The notes under the pieces are model-generated. The model had not been told where the DNA came from. It worked only from the letters and a program-made list of their open reading frames with translations, and did no database searches. Both the position numbers and the translations under genes were made by a program. Positions 1-64,000 of a stretch of DNA of 64,000 nt are shown here, piece after piece. Location of the stretch: the NCBI GenBank assembly GCA_965223325.1, contig CBDCWI010000002.1, forward strand, positions 1,344,001 through 1,408,000. The letters run 5' to 3'. This DNA comes from Candidatus Multivoradales bacterium. Its GTDB lineage: Bacteria; Acidobacteriota; Thermoanaerobaculia; Multivoradales; Multivoraceae. Positions within the stretch are counted from its first letter, which is position 1, and each line of letters opens with the position of its first letter.

Positions 1-2
1 TC

Positions 3-626
3 GCAGTGCACGTACACGGCCAGGAGCCGGCGTACCACGACCCGCGTTTCACTTCGCTGATGGGTGTGACCTACACTGCCGATCCGACCCCCGGTCGTCA
101 TACGGCGGGCGGCGCGTCGTGGAACGAGACGTTTGGTCAGGCGTTCGCGCTTCCGGAGGCAGCACCGAAGAAGGAAACGACGGTCAAATGGAAGGGCACG
201 GAGGGCAAGGGCCTTGCCCAGGCACATTTCTCCAACTCGCACCAAACGATGAACGGTCTCGGTTTGTGCATGTTCACGGGTCTAACGGGTGGCCTGCCGT
301 GGACGGAGCTGGTGAATGCCCTGACGGGCTGGAACGTGACGCAGAAGGATCTGCTCGATTGTGGCGAGCGAATCCAGAACCTTCGCCAGGCGTTCAACGT
401 TCGCGAGGGTTTGAAGCCTGACGACTTCAAACCCCACCCGAGGATGTTGGGGCTGGGCGACGGCAAGCTGGACGCTGGTCCGCTCAAGGGCATCGAGGTC
501 CCGCTACCGCAGTTGAAGCGCGACTACTTCGAGGCGATGCAGTGGCACCCGGAAACGGGCCAGCTGAGTGCAGCGCGGGCGAGTGAACTGGGGTTGAGCG
601 AGCTGCTGGAAGGGCAGCTTTCCTAA
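3..626 (+). CDS. Aldehyde ferredoxin oxidoreductase (W/Mo AOR family), C-terminal part; 5' end lies outside the window
   Basis: [32 protein letters not shown] and ..DYFEAMQW.. match AOR C-terminal domain motifs; followed by a MoaD/ThiS gene. Confidence 0.85.
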
Positions 627-662
627 GCAGCGGTTTTCCGAAGAAACGGTTCTCCGAAGACG

Positions 663-962
663 GTGCCACTTTTCTCGCGCAAGCCGCTGATCCGCGTTCA
701 TCTGGTGATCAAGGGCCGCATTGGTGATGGCTGGCTCGATGTCGACCGGCACTTGAAGCTGGCGAAGGGTTCGACGCTGTCGGACCTGCTGGATGAGGCG
801 GACCGCCAGTCGATTCCTCTTCGCCACGCGATTGAGCAGAGCCCTCATCTTGCGGAAACGTTGATGTGGAACGGGGAACGGCGCGTAGTCGCCGAGAACC
901 TGAACCGCCGTCTCGACGACGGCGATCAAATCTACCTACTAAGCCCAGTAGCCGGCGGGTAG
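663..962 (+). CDS. MoaD/ThiS family sulfur-carrier protein
   Basis: 99 aa, ubiquitin-like size, ends LDDGDQIYLLSPVAGG with the C-terminal di-glycine; next to AOR. Confidence 0.88.
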   Translation: MPLFSRKPLIRVHLVIKGRIGDGWLDVDRHLKLAKGSTLSDLLDEADRQSIPLRHAIEQSPHLAETLMWNGERRVVAENLNRRLDDGDQIYLLSPVAGG

Positions 963-1034
963 GTTCGACCTCCGTCCTTGCCGCTTCTGGTTGTTCTGTG
1001 GCGGGTTGTTGTTGTTGCGGTGAGGTATGGCGCC

Positions 1035-1210
1035 GCGGGTGGGGCCGGTGGACGGCGGTCCAGGGCACGGCGGCGCTTCTTCTGACTGCCTTGGGTGGCG
1101 CCGCCTGCGCTCGCCGGCCGCATTTCGGTTGCCGCCTGCGGATGGGGTGCTAGTTCGGCCGGCGAGAGCACCCTGGACCGCCGCCCACGCGGCCCCACCC
1201 GCTCTCGATG
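1035..1210 (-). repeat. Long imperfect inverted repeat (REPIN/MITE-like hairpin element, family copy A)
   Basis: Arms 1035-1065 and 1171-1202 are complementary (one G-T pair, one bulge); inner arms 1110-1120/1156-1166; minus strand begins CATCGAGAGCGGGTGGGG, like copy C. Confidence 0.8.
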
Positions 1211-1252
1211 TACTACGACCGGAAGAACGCGGCATCTAGACGGACGGGGTCT

Positions 1253-1720
1253 CTCTTGGGGCGGGTGATCGTGGTGAACGAACGGACCCTGCCCGGAAGG
1301 AACTCCTGGACTGGATCGGATTCAGCACGGTGCCAGGCGAGTGTGACGACACTCAGAGTGGCGCAGCGAGTCTTGCCCACCTCGCCGATGCTCGAAGAGG
1401 TGAGTCCCTCGACGATGCCGTTCATCGGCATCCGCAGTTGCTCTTGAGGCGGGTGATCGTGGTGAACGAACGGGCCCTGCCCGGAAGGAACTCCTGGACT
1501 GGATCGGATTCAGCACGGTGCCAGGCGAGTGTGACGACACTCAGAGTGGCGCAGCGAGTCTTGCCCACCTCGCCGATGCTCGAAGAGGTGAGTCCTTCGA
1601 CGATGCCGTTCATCGGCATCCGCAGTTGCTCTTGGGGCGGGTGATCGTGGTTGAACGAACGGGCCCTGCCCGAAAGGAACTGCTGGACTGGATCGGATTC
1701 GGCACGGTGCCAGAGTGGCG
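1253..1720. repeat. Tandem array of a 188-bp palindrome-rich unit (2 full copies plus 1 partial)
   Basis: Units start at 1253, 1441 and 1629; copies 1 and 2 differ at 3 positions; period is not a multiple of 3. Confidence 0.95.
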
Positions 1721-1795
1721 ACACGTCGAGCGGGCTTGAGGCAGACCTACAGGGTAACAAGGCACCCAGGCAAGGAAGACTCTGCGCCAGGCGCT

Positions 1796-1910
1796 GTAGG
1801 CGCGATGTGCGAAGCACGAGCGTGCACCCCCCTCACCCAGCTCGAGATCGAGCCTGACTCCGAGAGGGCGGAGGGTGGAGCGCCCGGCGACCTGGCACAC
1901 CCTCACAATC
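1796..1910 (+). repeat. REP-like palindrome plus internally deleted hairpin-element copy (family copy B)
   Basis: GTAG-GCGCGATGTGCGAAGCACGAGCG at 1796; 1883-1910 is the reverse complement of 8177-8204 with 2 mismatches in 28 nt. Confidence 0.8.
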
Positions 1911-1959
1911 CTGAGCCCGCCTTCGCCCATCGCTACTGCTACGACGGAGCAATCAGCAA

Positions 1960-3342
1960 TCAGGAAGAGGCAGGTTCCCAGCCCGGCTCGTACTCCCGAC
2001 TCCAGAAGGCATTGGCTTCGTCATCGCCTTCGATACGCCCCGTTGAAGGATTGATCTCGAGCGTTCTTCCTACGGACCAGGCGATGTTGCCCAGGTGGCC
2101 TAGTTGGACGGTCTTGTGGGCTTCTTCGATCGGGATGTTCGACTTTTCTTTTCCGCGAACGGCTTCTAAGAAGTTCTGGACGTGGACGCCGTCGAGACTG
2201 GCGTCGGGGCTGGCGAGGTTGACGGCGTCGACCTGGCCGGGGATGACGCTGCCGTGGCTCATGACGACGGTGCGTTCTTTGTCGTTGGCTCTTACCTCGA
2301 AGGCGTCGCCTACCTGCAGCATCGAACCCGTTTCACCGTGAAAGAGAATCCCGCGCGACCAGCCGTGCACCAGGTGGTTGTTGCAGCTGCGGCCTTCCCA
2401 GTGGATGGCAGCGCCTTCGGGGAACTCGATGCTGAGCATCATGGTGTCGGGGAACTGCCAGTCGTCTTCTGCGTGCCAGCGGCCGCCAGTGGCGACAACC
2501 CTTTCGGGGTTGCCGAGCTGCATGCCCCAGCGAGCGACGTCGAGCTCGTGAGTCCCATTGTTGAGCGCTTCGCCGGTTCCCCAGCGGGTGAACCAGTGCC
2601 AGTTGTAGGGATGGACGTTGTCGCGGTAGTCGGTGCGCGGTGCGGGGCCCTGGAAGAGGTCCCAGTTGAGCTCAGGGGGAACGGCGACCTTCTTTCCCTT
2701 GCCGATCGGAGCACGGTCGTTGGCGTACCAGGTTCGCGCCAGGTAGACGCGACCGATGATGCCTTCGTGCAGTGCCGTCATAGCCCTGGTGACGCCCGGC
2801 CAGGAGCGGCGCTGGTTTCCCATGTGGATCACGCGACCGGTGCGCGCGGCGGCCTGGATCAGGAGCTCGCCTTCGTGCGGGTTGTGGGAACAGGGCTTCT
2901 CGAGGTAGCTGTCTTTGCCAGCGTCGGCGGCCAGGATGGCGGCGGGGGCGTGCCAGTGGTCCGGTGAGGCGATGACCAGCACGTCGACGTCGGAGCGCTC
3001 GACGACTTTTCGGATGTCCGCCTCGGCTACCGGGATTTTGTCCTGAACCTTGGCCAGGGTCTCGAGACACGGGCCGAAGTAGCGTTCGTCGACGTCGCAA
3101 AGCACAGTCACTTCGGTGTTCTTCTGCATCGCGAACTCACGCGCCATGCCACGACCGCGGCTACGCACTCCCATGACGGCAACCCTGACGTGGTCGGAAG
3201 GGCTCTCCTGGACGAGCGCAGCGAGCGGCCGTGAGATCACAGCGGCGGCACTGCCAACGGCCAGGTCGCGACCGAATTGGCGACGGGTTCGGCCGGGAGC
3301 CAGGGTGACTTCAGAGGACGCTTCGGGGGTTGGCTTCTTCAT
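1960..3342 (-). CDS. Gfo/Idh/MocA family NAD(P)-dependent oxidoreductase, probable Tat substrate
   Basis: TRRQFG signal; VAVMGVRSRG Rossmann; PDHWHA, YLEKP, GNQRRS and HELDVARW motifs. Confidence 0.9.
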   Translation of the reverse strand: MKKPTPEASSEVTLAPGRTRRQFGRDLAVGSAAAVISRPLAALVQESPSDHVRVAVMGVRSRGRGMAREFAMQKNTEVTVLCDVDERYFGPCLETLAKVQDKIPVAEADIRKVVERSDVDVLVIASPDHWHAPAAILAADAGKDSYLEKPCSHNPHEGELLIQAAARTGRVIHMGNQRRSWPGVTRAMTALHEGIIGRVYLARTWYANDRAPIGKGKKVAVPPELNWDLFQGPAPRTDYRDNVHPYNWHWFTRWGTGEALNNGTHELDVARWGMQLGNPERVVATGGRWHAEDDWQFPDTMMLSIEFPEGAAIHWEGRSCNNHLVHGWSRGILFHGETGSMLQVGDAFEVRANDKERTVVMSHGSVIPGQVDAVNLASPDASLDGVHVQNFLEAVRGKEKSNIPIEEAHKTVQLGHLGNIAWSVGRTLEINPSTGRIEGDDEANAFWSREYEPGWEPASS

Positions 3343-3388
3343 CGGTGGGGGGCCCTTCTCGAGAGGTACTCAGCGAACGTTCAGGCAT

Positions 3389-4804
3389 TCAGCTGTTGGC
3401 TGCGAGGTCGCGCAGCTTGATGTTTCGAAACGAGACTTCGTTACCGTGGTCCTGGAGCAACAGGTGGCCGCTCTCCCAGTCACCGAAGCCTTCCCAGTTA
3501 CGGTACTTGCTGATCGCAACGAGCCGAGCGAAGGCCTCGGAGCCGAGAACATAGGAGAGCACCAACTGGTGGTTGAGCCAATGTTCGACCGAGCGGTCGG
3601 GTCGCACCACCAGGCGGGCATGGTTCCATTCGCCGGGCGGCTTGACGAAACGAGGTTCTTTCTCGGCCGCGATCAGGTCGTAGAGCGAAGAAAGGGTGCG
3701 GTTGCCATCGCGCCCGAGCTTGGCGTCGGGATGGCGTTGGTCGTCGAGCAACTGGTACTCGACGCCGATTGCCGAGCCTCTGGTATTGCCGTACTGCTCA
3801 GTGACGAAGTACTTGATGCCGCTGTTGGCCCCTTCGGAGAGCCGGAAGTCGAGCTGCAGCTCGAACGCCGAGAACTCTTCCACCGTCACAATGTCGCCGC
3901 CGTGCGCCGCTTCGCCACCGCCCGACTCGAGCACCGTCAAGAGGCCATCTTCGATTCGCCAGCCCTGGGCGGGGAAAGACTCCATGTGCGCTCCGCGCCA
4001 TCCGGTGGTGGTCTCTCCGTCCCAGAGCAGGCGCCAGCCAAGTGCCTGCTCGTGTGGGTCGAGGGTGTTGGTCATCGAGTTGGCAACGTACGGGAACCCG
4101 TCGCTCGAAAGCCGGTCGACGCCGGCCAGGCCGAGCTCCTGGAGGCGCAGGTTGCGCCAGCGGACTGTCCGCCCCGCCAGGTCATCGCTCACCGAATGAA
4201 CTTGAAGGGCGATGAAGCCGCGCGGTGTCATGTCGTCGACCAGGTAACTCGCCGGTGTGCCGTTGAGCCAGGTCCGGATGACCGGGCCTCTCGCCTCGAC
4301 GACCACCTGGTTCCAGGCACCCTGTTGGAAGGCCTGCTTCGCTTCGGGGTTGAGTGACAACGGAAAGAGCCAGCCGCGGCGCGCTTCGTCATAGATGCCG
4401 GCGGTCCAGGCGCGCTCTGAGGGGTCGATCTCCACTTGGTAGCCGTGAACCCGGCCGTCGTGGTAGTCGTCGCGGCTTTCACTGCGAACCTGTACCCCCG
4501 AGTTGATCTCGGGGTCGACATTGAACTCGAACTCGAAGCGAAAGTCGCCATAGGTCGCGTCCGAGGCCAAAAACGAGTTCGGGGTTCCAGCGACCGTCGT
4601 GCCAATGACCTCGCCACCTTCGACTCGGTAGAGCGCTTCCCCGCCGCGCTGCGTCCAGCCATCCTGTGAGTCACCGGCGAAGAACTCCACCCACGGGGCA
4701 GTATCCTCTGTGCGACCAGCGGTTGGTTCTTCGGCGACCGAGTCTGAACAGGCCCAGGAAACCAGCCCGGCGGCGACTAGCAAGAGAAGCGATCGATGAA
4801 TCAC
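3389..4804 (-). CDS. Two-domain DUF1080 (3-keto-disaccharide hydrolase-like) lipoprotein
   Basis: Two repeats with NSG.., GYQVEID/EYQLLDD, WN and G.I.LQ.H..V.FRNIKL motifs; lipobox SWAC. Confidence 0.88.
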   Translation of the reverse strand: MIHRSLLLLVAAGLVSWACSDSVAEEPTAGRTEDTAPWVEFFAGDSQDGWTQRGGEALYRVEGGEVIGTTVAGTPNSFLASDATYGDFRFEFEFNVDPEINSGVQVRSESRDDYHDGRVHGYQVEIDPSERAWTAGIYDEARRGWLFPLSLNPEAKQAFQQGAWNQVVVEARGPVIRTWLNGTPASYLVDDMTPRGFIALQVHSVSDDLAGRTVRWRNLRLQELGLAGVDRLSSDGFPYVANSMTNTLDPHEQALGWRLLWDGETTTGWRGAHMESFPAQGWRIEDGLLTVLESGGGEAAHGGDIVTVEEFSAFELQLDFRLSEGANSGIKYFVTEQYGNTRGSAIGVEYQLLDDQRHPDAKLGRDGNRTLSSLYDLIAAEKEPRFVKPPGEWNHARLVVRPDRSVEHWLNHQLVLSYVLGSEAFARLVAISKYRNWEGFGDWESGHLLLQDHGNEVSFRNIKLRDLAANS

Positions 4805-6072
4805 GGAGCCTCCAGATGGCTATCGGGCCGCAAGCTGCCGGTGACGGCGTTGTCCCATTGCGACTGCCAGTACACGAGACCGGCGCCGCGCACTGCGTCG
4901 ATTCCCATCCGCACCGCTAGAGCCGAGCGCGCACCTGCGCGCGCGTTGGAAGAAACCTCGGCGCCCTCGGTGATCGAGCGATGAAAAGCTGCGAGCGCAT
5001 AGTGACTACCACCCCAGCTTCGGCGCACTGAAGCTTCGATCACCTCGCCGGCAGAGCCACTGGCACCGGCGACGGTTCGTGACGCACCGGAGACACCATC
5101 GATGGCCTGCCCCGACTGGGCGGCCTCTTCCCTCGGGTTCAGCGGTTCACGAAAAAGCACAGCGTTCTCGGTTCCGAGAACGATCGTGCCGCGACTACCG
5201 CGCAGTTCAATGCGATAGCCGGCATGGGCATTCGCCGTCAGGCAGGTGGCGGTGACCTTGCGACTCGGATAGTCATAGACGCAGTGGGTGTTGTCGAGGG
5301 TTTCACGGCCGTCTTTCCAGTAATCGATACCTCCGGAGCCGACGACGCGTGTCGGCCGCTCGTCGAACAGCCAGTGCACATAGTCGAGCTGATGAGAGGT
5401 GAGCTCGGCAAGCAAGCCGCCCGAGAACTCTTCGTACATACGCCAGTTGATCGCCCGCTCGTACTTGGGCTCGGGAACCGGTCGGCGCCAGTCGCCATTC
5501 CTGTTCCACTCGAGATCGACCTGGGTGACCTCTCCCAACCAGCCTTCGCGCACCAGCTCGGCAACCCGCAGATAGACCGGGTGGTAGCGGTACTGGTAGC
5601 CCACCTGAACGACGCGATCGGACCCCTCTACCCAGCGCACGACGTCGAGTGCCTCCTGGGCATGCAGGGTCATGGTCTTTTCGCAGTAGAGGTGCTTGCC
5701 CGCATCGAGGGCCTCGAGAGCCATCTGATGATGCATCGAGAGAGGAGTCGCCAAGAGAATCGCATCGACCTCAGGGTCGTCATAGAGCCGTTCCGCCTCG
5801 TCGTAGGTGGAAACGTCTGAGAAGCCAACCTTCGCCGCCGTTTCAGCCGCCGCGGCGAGGCGAAAGGGCAGCACGTCACAGAGCGCTGTGACCTCGAGAC
5901 CCGGCACCGCCCCCAGGACCGGGATCAGACCGCCACCGCGGGCACCCGTTCCGAGAACGCCGACTCGCACCGTCTCGGCTTCTGCGCGGGCACGTACGGG
6001 CAAGAGGGAGCCTGCCGCGCTGGCAAGCGAACCCAGAAGGAGCGTCCGTCGGTCTAGATTGGTTGAGAGCAT
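4801..6072 (-). CDS. Gfo/Idh/MocA family oxidoreductase, probable Tat substrate
   Basis: Start re-called at ATG 6072 (MLSTNLDRRTLL); GVLGTGARG, YCEKTM, GYQYRY, SHQLD. Confidence 0.88.
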   Translation of the reverse strand: MLSTNLDRRTLLLGSLASAAGSLLPVRARAEAETVRVGVLGTGARGGGLIPVLGAVPGLEVTALCDVLPFRLAAAAETAAKVGFSDVSTYDEAERLYDDPEVDAILLATPLSMHHQMALEALDAGKHLYCEKTMTLHAQEALDVVRWVEGSDRVVQVGYQYRYHPVYLRVAELVREGWLGEVTQVDLEWNRNGDWRRPVPEPKYERAINWRMYEEFSGGLLAELTSHQLDYVHWLFDERPTRVVGSGGIDYWKDGRETLDNTHCVYDYPSRKVTATCLTANAHAGYRIELRGSRGTIVLGTENAVLFREPLNPREEAAQSGQAIDGVSGASRTVAGASGSAGEVIEASVRRSWGGSHYALAAFHRSITEGAEVSSNARAGARSALAVRMGIDAVRGAGLVYWQSQWDNAVTGSLRPDSHLEAP

Positions 6073-6201
6073 GCAGTGCCACCAGCCTACACTGGCCGGC
6101 ATGCACCCTTCCCAGCTGCCGACTGCACTGGGATGTAGGATGCTCACCGTCACTCCCCCAGCTCCGACTGCCTAGGGACGAATCCGAAAGGAAGGCCAAG
6201 A

Positions 6202-8130
6202 ATGGTGAACTACCGCCAGATCTCTCAAGAAGGACGCAGGCGGAGCGGGAGGGCCCTATCGCCCGCTCGCGAGATCATTCGGATCGCGCTCCTTTGTGGC
6301 CTGGCCTTCCTCGCCGGCTGCGCCAGCGACGAGGCCGAAGAGCCCAGCGGCGAAGCTACCAGCGCGGCCCGCGCCGCGACGGCCCCCAACCCATTACGCA
6401 ACGCCTACTTCGGCGACCTCCACGTCCACACCAAGCACTCGTTCGACGCCTATCTCTTCAGCGTGCGCGAGAATCCCGACGCCGCCTACCGCTACGCCAA
6501 GGGCGAAGCGATCGGCCACCCGAGCGGTTTCGACATCCAGCTCGAGAGTGGGCCGCTCGACTTCCAGGCAGTCACCGATCACGCGATGTACCTGGGCGTT
6601 ATGCCGGCCATGGACGACCCCGAGCACTCTTTCTATGATTTACCGCTCGCCAAGACCCTGCGAGACGCTGGAGCCGGCGGTTTCGCCCGCGCCCTGCAGG
6701 CAATGGGGAGTGGCGAGCTCGCCGAAATCGACGCCACCGAAGTCAAGAGGTCAGCTTGGGCGGACATCAAAAGAGCCGCCGAAGAACACAACGACCCAGG
6801 CACTTTCACGACCTTCATCGGCTACGAGTACACCACCAGCACCGCCGAGAGCGGGAACCTGCATCGCAACGTGATCTTCGCCGGTTCGAACGCCCCCGAC
6901 ATGCCGTTTGCACGCACCGACTCGGAGAACCCCGAGGATCTCTGGGACTGGCTCGATGCCCAGCGTGCAGCAGGCATGGATGCGCTCGCCATTCCCCACA
7001 ACTCGAACGGTTCGAATGGCGCCATGTTCAGCGGCAAGAGCTTCGAAAGCCGGGCCCTCGACGCCTCTTACGCCGAGCAGCGAATGCGCAACGAGCCCCT
7101 GGTCGAGATCACCCAGGTCAAGGGCACTTCTGAGACCCACCCGATGCTGAGTCCCAACGACGAGTGGGCCGACTTCGAGATCTTCCCCTACCGCATCGCC
7201 ACAACGCTCCATAGCGAAGAACGCGGGAGCTACGTGCGCGAGGCTCTGGGCACCGGTCTGGCGCTCGAGGCCGAAGAGGGTTGGAACCCGTTCCGCTTTG
7301 GCTTCATTGGCTCGACCGACACCCACAACGCCGGTGGCACCCCCGAAGAGGACAACTACGTGAGCAAGGTCGGCGCCGCCGACGGTACCGCCCAGCTCCG
7401 TGGAGCGGTTCCCCTCGATGAGCCCACCGCCGATGGCTACGCCTACAACAACCAGCCTGATGACACCTTCATCCAGTTCGGTGCTTCGGGCCTGGCTGGC
7501 GTCTGGGCGGAAGAAAACACCCGCGCGTCGCTCTTTAGCGCCATGCAGCGCAAAGAGACCTTCGCGACCTCCGGTCCGCGCATCAAAGTGCGGTTTTTCG
7601 CCGGCTACGGCTGGAGCGAAGATCTCGCCGCCGATGCCGACATGATCGAGAAGGCCTACGACACCGGTGTGACGATGGGAAGCGACCTGACCGGCGCGGG
7701 CGACGCAGCACCGCACTTCATCGCCTGGGCCATGCGCGACGCCCAGAGCGCCCCGCTCCAGCGCCTACAGATCGTCAAGGTCTGGGTCGACAGCGCCGGC
7801 GCTTCACAAGAGCAGGTGTTCGACGCCGCCTGTGCCGACGGCCTCTCAGTCGATCCCGCAACCCACCGTTGCCCCGACAACGGAGCCACGGTCGACCTCT
7901 CCGATTGTTCGATCTCACAGGGACTCGGGGCCGCCGAACTCAAGACCCTGTGGACCGATCCCACCTTCGACCCCACCCAGCGCGCGCTGTACTACGTGCG
8001 GGTGCTCGAGAACCCGACCTGCCGCTGGTCCACCTGGGATGCCATTCGCGCCGACGTGGAGCCCCGCGATGAAGTGCCGGCTACGATTCAGGAACGCGCC
8101 TGGTCGTCGCCGATCTGGTACGTGCCTTAG
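6202..8130 (+). CDS. DUF3604 domain (PHP-like metallohydrolase) protein, probable lipoprotein
   Basis: YFGDLHVHT.HSFDA, VTDHA, GYEYT, LHRNVIF, IPHNSNGS, GSTDTH, YYVRVLENP..RWS and ERAWSSPIWY; lipobox LAGC; exact start uncertain. Confidence 0.88.
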   Translation: MVNYRQISQEGRRRSGRALSPAREIIRIALLCGLAFLAGCASDEAEEPSGEATSAARAATAPNPLRNAYFGDLHVHTKHSFDAYLFSVRENPDAAYRYAKGEAIGHPSGFDIQLESGPLDFQAVTDHAMYLGVMPAMDDPEHSFYDLPLAKTLRDAGAGGFARALQAMGSGELAEIDATEVKRSAWADIKRAAEEHNDPGTFTTFIGYEYTTSTAESGNLHRNVIFAGSNAPDMPFARTDSENPEDLWDWLDAQRAAGMDALAIPHNSNGSNGAMFSGKSFESRALDASYAEQRMRNEPLVEITQVKGTSETHPMLSPNDEWADFEIFPYRIATTLHSEERGSYVREALGTGLALEAEEGWNPFRFGFIGSTDTHNAGGTPEEDNYVSKVGAADGTAQLRGAVPLDEPTADGYAYNNQPDDTFIQFGASGLAGVWAEENTRASLFSAMQRKETFATSGPRIKVRFFAGYGWSEDLAADADMIEKAYDTGVTMGSDLTGAGDAAPHFIAWAMRDAQSAPLQRLQIVKVWVDSAGASQEQVFDAACADGLSVDPATHRCPDNGATVDLSDCSISQGLGAAELKTLWTDPTFDPTQRALYYVRVLENPTCRWSTWDAIRADVEPRDEVPATIQERAWSSPIWYVP

Positions 8131-8143
8131 CTTCGTTCGAGAG

Positions 8144-8416
8144 CGAGGTGACGGGGTCTGCGGACGCGGTGCGCCCGATTGAGAGGGTGTGCCAGGGCGC
8201 CGGGTCGGATCGGCGAGCAGGCGCCTCCCGCGCCGGGTCTCCTGCGGGGCTGTTTGCGGTTGGGTGATTCCGATGCTTCCGGAACGCTGTGCCGACCTCG
8301 GTCGGCGGCTGACCGCTCCTGGGCGCCTGCTCACCGACCCCACCCTCTCGATGGTTCACCTCGTCACTCATTGACGGGAGGTAAGGGTGCGCTCGTGCTT
8401 CGCACATCGCGCTTTC
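8144..8416 (-). repeat. REP-like palindrome plus long hairpin element (family copy C)
   Basis: 32-nt REP at 8385-8416 is the exact reverse complement of 10019-10050; nested arms 8210-8225/8322-8337 and 8181-8189/8341-8349. Confidence 0.85.
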
Positions 8417-9779
8417 AGGGGCGCCCTTCTCGCCCTAGCCTCGCCTTTACGATCTCTTTATCGTTACGGGCGATGATGTGCCCGTTGGCGTAGGCAGGGT
8501 GTGACCAGTTGACCTGGGCGTCTTGCCAGCGGCGGGGGCCGTAGCCGGCGCTGGAGGTTGGTTCGATCAACTTGGTGCGATCGATCTCGCGGTAGCCCTC
8601 GCGGGTTAGGCTGGCGAGGATGAGGTCGCCGGTGTCGTTGTTGACCAGCCACTGGTCTCCGAGCTGCACCATGAAGGCTGAGCCCCAGCGACCCTGCCGG
8701 GTCATCTTATCGCTGGACCAGAGGCGTTCGCCGGTCTCGAGGTCCAGGGCTCGCAGTTCGCCGTAGCTTCCGACGCCATAGATGGTGTCGTCGGTGAGAA
8801 CGGGGGTTGTGATCAACGAGTGCAGGCCCCTGGTCTCGTCGGGCATCTCGCTCTTGCCGCGAATCTTCCACACCACCCGAGCGGCCGGCTTCTCCTGGTC
8901 GAGCTCGAGAAGCAGCGAGCCGTAGTAGAACTGGGTGAAGAAGAGATGGTTGCCACGGTGGACTGGTGTGGCGACGGTCATGCCCATGCCGACGTCCCAC
9001 TCGACTTCCCAGAGGACCTCGCCAGTGGTCGGGGCGAGAGCACTCACCGCCTTCGGGTGCCAGATGATCAGCTGCTCGCGGCTCGCGGCCTCGACGACCA
9101 TTGGCTGGCCGTAGCCCATCTCCCAGTTCGAGGAAAGTGCACGCCAGACCTCATTGCCGGTCGCCTTGTCGTAGGCAATGACCTTGCCATCGGGTTCGGC
9201 CCCGGTGATCGCAATCAGGAGTTCGCCATCAACGAGCGGCGAGCTCGAGGTCCCCCAGATCGGGATCGTGCTGTCGTACTCGGCCACGAAATCGTGCTGC
9301 CAAAGAACGGTTCCGTCCGCGACCGACAGCGCCAGCAAATGCCCGACGGCGCCGACCACGAAAACCCGCTCGCCGTCAACGGTCGGCGTAGCTCTGGGGC
9401 CGGTGGCATAAGAGGCCTGAATCGCCGCATAGCTGACCGGCCATTCATGTGTCCACAGCACCTCGCCGGTCTCCTCGGAGAGCGCCATCAGACGCTCCGT
9501 CCCCTCCGCCCGCTTCGAAGAGTCGTCGCGGGCGTAGTCGAGAACGAATACCCGCCCATCTGCCACCGCCGGCCCAGCGAAACCGCTCCGAACCGGAGCC
9601 CGCCAGACGACCTCGAGCCCATCCTCGGGAAACGACTCGAGCACCCCGATCTCACGAATCACCCCGTCTCGCGCCGCACCCCGCCACTGCGGCCAGTCAT
9701 CCGCCAGAAGGGCCGACCCGGCAACCACAAAAACGAAAAGGAGAACGAAACCAAGGAGCGGCCGATCTAGTCTTCTCAT
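8415..9779 (-). CDS. PQQ-binding-like beta-propeller protein (BamB-like), secreted
   Basis: Signal peptide then DWPQWRG; repeated TGE.LW Trp-docking blades; C-terminal WSHPAYANG. Confidence 0.88.
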   Translation of the reverse strand: MRRLDRPLLGFVLLFVFVVAGSALLADDWPQWRGAARDGVIREIGVLESFPEDGLEVVWRAPVRSGFAGPAVADGRVFVLDYARDDSSKRAEGTERLMALSEETGEVLWTHEWPVSYAAIQASYATGPRATPTVDGERVFVVGAVGHLLALSVADGTVLWQHDFVAEYDSTIPIWGTSSSPLVDGELLIAITGAEPDGKVIAYDKATGNEVWRALSSNWEMGYGQPMVVEAASREQLIIWHPKAVSALAPTTGEVLWEVEWDVGMGMTVATPVHRGNHLFFTQFYYGSLLLELDQEKPAARVVWKIRGKSEMPDETRGLHSLITTPVLTDDTIYGVGSYGELRALDLETGERLWSSDKMTRQGRWGSAFMVQLGDQWLVNNDTGDLILASLTREGYREIDRTKLIEPTSSAGYGPRRWQDAQVNWSHPAYANGHIIARNDKEIVKARLGREGRP

Positions 9780-9867
9780 CGATCAAGCATACCGAGGACG
9801 CGAGAGACCACGAATCGGGACCAACGACCAGAAAGCACGAGCACAACCCCCAGGCCTCGAGTCAAGA

Positions 9868-10050
9868 GCACCAGTGCGAAACGTAAGTCGCCGAAGGCGC
9901 GCACACGAAAGTGCGATGTGCGAAGCACGAGCGCACCCCTGCAGGCCCAACAAGGCCTCGACAGGTGTCAAGTCGAAGGGCACCAGTGCAAAACGTAGGT
10001 CGCCGAAGGCGCGCACACGAAAGCGCGATGTGCGAAGCACGAGCGCACCC
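9868..10050 (+). repeat. Tandem 112-bp-period repeat of REP-like mini-hairpins
   Basis: GCACCAGTGC..GTCGCCGAAGGCGCGCACACGAAAG.GCGATGTGCGAAGCACGAGCGCACCC at 9868 and 9980. Confidence 0.9.
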
Positions 10051-10080
10051 CCGCCCCAGCAAAGCCTGACACGGTGTCAG

Positions 10081-10233
10081 GTCGAAAGGGTGGGGGCGCA
10101 GGACGTGCGCCAGGGAGCGGTCAGCCGCCAACCATCAGCGCCAATCGTTCTCAACACTCAAACACTTCCACCAACCCGCACCACGCCCCAACCAAGGCCC
10201 GGCGCGGAAGGCGCACGTCCTGCGTCTCCACCC
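10081..10233 (+). repeat. Long hairpin element (family copy D)
   Basis: 24-bp arms 10088-10111/10210-10233 with two G-T pairs; shares GGAGCGGTCAGCCGCC (10114-10129) with copy C (reverse complement of 8304-8319). Confidence 0.85.
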
Positions 10234-10300
10234 GGCCCTTTCCAAGACCCTCCCGGTCCCACCAAGAATCAACCCAATCCCGCCGAAACAGAGACGAACG

Positions 10301-10365
10301 AGCAAGCAGATCAAGTAAGCGAATCAAGCAAGCAGATCAAGAAAGCAGATCAAGAAAGCAGATCA
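10301..10365. repeat. Five tandem copies of a 13-bp unit (AG.AAGCAGATCA) overlapping a stop codon
   Basis: agcaagcagatca/agtaagcgaatca/agcaagcagatca/agaaagcagatca/agaaagcagatca. Confidence 0.9.
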
Positions 10366-11603
10366 ACCAACGTCAACGCCATGACCTTGCAAGCATCAAC
10401 CATGTCAGCGACGCCCACCCATTCGTTGGGTTGGTGAGCCTGCTCCAAGATCCCCGGCCCGTAGGCCACACAGTGGTGCACTCCGCCGATCTTCGAAAAG
10501 TGCTTCTGGTCGTAGGTTCCCGGACTGGCAATCTGTGCCGCTTCGCGGCCCAGGACCGCTTCGATGTTCTTCGCCAGCGACGCCACCAGCGCCGAACCCT
10601 CTGGCGTCTGCGTCGGGTGGACCACCATCATGTCCTCGAGTTCGAACTTCCAGTCGGGATGCCGTGCCTCAACGCGAGCCAACAACTCGACGACCTCGGC
10701 GCGGGCCGCATCGAAACCTTCCTCGATCAAGAAGCGGCGATCGAAAATCGTTTCGCACCAATCGGCGACGCAGGGAGTCTGCGGGTCCTGGCCGCCCTGG
10801 CCACCGAGGACCGAGTTCACATTGATCGTCGCCTGCCGGGCCGCTTCAGGTACCACTGGCATCTCGCTGAAGCGCTTGGCTAGCTCTGGCTCGAGCTCTA
10901 AACGCACCGCCTCGAGGAGGGCGCCGGTCTCGGCAATGGCGTTCGTCCCCAGAAACGGCATCGACCCGTGGCCGATATGACCCCTTGCCGTGACCTTGAA
11001 CCAGTACACACCGCGATGGCCGACACAGATACGATCGACATTCAGCGGCTCGGGGATGATCGCGTAGTCGACGCGCTCAGAAGTCAAACGCCCGATCTCC
11101 GCCAGGTGCGCCACGCCGGCGAAGCCACCGCTCTCCTCGTCGACCGTGCCACTGATTTCGACACTGCCCCCGAGCTTTACGCCGGCGCGCTTGATCGCTT
11201 CGGCCGCATAGATTCCACAGGCCAGGCCGGCCTTCATGTCGGCGGAGCCGCGACCGTAGAGCCGACCGTCACACACCTCGCCGCTGAACGGGTCCATCGT
11301 CCACCCTGCACCGACCGGAACGACGTCGACGTGCCCGTTGATGTGAACCAGTGGCCGCGCCGCCCCGGCTTCGGCGAGGCCGACGACGTTGACACGAGGG
11401 TACTCCGCGCTGTGGCCGATACAGCCTTCGCCTACCGGGTAGTCGACCGCGTAGCCAAACGCGTCGAGCCGCTTGCCGATGTACTCGGCGCACTCGCGGT
11501 AACACTCACCGGGTGGGTTGACCGTCGGGATCTGGATCATCCCGGCGGCGAAATCAACGAGTTCGTCTCTCGCCTCTTCGACCGCTCTTAGAATCTCGTC
11601 CAC
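10350..11603 (-). CDS. M20 family metallopeptidase (ArgE/DapE-like deacylase)
   Basis: IPTVNPPG, NGHVDVVP, GRGSADMKAG, DEESGG, PEP, GHGSMP and AHQPNEW motifs. Confidence 0.9.
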   Translation of the reverse strand: MDEILRAVEEARDELVDFAAGMIQIPTVNPPGECYRECAEYIGKRLDAFGYAVDYPVGEGCIGHSAEYPRVNVVGLAEAGAARPLVHINGHVDVVPVGAGWTMDPFSGEVCDGRLYGRGSADMKAGLACGIYAAEAIKRAGVKLGGSVEISGTVDEESGGFAGVAHLAEIGRLTSERVDYAIIPEPLNVDRICVGHRGVYWFKVTARGHIGHGSMPFLGTNAIAETGALLEAVRLELEPELAKRFSEMPVVPEAARQATINVNSVLGGQGGQDPQTPCVADWCETIFDRRFLIEEGFDAARAEVVELLARVEARHPDWKFELEDMMVVHPTQTPEGSALVASLAKNIEAVLGREAAQIASPGTYDQKHFSKIGGVHHCVAYGPGILEQAHQPNEWVGVADMVDACKVMALTLVDLLS

Positions 11604-11771
11604 CCGTCCTCCACAGCGGCTTCCTTTTTCGTTTACAGCTACGGCTCTCCACCCGCCCGCCGACGAGCACTGTGGATTGCCCTCAGTCTGCGAAATGTTG
11701 CGCTACCCTACCAGCGCCAACCTTTCGCCCGACGAATCACCAACACCGGGACCAACACCAGAAAGAGCAAC

Positions 11772-12566
11772 ATGGCGACACAGAACACAGGGGTGAACTT
11801 CGGGCTCGGTGGTCGCACCGTGGCAGTGATCGGAGCGGGATCAGGAATCGGCAAGGCGGTCGCCCGCGGATGCGGCGCGCAGGGTGCAACTGTTGTGTGC
11901 CTCGACCTCGATGGCGACGCGGCCCAGGCCACCGCCGATTCGGTCGACGGTGAGTCCTACGCCCAGACGCTCGACATCTGCGACGGCGACGCCACGACGG
12001 CCTGTCTCAATGCGATCGCCGACCAGCACGATGGCCTCGACGGGGTCGCCTGCACGCCGGCGGTCAACGTGCGCAAGCCGCTGCTCGACTACAGCGACGA
12101 GGAGTTCGACCGGGTGATCAACCTCAACCTCAAAGGCGGGCTGCACGTCTTCCAGGCCGCCGGTCGACGGATGGTGAAACAAGGGCGCGGGAGCATCGTC
12201 ATGTTCTCTTCGATTCGATCGCTGGTCGTCGAGCCCGGCCAGGGCATCTATGCAGCCACCAAAGCTGGCATCGCGCAGATGGTGCGCACCTTCGCCTCCG
12301 AGCTCGGGCCCAAGGGCGTGCGCGTCAATGCGGTGGCGCCCGGGGTCGTCGAAACGCCGCTGACCGGTCCGATCAAGGAGCAGAAGGACTGGTACGACGC
12401 CTATGCAAACCGCAACATCATGAAGCGCTGGGCTGACCCCTCTGAGATGGCCGGGCCAACGGTCTTTCTGCTCTCAGACGCCGCGAGCTACATCACCGGC
12501 AGCGTCTTGTTCGTCGACGGTGGCTGGACGGCGATCGACGGTCGCTTCACGCCGCCTGGAATGTAG
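11772..12566 (+). CDS. Short-chain dehydrogenase/reductase (SDR)
   Basis: GAGSGIG, YAATK, VRVNAVAPG, VDGGW. Confidence 0.92.
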   Translation: MATQNTGVNFGLGGRTVAVIGAGSGIGKAVARGCGAQGATVVCLDLDGDAAQATADSVDGESYAQTLDICDGDATTACLNAIADQHDGLDGVACTPAVNVRKPLLDYSDEEFDRVINLNLKGGLHVFQAAGRRMVKQGRGSIVMFSSIRSLVVEPGQGIYAATKAGIAQMVRTFASELGPKGVRVNAVAPGVVETPLTGPIKEQKDWYDAYANRNIMKRWADPSEMAGPTVFLLSDAASYITGSVLFVDGGWTAIDGRFTPPGM

Positions 12567-12574
12567 GCCGGAAT

Positions 12575-13669
12575 CTAGCTTCGCTGGGCGACTTCAGACT
12601 CGGTTTCGGAAACCAGGCTCCACAGTTCGTCGCCGCCGGCGTTCAATGCACGCTGGCCGAGGTACTCGTGCCAGAACGACTCGTTACCGTAGTCGTCGCG
12701 CCATACCCACAGGCGGCGGGTGAACACCTGAAGCGCATGCTCGCGCGTGAAGCCAATCGCACCGTGAACCTGGTGGGCGATGCGGGTGACTGGAGAAACC
12801 GCTTCGCTAGCGCGCGCCTTGGCAGCCGCAACCCGCAGGCGCTCGACCGGTAGGAAGAGCCCGGCGCAGGCGGCGTCGGCCGCCACCCCCACCGCTGCAA
12901 CCTCGGCCGCCAGCTGGGCGATCAAGTGCTGCACCGCCTGGAACCGGGCAATGGCGCGCCCGAACTGTTCGCGCCCCTGGGCGTAGTCGATCGAAAGATC
13001 GAGCACCCTCTCCATCGCACCGGCGATCATCTGCGAACGGGCCGCCGCGGCCAGGCGAAGAATGGCGAAGCGATCCACTCCATCGATTGCACTGAGGTCG
13101 CGCCAGTCCGATGCCGGCACTGTTTGAGTGCAGAGGTCCCAGAAAACCCGCGGCTCGCCCGCCAGGTTGCTCGCCTGCGAGTCTCTTGCCTCCGCGGGAC
13201 GGTCAAAGAGTGCCACTACGTCTCCACCCGGTGCCTCGGCAACCACGACCCAACTTGCGGCATCGGCCGGCCAAGACACCCAGGCGCTACCGACGAGGGC
13301 GAGACCATCGGAACGCTCGACAGCGGCAATCGACTGGCCCGCCTCTCCCAGAACGAGCGCCAACGGCCCGGATGGGACCTCGAGTCCGACCTGGGTCAGG
13401 AGCCAACGCGCGAGCATCGTTTCCGCGAGAGGAAGCGAAACACCAAACGCACCCGCCAGGCGAAGAGGCGCCAGCGCGTCTTTGAGCGCCACCCCGGAGC
13501 CACCGTGTTCTTCCGGAACGGCGGCGCTCGGCAGGCCGTTGTCTTCGATCGCCTGCCACATTGCAGCCGGGAAGACACCCGCTGCAATGGCCTCTTGCAC
13601 CTCATCTTCGGGAGCGTCGGCAAAGAGTCGCGCTGCGCTTTCGAGCAGCAACCGCTTCATCGCTTCCAT
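12575..13669 (-). CDS. Acyl-CoA dehydrogenase family protein (truncated/partner subunit type)
   Basis: PEEHGGSG, REQFGRAIARFQAVQH, HQVHGAIGFTREH; lacks the canonical SEP..GSD segment. Confidence 0.85.
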   Translation of the reverse strand: MEAMKRLLLESAARLFADAPEDEVQEAIAAGVFPAAMWQAIEDNGLPSAAVPEEHGGSGVALKDALAPLRLAGAFGVSLPLAETMLARWLLTQVGLEVPSGPLALVLGEAGQSIAAVERSDGLALVGSAWVSWPADAASWVVVAEAPGGDVVALFDRPAEARDSQASNLAGEPRVFWDLCTQTVPASDWRDLSAIDGVDRFAILRLAAAARSQMIAGAMERVLDLSIDYAQGREQFGRAIARFQAVQHLIAQLAAEVAAVGVAADAACAGLFLPVERLRVAAAKARASEAVSPVTRIAHQVHGAIGFTREHALQVFTRRLWVWRDDYGNESFWHEYLGQRALNAGGDELWSLVSETESEVAQRS

Positions 13670-13682
13670 CGCGCTCTCCTGC

Positions 13683-14858
13683 TCATCGCAGCCGCAGCCC
13701 GCGCGCGATGATCCCGCGCAGGATCTCGGTGGTGCCGCCCTGGATGGTGTACGCCGGCGCCGCGATGATGGCGCGCTCGAGAAGGGTTACGAAACGCCTG
13801 CTCCGTTCTTGATCGAGTCCGTCTTCACCGTTGCAGATCGAGCGCGCCGCCTCGGGCAGTGCCTGCTGAAACGCGGTCCCGAGATCTTTGACCAGAGCCG
13901 ACTCGACGGCTGGCAGCTCACCGCGCTCGAGCATGCCCGCCACCGAAAGCGAGGCCGTTCGCAAGGTCCACAGGCGCGACACCAGAGCACCGACCGTGCG
14001 TCTGGCGCCGCCGGAGGCACCGCTGCCCAGAAGGTCGATCAGCTCCCGCAGCAACCACAGGTTGGTGAGGAAGCGCTCGGGACCAGCGCGCTCGTAGGCG
14101 AGTTCGCTGGTGACTTGTGCCCAGCCGTTGCCGGGCTCGCCCAGAACGCAATCACCAGGTACGAAGACCTCCTCGAAAACCACTTCGTTGAAGTCATGAT
14201 CGCCGCGCAGATTGATCACCGGACGAACCGTGACGCCGGTACTCCCCAGGTCGACCAGCATCTGCGACAAGCCCGCATGACGATTGCGACCGTCGGGATC
14301 CGGCGCCTCCGTACGGCACAAGACGATGCACCAGTCGGCGCGGTGGGCACTCGAGGTCCAGATCTTGGTTCCCGAGAGCCGCCAACCGTCACCGTCGCGC
14401 TCAGCGCGGGTCCGAATCGACGCCAGATCAGACCCTGAGTCTGGCTCGCTCATGCCAATACAAAACGAAAGCCGGCCGGCTGCGATCTCTGGCAGCAGGC
14501 GCTCCTTCTGTTTCTTCTGGCCGAAGCGCAGGATCACCGGACCGCTCTGCCGATCGGCCACCCAGTGGAAGGCGGTGGGTGCACCGGCCGCCAGTAGCTC
14601 CTCGGTCACCACGTAGCGTTCGAGGTAGCTGCGCTCGTGGCCGCCGTAGGCCTTGGGCCAGGTCATGCCAATGAAGCCGGCGTCCCCGAGGGCGCGACTG
14701 AGCGCCGGGTTCCATCCACCCCAGGAGCGATCGTCCGGTTGCCAGGTGCCGGCTTCGCGTTCAGAGGTGAGCCGTGCACGCAGTGAGGCGCGCAGCGCTT
14801 CGGTGGACTCGGGAAGCGCAGTGAGGGGAAACCTGAGGTGGGTCGCGGGAGACTTCAA
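13683..14858 (-). CDS. Acyl-CoA dehydrogenase family protein (FadE26-like catalytic subunit type)
   Basis: WPKAYGG, FCIGMSEPDSGSDLAS, GTKIWTS, FNEVVFE, LAYERAG, TIQGGTTEILR. Confidence 0.9.
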   Translation of the reverse strand: MKSPATHLRFPLTALPESTEALRASLRARLTSEREAGTWQPDDRSWGGWNPALSRALGDAGFIGMTWPKAYGGHERSYLERYVVTEELLAAGAPTAFHWVADRQSGPVILRFGQKKQKERLLPEIAAGRLSFCIGMSEPDSGSDLASIRTRAERDGDGWRLSGTKIWTSSAHRADWCIVLCRTEAPDPDGRNRHAGLSQMLVDLGSTGVTVRPVINLRGDHDFNEVVFEEVFVPGDCVLGEPGNGWAQVTSELAYERAGPERFLTNLWLLRELIDLLGSGASGGARRTVGALVSRLWTLRTASLSVAGMLERGELPAVESALVKDLGTAFQQALPEAARSICNGEDGLDQERSRRFVTLLERAIIAAPAYTIQGGTTEILRGIIARGLRLR

Positions 14859-14924
14859 GACCTTCGTCGCATCGGTGAAACGGTTGCAGACAACCTACCG
14901 CACCCGACCCGACGAACGATGCGC

Positions 14925-15956
14925 TCAGTCGCAGCGACGCAATCCGAAGGAACGACCCGGCAAGAGTTCAACCACCTGATCGGCCTGGTCGCTGAACAGA
15001 CCATCGACCTTGTAGACCTCGATGAAACGCCTGACTTCCGAGGCGAAGTCGTCGTGCCCCTTGCCCACCTGATCGGCGCGGAAGGTGTACGGGTGGACGG
15101 CCAGGCCACGCTCCTGGGCCGCGGCGACCATCGCGCGACCGCCGGTCGGCTCGCCGTCCTTCTCGATCAGAAGTTTGCTCGGGCCAATACCGTGGGCGTA
15201 GGTGGCGATGCGATCGAGACCTTCCGGGGTGACCATCGCTTGGCCTTCGGTCCCGTCACCCATCAGCTGGATGAGAGGCAGGTCGGTTCCCATCTCGCGC
15301 ATCTCGATCAGGTTGCCGGGCTCGAAGGACTGCACGAAGACGGCGGCGTCGGGGCCCTGGTAGCCATACTCGGCGAGCACTCGCAGCAGCTCCTTTTCGA
15401 GTTCTAGCCCCTCCCGATCATGAAAACTCGGCCCCTTGGTCTCGGGATAAACCCCCACCGAGCAGCCCGATTGGCGGTTGAGCTCCTGCACCATCTCGAC
15501 CACCTCGATGAAGGTGGGAACCTGAAAGCCCTTGCTGTCGGTGCGAAAGCGCTTACCGAAGACGGCCCGACCGAGCCGATCACGGCGCTCGGAGACGGCG
15601 AGTCGTTTGACCTCTTCGAGAGTGAAGTCGGCCGCGTAGTAGCGACCGTCGCCGCGTTTTCGGTCGGGGAACAAAAGAGCCACGTTGGTGGTGCTCTCGA
15701 GGTGAATGTCGTGCATGGCGATCAAATGACCGTCTCGCGTCATCACCAGGTCGGGTTCGATGAAGTCTGCTCCGAGGGCGTAGGCCAGGGCGTAGGAAGG
15801 CAACGTGTGCTCGGGCAGGTAGCCCGAAGCGCCACGGTGGGCTATCACCAAGAAGTCGGATGCGTGAGCCATCGATGTCACCCCTAGCAGAAGGAGGAAA
15901 AAGAGGACGGGCGAACGGAACGAAGTGGGGGCCCGGCGAAGGAGTGAAGCGACCAT
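14925..15956 (-). CDS. glpQ: Glycerophosphodiester phosphodiesterase
   Basis: IAHRGASGYLPEHT, IEPDLVMTRDG, MHD, YPETK, QSF, HPYTFR, DGLFSD; N-terminal signal. Confidence 0.9.
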   Translation of the reverse strand: MVASLLRRAPTSFRSPVLFFLLLLGVTSMAHASDFLVIAHRGASGYLPEHTLPSYALAYALGADFIEPDLVMTRDGHLIAMHDIHLESTTNVALLFPDRKRGDGRYYAADFTLEEVKRLAVSERRDRLGRAVFGKRFRTDSKGFQVPTFIEVVEMVQELNRQSGCSVGVYPETKGPSFHDREGLELEKELLRVLAEYGYQGPDAAVFVQSFEPGNLIEMREMGTDLPLIQLMGDGTEGQAMVTPEGLDRIATYAHGIGPSKLLIEKDGEPTGGRAMVAAAQERGLAVHPYTFRADQVGKGHDDFASEVRRFIEVYKVDGLFSDQADQVVELLPGRSFGLRRCD

Positions 15957-15995
15957 GAAAGGAGCCTACCCCGTCGACGGTGCCGGCGCCCCCCG

Positions 15996-18179
15996 CTAGA
16001 GCAGCTCCTCGATCACCGACAGAAGCTCCTTGGGGCGGTAGGGCTTGGCGAGAAAACGGGTCTCGGCGTGCTGGTAGCTGCCGAGGTCGATATCGCAATC
16101 GGTGTAGCCCGAGACGAAGAGCACGTTGAGGTCGGCCCGTTGCTCTCGCAGCTTGACGGCGAGCTCGGGGCCGCGCATGCCCGGCATGACGACATCGGTG
16201 ACCAGCAGATCGATTGCGCCCAGATCGACCAGCGCAGAAAGCGCTTCGTCACCGCTGGCGGCGCTGGCGACTTCGAGACCGGCCCCTTCGAGCACTCGGC
16301 AGGTGAGTTGCCGAATCTCTTCCTGGTCTTCGACCAGAAGCACCCGACCGTGCTTCTCTGTGGGTCGGGCAGATTCAGAGAAGAACGACTCGACCTCGGG
16401 GCGCGGCGCCCGTCGCTCGAGACAACGCGGCAGCCAGAAGATGACCGATGTCCCGGACCCCTCGGAGCTTTCGATCGCCACCGCTCCATGCCCCTGGCGA
16501 GCTACGGCGTTGACCGAAGCAAGACCGAGACCTGTCCCCTGCCCCGCCTCTTTGGTGGTGAAGAACGGTTCGAGGGCGCGCCGCTTGGTCTCATCGCTCA
16601 TCCCCTCACCGGTATCGGTAACCACCAGAGAAACGTACTCACCCGGCACGACACCGTGGCGAGCGGCCGTCTCACCGTCGAACTCTCTGACCGCAGTGCG
16701 AATCGTCAAGCGCCCACCACGCCGCAACGCGTCACGCGAATTGGTGGCCAGATTGATCAAGACCTGGCCGAGCTGTGAGGAATTCGCCATCACCCAACAG
16801 TCGGCCTCGGCGAGGTCGACCTCGAGCTCTATCTCTTCAGAAACCAGGCTGCGAAGAACCGGACTGGCATCGCGTACCAGCTGGTTCAGGTCGACGAGTT
16901 CCTCCTCCTGATCATGACGACGACCGAAGGCCAGCAGGTGGTTGGTCAGCGTGCTGGCCTGCGACGCGGCGTCTTGAATCTGTTGCTGCGCTTCGCTCGC
17001 GTCAAGCAGCTCGGTCCAACCGTAGATCACGGTCAGGAGGTTCTTGAAATCGTGGGCGACCGAGCCGGCCAGCTGCGCCACTCCCTCGAGCTTCTGCACA
17101 TCGACCAGGCGACGGGCCGCGGCGCGCTCATCGTCGATGCGACGCACACCGAAGAAGATCCTCGGACGACCATCTTCTGCCTGGTAGCCGCCACCAACGA
17201 TTCTCACCCACGACCAGCCGCCATCCTGACGACGGAGGCGCAGTTCGGTGTGAACAGGATGTAGGCCGTCGCGCGCGATCGCCAGGCGATCGGCGTCGTC
17301 GGGATGGACGAGACTGGTGACCGACCTTCCGACCAGCATGTCGTTGTCGTAGCCGAGACTGTCTGGTCCGACGGCAACACCAACCTGTTCGATGGTTCCG
17401 AACTCGTCGCTTTCGAGAGCCAGGTCGAAGCCTGCCGCAGCCACCAACTCGAGACGCCGACGGGCGACGTCGAGCAGGCGGTCGGAGTGACTGCGATGAG
17501 CGATCTCTTCGTCGCGCATGCGCTCGCTCCACCAACTCACTCCACCGATCACTAGAAGAGCCAAGCACAGCGTGACCGCTTCAACGCTGGGTGCGTCGAC
17601 ATAGGAGGCGGCCTCTTGCATCCCGAGAATCGGATAGGACAGGTTGACCAGCACCACGACCAGAACTGCAGCGGCGATCGAGGTGACAAGGACTAGACGA
17701 CGGCCGGCGAGGATCGCCGCCAGGGGCGGCAGCATCACCAGAAAGGCGAGAAAGTAGGGGTCACCCGAGTGCATGAAGTCGACCCCGATGGCCGTCGCGA
17801 TCACGATGAGTCCGAGGCTCACCGCGCCGTCGATCGAACCGACGACGACGAGAAGGAGAAGCGCAACCCCGAAAACGATCAGGCCGCCGAGGTCGACCAG
17901 CGAGCGCAGCGACCCGACACCGTCCCGATGCACGACCAGATCGATGAGCGAGAAGAGGCAGGCACCGAGCAAGCCAACCAGCACCGCCTGACCGCGACGC
18001 CGTGCCTCCGGCGGGACCCGGCCCAGGGCACCGTCGAGCCAGCGAGCCAGCGCGCCTTTGCGCTCTTGCTTCTGAATCGGAATGCGCGTGCTCGTCAGGG
18101 CCGCGGCGACGACTCCTGAGGGATCGCGGCCGACGCGGTGCAGGCGCGACTGGGTTGACTCTTCTGCGGGAGGGTTCAT
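15996..18179 (-). CDS. Membrane-bound hybrid sensor histidine kinase (TM-PAS-HisKA-HATPase-REC)
   Basis: VHPDD PAS; AHDFKNLL H-box; NLATNSRDA, DTGEGM, PFFTTK, GTGLGL; receiver DVVMPGM..KP; start re-called at 18179 (uncertain). Confidence 0.9.
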   Translation of the reverse strand: MNPPAEESTQSRLHRVGRDPSGVVAAALTSTRIPIQKQERKGALARWLDGALGRVPPEARRRGQAVLVGLLGACLFSLIDLVVHRDGVGSLRSLVDLGGLIVFGVALLLLVVVGSIDGAVSLGLIVIATAIGVDFMHSGDPYFLAFLVMLPPLAAILAGRRLVLVTSIAAAVLVVVLVNLSYPILGMQEAASYVDAPSVEAVTLCLALLVIGGVSWWSERMRDEEIAHRSHSDRLLDVARRRLELVAAAGFDLALESDEFGTIEQVGVAVGPDSLGYDNDMLVGRSVTSLVHPDDADRLAIARDGLHPVHTELRLRRQDGGWSWVRIVGGGYQAEDGRPRIFFGVRRIDDERAAARRLVDVQKLEGVAQLAGSVAHDFKNLLTVIYGWTELLDASEAQQQIQDAASQASTLTNHLLAFGRRHDQEEELVDLNQLVRDASPVLRSLVSEEIELEVDLAEADCWVMANSSQLGQVLINLATNSRDALRRGGRLTIRTAVREFDGETAARHGVVPGEYVSLVVTDTGEGMSDETKRRALEPFFTTKEAGQGTGLGLASVNAVARQGHGAVAIESSEGSGTSVIFWLPRCLERRAPRPEVESFFSESARPTEKHGRVLLVEDQEEIRQLTCRVLEGAGLEVASAASGDEALSALVDLGAIDLLVTDVVMPGMRGPELAVKLREQRADLNVLFVSGYTDCDIDLGSYQHAETRFLAKPYRPKELLSVIEELL

Positions 18180-18412
18180 CGAGGGCGGGTGAGGAATGGC
18201 GGAAGAAGGAAGAAGGAACGAGAAGGGAGGGGGGACGCGGCGGGGGCGAAGTGGCCGGACGCCAACCGGCAACTTGTAATCCTACTTGATGATTCGGTCC
18301 ATATTTGACTAGTAATTCTCCATTTACGAGCCAAACTGTGCCAACCGAAGTCATTTCGGCATCTTCGCTCAAGAGCTCAGTCGCCGGCTCCAAGCCAGCG
18401 GCCTAGAGCTGC

Positions 18413-21004
18413 CTACTCTCCGCGCAGCGCTTCGATCGGGCGCCTCCTGAGCGCCGGGATGCTCACCGCCAGGCCGGCGGCCACGGCGAGGGCGACCGCT
18501 CCGGCGAGAATCAGAAGCGGCGGGCCGACGTCGAACCTCCACTCGAGCTCGAAGGCACGGGTCACGACGGCCCATGACAGTGCGAGTGCACCGAGGCAGG
18601 CGATGCTGCCGGCGACCAGTCCGAGCAGCCCGTACTCGAGCGCCAGACTCAGGGTGACTTCGCGACGGGTCATACCCAACGTCTTGAGGAGAGCTACCTC
18701 ACGCGTACGCCGCGTCGACCCCGCGGCCAGGGCTCCGGCGAGAATGACCGTGCCGGCAATGACCGTAAAGCCACCCAGGAAACGGACCGCCCAACCGACC
18801 CTCTCCAGGAGATTCAAGACTTTCGTCAGAACGTCGCGGACCTGGAACATCAAGACACCGGGAAAGTCAGCGGCAAGCCGGTCCTGAACAAGATCTTCCC
18901 GGGTCTGCGGCAGCCGCGAAGCCATCATCGCGAAGTACGGCCAGCCGCGCGCCGAGCCCGGCTCGATGACGAGATAGAAGTTGATGCCGAAACTCTCCCA
19001 CTCGACCTCCCGAATCGACGAGACCAGAAACTCGCGCGACTCTTCGGCCACAGCCAGGACGAGGCGCGACCCCGGCTGGACCCCGATCTCTTCGGCGAAC
19101 TCGCGCTCGACACTGACTTCCGCGTGGTCGGCGTCCTGCCAGAGCTCTCTCACCTGGCGCCCAGAAGACTCCTCACCGAGAGCTGCCAGGATCTGGTTGT
19201 CTGGCGGCAGCTCTGACAGCCAGGTGAGTCGCTGCTCGCGAGTCAACGCCCAGCGACGGCCGCCATCATCGGTCTCTTCGGCGAGCTCGGCGGTCGATCG
19301 CCCATCGACGCTTTCGAGGCGACCGGTGATCACCGGCACCACGTTGAGATCGGTCGCGCCGGCCTCCTCCATGAGGGTGCGCACCCCGTCCAGCTGGTCC
19401 GGTTGAATGTCGACCGCGAAGACCGTCGGTGCGCCGTCTGGCAGATCGGCCTCGAGCTCAGCGCTCAAACGCCCCTCGACGAGCGCCATCGTCAACAACA
19501 CCAAGAGCCCCAGCCCCAGCGCTACGATGGCGCTCGTCGCGGCAGCACCCGGGCGAGCCATCGCCGACAGTCCCTGCCGCAGCCAGACCCGTGCGGCGCC
19601 CCGTCCGAGGTCACGTGGCAACCGTCTGACCAGCCGCGCGGTGAAGGTCGCCGCCGCCATGAGCGCCAGGGCCGTGGCGAGCACCGCACCGGTGAACGAG
19701 CTCGCAATGAGCAGGTCGCGCGACTGGCCCCAGGCCATCGCCGCGATACCGATGACGACGAATAGAGCGGTTGCCAAGGCTGCCTTGTGCGTGCCAGGCG
19801 GCGGTTCGGCGTCGCGACGTAGAACGCGCACCGGCGGCACCCGTAGAAGAACCAGCAAGGTGGGCACTGAGAACACCAGGGCAACGCTCACCCCGAGGAG
19901 CAGCCCTTCGATCACCGCCAGCGGCTGCCAGGGGCGAACCAGGCCGGGCGGCAGCAGATCGGCCGCCATCCAGCGTGGCACCCACCATTGGATCAAGATC
20001 CCGACCAGCGCACCGAGTGCACTGCCGACCACTGCCAGGCTCGCGACTTGACCGACGAAGAGCAGTGCCACCTCGCGCGGTCGCATGCCGATCGCTCGCA
20101 ACACCGCAACCGCATCGAGCCGCGCCGCCAGCCAGGCGCGAACGGTCTGGGCGACCCCCACGCCACCAACCAGGAGCGAGAGCAGAGCGCCGAGGCCCAG
20201 GAAACGGTCGAGCCGATCGATCACTCGCCTGAGGCCCGGCTGCGCATCGCGGTACGTCTGCACCGAGTACAGATGGCCTGGCAGGAGTTCTTCGAGGTTC
20301 TCTTCGAGTCGCTCGAGAGCATTGGCGGTGGTGTGTTCTTCCGGTAGCCGCACCAGGGTGCGTTGAAAGACTGTGCTAGTGACCAGGGCGAGCGGAGTGC
20401 TCTCGAAGCCACCACCGCTCATCAACACGCGGGGCCCGAGGCGAAATGCTTCGCCAACGCTGTCCGGCTCCGCAGTCACCACCCCCGCGACGCGGAACTC
20501 CACCCCTGCCAGCATCACCTCCTCCCCCACCTGCACGTCGATGCGATCGAGCAACGACTGCGCCACGACGACTGACCGATCGTCGAGCAGCTGGCCGAGG
20601 CCACCCACGGGCTCGAGAACGAGGTCACCATAGAAGGGATAGGCCCCGTCGACCGCTTTGACCTCGACCAGTTGGCTGGCTCCCGGGTCACCATCGGGGC
20701 GGATGGCCGACACCACTCCAGCCAACTCTCGAATGAGCGACCTCTCGGCGCCCAGAGGCTCCAGGACCTCGGCCCAGACGCGTTCGAGATCGGGGGTCGG
20801 CTCGCCGCGAACATAGATCGCAAGATCGGCTGCCAGGAGCTTCCGTGCTTCGCTACGTATTCCCGCATCGAGACTGCGCGAGAAACCCGACACTGCGACC
20901 ACTGCCGCAACTCCAACCGCCAGACAGAGAACAAAAAACGAGAGCCGTCCGCCGCTACCGCGCAGGTCGCGCAGCAACAACCGCCACCAGGTTCCGGCCG
21001 TCAC
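18413..21004 (-). CDS. ybbP: ABC transporter permease, YbbP/FtsX-like (two-repeat)
   Basis: LLAADL, VKAVDGAYPFYG, DIQPDQ, W.SFGINFY, EVALLKTLG; coupled to the ATPase gene. Confidence 0.82.
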   Translation of the reverse strand: MTAGTWWRLLLRDLRGSGGRLSFFVLCLAVGVAAVVAVSGFSRSLDAGIRSEARKLLAADLAIYVRGEPTPDLERVWAEVLEPLGAERSLIRELAGVVSAIRPDGDPGASQLVEVKAVDGAYPFYGDLVLEPVGGLGQLLDDRSVVVAQSLLDRIDVQVGEEVMLAGVEFRVAGVVTAEPDSVGEAFRLGPRVLMSGGGFESTPLALVTSTVFQRTLVRLPEEHTTANALERLEENLEELLPGHLYSVQTYRDAQPGLRRVIDRLDRFLGLGALLSLLVGGVGVAQTVRAWLAARLDAVAVLRAIGMRPREVALLFVGQVASLAVVGSALGALVGILIQWWVPRWMAADLLPPGLVRPWQPLAVIEGLLLGVSVALVFSVPTLLVLLRVPPVRVLRRDAEPPPGTHKAALATALFVVIGIAAMAWGQSRDLLIASSFTGAVLATALALMAAATFTARLVRRLPRDLGRGAARVWLRQGLSAMARPGAAATSAIVALGLGLLVLLTMALVEGRLSAELEADLPDGAPTVFAVDIQPDQLDGVRTLMEEAGATDLNVVPVITGRLESVDGRSTAELAEETDDGGRRWALTREQRLTWLSELPPDNQILAALGEESSGRQVRELWQDADHAEVSVEREFAEEIGVQPGSRLVLAVAEESREFLVSSIREVEWESFGINFYLVIEPGSARGWPYFAMMASRLPQTREDLVQDRLAADFPGVLMFQVRDVLTKVLNLLERVGWAVRFLGGFTVIAGTVILAGALAAGSTRRTREVALLKTLGMTRREVTLSLALEYGLLGLVAGSIACLGALALSWAVVTRAFELEWRFDVGPPLLILAGAVALAVAAGLAVSIPALRRRPIEALRGE

Positions 21005-21753
21005 GGTTCCAGGGCGCCGCCGGCAGGAACCGAAACGCTTTCGTCGCGCTCGACCTTGCCGTCGCGCAACCAGATCTGACGCTCGGCCAGGCGCGCGACC
21101 GCCGGATCATGAGTCACGAGAACCAGAGTTGTACCTTCGCGGCGCTTGAGGTTGGCGAGCACTTCGAGGACCGCCGCGCCGGTGGTGCCATCGAGATTGC
21201 CGGTCGGCTCATCGGCAAACAGAACCGCGGGCCGCGCGGCAAAGGCGCGCGCCAAGGCGACACGTTGCTGTTCGCCACCGGACAGCTGCACCGGATAGTG
21301 GTGCCCACGTTCGAACAGACCAACCTGCTCGAGAAGCTCGTCGGCGCGGGCTCGAGCCGCCGTCTCGCCGCGGAGCTCGAGCGGCAACATGACGTTCTCA
21401 CGGGCGGTGAAGTTGGTGAGCAGCTGAAACGACTGAAACACGAAGCCGACGCGCTGGCGCCGCAGGAGGGCAAGCTGGTCCTCGTTCATTTCGTATAGGG
21501 GCTGGCCGTCGATCCATACGTCACCCCGCGAAGGTCGGTCCAACCCTGCGAGTAGACCCAGGAGCGTCGACTTTCCACTTCCCGACGGACCGAGAATGGC
21601 GATGAACGAACCGCGCGCGACCTCGAGGTCGACACCGTCGAGCACCGTGATCCAACGATCACCCGAGGGAAGCACACGGGTGAGATCGCGGGCTCGAACC
21701 GCGACGTCCGGCTCCTCTTCGCTCTCTTGATCTTCTCGCAACAGTCGTGTCAC
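21001..21753 (-). CDS. ybbA: ABC transporter ATP-binding protein, YbbA/LolD-like
   Basis: GPSGSGKST, LSGGEQQRVALARA, FADEPTGNLD, LVTHD. Confidence 0.88.
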   Translation of the reverse strand: MTRLLREDQESEEEPDVAVRARDLTRVLPSGDRWITVLDGVDLEVARGSFIAILGPSGSGKSTLLGLLAGLDRPSRGDVWIDGQPLYEMNEDQLALLRRQRVGFVFQSFQLLTNFTARENVMLPLELRGETAARARADELLEQVGLFERGHHYPVQLSGGEQQRVALARAFAARPAVLFADEPTGNLDGTTGAAVLEVLANLKRREGTTLVLVTHDPAVARLAERQIWLRDGKVERDESVSVPAGGALEP

Positions 21754-21829
21754 GGCGCTTGGAAGGTTTCCTATCCCCAGAAGAGGGGTGTCGGCGGACC
21801 CTATCGAAATCCACTACCCTCAGGCAGAA

Positions 21830-22609
21830 ATGGAAACGACGACGTCCAACAGCCGCTCGATTGCCGATTCGGTAGCCGTCATCACCGGCGCCGGCAGCGG
21901 TATGGGTCGCGCAACGGCGCGACTGTTCGCCGCCGAGGGCGCTCACGTCGCAGCCTGTGAGATCAACCGCGACAACCTCGACCAGGTTGCGGGCGAGATC
22001 GAAGCTGCCGGCCACTCGATCCTCGCTTGCCCCATCGACCTCCGGGACGCCGAGGCGATCAAGGGAACCGTCGAGGAGATCGCCGAGCGATTCGGTGGCA
22101 TCGACATTCTGGTCAACAACGCCGGCATCTCACGGCCAGGCCCGGTCGACAGTAACGACTACGAGGCGCGCTGGGCCGAAAGCCTCGAGGTCCTTCTGAC
22201 CGCACAGGTTCGCCTGGTCCGGGCCGCGCTCCCCTACCTCAAGCAGGCGCGAGCGCCGAGGATCATCAACATCGCCTCCACCGAAGGGCTCGGGGCAACG
22301 GCGCAGAACAGCCCCTACTCGGCGGCCAAGCACGGCGTCGTCGGCCTGACGCGGTCGCTGGCGGTCGAGCTCGGTCGCTTCGGCATTACCGTCAACTGCA
22401 TCTGCCCGGGTCCGATCAACACCAACATGACGGCTGCCATACCGGAAGAGCACAAGGCGACCTACGCCCGTCGCCGCACGGCGCTCCGTCGCTACGGGGA
22501 GCCCGAAGAGGTCGCCCAGATGACCCTCAGCCTGGCGCTACCGGCGGCCTCATTCGTCACTGGCGTCGCGCTACCGGTCGACGGAGGCTTGACGGTACGC
22601 CGCGCCTAG
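21830..22609 (+). CDS. Short-chain dehydrogenase/reductase (SDR)
   Basis: TGAGSGMG, NNAG, YSAAK, VNCICPG, VDGG; alternative GTG start at 21788. Confidence 0.9.
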   Translation: METTTSNSRSIADSVAVITGAGSGMGRATARLFAAEGAHVAACEINRDNLDQVAGEIEAAGHSILACPIDLRDAEAIKGTVEEIAERFGGIDILVNNAGISRPGPVDSNDYEARWAESLEVLLTAQVRLVRAALPYLKQARAPRIINIASTEGLGATAQNSPYSAAKHGVVGLTRSLAVELGRFGITVNCICPGPINTNMTAAIPEEHKATYARRRTALRRYGEPEEVAQMTLSLALPAASFVTGVALPVDGGLTVRRA

Positions 22610-22638
22610 CAGTCGGGCTGCTCCGCCAGCTTCCGTCG

Positions 22639-23694
22639 TCACAGTGAGCTGACCAGGCGAAGAGCGGCGTTCGCCATGTCGTCGATGCGACTCTTGTAGC
22701 CGTCCGTATCGAAGCCCTCGTTGACCATCACGCCCTTGATGTAGCGCGCCATGACCCCTTCGCAGATCGCGGCCAGGCGCCAGTGCTGAAACGCCTGGTA
22801 GTAGGCCACACCCGAGGTGTCGTAGCCGGTTTTCGCGCTATAGCGTTCGAGCCACTCGGCGCGGCTCGGGAAGCCGGCGGCAGCCGATGGCGGTGCGGCC
22901 GAGCGCGGTTCGTCGGCCTCATCGGGCTCGACCCAGTTGTTGAGCAGATACCCGAGATCTGCGAGCACGTCTCCTAGGGTGCACAGTTCCCAGTCGAGTA
23001 CCGCTCTGACCGTGCCGTCTTCGCGGGACAGCATGTTGCCGAGGCGGTAGTCGCCGTGCACGATGCCGGTGTAGAGCTGCTCGGGCTTGGCTTCGAGCAG
23101 AAGGGCGTAGGCGTCTTCCATGGCCGCCAGCTCGCGCGTTTTGGAGTCGTTCCACTGCCGACGCCAGCGCTTCAACTGGCGGTCGAGGTAGGCCTCCTTG
23201 CGGCCCAACTTTCCAAGACCGATGGCGTCCGGGTCGACGAGATGGAGGTCGGCCAGAACATCCGCCGTCGCCAGACCGAGCTTGTGGCGGGACTCTGGTT
23301 GCGGTATTGCCTCTTCGGCGCGCTCTACGTTGTCGAGCACATGACCGGCAACGAACTCCATGACGTAGAAGGGCGCGCCATTGACCGATTCGTCTTCGCA
23401 CAGACCGAGAAGGCCAGGCACCGGCACCTCGGTCTGGTTGATTCCCACCAGGATGCGATGCTCGCGCGCCATGTCGTGCGCCGTCTTGAGAACTGCACCG
23501 AGCGGCGGGCGCCTCAAGACGTAGGTCTGCCCCGCGGCATCCACAACGCGGTAGGTGAGATTCGAGTGACCGCCTACGATCGGCTGGAAGCGAAGCGGCG
23601 GCTGGGCCGCCGCAACGTGCTCTTCGAACCAGGAGGTGACCGCGTGCGCCTCGATTCCCTTAGGAGTCAAAGCGCGGGATTCGTCTGCCGTCAT
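22639..23694 (-). CDS. Aminoglycoside-phosphotransferase-fold kinase (ACAD10/11-like phosphotransferase family)
   Basis: GGHSNLTY, VLRRPP, AHDMARE, HGDYRLGN, LDWEL; start re-called at ATG 23694. Confidence 0.88.
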   Translation of the reverse strand: MTADESRALTPKGIEAHAVTSWFEEHVAAAQPPLRFQPIVGGHSNLTYRVVDAAGQTYVLRRPPLGAVLKTAHDMAREHRILVGINQTEVPVPGLLGLCEDESVNGAPFYVMEFVAGHVLDNVERAEEAIPQPESRHKLGLATADVLADLHLVDPDAIGLGKLGRKEAYLDRQLKRWRRQWNDSKTRELAAMEDAYALLLEAKPEQLYTGIVHGDYRLGNMLSREDGTVRAVLDWELCTLGDVLADLGYLLNNWVEPDEADEPRSAAPPSAAAGFPSRAEWLERYSAKTGYDTSGVAYYQAFQHWRLAAICEGVMARYIKGVMVNEGFDTDGYKSRIDDMANAALRLVSSL

Positions 23695-23861
23695 TGTCGG
23701 ACTCGCTCGTGGGCTTGGCTTGAGTGCATTCGGCGCAGATCGTACACCGCTCGTAAGACCGACGTTCATGAGAGCGCTGAACGTGCAACCGAGTGGGGCG
23801 TGCGCGTCGCATGGTGCGCGTCGTATCGATCGGGCGAGTCGGGCGAGGCTTGCGCGGCTCG

Positions 23862-25766
23862 TCAGGCGCCGCGACGAATCCGGCGCTTCTGCAAGTACAT
23901 CGCCTGGTCGGCGCGACCGAGCACCGCCTCGTACTCTTCGTCCGGCGACGCCACTGCGACCCCGACGCTCGCATGGGCCTTGAGCTCCCCGAAGCTGCCG
24001 GTAATCGGGCGTTCGAGGGCAACGCGCACTCGACTGGCGACTCGTTCGGCCTGTTCGCGATCCGTCTGCTCCAGCAGGACGACAAACTCGTCGCCGCCAA
24101 AACGGGCGATCGCATCGGTCGGTCGACAAACGCGTTGCAGCCGTTCTGAGACCTTACTCAACACTGTGTCTCCGACCTCGTGACCGTAGGTGTCGTTGAT
24201 CGGCTTGAACGAGTCGAGGTCGAGGAAAAGCAAGGCATAGCTCGGACCTCCGCCGCAAAGCCGTCGGTGGGCACGCTCCACTCGCTCGGTGATGGCCTGC
24301 CGATTGAGCAGACCCGTCAGCGCGTCGTGGTTTGCCAGCAGGCGAAGCGCCTCGCGCTCGGCGCGCACCTGAGTGACCAGATCGAGCAACAAGATGAAGC
24401 CCTTGATCTCGCCATTGGGACACCGCCAGGGCCGCTCTTCCCAGCGTACCCACTCGAGGCGTCCGTCGTTGAGGGTCAGACTGTCCTCATCACAGGCCTC
24501 GACGTGTCCCAGGTCGAGAACCTTGTGATGGACGCTCTCCCACAGACCGCGGTGATCGGGAAGCAGGTCGTAGAAGCTCTCCCCGGAAGCATCGGTGTCG
24601 CCGAGGTTGAGAGTCTGTTTCCAGCGCGCGCTGGCGGTGATGAGTCGCGCATTGCGGTCGAACATCGCCACCGCCGCCGGCGTGTTCTCGACGAAAATGC
24701 GCATTTGTTCTTCCGATTCGCGACGCGCACGGTCCATCAGTTTCTGGGCCGTGATATCACGCAGGATGAGACGAAGACCGTCCGGCTCCTGGCCCTTCAT
24801 GATGAGTGCGGGTACACCCTCCGCCTCGATCAGACGACCGTTGCGACCAACCAGGCGCATCTCGACACGCTCCGGTACATCGCCCCTGGCGGTGGCTTCG
24901 AGAATGCCTTCGACCGTAGGTTTGTCACTAGGATGCACGACGTCCTGCCAGGCCAGCCGCGGCATGTCATGACGTTGGTAGCCCAGGGCTTCGAGCCAGG
25001 AACCGTTGACGAAGCGCAGGTTGCCGTCGAGGTTGACGCTCTGGATGAGGTCCGGGGTGCCTTCGACGATGCCGCGGTAGCTCTCTTCACGTCGATGAAG
25101 CGACTCTAGAGCGGCCGAGAGTTGCCGATCGCCGGAGGCGCGAATCCGGCTCACCAGGATACCCAGCAGCAGGGCCGCGCAAATGTAGGGCCAACTGGCG
25201 ATCAACTCAACCGAGGAGATCGATAAAGCTGTTCCTACCCACATCAAGGTCATGATGGAGACCACCGATGCCAACCAACGTAGCGAGAACCCCAACGCCC
25301 CCGTCAGGACGACGATTGTTGCCGCCAGAGCTCCCTGGCGCTCCTCCAACACCACCTGGTAGACGAACATGACGTTGCCCATCGCCAGAATCACAAGTGC
25401 ACCGGCCAGGAGTTGATACGCCTGCTGGTCCCAGTCGCGGGTCTTGACGTAGCGCGACGCGCTCCACCAGATCGAACCGATCGCCAGATTGACCATCGGT
25501 ATGGACTTCATCTCCGGCATTGGGAAGCGGAGGTAGTTGATGACCGAAAAGAGCAGGAGAATCGAGGCTCCCCCGAGGCCCAGAACCCAGAGGGTGCGCT
25601 GGCGGCCCGCTTGCACCGCGGATTCGATGTTCACGGCCGCGACCGGGTGGTCATTCCCGAACAGGGTTTCGTGGGTGTGCCTGGCGAGCCGACGATGGCC
25701 CGGCGCACCAGCCACGGCCGTGGCCTCGGGGCCGGGCTGGCGGGCGACCTGGTCGGCAATAGCCAT
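23862..25766 (-). CDS. Membrane-bound diguanylate cyclase (TM-PAS-PAS-GGDEF)
   Basis: HDALTGLLNR, DLDSFKPINDTYGHEVGD, RPTD I-site, RFGGDEF, ADQAMY. Confidence 0.92.
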   Translation of the reverse strand: MAIADQVARQPGPEATAVAGAPGHRRLARHTHETLFGNDHPVAAVNIESAVQAGRQRTLWVLGLGGASILLLFSVINYLRFPMPEMKSIPMVNLAIGSIWWSASRYVKTRDWDQQAYQLLAGALVILAMGNVMFVYQVVLEERQGALAATIVVLTGALGFSLRWLASVVSIMTLMWVGTALSISSVELIASWPYICAALLLGILVSRIRASGDRQLSAALESLHRREESYRGIVEGTPDLIQSVNLDGNLRFVNGSWLEALGYQRHDMPRLAWQDVVHPSDKPTVEGILEATARGDVPERVEMRLVGRNGRLIEAEGVPALIMKGQEPDGLRLILRDITAQKLMDRARRESEEQMRIFVENTPAAVAMFDRNARLITASARWKQTLNLGDTDASGESFYDLLPDHRGLWESVHHKVLDLGHVEACDEDSLTLNDGRLEWVRWEERPWRCPNGEIKGFILLLDLVTQVRAEREALRLLANHDALTGLLNRQAITERVERAHRRLCGGGPSYALLFLDLDSFKPINDTYGHEVGDTVLSKVSERLQRVCRPTDAIARFGGDEFVVLLEQTDREQAERVASRVRVALERPITGSFGELKAHASVGVAVASPDEEYEAVLGRADQAMYLQKRRIRRGA

Positions 25767-25970
25767 AGCTTGCCGACCCTAGCTCATTTTCTTGATTTTC
25801 ACCAAAAAACATGGATTCTCTTGTCAGGCGTTGAACCCGCCGGTGGGCTCTTCTGAGCCTAAGCGCTACGATTCCTCCACCCGCCCAGCCACTGGATCGG
25901 GAGGTCTGACGGCCCTTCGACTCCCCTCGACTTCACTTCTCCGAGCTTCACGCCCTCCTTAACGCCAGAG

Positions 25971-27449
25971 ATGAGCGACCTGAACCTCCGCATTGCCGCG
26001 CTCCGTGGCACCATCTGGTCCGCGCTCCGGCAGGCAGCGGACCAGGGCATTCGCATGGTGCTCTACCTGATCCTGGCGCGGCTGGTCGAGCCCGATGCGT
26101 TCGGACAGTTCGCCATGGCGCTGGTGTGGACCGACATGGTGGGGGTATGTATCTACTCGGGACTCGCCGATGCCCTGGTCCAGAAGCCATCCGTCGAGAA
26201 CCAGCACTTCGAGAGCGTCTTGTGGTCGACGGTGGTCCTGGCCGTGGTAGTGAGCACGGCCAACGGCCTCGCGGCGCCCCTTGTGCAGCGCATCTTGCGT
26301 GCATCTGATCTCTCACCGATCCTGCTGTCGATGTCACCGCTGATCGTGCTCGCAACTCTCGCGGCAACGCACGACGCATGGTTTCGCCGCCAGCTCGACT
26401 TTCGAACCCTGGCCATTCGTGAGCTGGTCTCGCGCTCATGCGGAGCGCTCATTGGCGTTTTCTTGGCGGTGCGCGGTCACGGGATCATGAGTCTTGTCGC
26501 TTTCGAAACCACGACTCGAATCGTCGCTGTTGTGTACTTCTGGTTGGTCTGTCCGTGGAGACCGCGTCTGCGCTTTTCGCGCAACCATCTCGCAGGGCTC
26601 CTACCCTTCGGCTCGCGCATGACCGGCGTCGCGCTCCTGAACCTGATGCTTCAGCGGGGAGACAATCTCCTGGTTGGGACGATCCTCGGGGCGCGAGCGC
26701 TGGGGTTCTACTCGATTGCCAAAACTCTCGTCTTCGGGCTCTATCAGCTGGTCACGAATACGCTGGGACTGGTCGCTACATCGATGCTGTCGCGCCTTCA
26801 AGATGACGCGACGCGCTTTGGTCGGGCCGTTGGCCAAGCCACCGCGTTCTCGGCGCTGGTGCGGCTGCCGGCTATCGCCGGTCTCTTCCTGCTCGCTGAC
26901 CCGCTGGTGCGCCTTCTGTTTACCGACACCTTTGCGCCTGCCGTGCCGGTTGCCAGGGGTCTAGCGGCAGCGGCCTTCGTCATGGTCCTCTTCGGTCACA
27001 ACCGGGTGGCCTTGACGGCGTTGGGTCGCGTCGACCTTCGCCTCGGGCTCGAGGTATTGGGCGCGGTTGCGATCCTCGGTGGGGTCGTCGTGGGGAGTTA
27101 CTGGGGTGTCGAGGGGGCGGCGCTTGGTATGGCGGTCGCAGCCCTTCTGACCTGGCCTTTCGAAATCCGCTGGAGTTTGCGACCGCTACCGATCCGCTGG
27201 GGAGAGTTCGCACGAGCACTGGCCGCACCGATTGTTGGCACCCTGATGATGATGGCGGCGGTCGGTCTGGCGCTTCAGCGCACTGGGAGTGAGCCACGCG
27301 CCGGCGTCGTCGCGGCGCTGGTCGCACTCGGAGCTTTCTCCTACGTCGTGACTCTTCTGGTCGTCGCGCCCGAGCTCGTGAGAGACGCCTTTCGAAACCT
27401 GCGGCTGGCGGGTCGCGGTACGCCCGACGAACCGACCCCCTCATCATGA
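25971..27449 (+). CDS. Polysaccharide flippase, Wzx/WzxC-like (MOP superfamily)
   Basis: ILARLV.P..FG, ALVQK, R.LDFR.LA, D..LVG..LG...LGFYS.A; multi-TM. Confidence 0.85.
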   Translation: MSDLNLRIAALRGTIWSALRQAADQGIRMVLYLILARLVEPDAFGQFAMALVWTDMVGVCIYSGLADALVQKPSVENQHFESVLWSTVVLAVVVSTANGLAAPLVQRILRASDLSPILLSMSPLIVLATLAATHDAWFRRQLDFRTLAIRELVSRSCGALIGVFLAVRGHGIMSLVAFETTTRIVAVVYFWLVCPWRPRLRFSRNHLAGLLPFGSRMTGVALLNLMLQRGDNLLVGTILGARALGFYSIAKTLVFGLYQLVTNTLGLVATSMLSRLQDDATRFGRAVGQATAFSALVRLPAIAGLFLLADPLVRLLFTDTFAPAVPVARGLAAAAFVMVLFGHNRVALTALGRVDLRLGLEVLGAVAILGGVVVGSYWGVEGAALGMAVAALLTWPFEIRWSLRPLPIRWGEFARALAAPIVGTLMMMAAVGLALQRTGSEPRAGVVAALVALGAFSYVVTLLVVAPELVRDAFRNLRLAGRGTPDEPTPSS

Positions 27450-28813
27450 GCCTGGCTGAGCTGGCGGCCAGCTGGGCGTGGGTGGGTGCGGGGGGAGGGG
27501 TGGCTTTCGTCATCTGGGGGTGGCGAGGCGGCCGACGATGGCCCGTTCTGGCGGTGATCGCGCTTGGCTTGATGGTCGACGTCGCGATTGTGCAGAAGAA
27601 CCTGACGCAGCATCGTGAGTGGGACGTCCTGGCGTTCTGGCTGCCCGCAGTCGCGGCGATCGAGGGCGCCGACCCGTGGCAAGAAGGAGCTCTCGAGGAG
27701 GTCGAGACGCCGTTCGAGGTGACCGACGGGTTCCGTCGGGAGGTGATCGAGAGCGGATTCCTTCATCCACCGACCGGCCTGTTGCCCTACCTGTGGATGG
27801 GGGTCTTGCCCTTCGAAGCGGCGGCAACGATCTGGTACGCGTTTCTCGGGCTTGGCGTCTTCCTGCTGGCGCGGCGCCTCGGTGGGCTCGAGTGGGGTGA
27901 AGGTCGAGGGCTTGGCAGTGGTCTGCTACTGGCGCTTCTGGTACTCCTTCTGCCAACCCACCTCGCAATCGCCAACGGCCAGACCGCACCATGGGTCGTG
28001 CTGTTGTTGGCAGTAGCACTGCAACTCGGGGGTTCGGCTGCCAATTCAAACGGCGCGACGCGAGGCAGCGGGCGACGACGGGTGGGGGATGGAGCCAGCT
28101 GGGTCGAGGGGGTGGCGCTGGGACTCGCCGTCATCCTCAAGCCGTACGCGGCGGCAGTGCTCTTGCCGTGGGCGATCGCGCGGCGGTGGGTCGCATGCAT
28201 CGCGACGGCGGGTACGGTCCTCGCTTCCGGCCTTCTCGCAACGATGCTGCTTGGCCCGCGGATCTGGGGGAGCTGGATCGAGCGACTCGACCGGGTTCCG
28301 ACGGAACAGTTCTTGGAGACGCAGAACCAGTCGATCGGAGGACTCTTGGGGCGTTTCGGTCTCGTCGGGGCAGAGAGCCTGCCGTTTCACGCGGTCGTCG
28401 TCGGGGCGGGTGTCGTGTGGGCGCTGGTCGTCGTGGCGCTGGCCTGGCGGGTGGTGCGGGTCGATAAGGCGGGCGGCTGGCGCTGGCGCGGCGTGCTCAT
28501 CGCGGCCGTGGTCGGCGGAGCATGGCTCTATCCTGGAACTCTCAAGCACTACCTGGTCGTCGTCATCCTGGCTGCGGCGTGGGCGCTAGCGGAGCTCACC
28601 GAAGCGGCGGGCGGCAGCATGCGGGTACGGGTTTCGGTAGCAGGTGCGATCATGTCGGCGTGGGCTGTGATGGCCGTCGCGCGTGGCAACGTCGGTGGAC
28701 TGGTTCTGCCGGTGGTCTGGATTGCCATCGTCTTGGCGGTCATCTGGACACGACGAGCCTCGGGTTGCGGACCGCGAAACGAGGGGGAAAACAAGGAGGG
28801 AGTGAGGCCGTGA
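27446..28813 (+). CDS. GT87/DUF2029-like GT-C membrane glycosyltransferase
   Basis: WDV.AFW, FLHPP, GQ, LA..LKPY, NQS, HY motif series; multi-TM; ATGA overlap with the flippase. Confidence 0.75.
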   Translation: MSLAELAASWAWVGAGGGVAFVIWGWRGGRRWPVLAVIALGLMVDVAIVQKNLTQHREWDVLAFWLPAVAAIEGADPWQEGALEEVETPFEVTDGFRREVIESGFLHPPTGLLPYLWMGVLPFEAAATIWYAFLGLGVFLLARRLGGLEWGEGRGLGSGLLLALLVLLLPTHLAIANGQTAPWVVLLLAVALQLGGSAANSNGATRGSGRRRVGDGASWVEGVALGLAVILKPYAAAVLLPWAIARRWVACIATAGTVLASGLLATMLLGPRIWGSWIERLDRVPTEQFLETQNQSIGGLLGRFGLVGAESLPFHAVVVGAGVVWALVVVALAWRVVRVDKAGGWRWRGVLIAAVVGGAWLYPGTLKHYLVVVILAAAWALAELTEAAGGSMRVRVSVAGAIMSAWAVMAVARGNVGGLVLPVVWIAIVLAVIWTRRASGCGPRNEGENKEGVRP

Positions 28814-29343
28814 ACGAAGATCGTCGAAACCAAGCGAGGCAGCGAGGAGGCAACGTCACCGCGTCAACCGGCACGGAGGCCGCCGGCCGCGCTGAGCGCT
28901 GTCGCTACTTCGAGGATTTCACCCTCGGCGAACGCTACGAACTACCGTCGAGGACGATCACCAGTGCTCACTTCGCCGCCTTCCAGGCCCTCAGCGGTGA
29001 CAACCACCCGATTCACTACGACGTCGAGTACTGCAGGAAGAAGGGCCATCCCGAAATGCTGGCGCATGGCTACCAGGTCGTCGCGCTGACGGCGGCTGGG
29101 GCCGGTCAGTTTCCCCATCAGGTCGGAAGCGCCCTGATTGCCTTCATCGATCAGTCAAGTCGCTTCCTCAACCCCCTCTACGCTGGCGACACGGCCTACC
29201 CCACCCTCACCGTCAGCGCCCTCGAACCCCAGCGCACGACCGGCCTCGTCACCTTGACCTCCCACATCACCAACCAACACGGCACCCCCATCCTAAGAGG
29301 CCACCAAACCTACCTCCTCCACCGCCAAACCCCAGCCACCTGA
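28810..29343 (+). CDS. MaoC family dehydratase (hot-dog fold)
   Basis: YFEDF.LG, SRTIT, LSGDNHPIH, AHG, PLYAGDT; GTG start overlapping the upstream stop. Confidence 0.88.
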   Translation: MNEDRRNQARQRGGNVTASTGTEAAGRAERCRYFEDFTLGERYELPSRTITSAHFAAFQALSGDNHPIHYDVEYCRKKGHPEMLAHGYQVVALTAAGAGQFPHQVGSALIAFIDQSSRFLNPLYAGDTAYPTLTVSALEPQRTTGLVTLTSHITNQHGTPILRGHQTYLLHRQTPAT

Positions 29344-29562
29344 ATAGCCACCGGCGCATATTCGGTAGGGAAACACCCTTTGGTGCCGCGATCCGGCATC
29401 CGACGCTTCCGTGATGCCGCCGAACCCCTCGCTACCTGCCGTTGCCTCCATCCCTGGGCACAGCTTCGCCGTGGAGCACTCTCGGGAACCCTCGAGTCGG
29501 CACAGATTGTCTCGTCCGCAGACGGCTCGAGCCGCCAGCAGCGTTTCCTGGTTCTTCGCCGC

Positions 29563-30495
29563 CTAGCTCACGGGATGGGGCACGAACGGCAGACCTGGCG
29601 GAAAGCAGCCGGCAGGAAAGGCCACATCGGAAACGCCTCGTTTCAGCGCATTCGCCGCACGGCGGTACGCCCGCAGAAACGCATTGAAGACCGCGTTCAT
29701 CTCCTCTCGGACCTGCGAGCGGTAGGCGAAGGTGCGGCGAAGCGGTGTCTTCTCGAGCGGCTTCTTCGGCTTCTGCGTCGGCCGCTGACTGCGGATCGCG
29801 AGTTCTCCGAGCGGTTTCGTACCCTGGCTTCGATGACGCGCGATGGTCTGCGCGCGGATGTCATCGAGTTGGGCACAGACCCTGTCGCAGTAGGCCTGCT
29901 TGTCCATCTCGGCAAAGGCAGGCAGGGGCGTCAGAAAGACAGCCACGGTGGTTGTGAAGTCGCGCTCGCGCACCTTCTCGCCCTGCGCCTTGGCGCGCCT
30001 CATACCAGCCGTATCGACCCACTGTGTCTGCACGGTCAGGCTGCCGTCACGGAACGCAGCGGTGGCGCTTGCTCCCGGCCAGTCGTCGCGGGAGTAGACG
30101 AGGTTCTCCTTGGCACCCTGGGAGAGCAGGTAGATCTGGCGCGCCCACTGCGCTTCGGGTTCCGAGGAGATGTTGGTCTTGGAGTAGCGACGGGCCCAGA
30201 ACTTCTCGCTCCAACCATGGAGGCGGGCGAGTTTCCTCGCCAGGGTCGACTTCAGGTAGCACATGAATCCGGAGAGCTGCTGTTGATCGCTGGGGGTCAG
30301 AGCGATATGAAAGTGATTCGAGGCGAAGAAGTAGTCGTGGATCTCCATTCCGAAGCGCTCTTGCGCCCGGGCCATCGTGCTGTCGATGATGCGTTTGGCA
30401 GTCGGTGAGGGCCGCATGAGGAAACGGCCGTGGAGTGTTCGGCTGGCGACTTCGACGGTTGTGTTGCGGGGGAGGTGGCGTGGGGTTGTGCCCAT
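29563..30495 (-). mobile_element. Stand-alone HUH/Y1 transposase, REP-associated tyrosine transposase (RAYT)-like
   Basis: SNHFHI HUH motif, FWARRY, candidate catalytic Tyr in QIYLLSQGAKENLV, DWPG.S; no tnpB beside it. Confidence 0.85.
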
Positions 30496-30693
30496 GATGG
30501 GTCTCCTCTGGTTTCAGAGAGCTCCGCGACATGCGGCTCTCGTTACCGAGGACGCAAAACGATCGAAAAGTCTGACAAGGAGACCCGACTGACCCTTCGA
30601 CGAGACTCGTTTACATCGTCAGGCTCGTGGAACGGGTGGACGATCGGTTTTCTCGGTGGCTGGGGGTTCTGGCAGGCACGATAGGGTGGGGGT

Positions 30694-31374
30694 ATGCGGA
30701 GGCGGTTGTTTTGGGGGGTGGGGCTCGTGCTTCTGTGCCGGGTAGTCGTTGAAGTGGCTCGCTGGCCGGATGTCAAAGGGCTTTCCGCTCGCGTGCCGGA
30801 GAGCACCGCCTTCATCGACGCTTGGCAAGCGTCGGCCGAGGGGGCGCCTGGCTGGCAGCCCGTCTCCTACGCTCAGATCTCACCTGCACTCAAGCGGGCC
30901 GTTCTCGTGGCCGAGGACATTGACTTCTTCTCCCACCGTGGTTTTGCGATTGACGAGATGAAGGTTGCCATTCGTGAGTCCCTCTCCGAAGGCAAGACCC
31001 CGCGAGGCGCCTCGACGATCACCCAACAGCTAGCGAAGAACCTTTGGCTGTCACCCAGTCGCAGTCCCCTGCGAAAGCTCCGTGAAGCGGCCTTGACCAA
31101 GAGCCTCGAACACAGCCTCTCCAAGCACAGAATCCTGGAGCTTTATCTCAACGTCGTCGAGTTCGGACCCGGTGTCTTTGGCGCCGAAGCCGCCGCACGT
31201 CACTTTTTCGGCAAGTCTGCGGCCGACCTGACCGACGATGAAGCTGCCGCGCTGGCCGCTTCACTACCCCACTCCAGGTGGTCGCCCACCAGCGACTCAC
31301 CCGCGTACCGAGCACACCGCCAGCGCGTGCTCTCCCGCATGCAGACAGCCGAGTGGATCGGGAAGGTGATCTAG
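30694..31374 (+). CDS. mtgA: Monofunctional biosynthetic peptidoglycan transglycosylase (GT51)
   Basis: AED..FF.H.GF, RGASTITQQLAKNL, RK..EA, K..ILELYLN, GAEAAA; single N-terminal TM. Confidence 0.93.
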   Translation: MRRRLFWGVGLVLLCRVVVEVARWPDVKGLSARVPESTAFIDAWQASAEGAPGWQPVSYAQISPALKRAVLVAEDIDFFSHRGFAIDEMKVAIRESLSEGKTPRGASTITQQLAKNLWLSPSRSPLRKLREAALTKSLEHSLSKHRILELYLNVVEFGPGVFGAEAAARHFFGKSAADLTDDEAAALAASLPHSRWSPTSDSPAYRAHRQRVLSRMQTAEWIGKVI

Positions 31375-31403
31375 CGGCCGACGATCTCCAAGCCAGCCGC
31401 CTG

Positions 31404-32687
31404 CTATGGCTGCCGAGTCAGGTTGTCGAGTTGAATCGCATCGAAGCCAACCGCGAACGCAGCCGACCAGTCGGACTCGAAGGCATCCATCACGATCGTC
31501 ACCCAGGCCTGGTGGTGTTCACCGCTACCAGCAACGATCTCCCCGAGGTCGAACAGAAACCAGCCCGCCAGCGCCTCAACGGTTAGATCCTCACCAATGA
31601 TCGCTCGGTTGGTCTCGAAGGGAAAGGGCGTTTCGAGCTCGGCGGGCGGAAGACCCGACGGACCACCGGTCACCATGGTCAGCGGATTCTCGGCCTCGTC
31701 GAACACCGTGATCGATGTCTGCTCCAGTCGAAAAGGAGCGGATCCGCACGCAACCGGCACCGACGGACCGTCCGAGTCTCGCCACACGATCACGCTGCCA
31801 CCTCCCTCGAAGTCGCCTCCGTTGAGGTACCGAACTGCGAAACGACTGCCAAGTGCCTCCCGATTGTCGGCGCCCGGCGCTCCGTCGGCCGCCGTGTAGC
31901 GACAGTAGAACGTCTGCGTGGACGCCCCGTCGCACGACGCCGGCGACGCCAGTTCAGGATGAGACGCCTCGATCGAAACCAGCGCGTTGCCGCGCGCCTG
32001 CTCGGCGTGTCGACTGATGTAGTAATAGTCTCCCCACAACACGTTCCTGTTGTTGGCCACCCCCACACCGCCATCGGAGAAGTAGCCGGCGCTGGCTGGG
32101 AACTCGAGGGAGCATCGACTGACGGAGTCGATCGTGATGTAGCCGCGCGCGAAGTTGGGATCAACGGCGAGGGATGTACAAAGGCCGGCACTGGCACCCA
32201 GCGAAAGCGGACGACCCGAAAGCTCCTCTTGCAGCAGTCGTACAAACGCCGGTGACAGTGCTTCATACACCGGACCGACCGGGCCCTCCGTTCCGGTGTT
32301 GCAGCCCGGAAAGTCGCCGCCCACCGACAACGGCCCCAGGTTGCTGACCCCCGACCCGGTCTGCGGCAAGATGCCGTGTTCGAGGATGTTGCGCAGCGAG
32401 AGCGTCTGAACATCGTAGCCACTGAGGTAGATGTCGAAGTCTAGGACTGGAATCGAGAACTCGGTCCACAGCGTGACGTGTGCCAGTGCCGGTTGCGCCG
32501 ACGCATTGTTGACAGAGAAGAGAGTATCCATCCCCATGGAATCGCCGAGATCGACCTCGAAGCGCGGCAGCAAAAGAGTCGCCGCCGGCACACTGTCGAT
32601 GGTGCCGATCTCCGCCTCGCTCACCGGGGCGACTGCGACGAACCCGACGACGCCGAGTAAGATCTTGAGAATCAACGAGTTACGCAT
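31404..32687 (-). CDS. Secreted Cys-containing hypothetical protein (PAATLLLP.FEVD family)
   Basis: Start re-called at ATG 32687 with GGAGG RBS; signal peptide; PAATLLLPRFEVD, LSGYDVQ, GYITID, NVLWGDY, GWF.FDL, QAWVT. Confidence 0.8.
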   Translation of the reverse strand: MRNSLILKILLGVVGFVAVAPVSEAEIGTIDSVPAATLLLPRFEVDLGDSMGMDTLFSVNNASAQPALAHVTLWTEFSIPVLDFDIYLSGYDVQTLSLRNILEHGILPQTGSGVSNLGPLSVGGDFPGCNTGTEGPVGPVYEALSPAFVRLLQEELSGRPLSLGASAGLCTSLAVDPNFARGYITIDSVSRCSLEFPASAGYFSDGGVGVANNRNVLWGDYYYISRHAEQARGNALVSIEASHPELASPASCDGASTQTFYCRYTAADGAPGADNREALGSRFAVRYLNGGDFEGGGSVIVWRDSDGPSVPVACGSAPFRLEQTSITVFDEAENPLTMVTGGPSGLPPAELETPFPFETNRAIIGEDLTVEALAGWFLFDLGEIVAGSGEHHQAWVTIVMDAFESDWSAAFAVGFDAIQLDNLTRQP

Positions 32688-32742
32688 ACCAGGTCCTCCA
32701 TCCCGTGATCTTAGATCTTTCCCGCTGGAAGGACCAGTGCGC

Positions 32743-34692
32743 TTACTCGAGGTAGGTGTAACCCTCGAGGCCGTCCTCGAAAAAGCGCAACAGCCGCCCG
32801 CTCTCAGCGATCGAAAGGCGGTCCTGGCGTACCGCCGCCTCGACATCGCGCCGAAAGCCGCGCAGCAGCTCTGGAGCGTCGAACTGGACATAGGAGAGCA
32901 TCTCCCGAACACGCTCGCCCGCCACTACATCCTCGATCACCGGGCCCTGGTCGCGATCCACACGCACATGAACGACATTGGTATCACCGAACAGGTTGTG
33001 TAGGTCGCCGAGGATCTCCTGATACGCACCCACCAGGAATGCCCCCAGCCGGTAGGGGATGGCGAACCCGTCACCTGCTGGGTCAGGATCGTGCAGTAGT
33101 AGCGTTGGGGCTGCAACACCCGAGCTGTCGATGAAACGATCGACCGTTCCATCAGAGTCACAGGTCACGTCAGCCAACACTGCGCGCACCTTCGGCTCCT
33201 TTAGCAACCAGCCAATCGGCATGATCGGAAACAACTGATCAATGGCCCAGCTGTCGGGGATGCTTTGAAAGAGCGAGAAGTTGCAGAAGTAGACCCTCGC
33301 CGTCAGCTCGCGTAGAAGTCCGAGGTCGACGGACGGAAGGTCGACCTCTGCGGCGACCCGTACACTGGCTACGGAGACCTGCCAGTACAGCGACTCGGCC
33401 AACGCCCGCTCCTCGATCGTCAGGTGCCCCAGGCGGAAGAGTTCCAGGATGTCCTCGAGCGCCTGCTGCGCGTCGTGATACGCGGCCAGTGCGTCTGCCG
33501 AGGCGTTGGCTTCCATGCGCTGCCACGCGTCGTAGAGCTCGACGAGCGGCCGACTGGCTCCCGGCGGACAGGTATCCGGAATCGGCAACTCGGAACGAAC
33601 GTCGACTCCCAACACGTCAAAAACCAGCACACTATGATGCGCCGTCAGGGCCCGCCCGCACTCCGACACGATCGTCGGAGCCTCGACTCCCGCTTCCATA
33701 CACACCGCCTTCACTGCTCCGACGACATTGTCAGCGTACTCCTGCAGCTCGTAGTTGATGCTCGAAGGACCGCCGGAGCGCGAACCGTCGTAGTCGACCC
33801 CGAGGCCGCCGCCGACATCGAGCGTGTCGAGGAAGGCGCCCAAGCGTACGAGCTCGGTGTATATCCGGGTGACCTCGAGGACCGCCGCCTTGATCTGACG
33901 AACGTCGGTAATCTGGCTCCCGAGGTGGTAGTGCAGAAGGTGCAGGCAATCCGTCTTGCCTGCACGCCCGAGGAGCTCGACGGCCTGCAGGGTCTCGCCA
34001 ACATCGAGTCCGAACTTTGATCGGTACCCGGCCGACTTGCTCCATCGACCGGCACCGGCAGTCGCCAACTTGACACGCAGGCCAAGCCGTGGCCGCAAGT
34101 TGAAACGCTCGGCGAGAGCCAACAAACGTTCGAGCTCGACCAGGCGCTCAACCACTGGCGTCACTCGGCGACCGACCTGCTGCGCCAGCAACACCATCTC
34201 CAGGTACTCGTCGTCCTTGAAGCCGTTGCAAACGATCGTCGTGTCGTTGCCGCAGATCGCCAACACCGCCAGAAGCTCTGCTTTTGAGCCGGCCTCCAAC
34301 CCGAACGGAACTCCAAGTCTCTGAGCCCCGCGCAGCAACTCATCGATGACCAGGCGCTGCTGGTTGACCTTGACCGGGTAGACGGACTGGTAGTCACCTG
34401 CGTAGTCGCACTTCTCGATTGCGGTGCGAAAAGCCTCGTCGATCGCCTCGATTCGGTTCTCGAGGATGCCCCCAAAACGTAGCAGCACAGGCAGCGCGAT
34501 TCCGCGCTCCACCAGCTCGTCGACCAATACGCTGATGTCAGCCTCGAGCGTGCGGTCACGTTCGGGACGCACACAAACATGGCCGCGCTCGTTGACCCGG
34601 TAGTACCCAGCTCCCCAACGCTCAATACCGTAGAGCTCAGAAGCCATCGCCACCGACCACGACGACCCGCGGTGTCGCGTCCCATCAGACAA
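32743..34692 (-). CDS. speA: Biosynthetic arginine decarboxylase
   Basis: YPVKVNQ (PLP Lys), GLEAGSK, CNGFKD, DVGGGLGVDYDG, ECGRA, NFSLFQS.PD.WAI, TCDSDG, GAYQEILGD.HNLFG. Confidence 0.95.
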   Translation of the reverse strand: MSDGTRHRGSSWSVAMASELYGIERWGAGYYRVNERGHVCVRPERDRTLEADISVLVDELVERGIALPVLLRFGGILENRIEAIDEAFRTAIEKCDYAGDYQSVYPVKVNQQRLVIDELLRGAQRLGVPFGLEAGSKAELLAVLAICGNDTTIVCNGFKDDEYLEMVLLAQQVGRRVTPVVERLVELERLLALAERFNLRPRLGLRVKLATAGAGRWSKSAGYRSKFGLDVGETLQAVELLGRAGKTDCLHLLHYHLGSQITDVRQIKAAVLEVTRIYTELVRLGAFLDTLDVGGGLGVDYDGSRSGGPSSINYELQEYADNVVGAVKAVCMEAGVEAPTIVSECGRALTAHHSVLVFDVLGVDVRSELPIPDTCPPGASRPLVELYDAWQRMEANASADALAAYHDAQQALEDILELFRLGHLTIEERALAESLYWQVSVASVRVAAEVDLPSVDLGLLRELTARVYFCNFSLFQSIPDSWAIDQLFPIMPIGWLLKEPKVRAVLADVTCDSDGTVDRFIDSSGVAAPTLLLHDPDPAGDGFAIPYRLGAFLVGAYQEILGDLHNLFGDTNVVHVRVDRDQGPVIEDVVAGERVREMLSYVQFDAPELLRGFRRDVEAAVRQDRLSIAESGRLLRFFEDGLEGYTYLE

Positions 34693-34763
34693 CGGCCGGC
34701 CTCCGGTGAACCGCGATCACTCTCGAAATACCGCCCGTGCGTCCCAAGCAGCTTGCGCGCTCG

Positions 34764-35963
34764 TCAGCGGCCACCTTCGACATCGACCAGGGTGACGCGC
34801 AACCGCGGCGTTCCCAGCGCCAGGAGCTCCTTCCACTCCGTAGCGTCGAGGTCGAACGTCAACTTCACCGGCACGTAGCCGGTGTCCGCCTGGCGCGGAA
34901 TGCCCCGCCCGGCGCGCGCAATCTGAGCCGGAACACTCGCCGCCGGCCGGTCGCCCACGGTTGCGGGCGGCAAGAGATCGAGAGCCAGGGAGTACTGCCC
35001 GGCATAGCGCGTGCTCACCAGCTGCAGAGTGACCGTCAATTGACGTCGACTCCGTCGCCCGGTCATCTCGGCGATCACCCTCGGAATCCTCGCCTCCGCA
35101 CTCGTAAACCGCTCGAGCTCGCGCGTCGACCAACCGTAGCCAGCCGGCATGCCCTCGACCTCGCCGAGTTCGAACTCGAGCACCATCGGCGACTCGAGCT
35201 CCACCGGTCCGTCGCCAACCGCGCGCGACCGGGCCCTGACCCCGGCGCGATCGGCGGTCGCGCGACCGCTCTTCGCAGCGGGTCGCTCCAGGGGTCGCGC
35301 CGAGTCGCGAGCGTCACCAGCCGCCCCGGGCCGCGCGTCTTCCTCGGGGCGGCCGGGCCGCGCGCCGGAACCTTGTGTCACGACCGAACCGGCGCGTCGG
35401 TAGCGTAAGTTCAAGAGCGGCTCCCACCCACGACGCATGACGACGGTCTCGAAGTCGAGCGCCACTCCACGGGCGTCCTCCTGAAGGGTCCCGCGTACAC
35501 CGCGCGCCGACTGCCCGGGTTCGAAAAGCTCGCCCCTGAAGGTCCATCCATCACGAACCACCGCTGCGCCCTCGCGTCGACGAGCGGGCTCGAGTTCAAG
35601 GGCCAGCTGGCCGCCGCGGTCGGTAAAAGCGCGCAGCCGCCAGCCGTCGGCCACCGGGTCCCAGTACATATAGTTGAGCGCCGTCCCGCCGTCCTTCCCG
35701 ACCCACTCCTCGCTCAAGAGACAACCGCCGAGCTCTTTGCGAATCGTCGCGCTACCGAGGCGCTCCCCCGAACTCGATTCCACCACCCAATCGCCAATCC
35801 AGAAATCGAGGGCGCCGTAGTCCGGACCGTCGCACCCATCGGCATGGGCTGGGTAGAACGTTGCCAGTCCACCGATCATGATGAGCCCAACCGCGAGTCC
35901 CGGCACGCCGGCACGAACGAAGAACCGTCGTAACAGCGCCGTAGTCGTGATCATCGTCGGCAT
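34764..35963 (-). CDS. Exported hypothetical protein (DUF1579-like N-terminal domain, low-complexity linker, unknown C-terminal domain)
   Basis: Signal-like segment; C..PDY..LDFWIGDW, GC.L.EEW; start uncertain. Confidence 0.6.
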   Translation of the reverse strand: MPTMITTTALLRRFFVRAGVPGLAVGLIMIGGLATFYPAHADGCDGPDYGALDFWIGDWVVESSSGERLGSATIRKELGGCLLSEEWVGKDGGTALNYMYWDPVADGWRLRAFTDRGGQLALELEPARRREGAAVVRDGWTFRGELFEPGQSARGVRGTLQEDARGVALDFETVVMRRGWEPLLNLRYRRAGSVVTQGSGARPGRPEEDARPGAAGDARDSARPLERPAAKSGRATADRAGVRARSRAVGDGPVELESPMVLEFELGEVEGMPAGYGWSTRELERFTSAEARIPRVIAEMTGRRSRRQLTVTLQLVSTRYAGQYSLALDLLPPATVGDRPAASVPAQIARAGRGIPRQADTGYVPVKLTFDLDATEWKELLALGTPRLRVTLVDVEGGR

Positions 35964-36131
35964 GAGAAACCTCTCGAGAGAATGGCCGTCGAGCCTAGCA
36001 GCCAGCCTGCCGAGCCACGCGCCGGCGAAACACCCGACCGATTCCGAAGCACCCCTCGACCGCGACCCGTTCACGACCCTGAATCAACCGGCCCACGCAC
36101 TGAGAAATACGATTTTTACAGGAATTACCTC

Positions 36132-36140
36132 TGTTAACAT
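36132..36140 (+). promoter_or_regulatory. Candidate extended -10 element for the RDD-MoxR operon
   Basis: TGTTAACAT (TGnTAnnnT) in an AT-rich divergent intergenic patch about 85 nt upstream of the RDD start. Confidence 0.3.
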
Positions 36141-36224
36141 GCCGCGTCCCGGGCCGCTGCCCTTCCAGGTTGCCCACGACCACCAACCGCTCCGCGTGGA
36201 GAACCCTCCAGGAGACCCTGGATC

Positions 36225-36905
36225 ATGCTGGACTCTCGCCGCTCCATCGCCACGCCTGAGGGCGTCGAGCTCGCGCTCCGCATCGCCGGACCCCCGCAGC
36301 GCGGACTGGCCGCGCTGCTCGACATGCTCGTGCGCACGGCGATCTACATCGCGGTTGGTTTCATGGTTGGCCTTCTCGGCGAAATCGGCATGGGCATCTT
36401 CCTGATCGTGCTCTTCGTCGTCGAGTGGTTCTACCCGGTGCTCTTCGAAGTCTGGTTCGACGGCTCGACTCCCGGTAAGCGCGCCCTGGGACTGCGGGTC
36501 CTCAACGACACCGGTACGCCGGTCGACTTCCAGGCGTCGCTGCTCCGGAACTTGTTGCGGTTCGCCGACTTCCTGCCCTTTTTCTACGCCTTCGGCCTCG
36601 CTGCGATGTTCGCCAACCGAGACTTCAAGCGGCTCGGAGACCTGGCCGCCGGAACCCTGGTCGTCTACCGCTACCGCGAGGGCGAACCAGCACCACTCCC
36701 TGCCGAAGAGCCCGAACAGCCCCTCGAGCGTCTCGAAACCGATGAGCAACGCACGATCGTCGAGTACGCCGAGCGCCTCTCCACCTGGACCGACGCCCGC
36801 GCCCTCGAGCTCGCGACGATCGCCCGGCCCCTGGTCGGCGCAGAGGGATCGGAGGCTCGGCGGCACCTGGTGGCGATGGCGAATTGGCTGGTGGGTCGCC
36901 GATGA
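36225..36905 (+). CDS. RDD family membrane protein
   Basis: TPEGVEL, AG...R..A.L.D, G.TPGKR..GLRV, RN.LR..D, RLGDLAAGTLVV. Confidence 0.9.
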   Translation: MLDSRRSIATPEGVELALRIAGPPQRGLAALLDMLVRTAIYIAVGFMVGLLGEIGMGIFLIVLFVVEWFYPVLFEVWFDGSTPGKRALGLRVLNDTGTPVDFQASLLRNLLRFADFLPFFYAFGLAAMFANRDFKRLGDLAAGTLVVYRYREGEPAPLPAEEPEQPLERLETDEQRTIVEYAERLSTWTDARALELATIARPLVGAEGSEARRHLVAMANWLVGRR

Positions 36906-37843
36906 ATCGCGACACCTTCGAGGACCGTTACCGCTCGGATTGGGTCGAGCTCGAGATTCTGCTGCTCCAGCTAGAGAGCAAGAAGACCACCAGCAGCGAA
37001 CTCGCCCAATTCCCTGAGCTTTACCGACGGGTGTGCCAGCAGCTGGCACTGGTCCGCGCCCGCGGCTATGGCACCGATCTCGAACGTCGCCTCAACAATC
37101 TGGCGCTGCGCGGCCACCAACAGCTGTACCGCGGTCAGGTCGCCCTGCGCAGGGTCACCGAAGTCCTCGGAGCGGCCTTCCCACAAACGGTGCGCAACAA
37201 CAGTCGCGCCTTCTGGCTGGCGACGGCTCTCTACGTGATTCCGCTCTTGTCGATCTATTTCGCCATCCAGCTCCGCCCCGAACTGGTCTACTCCGTCCTG
37301 CCGGCAGAACAGGTGGCAGGTATCGAAGAGAGCTACGCCAACTTCGGCAGCCGCGAGTCGAGCTCTGACTTCTTGATGTTTGGCTTCTACATTCGCAACA
37401 ACGTGAGTATCGACTTCCGGACCTTCGCCGGCGGCATGCTCTTCGGGGTCGGGACCGTCTTCTTCCTGTTCTACAACGGACTTGTCCATGGGTCGGTGTT
37501 TTCACATCTCGAAGGCGTGGGTCTTGGTGACGCGATCTTTCCCTTCGTGGTTGGGCATTCGTCCTTCGAGCTCACCGGTATGGTCCTCTCCGGCCTCGCC
37601 GGGCTCCGAATCGGCGGCGCACTCCTGATGCCCGGCCGCCGGAGCCGGCTGCAGGCACTGCGCGAAACCGCGCTCGAGATGCTGCCAGTGCTCTACGGAA
37701 CTGCGGCGTTCACCATCATTGCCGCCTTCATCGAAGCGTTCTGGTCGTCGACGCCAACCGCACCGTTTGTGCGTTACGCGGTGGGCGCCGTGCTCTGGCT
37801 GCTGGTCGCGTTCTTTCTCCTCTTCGCGGGTCGCCGCCAATGA
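36902..37843 (+). CDS. Stage II sporulation protein M (SpoIIM/DUF95) family membrane protein
   Basis: LYRRVCQQLAL, YIRNN, GHSSFEL, AAFIEAF; ATGA overlap. Confidence 0.88.
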   Translation: MNRDTFEDRYRSDWVELEILLLQLESKKTTSSELAQFPELYRRVCQQLALVRARGYGTDLERRLNNLALRGHQQLYRGQVALRRVTEVLGAAFPQTVRNNSRAFWLATALYVIPLLSIYFAIQLRPELVYSVLPAEQVAGIEESYANFGSRESSSDFLMFGFYIRNNVSIDFRTFAGGMLFGVGTVFFLFYNGLVHGSVFSHLEGVGLGDAIFPFVVGHSSFELTGMVLSGLAGLRIGGALLMPGRRSRLQALRETALEMLPVLYGTAAFTIIAAFIEAFWSSTPTAPFVRYAVGAVLWLLVAFFLLFAGRRQ

Positions 37844-39468
37844 ATCTCCTGAACGTCACGGCCGTCATCCGGCCGCGTACCGAGTGGGAGAGTGTCGACC
37901 TCGGCTACTGCATGGTGCGCCAGTGGGCACGACCGATCTACACCGCCTGGGTGGTGGTTTCCCTGCCGCTCGTCATGTTGCCGTGGATCCTCCTCCACGG
38001 CTACGCCGGCTGGGCCCTGTTGATCTTCTGGTGGTCCCGAGTGCTCGCGGAGCTGCTGGTGCTCGACTTCCTGAGCAAGGCTCTGTTCGGCGCCGCGCCG
38101 AGCCCCGGCGCGATCGCGCGCAACTGGCCTCGCCTGGTGCTCGCACACGGGCCACGCCTCCTCCTCTTGCGCCCCTTCTCACTTGCTCGCACCTTCCTCC
38201 TACCGATCGTGCAACTCGAGGGCCTGCGCGGGGCAGAGCGCCGCGAACGAATTCGCGTCGTCGCCGCCCGTGGGCGGGAACACGCCTGGCTGGTCGCCTT
38301 CTGTTCGTTCGGTTTCGAATGCATCTTCCTACTCGGTCTCCTGTTGACTGCGATGATCTTCATCCCCGAGGAACTGAGACCGGCTGTCGAGACGACCTTT
38401 AGCGGTTGGGCGACTCCCGACGCCTCTCTCTTGGTGCACGGCCTGGTTGGTTTGCTCCTGTGGGCGGCCTGGTCGATGGTCGCGCCCTTCCACGTCGGGG
38501 CGGGGTTCTCGGGTTACCTCAACCGGCGAGCGCTGCTCGAAGGCTGGGACATCGAGATCGCCTTCCGGCGCATGGCACAGCGCCTCCTAGCGAACCGTAC
38601 GCGGTTGCGTCTCGAGCGCCGCAAGAGCCGGCCGGCGGACTCTGCGACTCTCCTGCTCCTGGTGTCATGCCTCGCCTGGCCAGCACCTGGCGAGGCCCAG
38701 AAGTCCGTCTCCCCCAAGGAGAAAGAGATCGCGGGGAGTGCTATTTCGAACCCTTCTGATGTCCCCGAGAACCGGCCGGCCGATCCCTGGATCGGTGAGG
38801 GCGAGGACCCCAACGACCAGATCAGCCTGATTCTCGAGCGCGAAGAGTTCGGCCACGAAGAAACCCGAACCGAGTTTCAGTTTCGGCCATTCGGGCAGGG
38901 CAAGCGCAAGAGCGACCGACAGTCGAACTTCACTCTCGGCGGCCTACCAGTAGGTTTTCTGGCGCCGGTTCTCGAAGTCTTGCTCTGGACGATCGCGATC
39001 GCTCTGGTCATCGGCCTGGTCGTCCTTGCACTGCGCGCCTGGGGCGAGCGGCAGTCGGCTGGCAGCAACAAGGGCACGGCAGAGATTCCTCTCGAGGTGT
39101 TCGGCCTCGACATCCGACGCGAGTCGCTACCGGATGACCCGGCGGCAGAAGCCCTCGCTCTGTTGGCGAAAGGCGAGGCTCGCAAAGCCCTCAGCCTGCT
39201 CTACCGCGCCACCCTCGTGCGCCTCGTACAGCATGACGGTCTACCCATCGAAGACAGCTGGACCGAGGGCGACTGCCTCCGATGGTTGGACGGGGCAACC
39301 AGCAACCGGCGGTTCGACTCCTTCGCTGAGTTGACCGCCTTGTGGTCCCAGAGCGCCTACGCCCACCGCGACCCGGACGCAACCCGTCTTCGAGCGCTGT
39401 GTCAGAACTGGTCTCAACTCTGGGCGGCACCCCAGGCGGCTCCCGGTAGCACCGGGGTGGCCTCATGA
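37840..39468 (+). CDS. DUF4129 domain membrane protein
   Basis: RPR..WE..DLG, YLNRR..LEGWDIE, ALSLLYRA, TEGDCL, W...AY.H. Confidence 0.82.
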   Translation: MNLLNVTAVIRPRTEWESVDLGYCMVRQWARPIYTAWVVVSLPLVMLPWILLHGYAGWALLIFWWSRVLAELLVLDFLSKALFGAAPSPGAIARNWPRLVLAHGPRLLLLRPFSLARTFLLPIVQLEGLRGAERRERIRVVAARGREHAWLVAFCSFGFECIFLLGLLLTAMIFIPEELRPAVETTFSGWATPDASLLVHGLVGLLLWAAWSMVAPFHVGAGFSGYLNRRALLEGWDIEIAFRRMAQRLLANRTRLRLERRKSRPADSATLLLLVSCLAWPAPGEAQKSVSPKEKEIAGSAISNPSDVPENRPADPWIGEGEDPNDQISLILEREEFGHEETRTEFQFRPFGQGKRKSDRQSNFTLGGLPVGFLAPVLEVLLWTIAIALVIGLVVLALRAWGERQSAGSNKGTAEIPLEVFGLDIRRESLPDDPAAEALALLAKGEARKALSLLYRATLVRLVQHDGLPIEDSWTEGDCLRWLDGATSNRRFDSFAELTALWSQSAYAHRDPDATRLRALCQNWSQLWAAPQAAPGSTGVAS

Positions 39469-40835
39469 CTCCGCGCACCGCACGCAATCTGGCGATCGCT
39501 GGCGCCGCCGTCATGTTGGCGCTGATCATCAGTCGCTGCGACCGGGTCGAAGTCACCGAGTGGGAAGAAGCAACTGGCGAGGCTGCCAGCAACCCGTTCT
39601 ATGCCGCCAGCCTCCTGTTCGAAGAGCGTGGCCTCGAAGTCGAGCGGCCAGTCGGCTGGTATGACCTACCGCCCGATGACTTCACGCTCATGCTCCTGAT
39701 TCCGCGCTACTCGACCACCACCGACCGTGCCGACCGCCTGCTCGCCTGGGTCGAGGACGGTGGCCACCTGGTGATCGCTCCCGACAGCGCCTACGACCGC
39801 AGGTGGGACCGGCTGGCCAGCGGCGAGCTGCCGGAAGGTGACTCGGAGTCCGCCGACTCGACCGATGATTCGACATTTGACTCGAAAGATGACCTCGACC
39901 TCGACTTCGATCAGGGGAGCGACCCGCTCGAAGCCGACGAAGCAGACGTGTCGCACCTCCACTCAGATCCGATCCTCGATGCCCTGGGTGTCGAGGTCCT
40001 GCTCGAACCCGACCTCCTGACAGGTGAAGGCACCAGAATCGTCAACATCGACACGGGTCGCGGTCGACAACGCGTCGACGTCTGGGTCACCCCGACGCTC
40101 GCACACCGTCGGGCGAGCACCGAACTCGAGCTCGCCTCTGGAACCTTCGCGGCAGAAGGTGGCCACGCCCTCCTGAGGTTTCGCCGCGGCCAGGGCGCTG
40201 TGACCGTCATCCAGGACCCTTCGGTTTTAGACAACGACCAGATCGCGCTCCTTGACCATGCGCGCTACGCCTTCGACCTCGCCGAGCCCAAGAGCCTGCC
40301 GCGCCGGGGCGTGTGGCTCGTCCATCGCGACCGCTTCCCAAGCGTCTTCGATTTGTTGCGCCAACATGCAGCCCACGCCGTGCTGGCCGGAACCGTCCTT
40401 CTGGTGGCCTGGCTTTGGCACCGCGGTGGCCGCTTCGGACCGATCGAAGGTGGCCCACCGCCGACTCGCCGGCGCCTCCTCGAGCACGTCAGAGCGGTCG
40501 GCCACCTGCTATGGAGAACCAAACAGCAAGGCGCACTGGTCGATGCCACCCGCGCCGCATTTGAGCGCACCGCTGCACGTCGCGATCCGGTGCTCGGCCC
40601 CAAGAGCGAAAACGAGCGCATCACCCGCATCGCCGAGCGCATCGATATGAAGCCGGCCCGACTGGCCGGCGCCGTCCGAGCCGACGGAAAGTCGACCGAC
40701 TTTCTGGCTCTCATCAGCACTCTCGAGGAGGCGCGCCGCAGGCTCGCCGCGCATACCCTCGGCGGCGCCGCCCCCACGACTTCTGAGACCGCATCCTTGC
40801 GCTCCCTCGAGCGCCCAACGGAGAACATAAGATGA
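39465..40835 (+). CDS. DUF4350 domain protein
   Basis: A..NPFYAA, LLAWVEDGGHLV, G.G.VTV, RFGP, LLEHV.A; operon position. Confidence 0.8.
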   Translation: MTPRTARNLAIAGAAVMLALIISRCDRVEVTEWEEATGEAASNPFYAASLLFEERGLEVERPVGWYDLPPDDFTLMLLIPRYSTTTDRADRLLAWVEDGGHLVIAPDSAYDRRWDRLASGELPEGDSESADSTDDSTFDSKDDLDLDFDQGSDPLEADEADVSHLHSDPILDALGVEVLLEPDLLTGEGTRIVNIDTGRGRQRVDVWVTPTLAHRRASTELELASGTFAAEGGHALLRFRRGQGAVTVIQDPSVLDNDQIALLDHARYAFDLAEPKSLPRRGVWLVHRDRFPSVFDLLRQHAAHAVLAGTVLLVAWLWHRGGRFGPIEGGPPPTRRRLLEHVRAVGHLLWRTKQQGALVDATRAAFERTAARRDPVLGPKSENERITRIAERIDMKPARLAGAVRADGKSTDFLALISTLEEARRRLAAHTLGGAAPTTSETASLRSLERPTENIR

Positions 40836-41881
40836 CCGACCAACCAGAAAGCCCATCGACACCCGAGGCCGCGGCCGCACCGATCGAGCCGGCCGCCCCC
40901 GCCATCACCCGCCGTCCGAACCCGCAACTGGCGGGGGTCATTGATCTAGCCGGCAGGATGCGCACCGAGATCGGGCGCGCGGTCGTCGGCCAAAGGGTAC
41001 CGGTCGACCTCTTGCTGGTCTCCTTTCTCGCCAGCGGGCACGCTTTGCTCGAAGGTGTACCTGGACTCGGCAAGACGTTGATCGTCCTGTCGCTGTCGAA
41101 GACTTTCGGTGGCGACTTCGCGCGCATTCAGTTCACCCCTGACCTGATGCCCGCCGACGTGACCGGCCACAGCATCTGGGACTCGCAGAGTTCGAGCTTT
41201 CGTCTCAAGCGCGGTCCGGTGTTCACCAACCTTTTGTTGGCCGACGAGGTCAATCGTGCACCCGCCAAGACCCAGGCTGCTCTGCTCGAGGTCATGCAGG
41301 AACAACAGATCTCGATCGACGGCCGCACCTTTGAGCTGCAACCACCGTTCATGACCGTGGCGACCCAGAATCCGATCGAGCAAGAGGGAACCTACCCGCT
41401 GCCGGAGGCACAGCTCGATCGCTTCTTGCTCAAGATCGTCATCGACTACCCGGAGAGTCACGAAGAAGTCGATCTGGTTGAACGTGTGGTGACGGGGCGC
41501 AAGGGCGACTCGCTCGACACCGACGCCGTGCAACAGGTGGCCAGTGCCGAAATGGTGGTGCGGGCACAGCAAGCGGTCGCCGACCTGACGGTCGACCGCC
41601 GGGTCACCGAGTATGCCGTTCGCATCTGCCGCACGGCGCGCGAGTGGAAGGCCCTCCGTAACGGCCCTGGCCCGCGTGGCCCGATTGCGCTGGTGCGGGC
41701 CGCACGCGCCCACGCGGTGCTCGCCAGCCGCGACTATGTGCTCCCCGACGACGTCAAGCAGGTCGCCCCACCCTGCCTCATGCACAGGATTCTGCTCTCT
41801 CCGGAGCTCGAGATCGAAGGATACCGACCTGAAAGGGTCATCGAAGAGATCCTCGACGGCGTCCCTGCCCCCCGCCTCTGA
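40832..41881 (+). CDS. moxR: MoxR family AAA+ ATPase
   Basis: LEGVPGLGKT, RIQFTPDLMPAD, LADEVNRAPAKTQ, ATQNPIEQEGTYPLPEAQLDRF. Confidence 0.95.
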   Translation: MTDQPESPSTPEAAAAPIEPAAPAITRRPNPQLAGVIDLAGRMRTEIGRAVVGQRVPVDLLLVSFLASGHALLEGVPGLGKTLIVLSLSKTFGGDFARIQFTPDLMPADVTGHSIWDSQSSSFRLKRGPVFTNLLLADEVNRAPAKTQAALLEVMQEQQISIDGRTFELQPPFMTVATQNPIEQEGTYPLPEAQLDRFLLKIVIDYPESHEEVDLVERVVTGRKGDSLDTDAVQQVASAEMVVRAQQAVADLTVDRRVTEYAVRICRTAREWKALRNGPGPRGPIALVRAARAHAVLASRDYVLPDDVKQVAPPCLMHRILLSPELEIEGYRPERVIEEILDGVPAPRL

Positions 41882-41909
41882 GCCCCAGCCCCCCGGGAGA
41901 AGACAACTC

Positions 41910-43271
41910 GTGCGTCCGACCAGAACCCTCCTCCTCGCGCTCGCGGCGTGGTTCCTTCTAGGAGTCACCGCCGCTTTCGTCCCGGGTCTCGAGTGGTCGT
42001 TCTGGGCGGCAGGACTCGGCCTTCTGCTCGTCGCGCTTTTCGACGGATGGATGGGTCGGCGCCTTCCCGAGCTGGCGATCGAACGGCGCCTACCCGGCGT
42101 GCTCCCACTGGGAGTATGGAGCGACGTCAAGCTGCGCGTGCGGTTCGGCCGCGACAAGCTCACCACCGATCGAGCCGACCCCAACGCCTCCACAGCCGAG
42201 GGCGAAGGCTCGCTGGGGGGAACAGCCCGAGTCTTCGACCATCCACCCGAGGCGTTCGAGTTCGTCGGCTTGCCCCGGCCAGCCGCTGTTCTCGGGGGCG
42301 GCTGGAGCGAAATCAGCTATCGCGTCAAACCCAACCAACGCGGCGACCATCGCTTCCGCGGAACCGAGGTGCAGCGCCGATCACCCTGGAGGCTGTGGTT
42401 CTGCCGTCAAAAGATCGACGACGATCAACTGGTTCGGGTGCTGCCGAACTTTCGACCGGTGTCGGGCTATGCGATCCTGGCACTCGAGAATCGCCTCGGC
42501 CAGATGGGCATTCGGCTGACGCGGCGGCGCGGCGAGGGCCTCGACTTCCAGCAGCTGCGCGACTATCGCGAAGGTGACTCCCCCCGTCAGCTCGACTGGG
42601 CCGCGACCGCCCGCATCGGCAAGCCGATCTCGCGCCAGTACCAGGACGAGAAGGACCAGCAGCTCGTCTTCCTGATCGACTGCGGGCGACGCATGCATGC
42701 CCGTGACGGCGAGCTGTCGCACTTCGACCACGTCCTCAACGCGGTCTTGCTCTTGACCTACGTCGCGCTACGCCAAGGTGACAGTGTTGGTTTTCTCACC
42801 TTCGCCGGTGCCGATCGCTGGCTGCCACCTCAGAAGGGCGCCGCGGCAATGAATACCGTCCTCGAGCGGGTCTACGACCTCCAGACGACCACCGCGCCAT
42901 CGGACTACCTGGCGGCGGCCGAAAAGCTCGCCATCCTGCAGCGACGGCGGTCGTTGGTGGTTCTGGTTTCGAACCTGCGCGACGAAGACTCTTCCGAGCT
43001 CCTCCCCGCCCTGCGGCTTCTCCGCACGCGCAACCTGGTGCTGCTGGCGAGTCTGCGTGAACACTCGCTCGACACCGCGTTGCAGCAGCCGATTCACACC
43101 CTCGACGACGCCATCGATGTCTCCGCCGTCCACCACTACCTGGCGGCCCGCGAACGCGCCTGGGAGGCGGTCGCCGGCCAGGGAGTTCTGACTCTCGACA
43201 CCGAACCTGAAGACCTGCCGCTACGAGTTGTCAACCGCTACCTGGACATCAAACGCAGCGGCGCTCTCTGA
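41910..43271 (+). CDS. DUF58 (vWA-like) protein
   Basis: GEG.DFQQLRDY.EGD..R..DW.ATAR, IDCGRRM, GD.VG; start re-called at GTG 41910. Confidence 0.88.
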   Translation: MRPTRTLLLALAAWFLLGVTAAFVPGLEWSFWAAGLGLLLVALFDGWMGRRLPELAIERRLPGVLPLGVWSDVKLRVRFGRDKLTTDRADPNASTAEGEGSLGGTARVFDHPPEAFEFVGLPRPAAVLGGGWSEISYRVKPNQRGDHRFRGTEVQRRSPWRLWFCRQKIDDDQLVRVLPNFRPVSGYAILALENRLGQMGIRLTRRRGEGLDFQQLRDYREGDSPRQLDWAATARIGKPISRQYQDEKDQQLVFLIDCGRRMHARDGELSHFDHVLNAVLLLTYVALRQGDSVGFLTFAGADRWLPPQKGAAAMNTVLERVYDLQTTTAPSDYLAAAEKLAILQRRRSLVVLVSNLRDEDSSELLPALRLLRTRNLVLLASLREHSLDTALQQPIHTLDDAIDVSAVHHYLAARERAWEAVAGQGVLTLDTEPEDLPLRVVNRYLDIKRSGAL

Positions 43272-43312
43272 AGCTCCGAGAGGCGCGGTTCCTGCTGTGA
43301 GACCATGCGCCG

Positions 43313-44107
43313 ATGAAGATCGCGACCTGGAACATCAACGGCCTCCGTGCCCGACTCGACTTCATTCTCCATTGGTTGGCCGCCAGGGAACCCGACGTTG
43401 TCGGCCTGCAGGAACTGAAGCTCGAGGACTCCAGGTTTCCGTATGAGGCTTTCGAGCAGGTCGGCTACCGCGCCCATGTTCACGGGCAAAAGAGCTGGAA
43501 CGGCGTTGCCGTGCTGGTTCGAGAGGGTTCCGTCGGAGCCGGAACCGAGGTCAGAAAACGGGGCCTTCCCGACCAGGAGGATCGAGGCGCCCGCCTGCTC
43601 GAGGTCGCGCTCCCGAACTTCGACTTCACCACCGTCTACTGCCCCAACGGCAAGAGCGTCGACCACCAGGACTTCCCCGCCAAGCTCGCCTGGTTCGACA
43701 CTCTGATCGACTACGAACGGACCGCTTCGAAGGGACGACCACGCATTCTGTGCGGAGACTGGAACCTCTGCCCCCAGCCCATCGACTCCCACGATGAGGC
43801 GCGCCTTGAAGGTTCGATCTTCCACACCAAAGAAGAGCGCCAACGGTTCCAGACTCTGCTCGACCTCGGCTACCGCGACGTTTTCCGTGACCTACATCCC
43901 GAGGACCAGGTGTTCTCGTGGTGGGACTACCGCGCCGGCGCCTTTCATCGTGGCTGGGGTCTACGCATCGACCTTGTCCTGGCGACCCCCGACCTGGCGT
44001 CCAGGGCGCGCACCGCTCTGGTCGATCGCGAGTACCGCAAGAAGAAGGACGGCCAGACCGCCTCGGATCACGCTCCGGTGATCGTCGAGCTCGACGACGA
44101 CGGCTGA
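43313..44107 (+). CDS. xth: Exodeoxyribonuclease III / AP endonuclease
   Basis: ATWNING, LQELK, NGVA, Y.PNG, GDWN, WWDYR, RID, SDHAP. Confidence 0.95.
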   Translation: MKIATWNINGLRARLDFILHWLAAREPDVVGLQELKLEDSRFPYEAFEQVGYRAHVHGQKSWNGVAVLVREGSVGAGTEVRKRGLPDQEDRGARLLEVALPNFDFTTVYCPNGKSVDHQDFPAKLAWFDTLIDYERTASKGRPRILCGDWNLCPQPIDSHDEARLEGSIFHTKEERQRFQTLLDLGYRDVFRDLHPEDQVFSWWDYRAGAFHRGWGLRIDLVLATPDLASRARTALVDREYRKKKDGQTASDHAPVIVELDDDG

Positions 44108-44342
44108 TCGGACCGCTGCATCGATCGGAAGGGTGCTTGAGTTCTTCGGTCGAGCTGTGGAAGAGTCCCCTTGTTCGCGAGGCGCACAAGCGCGCCTCGC
44201 CGCCCCAGTCAACGCTGGGGCCGGGTTCCCGTGGACCTGCCACCTGGAACCACGGTCCCTGAAACAACTCCCTGGCACGCTGCCGCACTCATGGCATCGC
44301 GTGCTCATAGGCACTCGTTCGCGCGTGCCGAGGACTAGAACG

Positions 44343-44441
44343 ATGACGATCAACATCTTCGCCCTCATCCAGGGCGGCCTACTCCTTCTGCTTCCCTTCG
44401 CCGCCCTCGTCCTGACCCGCACCAGGCGACGCCGCAGCTAG
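44343..44441 (+). CDS. Putative 32-aa single-pass membrane peptide
   Basis: MTINIFALIQGGLLLLLPFAALVLTRTRRRRS; GAGGA RBS 8 nt upstream; hydrophobic core and Arg tail. Confidence 0.45.
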   Translation: MTINIFALIQGGLLLLLPFAALVLTRTRRRRS

Positions 44442-44492
44442 CGTAGGTCGCAGAGTTCTCGTGCGGCAGCGTCAACCAGCGACCAAAGCGAC

Positions 44493-45197
<705 letters not shown>

Positions 45198-45268
45198 CGC
45201 ATCTCCCGGTTGGTGGCATAGCTGGGTAAGCCAAGGGCCCTTCGTCTAGGCAACGATAAGATTACAGG

Positions 45269-45718
45269 GTGAACCAGGAGGCATCAGAAACCGGCCGACC
45301 AGAACACCCGCTGGTCTTTTACGATGGCGTGTGTGGCCTTTGCAACCGCACCACGCGCTTCATTTTGAAGCGCGACCCGGAAGGTCTCTTTCGCTTCGCT
45401 CCCCTCCAGAGTGCCTTCGCTAGTGAGGTCCTGCCGCGACACGGCGCCGACCCGGCAGCGCTCGACACTCTCTTCGTCCTCACCGCCGACGACCCGGAAG
45501 CCGAGCGCCTCCTGGAGCGAAGCGACGCGGTGCTCTGGATCCTTGCGCGCCTTTCGAAACCCTGGCCCCTCTTCGCTCTTCTCGCACGCCGGGTGCCAAG
45601 AGCCCCCCGAGATCTCGCCTACCGCCTCCTTGCGCGGCACCGCTACCGCATCTTCGGGCGCTCGGACGCCTGCGAAATCCCCGCGCCGACAGTACGCGCG
45701 CGTTTCCTGGTCGACTGA
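45269..45718 (+). CDS. DCC1-like thiol-disulfide oxidoreductase (DUF393)
   Basis: YDGVCGLC, FAPLQS, SDA, RD..Y...A..RY..FG...C. Confidence 0.9.
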   Translation: MNQEASETGRPEHPLVFYDGVCGLCNRTTRFILKRDPEGLFRFAPLQSAFASEVLPRHGADPAALDTLFVLTADDPEAERLLERSDAVLWILARLSKPWPLFALLARRVPRAPRDLAYRLLARHRYRIFGRSDACEIPAPTVRARFLVD

Positions 45719-45727
45719 AACGTCACC

Positions 45728-46606
45728 ATGCCACTCCTGGAGGTCCGTGACCTGGTCAAAGAGTATGGAGACCTGCGCGCCGTCGACGGGGTCTCGTTCG
45801 AGATCCCCAGCGGTAGCTGCTTTGGGCTTTTGGGCCCCAATGGCGCGGGCAAAACGACCACCGTCGAGATCATGGAGGGCGTCAAGGAACCAACCTCTGG
45901 CGAGGTTCTCTACCGCGGCAGAGCGATCGATCACCGCTTCCGCCAGGAGGCCGGCATTCAGTTTCAGTCGACTGCGCTGCAGGACTACATCAAGGTGCGG
46001 GAGGTTCTCGATCTCTTCGGCGCCCTCTACGAACGCACGATGGAGCGCCAGCGCCTGGTCGAGATGTGTGCTCTCTCCGAGTTCCTCGAACGTGACGTCG
46101 CCAAGCTATCGGGAGGTCAGCGGCAGCGCTTGTTGCTCGCTGTCGCGCTGGTGAACGACCCCGACGTGGTGTTTCTCGACGAGCCCACGACCGGGCTCGA
46201 TCCCCAGGCACGCCACAACTTCTGGGACCTCGTGCGCACGATTCGTGCCGAAGGCAAGACGCTGGTTCTCACCACCCACTACATGGAGGAAGCGTGGGTA
46301 CTCTGCGACGAGATCTGCATCATGGATCGCGGCCAGATCATCGCCCGCGGTGCGCCCTCGGTGCTGCTCGAGGAGCAGTTCGAAGGTGCAGTCATCGAGC
46401 TCCCCCAGACGGCCTTCACTCCTCCCACCGACTACCCCTGGCCCTTCTTCGCGCGCCATGACCTGATCGAGATTCACACCGCAGAAGTCGACCAGACGCT
46501 CCGCGACCTGCTCGAGCGCCAGGTCGACCTCGAAGACCTGAGGGTCAAGGAACGCACCCTCGAAGACCTCTTCCTCGAACTCACCGGCCGCGAACTGCGC
46601 GCCTAG
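45728..46606 (+). CDS. ABC-2 exporter ATP-binding protein
   Basis: GPNGAGKTT, LSGGQRQR, LDEPTTGLD, TTHYMEEA, TLEDLFL. Confidence 0.93.
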   Translation: MPLLEVRDLVKEYGDLRAVDGVSFEIPSGSCFGLLGPNGAGKTTTVEIMEGVKEPTSGEVLYRGRAIDHRFRQEAGIQFQSTALQDYIKVREVLDLFGALYERTMERQRLVEMCALSEFLERDVAKLSGGQRQRLLLAVALVNDPDVVFLDEPTTGLDPQARHNFWDLVRTIRAEGKTLVLTTHYMEEAWVLCDEICIMDRGQIIARGAPSVLLEEQFEGAVIELPQTAFTPPTDYPWPFFARHDLIEIHTAEVDQTLRDLLERQVDLEDLRVKERTLEDLFLELTGRELRA

Positions 46607-46622
46607 GACAACTCACCCCTCG

Positions 46623-47648
46623 ATGTTTCTGACTCGCACCCTGGCCGTCTGGAAGGCCCGCAACCGCGAGTTCTGGCGCGACAAGGCATCGCTGGGTTGG
46701 GGGCTCCTGTTTCCGATCCTCATGCTGGTTGGCTTCGGCTTCATCTTCGACGGTGGTCCCCAGCCGGTCTTCAAGATCGGCCTGATCGGCGAGACGCCGG
46801 AGCCGGGTGGCCCGCTGGCCAGATTCCTCGAAACACCCGAGCTCGAGTTCGTTCCTGTTGCCTCGCTTGAAGAAGGTATGCGCAAGATCGGCCAGCACCG
46901 CTATGACCTGTTGCTCGACCCGGGAACCACGGCGACCCCAGCTCGCTACTGGATCAACGGGGGCTCGAGCAAGGGGGCCATGGCGCGCCGCGTCCTCCTG
47001 GGCTCCGACCCGCCCGCTGACCTCACCATGGAGACCGTCAATGGACGAGAGCTGCGCTATGTCGACTGGTTCTTCCCGGGTCTCCTGGGCATGAACATCA
47101 TGTTCGCCGCCCTCATCGGTGTGGGCTTCGTGATCGTTCGCTACCGCAAGAACGGTGTTCTGCGACGCTTGAAGGCCACCCCGCTCAGCGCGTTCGAGTT
47201 TCTGACCGCTCAGGTCGCCTCACGCATGTTGCTCGTCATGGCGATTACCCTGATGGTCTATGTCGGTGCCCTCGGCATGCTCGACATTCAGATGCTGGGC
47301 AGCCACCTGCTCCTGTTCCTGGTGTTTGGCGTCGGCGCGTTCTGCCTGATCGCTCTCGGGGTGGTGATCTCGGCGCGCACCGCCAGCGAAGAGCTCGCGG
47401 GCGGACTACTGAACCTCATGACCTGGCCGATGATGATCCTCTCGGATGTCTGGTTTTCCCTCGAGGGCGCCCCGGCGTGGGTGCGTTCGATCGCGGAGCT
47501 TCTCCCATTGACCCACCTCAACCGTGCCGCCCGAGAGGTCATGATCGATGGCGCCGGCTTCTCCGCCATCGCGCCCGAACTGGTTCTACTCGCCGGCTCG
47601 AGTCTTCTCTTTCTGACAGTCGGCGCGTTTCTGTTCCGGTGGGAGTGA
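46623..47648 (+). CDS. ABC-2 exporter permease
   Basis: FWRD....W, Y.D...PG, R..G.LRRL..TP, LPLTH; six-TM layout; follows the ATPase. Confidence 0.9.
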   Translation: MFLTRTLAVWKARNREFWRDKASLGWGLLFPILMLVGFGFIFDGGPQPVFKIGLIGETPEPGGPLARFLETPELEFVPVASLEEGMRKIGQHRYDLLLDPGTTATPARYWINGGSSKGAMARRVLLGSDPPADLTMETVNGRELRYVDWFFPGLLGMNIMFAALIGVGFVIVRYRKNGVLRRLKATPLSAFEFLTAQVASRMLLVMAITLMVYVGALGMLDIQMLGSHLLLFLVFGVGAFCLIALGVVISARTASEELAGGLLNLMTWPMMILSDVWFSLEGAPAWVRSIAELLPLTHLNRAAREVMIDGAGFSAIAPELVLLAGSSLLFLTVGAFLFRWE

Positions 47649-47715
47649 CGGCCACATCAGGACGCCCACCATGAGGACGACCAGCTCAGCCAACACTCAG
47701 CCAGTCATGCCGGTG

Positions 47716-48288
47716 TCAAGAGTCCGTCTGGCGCATACGTGCGCGATGGCGCTGTTTGATCTGGCGCGCGACCTTCTCGGGCATCAGCACGAACAGACCT
47801 TTCGCCTCACCGACGATGTCTCCCTCGCGAGTTTCGAGGCGCGCATGGGTGGTCACCTTGCGACCACGGACCTCGCCGACCCACGCGTCGACCCTGAGCT
47901 GCGAGAACAAGGGCACCATGCTGCGAAAGTCATACTCGATGCGTGCCGTAAACGAGGGGTAACCCGAAAGCATCGCTGCAGCACCCAGGGCGTGATCGAC
48001 GACCGCCAAGAGAGCACCACCGTGCACGTGCCCCGGTGGACCCTGGGTCAGCGAGCCAAACCAGGCCTTGCCGACCAGATGGTCGTCCTCGAGGCGGCGG
48101 TAACTTCGAAAAGCGAGGCCGAGACGCTCCGCATCCGACGCTCCCGAGCCGGTAGAGCTCCAGGGTGTCTCGGTGACAAAAAACGCAGTGTCGCCGGGCG
48201 ACGGCCTGCTCCCGACGGTGACCCACCCCTCGTCGGGCTCGAGCCAGGCTGGGTCGAAGACGTCGCCGCTGGAGTCAGAGGAGGCCAC
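47716..48288 (-). CDS. PaaI family thioesterase
   Basis: QGPPGHVHGG..LAVVD hot-dog motif. Confidence 0.85.
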   Translation of the reverse strand: MASSDSSGDVFDPAWLEPDEGWVTVGSRPSPGDTAFFVTETPWSSTGSGASDAERLGLAFRSYRRLEDDHLVGKAWFGSLTQGPPGHVHGGALLAVVDHALGAAAMLSGYPSFTARIEYDFRSMVPLFSQLRVDAWVGEVRGRKVTTHARLETREGDIVGEAKGLFVLMPEKVARQIKQRHRARMRQTDS

Positions 48289-49042
48289 GTCGACGCATGC
48301 GACCGATCAGCTCGCCACCCAGCTTGCGATAGGCAGACGCGCCGGGAGACCAGCTCTGGTATTCGAGCACCGTGTAGCCATCGCGCGGCGCCCGCGCCAA
48401 GGCGACGTTCAGCGGGATTTCTGTATTCAATACCCGTCGACCGTAGGCTTCGCGGATCGCACCGCCAGAGATGGCGGTTTCGCCGCTGCGATGATCGACC
48501 ATCGTGAGCGCAATGCCCAGGAGATCGCCCGGACTATCGAGCGGCGCCGTCTCGAGCGCTTGAAAGAAGCGTCGGAGGGCGTCGACCGAGAGCTCATGGG
48601 CAGTGGTCGGGATCACGTACCCGTGGCACGCCTGAAGCGCCATCGACGGCAGAATGGACAAACCAGGAGGCGCATCGACCAGGATGACCTCGTAGTGCCG
48701 TCGTATCGGTGCCAAGGCGCGTTGCAGGACGCGCGTTGGGTCACGCCTTCGTGCCAGCGTTAAGTCGGCACCGGCCAGACGGATGTCACTGGGAAGAAGC
48801 CGCACGCCGTCGAGCCCGGTCTCGATCACCGAGCGCGCGACCGACGCATCGTCGAGCAGGACGCCGTGAACACTGGGGCCCTGCCAGTCATTCGGCAGTC
48901 CGAGGGAGTAGCTGGCTGAGCCCTGAGGGTCCAGATCGACAACCAGGGTGCGCAGACCAGTCTCGGCGAAAACTGCCGCGAGGTTGACGGCGGTGGTGGT
49001 CTTCCCGACCCCGCCCTTGACGTTGACGAACGAGAGAATCAT
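48275..49042 (-). CDS. Orphan ParA/Soj family ATPase
   Basis: KGGVGKTTT deviant Walker A, DLDPQG, DAPP; no parB nearby. Confidence 0.9.
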   Translation of the reverse strand: MILSFVNVKGGVGKTTTAVNLAAVFAETGLRTLVVDLDPQGSASYSLGLPNDWQGPSVHGVLLDDASVARSVIETGLDGVRLLPSDIRLAGADLTLARRRDPTRVLQRALAPIRRHYEVILVDAPPGLSILPSMALQACHGYVIPTTAHELSVDALRRFFQALETAPLDSPGDLLGIALTMVDHRSGETAISGGAIREAYGRRVLNTEIPLNVALARAPRDGYTVLEYQSWSPGASAYRKLGGELIGRMRRRGLL

Positions 49043-49085
49043 GGGGCACAAGTATACGCACCAGGCTCCCAGCCGCCACCTGAAC

Positions 49086-50372
49086 TCAGGTCATGCCAGC
49101 CAGGCGGGCCTCCAGAAACCTCCGCAGTGGGCGGTTTCCAGCCACGTCCAGTGCGCGCTGGAAGCTCGCCTTCGCCGCTTCCGTCTGGCCTGCGCGGCGG
49201 AGAACCTCGGCGCGCACGACGTGAAACGGCGGATGCACCAAAAGGGTCTCTTCACGCTCGAGGGGCCCAAGCAGCTCGAGGGCTCTCTTGAGACCGTGAA
49301 CTTCGAGAACCGCCACCAGGCGGTTGAGTTCGACCACCGGCGAAGGTGCCAGCCTCGAGAGCCGATCGTAGCAACGCAGAATCTGTTCCCAGGGGACCTC
49401 CGCGTGACTCGGCGACAGGGTATGGCAGGAGGCAATCTCGGCCTCGAGGTGGAAGCGAGTCTCCGACTGGCCGCGCGCGCTCCGCCTGAGTCGTTCGAGC
49501 CCACGGCGAGAAAGCGCGCCGTCCCAGACACTGCGATCTTGCTCCGCGAGCACCACCACAACTCCTTCGGCGTCGAGTCGCGCTGGAAGACGCGCTGCCT
49601 GAAAGAGGAACAAAGCCGCAAGAGCGTCACACGAAGGATGTTCGGTCACCGGGTGATCGGCAAGCAGTTCAGCCAGCCGCACCGCCTCGAGACAGAGCTC
49701 CGGGCGAATCAACTCCTCGTCTTCGAAGGCGGCGTAGCCACGGTTGAACATCAGGTACAAGCTGGCCTGGACGGCCGCTACTCGCTCAGCCAGTTCCTCT
49801 GGCCCGGGAAACTCAACCGGCACGTCGAGCGCCCGCAGCCTGGCGCGGGCGCGCACCAGACGTTGTGCAACGGTCGCTTCGGCGACCAGAAAACCGCGCG
49901 CGATCTCACGAGCGCTCATCCCGCCGGCGGTCGACAAGACCAACGCGACGCGCGATTCCTCGGAGAGCGCCGGATGGCAACAGGCAAAGATCAGCCGCAG
50001 TTGATCGTCCTGGATCTCGCCACGAAACCCGGCAGGCGACCGCTCGGCTCGCCCCAATCGGCGCTCGATCTCGTGCTCGACAGCAGAACGGCGTTCGTCG
50101 AAGCGCCGTTCGCGACGTAGACGATCAATCGCTCGATTGCGCGCGACGCGCGTGATCCAGGCGCGCGGGTTGTCCGGTACGCCATCCCATGGCCAGCGCT
50201 TCAAAGCCTCGACGAAGGCCTCGGAGACGACGTCTTCGGCGAGGCGCAGACCGTCGCTGCCGAGAATGCGAGCCAGGAGCGCCACCAACTCACCGGAGTG
50301 GCGACGAAAGAGGTTGTCGATCGCCAGCTCAGGGCTCTGGCCAGAACCATCGGCGGCTAGAGCGTCAGGCAC
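49086..50372 (-). CDS. ECF sigma factor with C-terminal TPR-like extension (ECF42/DUF6596-type)
   Basis: AED...EAF, W...G.P..P.AW...A.N..ID..RR, D.LRLIFACCHPAL, YLMFN.GY, QDRS.WD, SPVVELNR; start re-called at GTG 50372. Confidence 0.88.
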   Translation of the reverse strand: MPDALAADGSGQSPELAIDNLFRRHSGELVALLARILGSDGLRLAEDVVSEAFVEALKRWPWDGVPDNPRAWITRVARNRAIDRLRRERRFDERRSAVEHEIERRLGRAERSPAGFRGEIQDDQLRLIFACCHPALSEESRVALVLSTAGGMSAREIARGFLVAEATVAQRLVRARARLRALDVPVEFPGPEELAERVAAVQASLYLMFNRGYAAFEDEELIRPELCLEAVRLAELLADHPVTEHPSCDALAALFLFQAARLPARLDAEGVVVVLAEQDRSVWDGALSRRGLERLRRSARGQSETRFHLEAEIASCHTLSPSHAEVPWEQILRCYDRLSRLAPSPVVELNRLVAVLEVHGLKRALELLGPLEREETLLVHPPFHVVRAEVLRRAGQTEAAKASFQRALDVAGNRPLRRFLEARLAGMT

Positions 50373-50373
50373 G

Positions 50374-50727
50374 CTAGCCCGAAAGGACTTCGATCTGGCG
50401 GAGTTCGATGCGCCGCCCAGGCCGCAGGTGGGGGCAGCCTCTCGAAATCTCGACCGCCTCGTCGTAGGAATCGGCCTCGATGAGGAAGTAGCCGCCGATG
50501 ACCTCCTTGGACTCTGCGTATGGTCCATCGACGACAACCACCTCTCCACCCTGGAGGGAGAGAACCCGGCCACCTTCGTCGTGCAGCTTCTCTCCGCCGA
50601 TCAGCTGGCCGGCTTCACCGATGCGCCGCGACCAGGCCTGGTACTCGGCAATCACCGCCTGAATCTCAGAAGGCGACGGCTGGTTGGAGTTGGGATCTTC
50701 GTGGAGCAAGAGAATGAACTGTGGCAT
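50374..50727 (-). CDS. YciI/DGPF domain protein
   Basis: DGPYAESKEVIGGYF..., IELRQI; start ATG 50727 with GGAGG RBS; directly upstream of the ECF. Confidence 0.9.
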   Translation of the reverse strand: MPQFILLLHEDPNSNQPSPSEIQAVIAEYQAWSRRIGEAGQLIGGEKLHDEGGRVLSLQGGEVVVVDGPYAESKEVIGGYFLIEADSYDEAVEISRGCPHLRPGRRIELRQIEVLSG

Positions 50728-50803
50728 GCGGACAGACCTCCGTTTTCGTTGGGTCGACTGGTTGAGCCTTCTATGAGGCGAAGGAGCCGCCTCGTAGGTA
50801 GCT

Positions 50804-50830
50804 GACGCTCGAGACCGGGCCAACTCGACG
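50804..50830 (-). promoter_or_regulatory. Candidate ECF42-type autoregulatory promoter
   Basis: Minus strand CGTCGA-N17-CGTC upstream of yciI-ECF; resembles the ECF42 motif as I recall it (-35 TGTCGA, -10 CG(A/T)C). Confidence 0.5.
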
Positions 50831-51023
50831 CCGATCCTCCACTTCGCTACAAAAAAAGTAGCGGACCCGAGCCGACCGTGAAGTCAACCGGGCCCGCCGT
50901 GCCCAAAGGTCAGGGGCTCAACTCTCGCAGCGTCCCCGTGCCTCCGGCTGCCGGGCAGGCAAACCAGTGACGACGAGCGCCGAGCGGGTCGAGAGGAACC
51001 GATGTGGTGATCTTAGCCGCAGT

Positions 51024-52184
51024 CTACCTCCTGATTTGCCTCGCTGAGGAAATCCATTGCGAGACTTTTTGCAGATTGGGCAACGCCGCGACCCGATTCT
51101 CGCGCGCGTTGGTCTCCGAAAGCCTTGCCAGTAGGGCTTCTGCGGCCTGATCGGCAAGTTCGTCGACGGTCTGAATCCCTGAAAAATGTATCAGTTCTGC
51201 GAACTGGCCCATCACGCCCTCAACCCGCATGAGATCGGCCATGCTGGTCCAGCGACCGACGACCGTTGCATCGACGTCGGGCCGCGACAGGGACGCGGCG
51301 ATCGCAGCCCGCTGCTCTGCGTCGCGACCCCGCTCGAGCAGATCGAGGGTGGTCGAAATGCCGATTGCGCGAAGCCTTCGGCCGTAGCCTGGGCCGATAC
51401 CCTCGATCTCCTCGACCTCGTAGCCGATGCGTGCCGCCTCTTCGTTCTCGCCGAAGACCAACTCGCTGGGCCGACCACCCGCCTGCCGAATCCAGTCGGC
51501 CACCTCGTGCAAACGGATCTCCATTCGGGTGCGGTTCTCACGCTCGTTGACCTGGAGGAGCCGCGCTTCGAGGTCGTCGGGCTTCTGGCGCGCCAACTCG
51601 ACCACCGAACTGATGCCGGCGAACTCGAGGAGCTCGGCGAACTGACCACGCACTCCCTGGATTCGGCAGAGGTCGGCCATGTTGTACCAACGGCGCACGA
51701 CCTTTTCCGTCACGTCGTCGTGCTGGACCCGCGCTGCGATGCGACGGAGCTCCTCGGCCCCATCGCCGCGCGCTAGCAGGTCCGCCGTCGTCGCGATACC
51801 CAGCGCGCGCATGTCGCGACCGAAGGCTGGGCCGATGCCCTCGATCTCTTCGATCTCGTAGGAGTCTGCTGCCAGCCGTGGGTCGAGCCCGAAACGGGTA
51901 TCGACAGGGTCGGCCTGCATCGCCGCCGCCGGTACGACGGCCGGTTCAGGAGCTACCGCGGCCTCGTGACGGTCGACGTCGGCGGCCATGGCCGCACGCA
52001 CCTTGTCGCGACGACGCGCGCCGTCTCCGCCAACCTCTGCCGCCAACCGGTCGCGCTCGGCCTCCAAGGCCCTGATCCTCTCGCGTGCCCACGCACCGAG
52101 ACCGAGCCAGCCGAGAGCCGCTCCGAGAAGAGCCGCCAGCAGCAAGCAGGGCCAGAATGTCGTCAGTACCTGACTCAGCAGCAT
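51024..52184 (-). CDS. Membrane-anchored protein with two tandem DUF4332 (helix-hairpin-helix) domains
   Basis: N-terminal TM; two repeats 146 aa apart, each IEGIGP...GI.TT.DLL..G...W..MADL.R..GV..QFAEL....GI..V.ELA...W. Confidence 0.85.
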   Translation of the reverse strand: MLLSQVLTTFWPCLLLAALLGAALGWLGLGAWARERIRALEAERDRLAAEVGGDGARRRDKVRAAMAADVDRHEAAVAPEPAVVPAAAMQADPVDTRFGLDPRLAADSYEIEEIEGIGPAFGRDMRALGIATTADLLARGDGAEELRRIAARVQHDDVTEKVVRRWYNMADLCRIQGVRGQFAELLEFAGISSVVELARQKPDDLEARLLQVNERENRTRMEIRLHEVADWIRQAGGRPSELVFGENEEAARIGYEVEEIEGIGPGYGRRLRAIGISTTLDLLERGRDAEQRAAIAASLSRPDVDATVVGRWTSMADLMRVEGVMGQFAELIHFSGIQTVDELADQAAEALLARLSETNARENRVAALPNLQKVSQWISSARQIRR

Positions 52185-52197
52185 CGAACCACCCTCC

Positions 52198-52353
52198 TCA
52201 CGCGTCCAGACGCAAACGCAAGCTCTCGATCTCGTCTTCGAGACCGCGAGCCGTGGAACGAACGCTGCTTCGCCTCATCGAGGCTCCAATCCAGGCGAAC
52301 AGCAGCATGACGATCGCTGTAAGGAGGAAGAAGGTCGGAAAGAGCATGCCCAC
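52198..52353 (-). CDS. 51-aa single-pass membrane protein (ArfB-like position), absent from the ORF track
   Basis: GTG overlaps the upstream TAG; GGAGG RBS; MGMLFPTFFLLTAIVMLLFAWIGASMRRSSVRSTARGLEDEIESLRLRLDA. Confidence 0.75.
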   Translation of the reverse strand: MGMLFPTFFLLTAIVMLLFAWIGASMRRSSVRSTARGLEDEIESLRLRLDA

Positions 52354-53069
52354 TACTGAATCCCTCCGTACTGGATCTCGACCCGGCGATTGCTCTCGCG
52401 TGGCGCGTTCTCGTCTTCGGAGACCGCCAGGGACGTTTCACCGGCGCCGCGGACGGAAATCCGGTCGGCACTGACGCCGCGGACTGTGAGGTACTCGGAA
52501 ACCGCGGTCGAGCGGCGCTCTGACAAACGCTGGTTGTAGGCCGCGTTGCCCTGCGAGTCTGTGTGCCCGGTGAGGGTGAGGGTCAGGTTGGGACACTGTT
52601 CTGCGACTTCGGCGACCCGATCGAGGGCCGTGGTGGCATCAGGGCGCAGCACAGCACGATCGGAGTCGAAACGCACCTGGACGTTGGCCAGTGCCGCATC
52701 CATCGCGCTCCGGCAGTCGATCGCAACGGTTTCGGAAGCCAGGTCAGGCGAAGCAACAGCCTCCGTCGCCGGTTCTGGTGCTGGCTCGGAGACCGCTCGC
52801 ACCGTCAGCTGGTTGTCGACCCGCCGTACCCACGGGTCATCCAGAGCCGCCCGCTCGGCCGCCTCGAGCGCCGCCTCGTCGGCCACTTCGCCAGTCAGAA
52901 CGAGCTCTACGAGACCCGGATGGGAAACCTCGACTGCGCTATTGGCGATTCGATCCTGAGCTCCCGCCACCACCGACGCACGGAGCGGGTCGAGGTGACA
53001 CTGCGTACAGAAGAAGCAGATGCCCAAGAAGGCGCCAAGACCGATCAACCAGGTCAGGGCTCGACTCAT
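52353..53069 (-). CDS. Inner-membrane-anchored BON + OmpA-like peptidoglycan-binding protein (ArfA-like architecture)
   Basis: N-terminal TM; L.LTGEV...V..V.NQL.V BON; VRFD, GHTDSQG, YNQRLSERR, NRRVEI OmpA-C. Confidence 0.88.
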   Translation of the reverse strand: MSRALTWLIGLGAFLGICFFCTQCHLDPLRASVVAGAQDRIANSAVEVSHPGLVELVLTGEVADEAALEAAERAALDDPWVRRVDNQLTVRAVSEPAPEPATEAVASPDLASETVAIDCRSAMDAALANVQVRFDSDRAVLRPDATTALDRVAEVAEQCPNLTLTLTGHTDSQGNAAYNQRLSERRSTAVSEYLTVRGVSADRISVRGAGETSLAVSEDENAPRESNRRVEIQYGGIQ

Positions 53070-53535
53070 CGGAAGGATCTCCTAGAAACGTTCGGTACCC
53101 CGCCCCTCAGTCTCGGGTGCTGCGAGTCGCGGTCTCCGGCCGCCTGTTGGCAGCCTCGAAAACCCACACCCCTCCCCCGAAGCCAGGTTCATTCGAACCC
53201 GAAACCCCGACAGGACCTCGCAACGCGTCACCGCGCCACCACTGAGCTAAGGAAAGCGTGCGTTCAATATGCTTTCGCCACGGCGGGTTGTCAACCACGA
53301 GCCAGCGGCACCGAGCCACGATTACGACAACCTTGCGCCCGAGAGAACCGACCTGTCGAGAGTTATTCGAGTTTCGAACGGGTCGCTGACCCACCGGGAA
53401 ATCCTTTGATTCTTCACTTTGCACCGAACGAGCACAGCGGGCCCAGAAAGTTGCGCGAGAGCGCCAGGAAAGGGCGCCCGCACCCACCGGCGGAACACCG
53501 AAAAGCTCCCCGCTTCCGATAGCCTCGCGACCACT

Positions 53536-54720
53536 TTGCGCATCGCCTACCTCCACTACCTCTGGGGCTCGGATACTGCTCTCCTGCATGTCGAGCAACT
53601 GACGCGGGCCCTTGGTGACCTCGGGCACGAGGTCTCGGTGCACGCCCTCAACCTGGCACCGACAGAAGCCGGCGAAGGAACACCCGCCGGGCGCCGGGCG
53701 CGGTCGCTTCTGAAACGCCTCGCGCGACGCTGGCTCCACGAGCCCAAGGAACTGCTCTGGAACCTGCGCTATCTCCCCTCGGAGGTCGCTGCGCTGCGCA
53801 CGGCCGATGTCGCTCTGGTGCGAGCAGAACCCCTCGGAGCCAGCTGGATTCGAGCGGCGCGCAAGACCGGTGTTCCGGTGGTCGCCGAGGTCAACTCTCC
53901 GGTCCTCGAAACGGTCGAGTACCAACCCGAGTACACCCATCTCCCCTGGATCGCCGGCGCCCTCGAGCGCTATCGCACCAAGAACGCCAACGCCACGATC
54001 ACCGTCTCGGGACCGCTGGCGGACCATCTGGTCAAAACGACAGGGGTCTCGCCCGACCGCGTCACGGTGATCGCCAATGGCGCCGACGCCGAGCGCTTTC
54101 ACCCTGACGTCGCACCGGACAGAGAAGCCGCCGCCTTCCGCCGAACTCTCGGTTCGGGCAGCGTCGTCGGCTTCGTGGGCTCGTTTCAGTACTTCCACGG
54201 GCCTGACCTTCTCGCGGACATCCTCGGGCGCGTCCTCGAAGCCGACCAGACGACCGGCGTCATCCTGGTCGGCGATGGGCCCGGCCGGAGCGGCATCCTC
54301 GAGAAACTCGCCGTCCACCGCAACCGCGTCTTCCCGACCGGGCGCGTCGACCATGCCAGGGTGCCCGGACTGGTCGCAGCGATGGATGTCACTTTGCTTG
54401 CCGAGACCGCGTTCTACTGCTGCCCACTCAAGGTCCTCGAATGGGCGGCCGCCGGTCGTGCGGTCGTCGCACCGCGACAGGAGTCGGTTGCAGAGTTGCT
54501 CACCGACGGCGAAGCGGCCGCTCTCTTTCCCCCCGGCGACGCGGCCGCCGCCGCTCAAACGGTCGCCGCCCTGCTCACCGACCCGGAGCGCTCTTCGAAG
54601 CTCGGATGCGCCGCCGCGGCCCGCATTCGCGACGAGCTCACCTGGAGCCATACCGCCCGCAGGGTTGCGCGCGTGCTCAGAGAGGTGCGCGAGGACGCGG
54701 CCGTCGGTTCGGCAGGCTAG
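53536..54720 (+). CDS. Glycosyltransferase family 4
   Basis: ITVS..L, VIANG.D..RF, GFVGS, VGDGP, PLKVLEW.A.G; start re-called at TTG 53536 (uncertain). Confidence 0.88.
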   Translation: MRIAYLHYLWGSDTALLHVEQLTRALGDLGHEVSVHALNLAPTEAGEGTPAGRRARSLLKRLARRWLHEPKELLWNLRYLPSEVAALRTADVALVRAEPLGASWIRAARKTGVPVVAEVNSPVLETVEYQPEYTHLPWIAGALERYRTKNANATITVSGPLADHLVKTTGVSPDRVTVIANGADAERFHPDVAPDREAAAFRRTLGSGSVVGFVGSFQYFHGPDLLADILGRVLEADQTTGVILVGDGPGRSGILEKLAVHRNRVFPTGRVDHARVPGLVAAMDVTLLAETAFYCCPLKVLEWAAAGRAVVAPRQESVAELLTDGEAAALFPPGDAAAAAQTVAALLTDPERSSKLGCAAAARIRDELTWSHTARRVARVLREVREDAAVGSAG

Positions 54721-55490
54721 TCCCCCGGGGCGTCGCCAGGGTCGGAGTCGTCTTCATCGGGCCAGTGCACCCTGAAGCGTCGCCCACCTACGACCAGGTG
54801 CTCGAGATCCTCGTCCATTCCGCGAAGCAGGTCGAAACGCACCATGTCGGCCAGCATCACTTCGCCATGCCTGGAAGACTGAGCGAACAGGCGCTCGTAC
54901 TGATCGAAGCGCAGCGTCTCGAGGTCGAGCGAATCTCGTTCGCTGTTGTCGAGCACCACCGACAGGCTGCCCTCCTCGTCCAACTGATGACTCCGGCCGG
55001 TCAACGGCGTGATCAGACAATCCAGGTAGCTCTTGTCGTACCACTCGTCACTGACCCGGTACTCGAAGAACCACAGTCCGAGTTCAGGCTCCCACCCCAT
55101 GTTCTCGAGAAAGAAGCGCTGGAGACGTTCAGCCACCGGTCGCCCCTGCCACCACCACTTGCGCTCGAGGTCGACGTGAATCGGCTCGTAGCGAAACTCG
55201 GCCAACGCCTCGTCGAGAGGCACACCACGCGCTAGGGCACGCGCAATCGGTACCGGTGAGTAGGTGCCTCTAGCGAGACCAGGCAGGCGCGCGACCAGGT
55301 CCTCTAGAACTGCGCCAACGGCTGGGTCCGCCAGAACCGAGTCGGCGGTTGCGGGGTCGCCCAGGAGGACCTCCCACTGGGAGTCGATGAGCGGATTCTG
55401 GAAATGCTTGCCGTACTTGAAGAACAGGTAGCAGCTCTCGACCGCGAGCAGCCGGGCCGCTATTCGAACGGGATGTTCGGATGCGACCAA
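54717..55490 (-). CDS. Hypothetical protein, possibly DUF1285-like C-terminal region
   Basis: Coding-like composition fills the gap downstream of the ADH; W.W.G.P.. and ..TP..., L...LDN...L.L motifs; start uncertain. Confidence 0.6.
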   Translation of the reverse strand: MVASEHPVRIAARLLAVESCYLFFKYGKHFQNPLIDSQWEVLLGDPATADSVLADPAVGAVLEDLVARLPGLARGTYSPVPIARALARGVPLDEALAEFRYEPIHVDLERKWWWQGRPVAERLQRFFLENMGWEPELGLWFFEYRVSDEWYDKSYLDCLITPLTGRSHQLDEEGSLSVVLDNSERDSLDLETLRFDQYERLFAQSSRHGEVMLADMVRFDLLRGMDEDLEHLVVGGRRFRVHWPDEDDSDPGDAPGD

Positions 55491-55524
55491 GCAGGTTCTT
55501 CGTGTCCGGCGCGCAGACCGCGAG

Positions 55525-56613
55525 TCAGGAATCGAAGACGATGACCTGACGCGCGACCTCACCGGTCTTGAGCGCATCGAGAGCATCGTTTATGCCCGCC
55601 AGTGGAATCTCATCCGAGATCAGCGCATCGAGTTCCAGGCGGCCATTCAGGTAGAGCTCAACGTAGCGTGGCATATCGAGACGGAACTGGTTCGAACCCA
55701 TCAACGAACCCTGGATCTTCTTCTCCTGGAGGAACTCAGGCCCGTGCAGCTCGATGTTCGTTCCGACCGGAATCATGCCGATCACGGTCGCGGTACCACC
55801 GGGGCGCAACATCTTGAAGGACTGCTCGGTGGTGACCTTGAGCCCAATGGCCTCGAAGGAGTAGTGCACCCCGCCCGAGGTCAACTCGCGCACCGCACCC
55901 ACGACGTCGTCGGTTTCGCCGGCGTTGACCGTGTGGCTCGCTCCGAACTTCTTCGCCAGCTCGAGCTTCGAGCCCAGACGATCGACCGCAATCACCCGGC
56001 CGGCGCCTGCCAGCGCGGCGCCGTTGATGCAGCTCAAACCAACGCCGCCGCACCCGATGACCGCAACGTCGGTGCCCGGCTCGACCGCTGCCGTACGGAA
56101 GACCGCACCTAGACCGGTGGTCACGGCACAGCCAATGACAGCGGCGCGGTTCATGGGCATGTCCTTGCGGATTTTCACGATCGCGTGTTCGTGGACCAGC
56201 ATCTGTTCCGCAAACGAAGACAGGTGTAGAAACTGGTGCATGCCGACTCCCTGCCGGGTCATGCGCGGCTCGGCGTCGTGTGGACGGTCGGTGGCCGAGC
56301 CGCCGCAGCGACTCAGGTGCCCACCGAGACAGTGCTCACAGGATCCACAGAAGACCGACAGGCAGGTAATGACGTGATCACCCGGTTCGACATAGCTGAC
56401 GTCGCTTCCAACCTGCTCGACGACCCCGCACGACTCGTGGCCGAGCACGGTAGGCAACGGCACCGGATAGGAGCCTTCGACGAAGTGCAGGTCGCTGTGG
56501 CAAACCCCCGCCACCGCGGTGCGAATCAGAACCTCGCGAGGGCCCGGCTTGTCGATCTGGATGTCTTCGATCTCGAGTGGTTTGCCCACCTCACACAGAA
56601 CAGCGGCCTTCAT
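55525..56613 (-). CDS. Zn-dependent alcohol dehydrogenase (class III-like MDR)
   Basis: GVCHSD, GHE, CGSCEHC...C structural Zn, GCAVTTG, GCGGVG. Confidence 0.93.
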   Translation of the reverse strand: MKAAVLCEVGKPLEIEDIQIDKPGPREVLIRTAVAGVCHSDLHFVEGSYPVPLPTVLGHESCGVVEQVGSDVSYVEPGDHVITCLSVFCGSCEHCLGGHLSRCGGSATDRPHDAEPRMTRQGVGMHQFLHLSSFAEQMLVHEHAIVKIRKDMPMNRAAVIGCAVTTGLGAVFRTAAVEPGTDVAVIGCGGVGLSCINGAALAGAGRVIAVDRLGSKLELAKKFGASHTVNAGETDDVVGAVRELTSGGVHYSFEAIGLKVTTEQSFKMLRPGGTATVIGMIPVGTNIELHGPEFLQEKKIQGSLMGSNQFRLDMPRYVELYLNGRLELDALISDEIPLAGINDALDALKTGEVARQVIVFDS

Positions 56614-56664
56614 GGAGCATCTCCGGGTCTTTGATTCTACGAACCGACGGGGAAACTCACTCTC

Positions 56665-57288
56665 CTATGTCGGACTGCGGCGCGTCAAGGCACGAACCGT
56701 TCTAGTTTCGGCGGCGCTCCCGACATCGACGGTGGGTTCTGGACACGGTGTCGCGGCTTCGAAGCCCTTCATCCAAACTGGCGACGGTAGGCCATTTCGA
56801 CCGCCGTCAACGTCGTCCAGGCCCTCGGCGAGGACTCGCCCCAGAGCAGCGATCAGATCCTCGATCGCAAACGGCATCTCGACCAACTCGCTTCGCTCAG
56901 CCGGCCCCAGGGGATCATCGGCGCAACGCAAGAGATGGAGAAAACGCCGCGCAGCACCACTCCCTTCGAGGCGGTACTCGCTCACCACGAGGTCGAAGCG
57001 CGGCGCCTCATCGTCGTTCGAAGCCGCATTCTCGGGGTCGATCCGGCCCGCAACCAGACCCGTTGCATCCGCCACCCAGGTGGTCTCGATCCCCTGGGTC
57101 TCGAGCATCGCCTGGATCAACTCGGCGCGCGCCGGGCGGGCGTCGACGACCAGCGCACGCGGGGCCTGCCAGACACCGCCGGAGAACTCGTAAGCCCTTT
57201 TCTTACAGAGACTTACAGAATCCTCTCCGGCGCGGTCCGTGGCCGGGCGCTGATGCGGGAACTGGTGGGGATACACGGTGCTGGCCAT
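56665..57288 (-). CDS. Degenerate (pseudo-)receiver domain protein
   Basis: ALVVD...LETQG...DLVVSEYRL...MPF.IEDL follows the REC fold with D-to-E and K-to-M changes; start uncertain. Confidence 0.55.
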   Translation of the reverse strand: MASTVYPHQFPHQRPATDRAGEDSVSLCKKRAYEFSGGVWQAPRALVVDARPARAELIQAMLETQGIETTWVADATGLVAGRIDPENAASNDDEAPRFDLVVSEYRLEGSGAARRFLHLLRCADDPLGPAERSELVEMPFAIEDLIAALGRVLAEGLDDVDGGRNGLPSPVWMKGFEAATPCPEPTVDVGSAAETRTVRALTRRSPT

Positions 57289-57340
57289 CCTCTAGGAGAA
57301 GGGAGTCCACTCGGGCGCCCATTGCCCCTCCGCGGCGCCG

Positions 57341-58900
57341 CTATTCGGGATCGAGGTATCCGAGCGCCTCGAGCTCCTCGCGATGGCGCGCATCGACCGC
57401 ACTCGGTGCGAGCAACCTCGCCCGCTCACGCATTTCTCGATAGGCCAGCTCGACGTCGGCCAGCATCGCGTAGCCGGTGGCGAGGACCTCGGGATCGAGG
57501 TCTTCGGGTCCCAGGGAGAAGCGCTCGTAGGGATCGCTCGCCAGGTCGAAGAACTCGGGGCCCGAGAGGATGCGCCCTGGCGGTGTTTCCGGAGCTCCAG
57601 GTTCGGGCTCGATCGAGGCGATCAACTTGTAGCGCCCGCGCACCAGAGCCAGGCGCTCGCCGACCGTCCAGTCCCAGTGCACCAGTTCCTCGACCCGGGG
57701 CCGACGGACAGCAAACGAGGTGACGACCTCGCGAGGGGGCAAGGCGCCCGACGCCGCGCGCGCGATGGCCGCCCACAAAGGTCGGCCGGACGGGGCTCGG
57801 ACGTCGTCGCTACCTGCCGTTCGACGGCCGGCGCCGATCGCACCCCATCGTTGACGCGCCTCGTCACCAAGCAGGTCGACGAGCCCGGCGCCCAGGTCCA
57901 CCAGCTGCAGCGCCTCGCCGCTCGAGTGGCCGGGCCCGATGACCTCGGGCCAGCGCATGACCAGGGGCACCCGCAACTGCTCCTCGTAGACATGTTTTCC
58001 GTGGCCGAGGAAGTCGTGGTTGCCCAGACCTTCGCCATGATCGGCGGTGACCACCCACAAGATGTCGCCGGCCTGCTCCGTGAGTTGTTCGTCGAGCCAA
58101 CCGAGTTGTTCATCGACGAAGCGAATCTGCGCGTCGTAGCGATCGAGGCGGGCGAGCAGCTCTGCTAGACCGTCCTCGTTGACCACCACTCCGTGACGAT
58201 CGTTGACCCAGGCGAGGAAGGCTGGCGAGCGATAGGTGGCGTCCTGACGAAGACGGCGCATCGACGAGCGCGGGAGCCAATGCCGGCGTGGCCACTCGTG
58301 TACGTCGAAAAGGTGGATCCAGACGAACCAGGGTTGGTCCTCGGGTTGCGCTCTGATCCAGTCCCAGGCCGCGCTGGTCAGGTACGCCGCGTTCTCGAGT
58401 TGTGGCGGCACCGGGGCATGTTCGAAGCCGCGCTTCGTGCCATCGAGAAAGTGGACCGGCGTAAAGGCGGCGGTCTTCCACCCGGCGTCACGATAGCGCT
58501 CGGCGAGCGTCGGGATGCTGTCGTCCAGCACCTCACCGTTGTGGCGCACACCGTGCTCGGGAGGGTGTAGCCCAGTGAACAGGGAGGCGTGCGCCGGTGC
58601 CGTATGCGAACAGGAGGTCCGCACCTCTTCGAACCAGATGCCTTCGGCAGCCAGGCGATCGAGAAAGGGTGTGGTCTCGCGGGGGTATCCGGCAAAGCGC
58701 AGGTGGTCGGCACGCAAGGTGTCGATGGTCACCAGAAGAACGCGTTGCGGCGCCGAAGGAACATTCTCGGAACCGCTCGCAGGGGAGCCCTTTCGTGATC
58801 CATTGGGGTCACCGCTACAAGCGTGGAGAAACAGGCCCGCCAACAGGCCCGCCGACAGGATCGGGATCGGGATCGGGATCGGGAAACGTCCGAACCTCAC
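57341..58900 (-). CDS. Sulfatase-like hydrolase/transferase (Thr-type), probable lipoprotein
   Basis: IDTLRADH, HTAPAHASLFTG, HLFDVH, TADHGE, LEALGY tail; lipobox LHAC. Confidence 0.88.
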   Translation of the reverse strand: MRFGRFPIPIPIPILSAGLLAGLFLHACSGDPNGSRKGSPASGSENVPSAPQRVLLVTIDTLRADHLRFAGYPRETTPFLDRLAAEGIWFEEVRTSCSHTAPAHASLFTGLHPPEHGVRHNGEVLDDSIPTLAERYRDAGWKTAAFTPVHFLDGTKRGFEHAPVPPQLENAAYLTSAAWDWIRAQPEDQPWFVWIHLFDVHEWPRRHWLPRSSMRRLRQDATYRSPAFLAWVNDRHGVVVNEDGLAELLARLDRYDAQIRFVDEQLGWLDEQLTEQAGDILWVVTADHGEGLGNHDFLGHGKHVYEEQLRVPLVMRWPEVIGPGHSSGEALQLVDLGAGLVDLLGDEARQRWGAIGAGRRTAGSDDVRAPSGRPLWAAIARAASGALPPREVVTSFAVRRPRVEELVHWDWTVGERLALVRGRYKLIASIEPEPGAPETPPGRILSGPEFFDLASDPYERFSLGPEDLDPEVLATGYAMLADVELAYREMRERARLLAPSAVDARHREELEALGYLDPE

Positions 58901-59949
58901 CTTGAACCGCCCTCTTTCCCGGTCACCTGCGCTTCGAGACCCATGGCCTCGGCGAGCAGCCGGTAGGAACGCAACCGGTCTTCGAAAGCGTAGGTGATCG
59001 TCAACACGATGACCTCCTCGGCGCCGTGCTCCGCCGCCAGCTCTTCGAGACGGCGAGCGACGCTCTCGGGCGAGCCATGGATCGAGCGCGCCTTCAACGC
59101 CTCGAGAGTCGCGCGCGCACCCTGGTCGAGCTCTCGCGCCTCACGGAGCGCCGTCTCCGGTGACGGAAAGGGACCGGGACGACCGGCGGTCAGGCGAATC
59201 CACCACATGAAGCGAGACATCGACAGGCGCGCCGCCTCCTCGTCGGTCGCGGCCACCAGCGCCGATACCCCCAGCGCGACGTGAGGGGCCGCCACATCGC
59301 CGCCCTCGAAATTGTTGCGGTAGGTGAAAAGTGCAGCGGCCGTCTCGCGCGGGGCGATGAAATGGGCGTGACAATAGCGGCAACCGAAGTAGGCTGCCAG
59401 CTCGGCGCTCCCGCCGCTCGAACCGAGCAGCCACACTTCGGGAGGCGAAGTCACCTCCGGCAGAGCCCGCACGCGCTCGAAGGGATGCCCGGCCGGCAGC
59501 CCGTCACCGAGATAGCCCAGCAGGTCGCGGACCTGGTGCGCAAAGCGCTCGCCGGGGCTCCCGCCACCTCCACTGAGTGCCGCCGCCGTCAGGCCGTCGC
59601 TACCCGGAGCCCGCCCCAGACCGAGATCGATGCGACCTGGAAACATGGCTTCGAGCAGGCGGAAGTTCTCGGCCACCTTGAGCGGACTGTAGTGGCTCAG
59701 CATGACGCCACCGGTGCCGACGCGCAGGTGCTGGCTGACCGCCGCGAGCCGCGGCACAAGAATCTCGGGACTCGCACACGACAGGGCTCCCGATGCGTGA
59801 TGCTCCGCGATCCAATAGCGGTGGTAACCCAACTGGTCGACCTGCCGAGCAAGCTCAACGCTCTGGGCCAGTGCTTCGGCCGCGGTGCCACCGGACCGGA
59901 TGGGCACCTGGTCGAGGACTCCGAGTTGGAGGTCAGTCAATGCACCCAC
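58897..59949 (-). CDS. LLM-class flavin-dependent oxidoreductase (luciferase-like, YhbW-type)
   Basis: LGYHRYWIAEHH, RVGTGGVML.HYSPLKVAENF, GRIDLGLGRAPG, WLLGSS. Confidence 0.92.
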   Translation of the reverse strand: MGALTDLQLGVLDQVPIRSGGTAAEALAQSVELARQVDQLGYHRYWIAEHHASGALSCASPEILVPRLAAVSQHLRVGTGGVMLSHYSPLKVAENFRLLEAMFPGRIDLGLGRAPGSDGLTAAALSGGGGSPGERFAHQVRDLLGYLGDGLPAGHPFERVRALPEVTSPPEVWLLGSSGGSAELAAYFGCRYCHAHFIAPRETAAALFTYRNNFEGGDVAAPHVALGVSALVAATDEEAARLSMSRFMWWIRLTAGRPGPFPSPETALREARELDQGARATLEALKARSIHGSPESVARRLEELAAEHGAEEVIVLTITYAFEDRLRSYRLLAEAMGLEAQVTGKEGGSR

Positions 59950-60575
59950 TCCGGGCAGTCGCCACGTCGTTGTCGCTCGCGGCGTGCCCAGCGGGTCAGG
60001 AACTCGAGCTGGGTCGCTGGGTGCTGAATGCCGCCGACTGGGAAGTCACCGAGCAGGAAGGCCGGCACACCGACGACGCCGAGCTGTGCCGCTGCCCGCG
60101 TCGCCTCGATCAGGCGGTCTCCGTCGGGGTCAGAAGGTGGTTGCCCGCTCGAGCCGGCGCGCAGGTACAGCTCTTCGGCCATGTCGGCGTCATCGAGAAC
60201 CCGTCCATGACGGTAGACCTCCTGCCAGACCGTGTTGCGAAAGGTGCGTTCCCTCTCCTGGTCGAGCTCCGCCAGACAGAGCGCCACGTCATGGACCTGG
60301 CGCGAGTCCATCCAGAAGTCGGGCAGCACGACCTCGACCTCGAGCGAGCGGGCGACCTCGGCGACTCCCGCGCGGCGCCGGCCTGCGAGACGGTCACCTC
60401 GCTGCCAGCCGGAGAGCAGCGTGAGGTCGACCGGGTGCCAGGTGAGTCGCACACCCGCCGCCAGCAACGGCTGTTCGATCTGGGCGGTCACCTCGTGGGC
60501 CACGAAGCAGATGGCCGAGGCGAAGTCGTAGAAGACCGGAACTTCGAAGGCGGTGTCCTGAGAGTGGGTGATCAT
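59937..60575 (-). CDS. DSBA-like thioredoxin-fold protein (FrnE/HCCA isomerase-like)
   Basis: FYDFASAIC, W.P, GV.GVPAF....GIQ; start re-called at ATG 60575. Confidence 0.75.
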   Translation of the reverse strand: MITHSQDTAFEVPVFYDFASAICFVAHEVTAQIEQPLLAAGVRLTWHPVDLTLLSGWQRGDRLAGRRRAGVAEVARSLEVEVVLPDFWMDSRQVHDVALCLAELDQERERTFRNTVWQEVYRHGRVLDDADMAEELYLRAGSSGQPPSDPDGDRLIEATRAAAQLGVVGVPAFLLGDFPVGGIQHPATQLEFLTRWARRERQRRGDCPEWVH

Positions 60576-60762
60576 CAGAGCGGATCCGGGGACTCGAAGC
60601 GCGGGTCGAGCATGATTCGTTGGACCGTGTGGGCAGACCCTACACCGGCCTGTAGGATAGGAATCCGAGGTGTGACCCGCCCCGGTCGCCTGCCTGCCCC
60701 ACCCCTCTCCGCCCGCCCCCACCACTCCTCCCGCAACACTTCTTCGCCACCTCCGAGACTGC

Positions 60763-62922
60763 ATGCTGAAACATCGGGAGTCCACGCTCCAGCCGACTCT
60801 GGCGGCGCTCTTGTTCGCCGGTCTCTTCGAAGGCCTTGCCATCGCCCGCTACGACGTCTTGATGGCCGACTTCACCGGCACAGCGCCGCTGTGGGCGACT
60901 GCCAGCGTCTTCCTCGTCATGCTCACGCATCTCATCGGCTGGGGCAGCATCGCCTGGATCTTGCGACGCTCTGGGGTGCGCGATCGTTGGGTGCTTTGGG
61001 CGGCGACGGCCGCCGTGGCTGCAGCGGTGGCACTGTACGCCCGCCTGGCAATTGACGACCGAACGGTGCTTTCACCCCTGGTGGCGGTCGGGCCCCTTGC
61101 GCTCTACCTGCTCTTTGCCATCACGCGACTCTGGCGCCTGCACTCAGCCAACCGCTCGCCTCCGACGCACATCGAGCCAAGTCGCCGAGAAGCCGTCACC
61201 AATGCCATTCTGGTGGCGCTCGCCTGGCTGCCCGTCGCCGTGTGGTCGCTGTTCGGCCGCGTACCGGACGTTCCCTTTCCGCTCGGAACCCAGGTTTCGT
61301 TCGCGGCCAGCAACGCGTTGATCGCCATGATGATCGTCGCCGCCGTGTTCTGGTGGGCGCGTGCGGCAGTCCTGGGAGCAGGCCTCCTGGTGCTCGGCTC
61401 GTTGCTCGCGATGGTGGCACCGCGGACCCACGCCGACCCAGGACGTCCCAACGTGCTGTTCGTACTTGTCGACACGCTCAGACAGGACTACACGGCCCCC
61501 TTCGGCGACGCCGTACGGGGCCAGGCCATCAAGGATCTCGCTGAGCGCGGCGTGACCTTCTCGCGCACCCTCACCGCAATACCCAAGACGCCCGCATCGG
61601 TGGCCTCTTTCTTCACCGCTCGCTACCCGCCCGGCCACGGCGTGCGGACGCTCTTCGACGCGCTGCCCGAAGTCAACAACACGATCGCCGAGGAGTTCCA
61701 AAGCGCCGGCTACCGCACGGAAGCGTTCGTCGCCAACGCCTGGATCAGTCGCGGGCGCAGTTTCGGCCAGGGCTTCGATCGCTTCCACGGCTGGCAAGAG
61801 TTGAATCGCCCCTGGGGGCCGCTGCGCTACGTCAGTTGGTGGATGGCCTTCGACCGGCTCTCCATGCAACGTATCGAACCGTTCTCCGGCCAGACCTACG
61901 CGCACAGCCTGACCGATCGCGTGCTGGCCGCGCTCGACGACGGCGACCGCGACCCCTTCTTCCACTATGTCCACTACTTCGAACCGCATTGGCCGTACCT
62001 TCCGCCGCCCGAACTGGCCCGGCGCTACGGTGCCGACCCGGAGCGCCCTTCGAAGGTCAACAACGTCGGATCCGGCGACCTGGCGCGCGCTGTCATGTTG
62101 TTTGACAACCCGCTCCCCGAGGACGAGAACGAGCACGCGCGAAAGCTCTATCGCGGCGAAGTCGACAACACCCTGGCCGCGGTCGGGCGGCTGCTGGAGG
62201 GCCTCGAGGAGCGCGGGCTCACCGACGACACCATCGTGGTGTTCACCGCCGACCATGGTCACTCGCTCGGCCAACATCGCTACTGGTTCCACCACGGCGC
62301 CTTCCTCTACGACGACTCGGCCCTGATCCCTCTGGTGCTGTCGTGGCCGGGCTCGATTCCCGAGGGTCGAAATGTCGACTTCCAGGTGCGTTCGGTCGAC
62401 GTCATGCCCACGCTCGTCGAACTCGCACTCGACAGGGCGCCGCGACAACCGGTGACCGGTGAGAGTCTGGCTCCCCTCTGGAAGGGCACAGAGAGCGAGC
62501 ATCGTGAAGCCTTCCTCGAATCCGACGTCAAGATGATGGTTACCAACACGCGACGCGCAGTACCGGGCACGGTGGGCAAACTGCGAGCGGTTTCGGACGG
62601 ACGGTGGAAGCTGGTGATGACTCCCCTCGCACCGGGCTTTTTCTTTGAACTGTTCGACGTCCAGGAAGACTCTGCCGAGCTCACCAACCTGGCCCAGGTG
62701 CCGGAACATCGAGCCACTTTCGAGCGCCTGTCAGAGGCGCTCCAGCGCCTGATCCCAGAAGCCGAGCGTGACGCACTCGACCTCCTCCAGCGCCAGACCA
62801 ACCGCCCGGCCGACCCATCGAGTTCCGCCCCGGGCCCAGGCGGTGAAGGTCAGGAAGATCCGATCGACGAGTCCGAGCGCCGACTGCTCGAGAGCCTGGG
62901 GTACGTCGAGGGCGGCGCATGA
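60763..62922 (+). CDS. Multi-TM membrane-anchored sulfatase-like protein (Thr-type)
   Basis: About 7 TM segments, then PNVLFVLVDTLR.D, PKTPASVASFFT, HYFEPHWPY, TADHG, LESLGY tail. Confidence 0.88.
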   Translation: MLKHRESTLQPTLAALLFAGLFEGLAIARYDVLMADFTGTAPLWATASVFLVMLTHLIGWGSIAWILRRSGVRDRWVLWAATAAVAAAVALYARLAIDDRTVLSPLVAVGPLALYLLFAITRLWRLHSANRSPPTHIEPSRREAVTNAILVALAWLPVAVWSLFGRVPDVPFPLGTQVSFAASNALIAMMIVAAVFWWARAAVLGAGLLVLGSLLAMVAPRTHADPGRPNVLFVLVDTLRQDYTAPFGDAVRGQAIKDLAERGVTFSRTLTAIPKTPASVASFFTARYPPGHGVRTLFDALPEVNNTIAEEFQSAGYRTEAFVANAWISRGRSFGQGFDRFHGWQELNRPWGPLRYVSWWMAFDRLSMQRIEPFSGQTYAHSLTDRVLAALDDGDRDPFFHYVHYFEPHWPYLPPPELARRYGADPERPSKVNNVGSGDLARAVMLFDNPLPEDENEHARKLYRGEVDNTLAAVGRLLEGLEERGLTDDTIVVFTADHGHSLGQHRYWFHHGAFLYDDSALIPLVLSWPGSIPEGRNVDFQVRSVDVMPTLVELALDRAPRQPVTGESLAPLWKGTESEHREAFLESDVKMMVTNTRRAVPGTVGKLRAVSDGRWKLVMTPLAPGFFFELFDVQEDSAELTNLAQVPEHRATFERLSEALQRLIPEAERDALDLLQRQTNRPADPSSSAPGPGGEGQEDPIDESERRLLESLGYVEGGA

Positions 62923-64000
62923 CGGCCGGAACTCCTCCGCGCTACGCCGCGCCGCTGGCAGTGCTCCTCGCCATGGCCTTTTTTCTGACCGTCTTTCTGC
63001 TCGGCATCCAGCAGGAGAAGGGCGCCATCCTCGCACCCATCATTGCCGGGGCCGCAGGTTTCGTGCCGATTCTGACTCAGTTGTCGTTCGTCGTTCTGGT
63101 CGAGGTTTCACTCGTCTTGATCGCCCATGCCCTGCAGCTCGGAGACGTAGGTGTCGGAAGCGGCTCGCCAGGAGACCCTGCCAGGCGTTGGGGCATGAGA
63201 GGCTTTCTCTGGCTCGGACTCGTTGCCATCGTCCATGCCATCTTGTACTGCTCTGCAGTCGCTGAGCATTCCTTCGTCTTGCATACGGCAACCCGCCTCG
63301 ACCCGCACGTTCTCGCCTACGCGGTCGAGAACTTCGCGATGCTCCAGAGCGTTCTACGCTCGGGCGCCGATGCGCACCTCACTCTGCGCGCCTCGCTCGC
63401 CGGCCTTTGTTTCGTCGCCGGTCTCCTTGCGGGCCTTTGGTTCTCGCAACGACTCGGCGCGCACCAATCACTCGTCTCTCGCCTCGAGGTTCTCTGCCGG
63501 CCGCCGGTGATCGTCGCCTTGCTGGTTTTGGGTGCCCTCTTCCCGCTCGGGGTGTCATGGACCCTGGGTGGCGGTGGCATCACCACGATCGACCCGCTGG
63601 GCTTCTGGTACGCCAGCCTGGCGCGCCAGCCGCCGCCACCGCCGGCGGCAGTCGGTCTCATCCTCCCCGACGACTTCTACGCCGCCCCGCAGCTTCTCCC
63701 CCCAGCCATCGACTCGGACCCGGCGTCCCGGCCCAACGTTCTTCTGGTGGTGCTCGAGTCGACCCGCGCCGTCTCCCTGCCGCCCTGGAATCATGCCGAG
63801 GAAGCTCCGCTGGCGCTACCCTTCTTCGAGCGCATGGCGCGCGAGGGAACGGTGGCCCTCGAGACCTATGCCGGCGTCACCCACACCACCAAGGCGCTGC
63901 CCTCGATCCTCTGCTCGGTGGCGCCACGGCTGGTGATCGACACCACCGAGACGTTGGACAACGGTCTGCCGGTTCCGTGCTTGCCACACCTCTTCACCGG
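62919..64000 (+). CDS. LTA synthase (LtaS)/sulfatase-like membrane protein, 3' end outside the window (not in ORF track)
   Basis: ATG overlaps the upstream TGA; open to window end; multi-TM then RPNVLLVVLES...P.F...Y....HTTKAL.SILC. Confidence 0.82.
   Translation, partial: MTAGTPPRYAAPLAVLLAMAFFLTVFLLGIQQEKGAILAPIIAGAAGFVPILTQLSFVVLVEVSLVLIAHALQLGDVGVGSGSPGDPARRWGMRGFLWLGLVAIVHAILYCSAVAEHSFVLHTATRLDPHVLAYAVENFAMLQSVLRSGADAHLTLRASLAGLCFVAGLLAGLWFSQRLGAHQSLVSRLEVLCRPPVIVALLVLGALFPLGVSWTLGGGGITTIDPLGFWYASLARQPPPPPAAVGLILPDDFYAAPQLLPPAIDSDPASRPNVLLVVLESTRAVSLPPWNHAEEAPLALPFFERMAREGTVALETYAGVTHTTKALPSILCSVAPRLVIDTTETLDNGLPVPCLPHLFT

Follow-up and report, generated by a model that had tools for sequence, protein, structure and literature searches.

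The locus comprises three co-directional genes on the minus strand of the window (the whole stretch of 64,000 nucleotides that was analysed), here called genes 1, 2 and 3 in the order of transcription (Table 1). Genes 1 and 2 overlap by 1 nt and genes 2 and 3 are separated by 13 nt. A Shine-Dalgarno-like site (AGGAG or GGAGG) is found 8-9 nt before the start of each of the three genes. The preliminary description of three tightly linked genes, each encoding one N-terminal transmembrane (TM) helix, was borne out by the open reading frames, their coordinates and the single hydrophobic segment of each product, and the GHTD, LSERR and GIGP motifs and the overlap of a GTG start with a TAG stop are all present where they had been placed. 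A consensus scan upstream of gene 1 gave one promoter-like site, TTGACA-17-CATATT, against 0.3 expected in shuffled sequences, which is a pattern match only. A terminator scan between genes 1-3 and after gene 3 gave nothing convincing.

Table 1. Features of the three-gene locus, with positions in the window
Feature	Position	Strand	Basis
Promoter-like site TTGACA-17-CATATT, upstream of gene 1	53266..53294	-	consensus scan
Gene 1, ArfA-like TM + BON + OmpA-C protein, 238 aa	52353..53069	-	ORF, Pfam, best PDB relative
TM / signal-anchor helix of gene 1, residues 4-22	53004..53060	-	Kyte-Doolittle hydropathy
BON domain of gene 1, residues 45-91	52797..52937	-	Pfam PF04972
OmpA-C domain of gene 1, residues 133-228, GHTD...LSERR	52386..52673	-	Pfam PF00691
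Gene 2, orphan ORF of 51 aa, single TM, Arg-rich, short amphipathic tail	52198..52353	-	ORF
Gene 3, bitopic protein (predicted N-out/C-in), TM + long helix + linker + two DUF4332 domains, 386 aa	51024..52184	-	ORF, Pfam, AF2
TM helix of gene 3, residues 13-31	52092..52148	-	hydropathy, N-terminal profile, family alignment
Cytoplasmic helical stalk of gene 3 (predicted), residues 32-76	51957..52091	-	AF2
DUF4332 domain 1 of gene 3, about residues 105-240	51465..51872	-	Pfam, AF2 helices 102-236, alignment A4
DUF4332 domain 2 of gene 3, residues 255-386	51027..51422	-	Pfam best stretch 261-383, AF2

The anchor of gene 1 is the sole hydrophobic 19-mer of the protein (Kyte-Doolittle score 1.98). 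It is preceded by 'MSR' and is conserved in the partner family, i.e. the proteins encoded next to DUF4332 genes of the same type as gene 3; a Cys at its predicted periplasmic end (column C21) is nearly invariant in that family. The domains claimed earlier for the locus (BON, OmpA-C and two of DUF4332) were recovered by Pfam profile search, with BON slightly below the gathering cut-off (PF04972, E 2.3e-5, 25.0 bits against 27). A BON match is found in 29/29 partner proteins, and PF00691 and PF04972 are both listed in the precomputed protein-database annotation of gene 1. The OmpA-C domain is intact (PF00691, E 4.1e-21), with GHTD and LSERR present. Its residues D171 and R186 hardly vary across the alignment of the partner family, and we take these to be the peptidoglycan-binding Asp and Arg, as in other OmpA-C structures. 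The best solved relative of gene 1 in a phmmer search against the PDB is M. tuberculosis Rv0899/ArfA (2l26_A, E 3.9e-17, query 20-232), aligned in a single stretch through BON and OmpA-C, in agreement with the earlier view of gene 1 as ArfA-like. Further PDB matches are PomB, MotS and MotY. The search for homologues returned generic OmpA-C proteins, a group that is abundant and diverse.

Gene 3 matches DUF4332 (PF14229) in two stretches with E 1.2e-55 and 187.3 bits (cut-off 23.2), with HHH_5 and Cdd1 as co-matches in Pfam. The hairpins of the two domains read 'EGIGPAFG' and 'EGIGPGYG'. The only hydrophobic segment, residues 13-31, is followed by WARERIRALEAERDR and has a Cys (Cys13) in the outer half of the helix. 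This N-terminal helix is conserved in the family, and the N-terminus of gene 3 matches the N-terminal profile of the TM-type family with E 4.6e-8. The AF2 model (pLDDT 88.8) consists of one continuous helix 2-76, covering the TM segment and the stalk, a disordered linker 79-93 and the DUF4332 domains as two compact eight-helix units; domain 2 modelled alone also has eight helices (pLDDT 97.3). In relatives the stalk is coiled-coil-like and highly variable in length, the proteins ranging from 201 to 1022 aa. Gene 3 belongs to the TM-type DUF4332 subfamily as delimited in this analysis (TM helix, stalk and DUF4332, paired with TM+BON), with the conserved N-terminal TM helix and a TM+BON gene upstream, despite a spacer of 168 nt between the two genes.

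This spacer, which is missing in relatives, is occupied by gene 2. The GTG start of gene 2 has one base in common with the TAG stop of gene 1 (...cagTAGTGggc...), and the product has one hydrophobic segment, residues 4-22, followed by GASMRRSSVRSTAR. With GGAGG 9 nt upstream, a GC3 of 0.73 and a GC2 of 0.48 the gene looks coding. It has no Pfam or NCBIfam family. A word-indexed search gave no candidate homologue and phmmer gave 0 matches at E <= 0.001 among 1.84 billion representatives; the ESM Atlas contains unnamed clusters of 56-64 aa at 0.90-0.91, which are leads only. Positions 50800-53450 gave no Rfam match at E <= 1, and the spacer has no second copy within the window. The N-terminal profile of the family (55 sequences) aligns with gene 2 in register, 14-44 to 14-44, with E = 1.4, which ranks fourth among the 690 ORFs of the window. 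An origin of gene 2 by duplication of the 5' end of gene 3 was considered and is unsupported, the DNA alignment giving no convincing similarity. No small ORF lies between the partner gene and the DUF4332 gene in the assessable relatives (0/32), and the small TM ORFs found beside the pair in relatives are just three unrelated chance ORFs. Gene 2 lies outside the conserved core; it is read as an addition specific to the lineage and probably encodes a small membrane protein.

A survey of 80 fetched DUF4332 loci included 34 of the TM-type and 46 of other kinds. Two of the 34 are cut by a contig end and were left out, giving 32 assessable loci. A TM+BON gene is located immediately upstream and on the same strand in 32/32 of these, so that the expected synteny of an OmpA-type gene with DUF4332 turned out to be a strict pairing. 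OmpA-C is present in 30/32 of the partners; the other two, at L028 and L068, are TM+BON proteins without it, and anchoring to the wall is thus not obligatory. Of the 46 loci whose DUF4332 gene is of another kind, only one has an OmpA-C gene within about 5 kb, and that case differs in type. The partner, judged from its sequence, is a distinct TM+BON subfamily and not just any OmpA protein. In most relatives the intergenic spacing is -4 to +4 nt, which suggests translational coupling of the pair. The pair is found in metagenome-assembled genomes of Pseudomonadota, Campylobacterota and Acidobacteriota, and its wider gene context differs between these lineages. The neighbouring genes in relatives are housekeeping genes (tpiA, secG, nuoA-E, SoxYZ, LemA, M48) and give no functional hint, and no third gene is conserved in the neighbourhood of the pair among the relatives. 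The conserved unit is the pair of genes 1 and 3, not the trio. Partner length is correlated with the length of the DUF4332 protein (rho 0.69, n = 27, without phylogenetic correction). The closest protein relatives (P0002, P0003 and P0005, 41-48% identity) stand outside the neighbourhood counts.

The flanking charges of the TM helix predict a cytoplasmic location of the DUF4332 domains in 33/33 family members. Lys and Arg are more numerous after the helix than before it in all 33, with none before it in 32/33 and 1-4 following it. Elsewhere DUF4332 occurs in fusions with PAS domains and with S2 and L20, ribosomal proteins of the cytoplasm. The partner starts with 'MKK/MSR' and then a hydrophobic stretch. 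Its charge count is ambiguous, the N-terminal flank being more positive in only 8/29, and its orientation is therefore deduced mainly from the known location of BON and OmpA-C. The opposite topologies suggested earlier, with the OmpA protein in the periplasm and DUF4332 in the cytoplasm, are upheld for the two proteins on different grounds, by charge bias for one and by extracytoplasmic domain type for the other. A Cys near the periplasmic end of both TM helices is found in 28/31 pairs; both are absent in two pairs from different phyla (L001 and L049) and one is present in a single pair (L026). The co-occurrence gives a Fisher p = 0.006 without phylogenetic correction and among related sequences. 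The Cys in the family of gene 1 could have another role than a disulfide with the partner. A complex prediction with residues 1-100 of gene 1 (A5, 29 rows) and 1-80 of gene 3 (A1, 18 rows) gave scores of 0.02 and 0.02, with the mark at 0.32; run without controls, it speaks neither for nor against a complex.

The fold of the DUF4332 domains was compared with solved structures. The sequence of gene 3 gave 0 matches in the PDB at E <= 1, and Foldseek gave no PDB match at E <= 0.001 for the whole-protein and single-domain models. Because the whole-protein matches were weak and of a global-misfit kind a single domain was modelled instead, and its matches all have E of at least 0.04. The N-terminal domain of RadA matches locally with an rmsd of 1.3 A over 66 columns and NusA AR1/AR2 with 24-26% identity and an rmsd of 3.1-4.2 A over about 69 columns, both with weak E; the Pol iota thumb and the helix-hairpin-helix (HhH) domains of Pol theta/Hel308 are further local matches. 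The resemblance of the modelled domains to (HhH)2 modules is thus weak, and it extends to DNA-binding as well as protein-binding ones. Locally, about half of a DUF4332 domain can be superposed on such modules (RadA/Rad51, NusA AR1/AR2, Pol iota, Hel308/Pol theta domain 5), whereas the eight-helix fold of roughly 130 residues has, as a whole, no solved counterpart in the PDB.

What is observed is the domains, the adjacency of the two genes among relatives and a topology read from charges. From these we lean slightly towards reading the pair as a transmembrane tether made of two proteins and fixed to peptidoglycan, whose ligand is a nucleic acid or a nucleoprotein; pairing, disulfide, tethering and ligand are what we infer. 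Gene 1 would sit in the inner membrane by its N-terminal signal-anchor, with BON as a putative lipid binder in the periplasm and OmpA-C gripping peptidoglycan, so that the protein is immobilised on the wall. Gene 3 would be inserted in the opposite sense, with an N-tail of 3-12 residues outside; its stalk, helical or coiled-coil and differing in length between lineages, would extend into the cytoplasm and end in 1-3 DUF4332 domains. The single TM helices of the two proteins would pair in the membrane, possibly with a disulfide between the cysteines at their periplasmic ends. The wall would thereby hold in place a docking site in the cytoplasm, which keeps its ligand at the envelope, be it nucleoid DNA, RNA or the ribosome, or a protein such as RNA polymerase. 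A fuller version, rather unlikely to hold in all its parts, has an ArfA-like binder and a ZipA-like stalk with paired TM helices, perhaps joined by a disulfide, in which DUF4332 fixes the nucleoid (or ribosomes or RNA) to the wall as a widespread and previously undescribed system.

The preliminary description had proposed a trans-membrane tether that uses non-specific HhH-DNA contacts to link peptidoglycan with DNA, chromosomal or incoming, for nucleoid anchoring or DNA handling. The conserved pair and the opposite topologies agree with its transmembrane part, but the DNA part did not fare equally well and we consider it doubtful. Conserved basic residues do lie beside the hairpins 'GIGP' and 'G[VI]xG', with K/R after hairpin 1 and a nearly invariant R66 in the alignment, and the local fold matches that involve DNA-binding modules (the N-terminal domain of RadA, the thumb of Pol iota, Pol theta/Hel308) point the same way. 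A gene for a HerA-like DNA-translocase-type ATPase (PF05872) is located within the 5-kb flank in 22/46 stand-alone DUF4332 loci and would also suit DNA, but these loci are mostly from related Alphaproteobacteria and the neighbourhood may therefore be inherited gene order. JGI calls many relatives 'flap endonuclease-1-like 5' DNA nuclease', an automatic name that is in line with DNA. The TM-type domains are, however, acidic in 8/8 examined (net -3 to -9, pI about 5.2) and in this unlike typical non-specific DNA binders; the Foldseek E-values are high throughout and the protein-binding acidic repeats of NusA match equally well. It is possible, and somewhat easier to credit, that DUF4332 is a protein- or ribosome/RNA-binding module like NusA AR1/AR2 and that the pair recruits RNA polymerase, the ribosome or another factor with no DNA contact. 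The acidic pI and the NusA matches fit this reading, as do the many fusions of DUF4332 to S2 and L20, which point as much to RNA or the ribosome as to DNA, a match to an L21 extension in NCBIfam, and fusions to the membrane domains PF01794, PF03729 and PF13886. The same statistical weakness of the structural matches applies here, and the neighbourhood, having no conserved third gene, identifies no partner to be recruited.

Other readings do without a tether of this kind. Genes 1 and 3 might be mere neighbours in one operon, one coding for a common type of periplasmic OmpA-family protein and the other for a membrane protein with no relation to it, and their products might form no complex. The abundance and diversity of OmpA-C proteins would allow for this, but it is made quite improbable by the adjacency, which persists at 32/32 loci in three phyla with hardly any spacing while the flanking genes change, by the distinct TM+BON subfamily of the partner, and by the co-occurrence of Cys and the length correlation. 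ComEA is a membrane-anchored HhH DNA receptor, and periplasmic DUF4332 domains could by analogy bind DNA as it comes in, next to the OmpA protein on the wall. This is hardly conceivable given the lack of a positive n-region and the K/R after the TM helix, which predict a cytoplasmic C-terminus throughout the family; the other DUF4332 contexts are cytoplasmic as well, and no competence genes are found near the window locus or in the neighbourhoods of relatives. A true arfABC (ompATb operon) orthologue, acting in ammonia release and acid adaptation as in M. tuberculosis, is in turn very unlikely. ArfA has an N-terminal membrane anchor, BON and OmpA-C in the accessible part of its description (PMC6151718), and gene 1 has the same build and Rv0899/ArfA as best solved relative. 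The accessible text of PMC12183614 presents ompATb (arfABC) as a co-directional cluster with further membrane proteins downstream of arfA, which is also true of the window locus, and summarises its function as ammonia release and acid adaptation. In that text the roles of rv0900 and rv0901 are called elusive, which leaves orthology some room. The arfABC-like layout noted earlier (TM-BON-OmpA protein, small TM protein, TM protein) does occur in the window but is peculiar to it, as judged from the spacing in relatives and from the orphan 51-aa ORF; since the small gene is missing in 32/32 relatives, the likeness may be coincidental. The third gene of the window carries two DUF4332 domains, and the literature, as far as accessible, gave no link between DUF4332 and ArfC. 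The hosts of the pair are Gram-negative lineages, no ammonia or acid link was found, and no nitrogen- or acid-related genes lie near the window locus or in the neighbourhoods of relatives.

DUF4332 is a large family present in bacteria and archaea, and a full-text literature search for its function gave passing mentions only, for example one figure legend. Through the strict pairing with a distinct subfamily of TM+BON+OmpA-C proteins one branch of the family gains its first functional context open to testing, that of a docking site in the cytoplasm held fixed by the wall. Should the cargo turn out to be DNA or ribosomes, Gram-negative cells would have a new means of linking positions on the envelope to the organisation of the cytoplasm. 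A nucleoid or ribosome tether would, if true, be the first function for DUF4332 and hint at the role of the unexplained partners of mycobacterial ArfA. ArfA-like proteins would also be reframed as outer halves of transmembrane pairs, which bears on the unexplained rv0900 and rv0901.

The proposed tether shares parts with several known systems. In E. coli ZipA the N-tail in the periplasm is very short and is followed by a single TM helix, a charged segment next to the membrane and a long linker, and the C-terminal globular domain keeps a cytoplasmic partner at the membrane. The predicted anatomy of gene 3 matches this N-out/C-in bitopic type of tether with no sequence relation; its globular domain is of the HhH type and not an FtsZ-binding fold, and it has an obligate wall-binding neighbour. 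In the peptidoglycan-anchored landmark proteins FimV/HubP (LysM) and MapZ a single TM helix connects a recruiting domain in the cytoplasm with a periplasmic or extracellular wall-binding domain that fixes its position. These are single polypeptides with other domains, whereas the pair described here consists of two proteins of opposite orientation with BON+OmpA-C as the wall binder. MotB/PomB, TolR-Pal and ExbD resemble gene 1 in being anchored in the inner membrane with a C-terminal OmpA-C reaching the wall. A multi-TM partner of the MotA/TolQ/ExbB type was found neither among the window neighbours nor among the recurrent neighbours of relatives; unlike gene 1 those proteins have no BON domain, and the partner of gene 1 is a single-pass HhH protein.

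Genes 1 to 3 lie in the same direction on the minus strand, and ORF reading, Pfam and hydropathy bear out the preliminary description of three linked ORFs with their domains, motifs, transmembrane (TM) helices and GTG/TAG overlap. The HMMER search matched OmpA, BON and DUF4332, the BON domain scoring 25.0 bits, slightly below the 27-bit cut-off. An EGIGP hairpin opens each of the two DUF4332 stretches of gene 3, and the first base of the gene 2 GTG is also a base of the gene 1 TAG. Each protein has a single strongly hydrophobic N-terminal 19-mer (residues 4-22 in genes 1 and 2, 13-31 in gene 3), and each gene has its own AGGAG or GGAGG 8-9 nt ahead of the start codon.

Features of the window, and unusual members of the pair in genome loci of relatives (locus handle before the coordinates)
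Feature	Position	Strand	Description
Gene 1	52353-53069	-	238 aa; OmpA E 4.1e-21, residues 133-228; BON E 2.3e-5; GHTD and LSERR
Gene 2	52198-52353	-	51-aa ORF; GTG start; single hydrophobic 19-mer
Gene 3	51024-52184	-	386 aa; DUF4332 (PF14229) E 1.2e-55, two stretches
YCII and ECF genes	49086-50823	-	YCII-domain gene (PF03795) overlapping ECF-type sigma factor gene (PF20239, Sigma70_r2/r4; DUF6596 and TPR-like tail)
ATPase	48275-49051	-	orphan ParA/MinD-like P-loop ATPase; AAA_31 2.6e-38, also CbiA, ParA
Glycosyltransferase	53419-54720	+	GT4
289-aa ORF	54717-55586	-	no Pfam or NCBIfam match
Short partner	L028:4617-4964		116 aa, TM+BON only
Short partner	L068:4612-4995		128 aa, TM+BON only
Long DUF4332 protein	L003:3213-6281		1022 aa
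Long DUF4332 protein	L004:4170-5963		597 aa

The conserved unit is the pair of genes 1 and 3. The protein search with gene 3 delimited a distinct TM-type DUF4332 subfamily. The N-terminal TM helix of its members is conserved (consensus MGYLIxQIxLCLLxA..G.IIGWLL); the coiled-coil-like segment varies greatly in length, and the DUF4332 domains number from one to three. The remaining DUF4332 proteins of that search are stand-alone or fused to other domains; in many of those numbered P0039-P0103 the domain is a C-terminal extension of ribosomal protein S2 (PF00318) or L20 (PF00453), and further fusions involve PAS domains and the membrane domains PF01794, PF03729 and PF13886. The subfamily alignment was run against the GTDB set, in which each species has one genome; genes at the relatives' loci are simple ORF calls made in this analysis. 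Among the best 80 of 450 confirmed loci, 34 encode a TM-type protein, and an OmpA-C gene lies immediately upstream on the same strand in 30 of these. In two others (L028 and L068) the TM+BON protein is encoded there as well but lacks OmpA-C, and two loci cut by a contig end (L014 and L022) were left out, so that the pair is kept in 32/32 assessable loci. The two genes are mostly spaced by -4 to +4 nt. The partner forms a recognisable subfamily of its own, beginning with MKK or MSR and a hydrophobic stretch ending in YFC, followed by BON, sometimes extra BON-like modules, and OmpA-C; the domain scan found BON in 29/29 members and OmpA in 27/29. Around the 46 other-type loci of the same best 80, an OmpA-C gene occurred within the 5-kb flanks only once, as a porin-like protein 376 nt downstream.

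The pair was found in MAGs labelled Gammaproteobacteria, Thiotrichales, Chromatiales, Pseudomonadales, Woeseiaceae, Campylobacterales and Acidobacteriota. It is the pair that counts as the unit, because the flanking genes change between lineages (tpiA-secG-nuoA-E; YbjQ/M48/small proteins; LemA with cytochrome c). Among the best 80 of 450 loci, gene 3 has its nearest genome relative in an Acidobacteriota MAG (L001, 49% identity). A contig labelled uncultured Mycobacterium sp. (L035) also has the pair, with gene order and N-termini nearly identical to those of two Gammaproteobacteria loci (L023 and L024); since this label looks like a binning error, the contig is no evidence of the pair in mycobacteria. 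The two short partners, from Gammaproteobacteria/Pseudomonadota MAGs, leave no space for OmpA-C ahead of the DUF4332 gene. The very long proteins of two Campylobacterales MAGs, in which coiled-coil units recur and DUF4332 domains number up to three, adjoin partners with two OmpA-C domains.

The neighbourhood survey thus upheld the proposed linkage of DUF4332 with OmpA for two genes and not for three: no ORF separates the pair in any of the 32 assessable relatives, and in L001 the two genes abut. In the window they are 168 nt apart, and gene 2 occupies the spacer. Its own GGAGG and a codon-position GC (GC2 0.48, GC3 0.73) like that of the neighbouring genes speak for a real gene. It matched no Pfam or NCBIfam family; neither a word search nor phmmer on 1.84 billion representatives turned up a homologue, and the protein itself is absent from both protein collections searched. 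Similarity to the N-terminus of the gene 3 family was not significant (E 1.4), the spacer matched no known RNA, and there is no second copy within the window. Gene 2 is probably a lineage-specific small membrane protein outside the conserved core; its flanking charges predict an N-out/C-in orientation, as for gene 3.

The likeness to the M. tuberculosis arfABC operon is affected accordingly. Rv0899/ArfA (2l26_A, E 3.9e-17) is the best solved relative of gene 1, aligned in one stretch (query 20-232) across BON and OmpA-C, and in the part of PMC6151718 concerned with it Rv0899 has a membrane anchor, BON and OmpA-like domains. Gene 1 can be called ArfA-like in sequence and architecture. The likeness of the three-gene layout is weakened because the middle gene occurs in this window alone. 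A true arfABC function would be an alternative reading; the passage of PMC12183614 on rv0900 and rv0901 describes their roles as still elusive.

The opposite topologies claimed for the two proteins are retained, on different grounds. In the TM-type DUF4332 proteins the 3-7 residues ahead of the TM lack Lys and Arg in 32/33 members, and 1-4 occur among the 12 residues after it, the C-flank being more positive in 33/33; there is thus no signal-peptide-like n-region. By the positive-inside rule the stalk and DUF4332 domains are predicted to be cytoplasmic, consistent with the cytoplasmic fusion partners of other DUF4332 proteins; a periplasmic, ComEA-like role is the alternative to this prediction. 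For the partner the 12-residue count is ambiguous (N-flank more positive in only 8/29) because the N-tail has just 3-5 residues. BON and OmpA-C are extracytoplasmic domain types, and the outward orientation rests on these and on the signal-anchor look. Most TM-type proteins (e.g. L005, L007, L008 and L021) have a Cys-rich basic motif such as CCKKR, CRCKR or GGCRKK directly after the TM, on the predicted cytoplasmic side; gene 3 of the window has WARERIR instead.

Genes 1 and 3 may alternatively be mere neighbours, and two correlations bear on contact between their products. A Cys near the periplasmic TM end is present in both proteins in 28/31 pairs, absent from both in L001 and in L049 (Woeseiaceae), and restricted to the partner in L026 (Fisher p = 0.006, n = 31, a statistic that ignores phylogenetic relatedness). 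This pattern would be consistent with the two helices touching or with a disulfide, and counts as no more than a lead. Length, too, is correlated between the paired proteins (Spearman 0.69, n = 27, likewise ignoring relatedness).

The AlphaFold2 model of gene 3 (55-row alignment, pLDDT 88.8) has residues 2-76 in a single continuous helix and, beyond a disordered linker rich in Ala and Pro (79-93), two domains of eight helices each; domain 2 modelled alone reached pLDDT 97.3 and pTM 0.89. The gene 3 sequence matched nothing in the PDB, and neither the full model nor a single domain gave a Foldseek match there at E <= 0.001. The best local superpositions above this threshold were with the RadA N-terminal (HhH)2 domain (rmsd 1.3 A, 66 columns), NusA AR1/AR2 (3.1-4.2 A, about 69 columns, 24-26% identity), the Pol iota thumb (2.2 A, 61 columns) and HhH domains from Pol theta, Hel308 and Hjm. 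Because of these (HhH)2 superpositions and the lack of any match at E <= 0.001, DUF4332 as modelled is an HhH-type fold without a close solved relative. The linker and first domain also match the NCBIfam L21-extension model NF008916 (E 1.4e-7).

The modules nearest to DUF4332 comprise DNA binders and one protein binder. Conserved basic residues adjoin both hairpins in the alignment; the TM-type domains are acidic in 8/8 examined (net -3 to -9), and stand-alone domains range from -6 to +14. Binding of DNA or RNA is possible, not strongly indicated. A HerA-like ATPase gene (PF05872 HerA_C, E 1.7e-234) lies in the 5-kb flank of stand-alone 135-aa DUF4332 genes at 22 of the 46 non-TM loci among the best 80 of 450, mostly in Alphaproteobacteria (including L037, L041, L043, L046, L052, L053, L063, L074 and L079), upstream and on the opposite strand in the locus maps read. 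This proximity could point to a role related to DNA or reflect nothing but inherited gene order.

From the observed domains, adjacency and charge-based topology we infer a two-protein device spanning the inner membrane. The ArfA-like subunit would be fixed to peptidoglycan, its BON domain possibly in touch with a membrane, and the DUF4332 subunit would be a ZipA-like N-out/C-in tether whose stalk presents the HhH-type domains to the cytoplasm. The TM helices would pair, perhaps with a disulfide, and the device would serve to keep a ligand, nucleic acid or nucleoprotein, at a site fixed to the wall. The general reading, a peptidoglycan-fixed tether displaying cytoplasmic HhH-type domains, is held to be slightly more probable than improbable. 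For its ligand, a protein or ribosome/RNA is somewhat unlikely, and DNA, as in the wall-to-DNA tether of the preliminary description, is unlikely. FimV/HubP and MapZ are wall-anchored landmarks and ZipA is a membrane tether; the logic of the pair resembles both types. The parts of the pair come from known families, and no description of the pair itself was found in the full-text literature searched, where DUF4332 occurred only in a single figure legend, COG3743 in passing in two papers and PF14229 not at all.

Directly downstream of gene 3 are the YCII and ECF genes, a pairing commonly seen for ECF sigma factors that carry a C-terminal extension; they are not beside the pair in the relatives' loci. 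The ParA/MinD-like ATPase, three genes downstream of gene 3, is a tempting neighbour in view of a possible positioning role, and is not kept beside the pair in relatives either. On the other side, the 289-aa ORF is flanked by the glycosyltransferase and a zinc-type alcohol dehydrogenase-like ORF.
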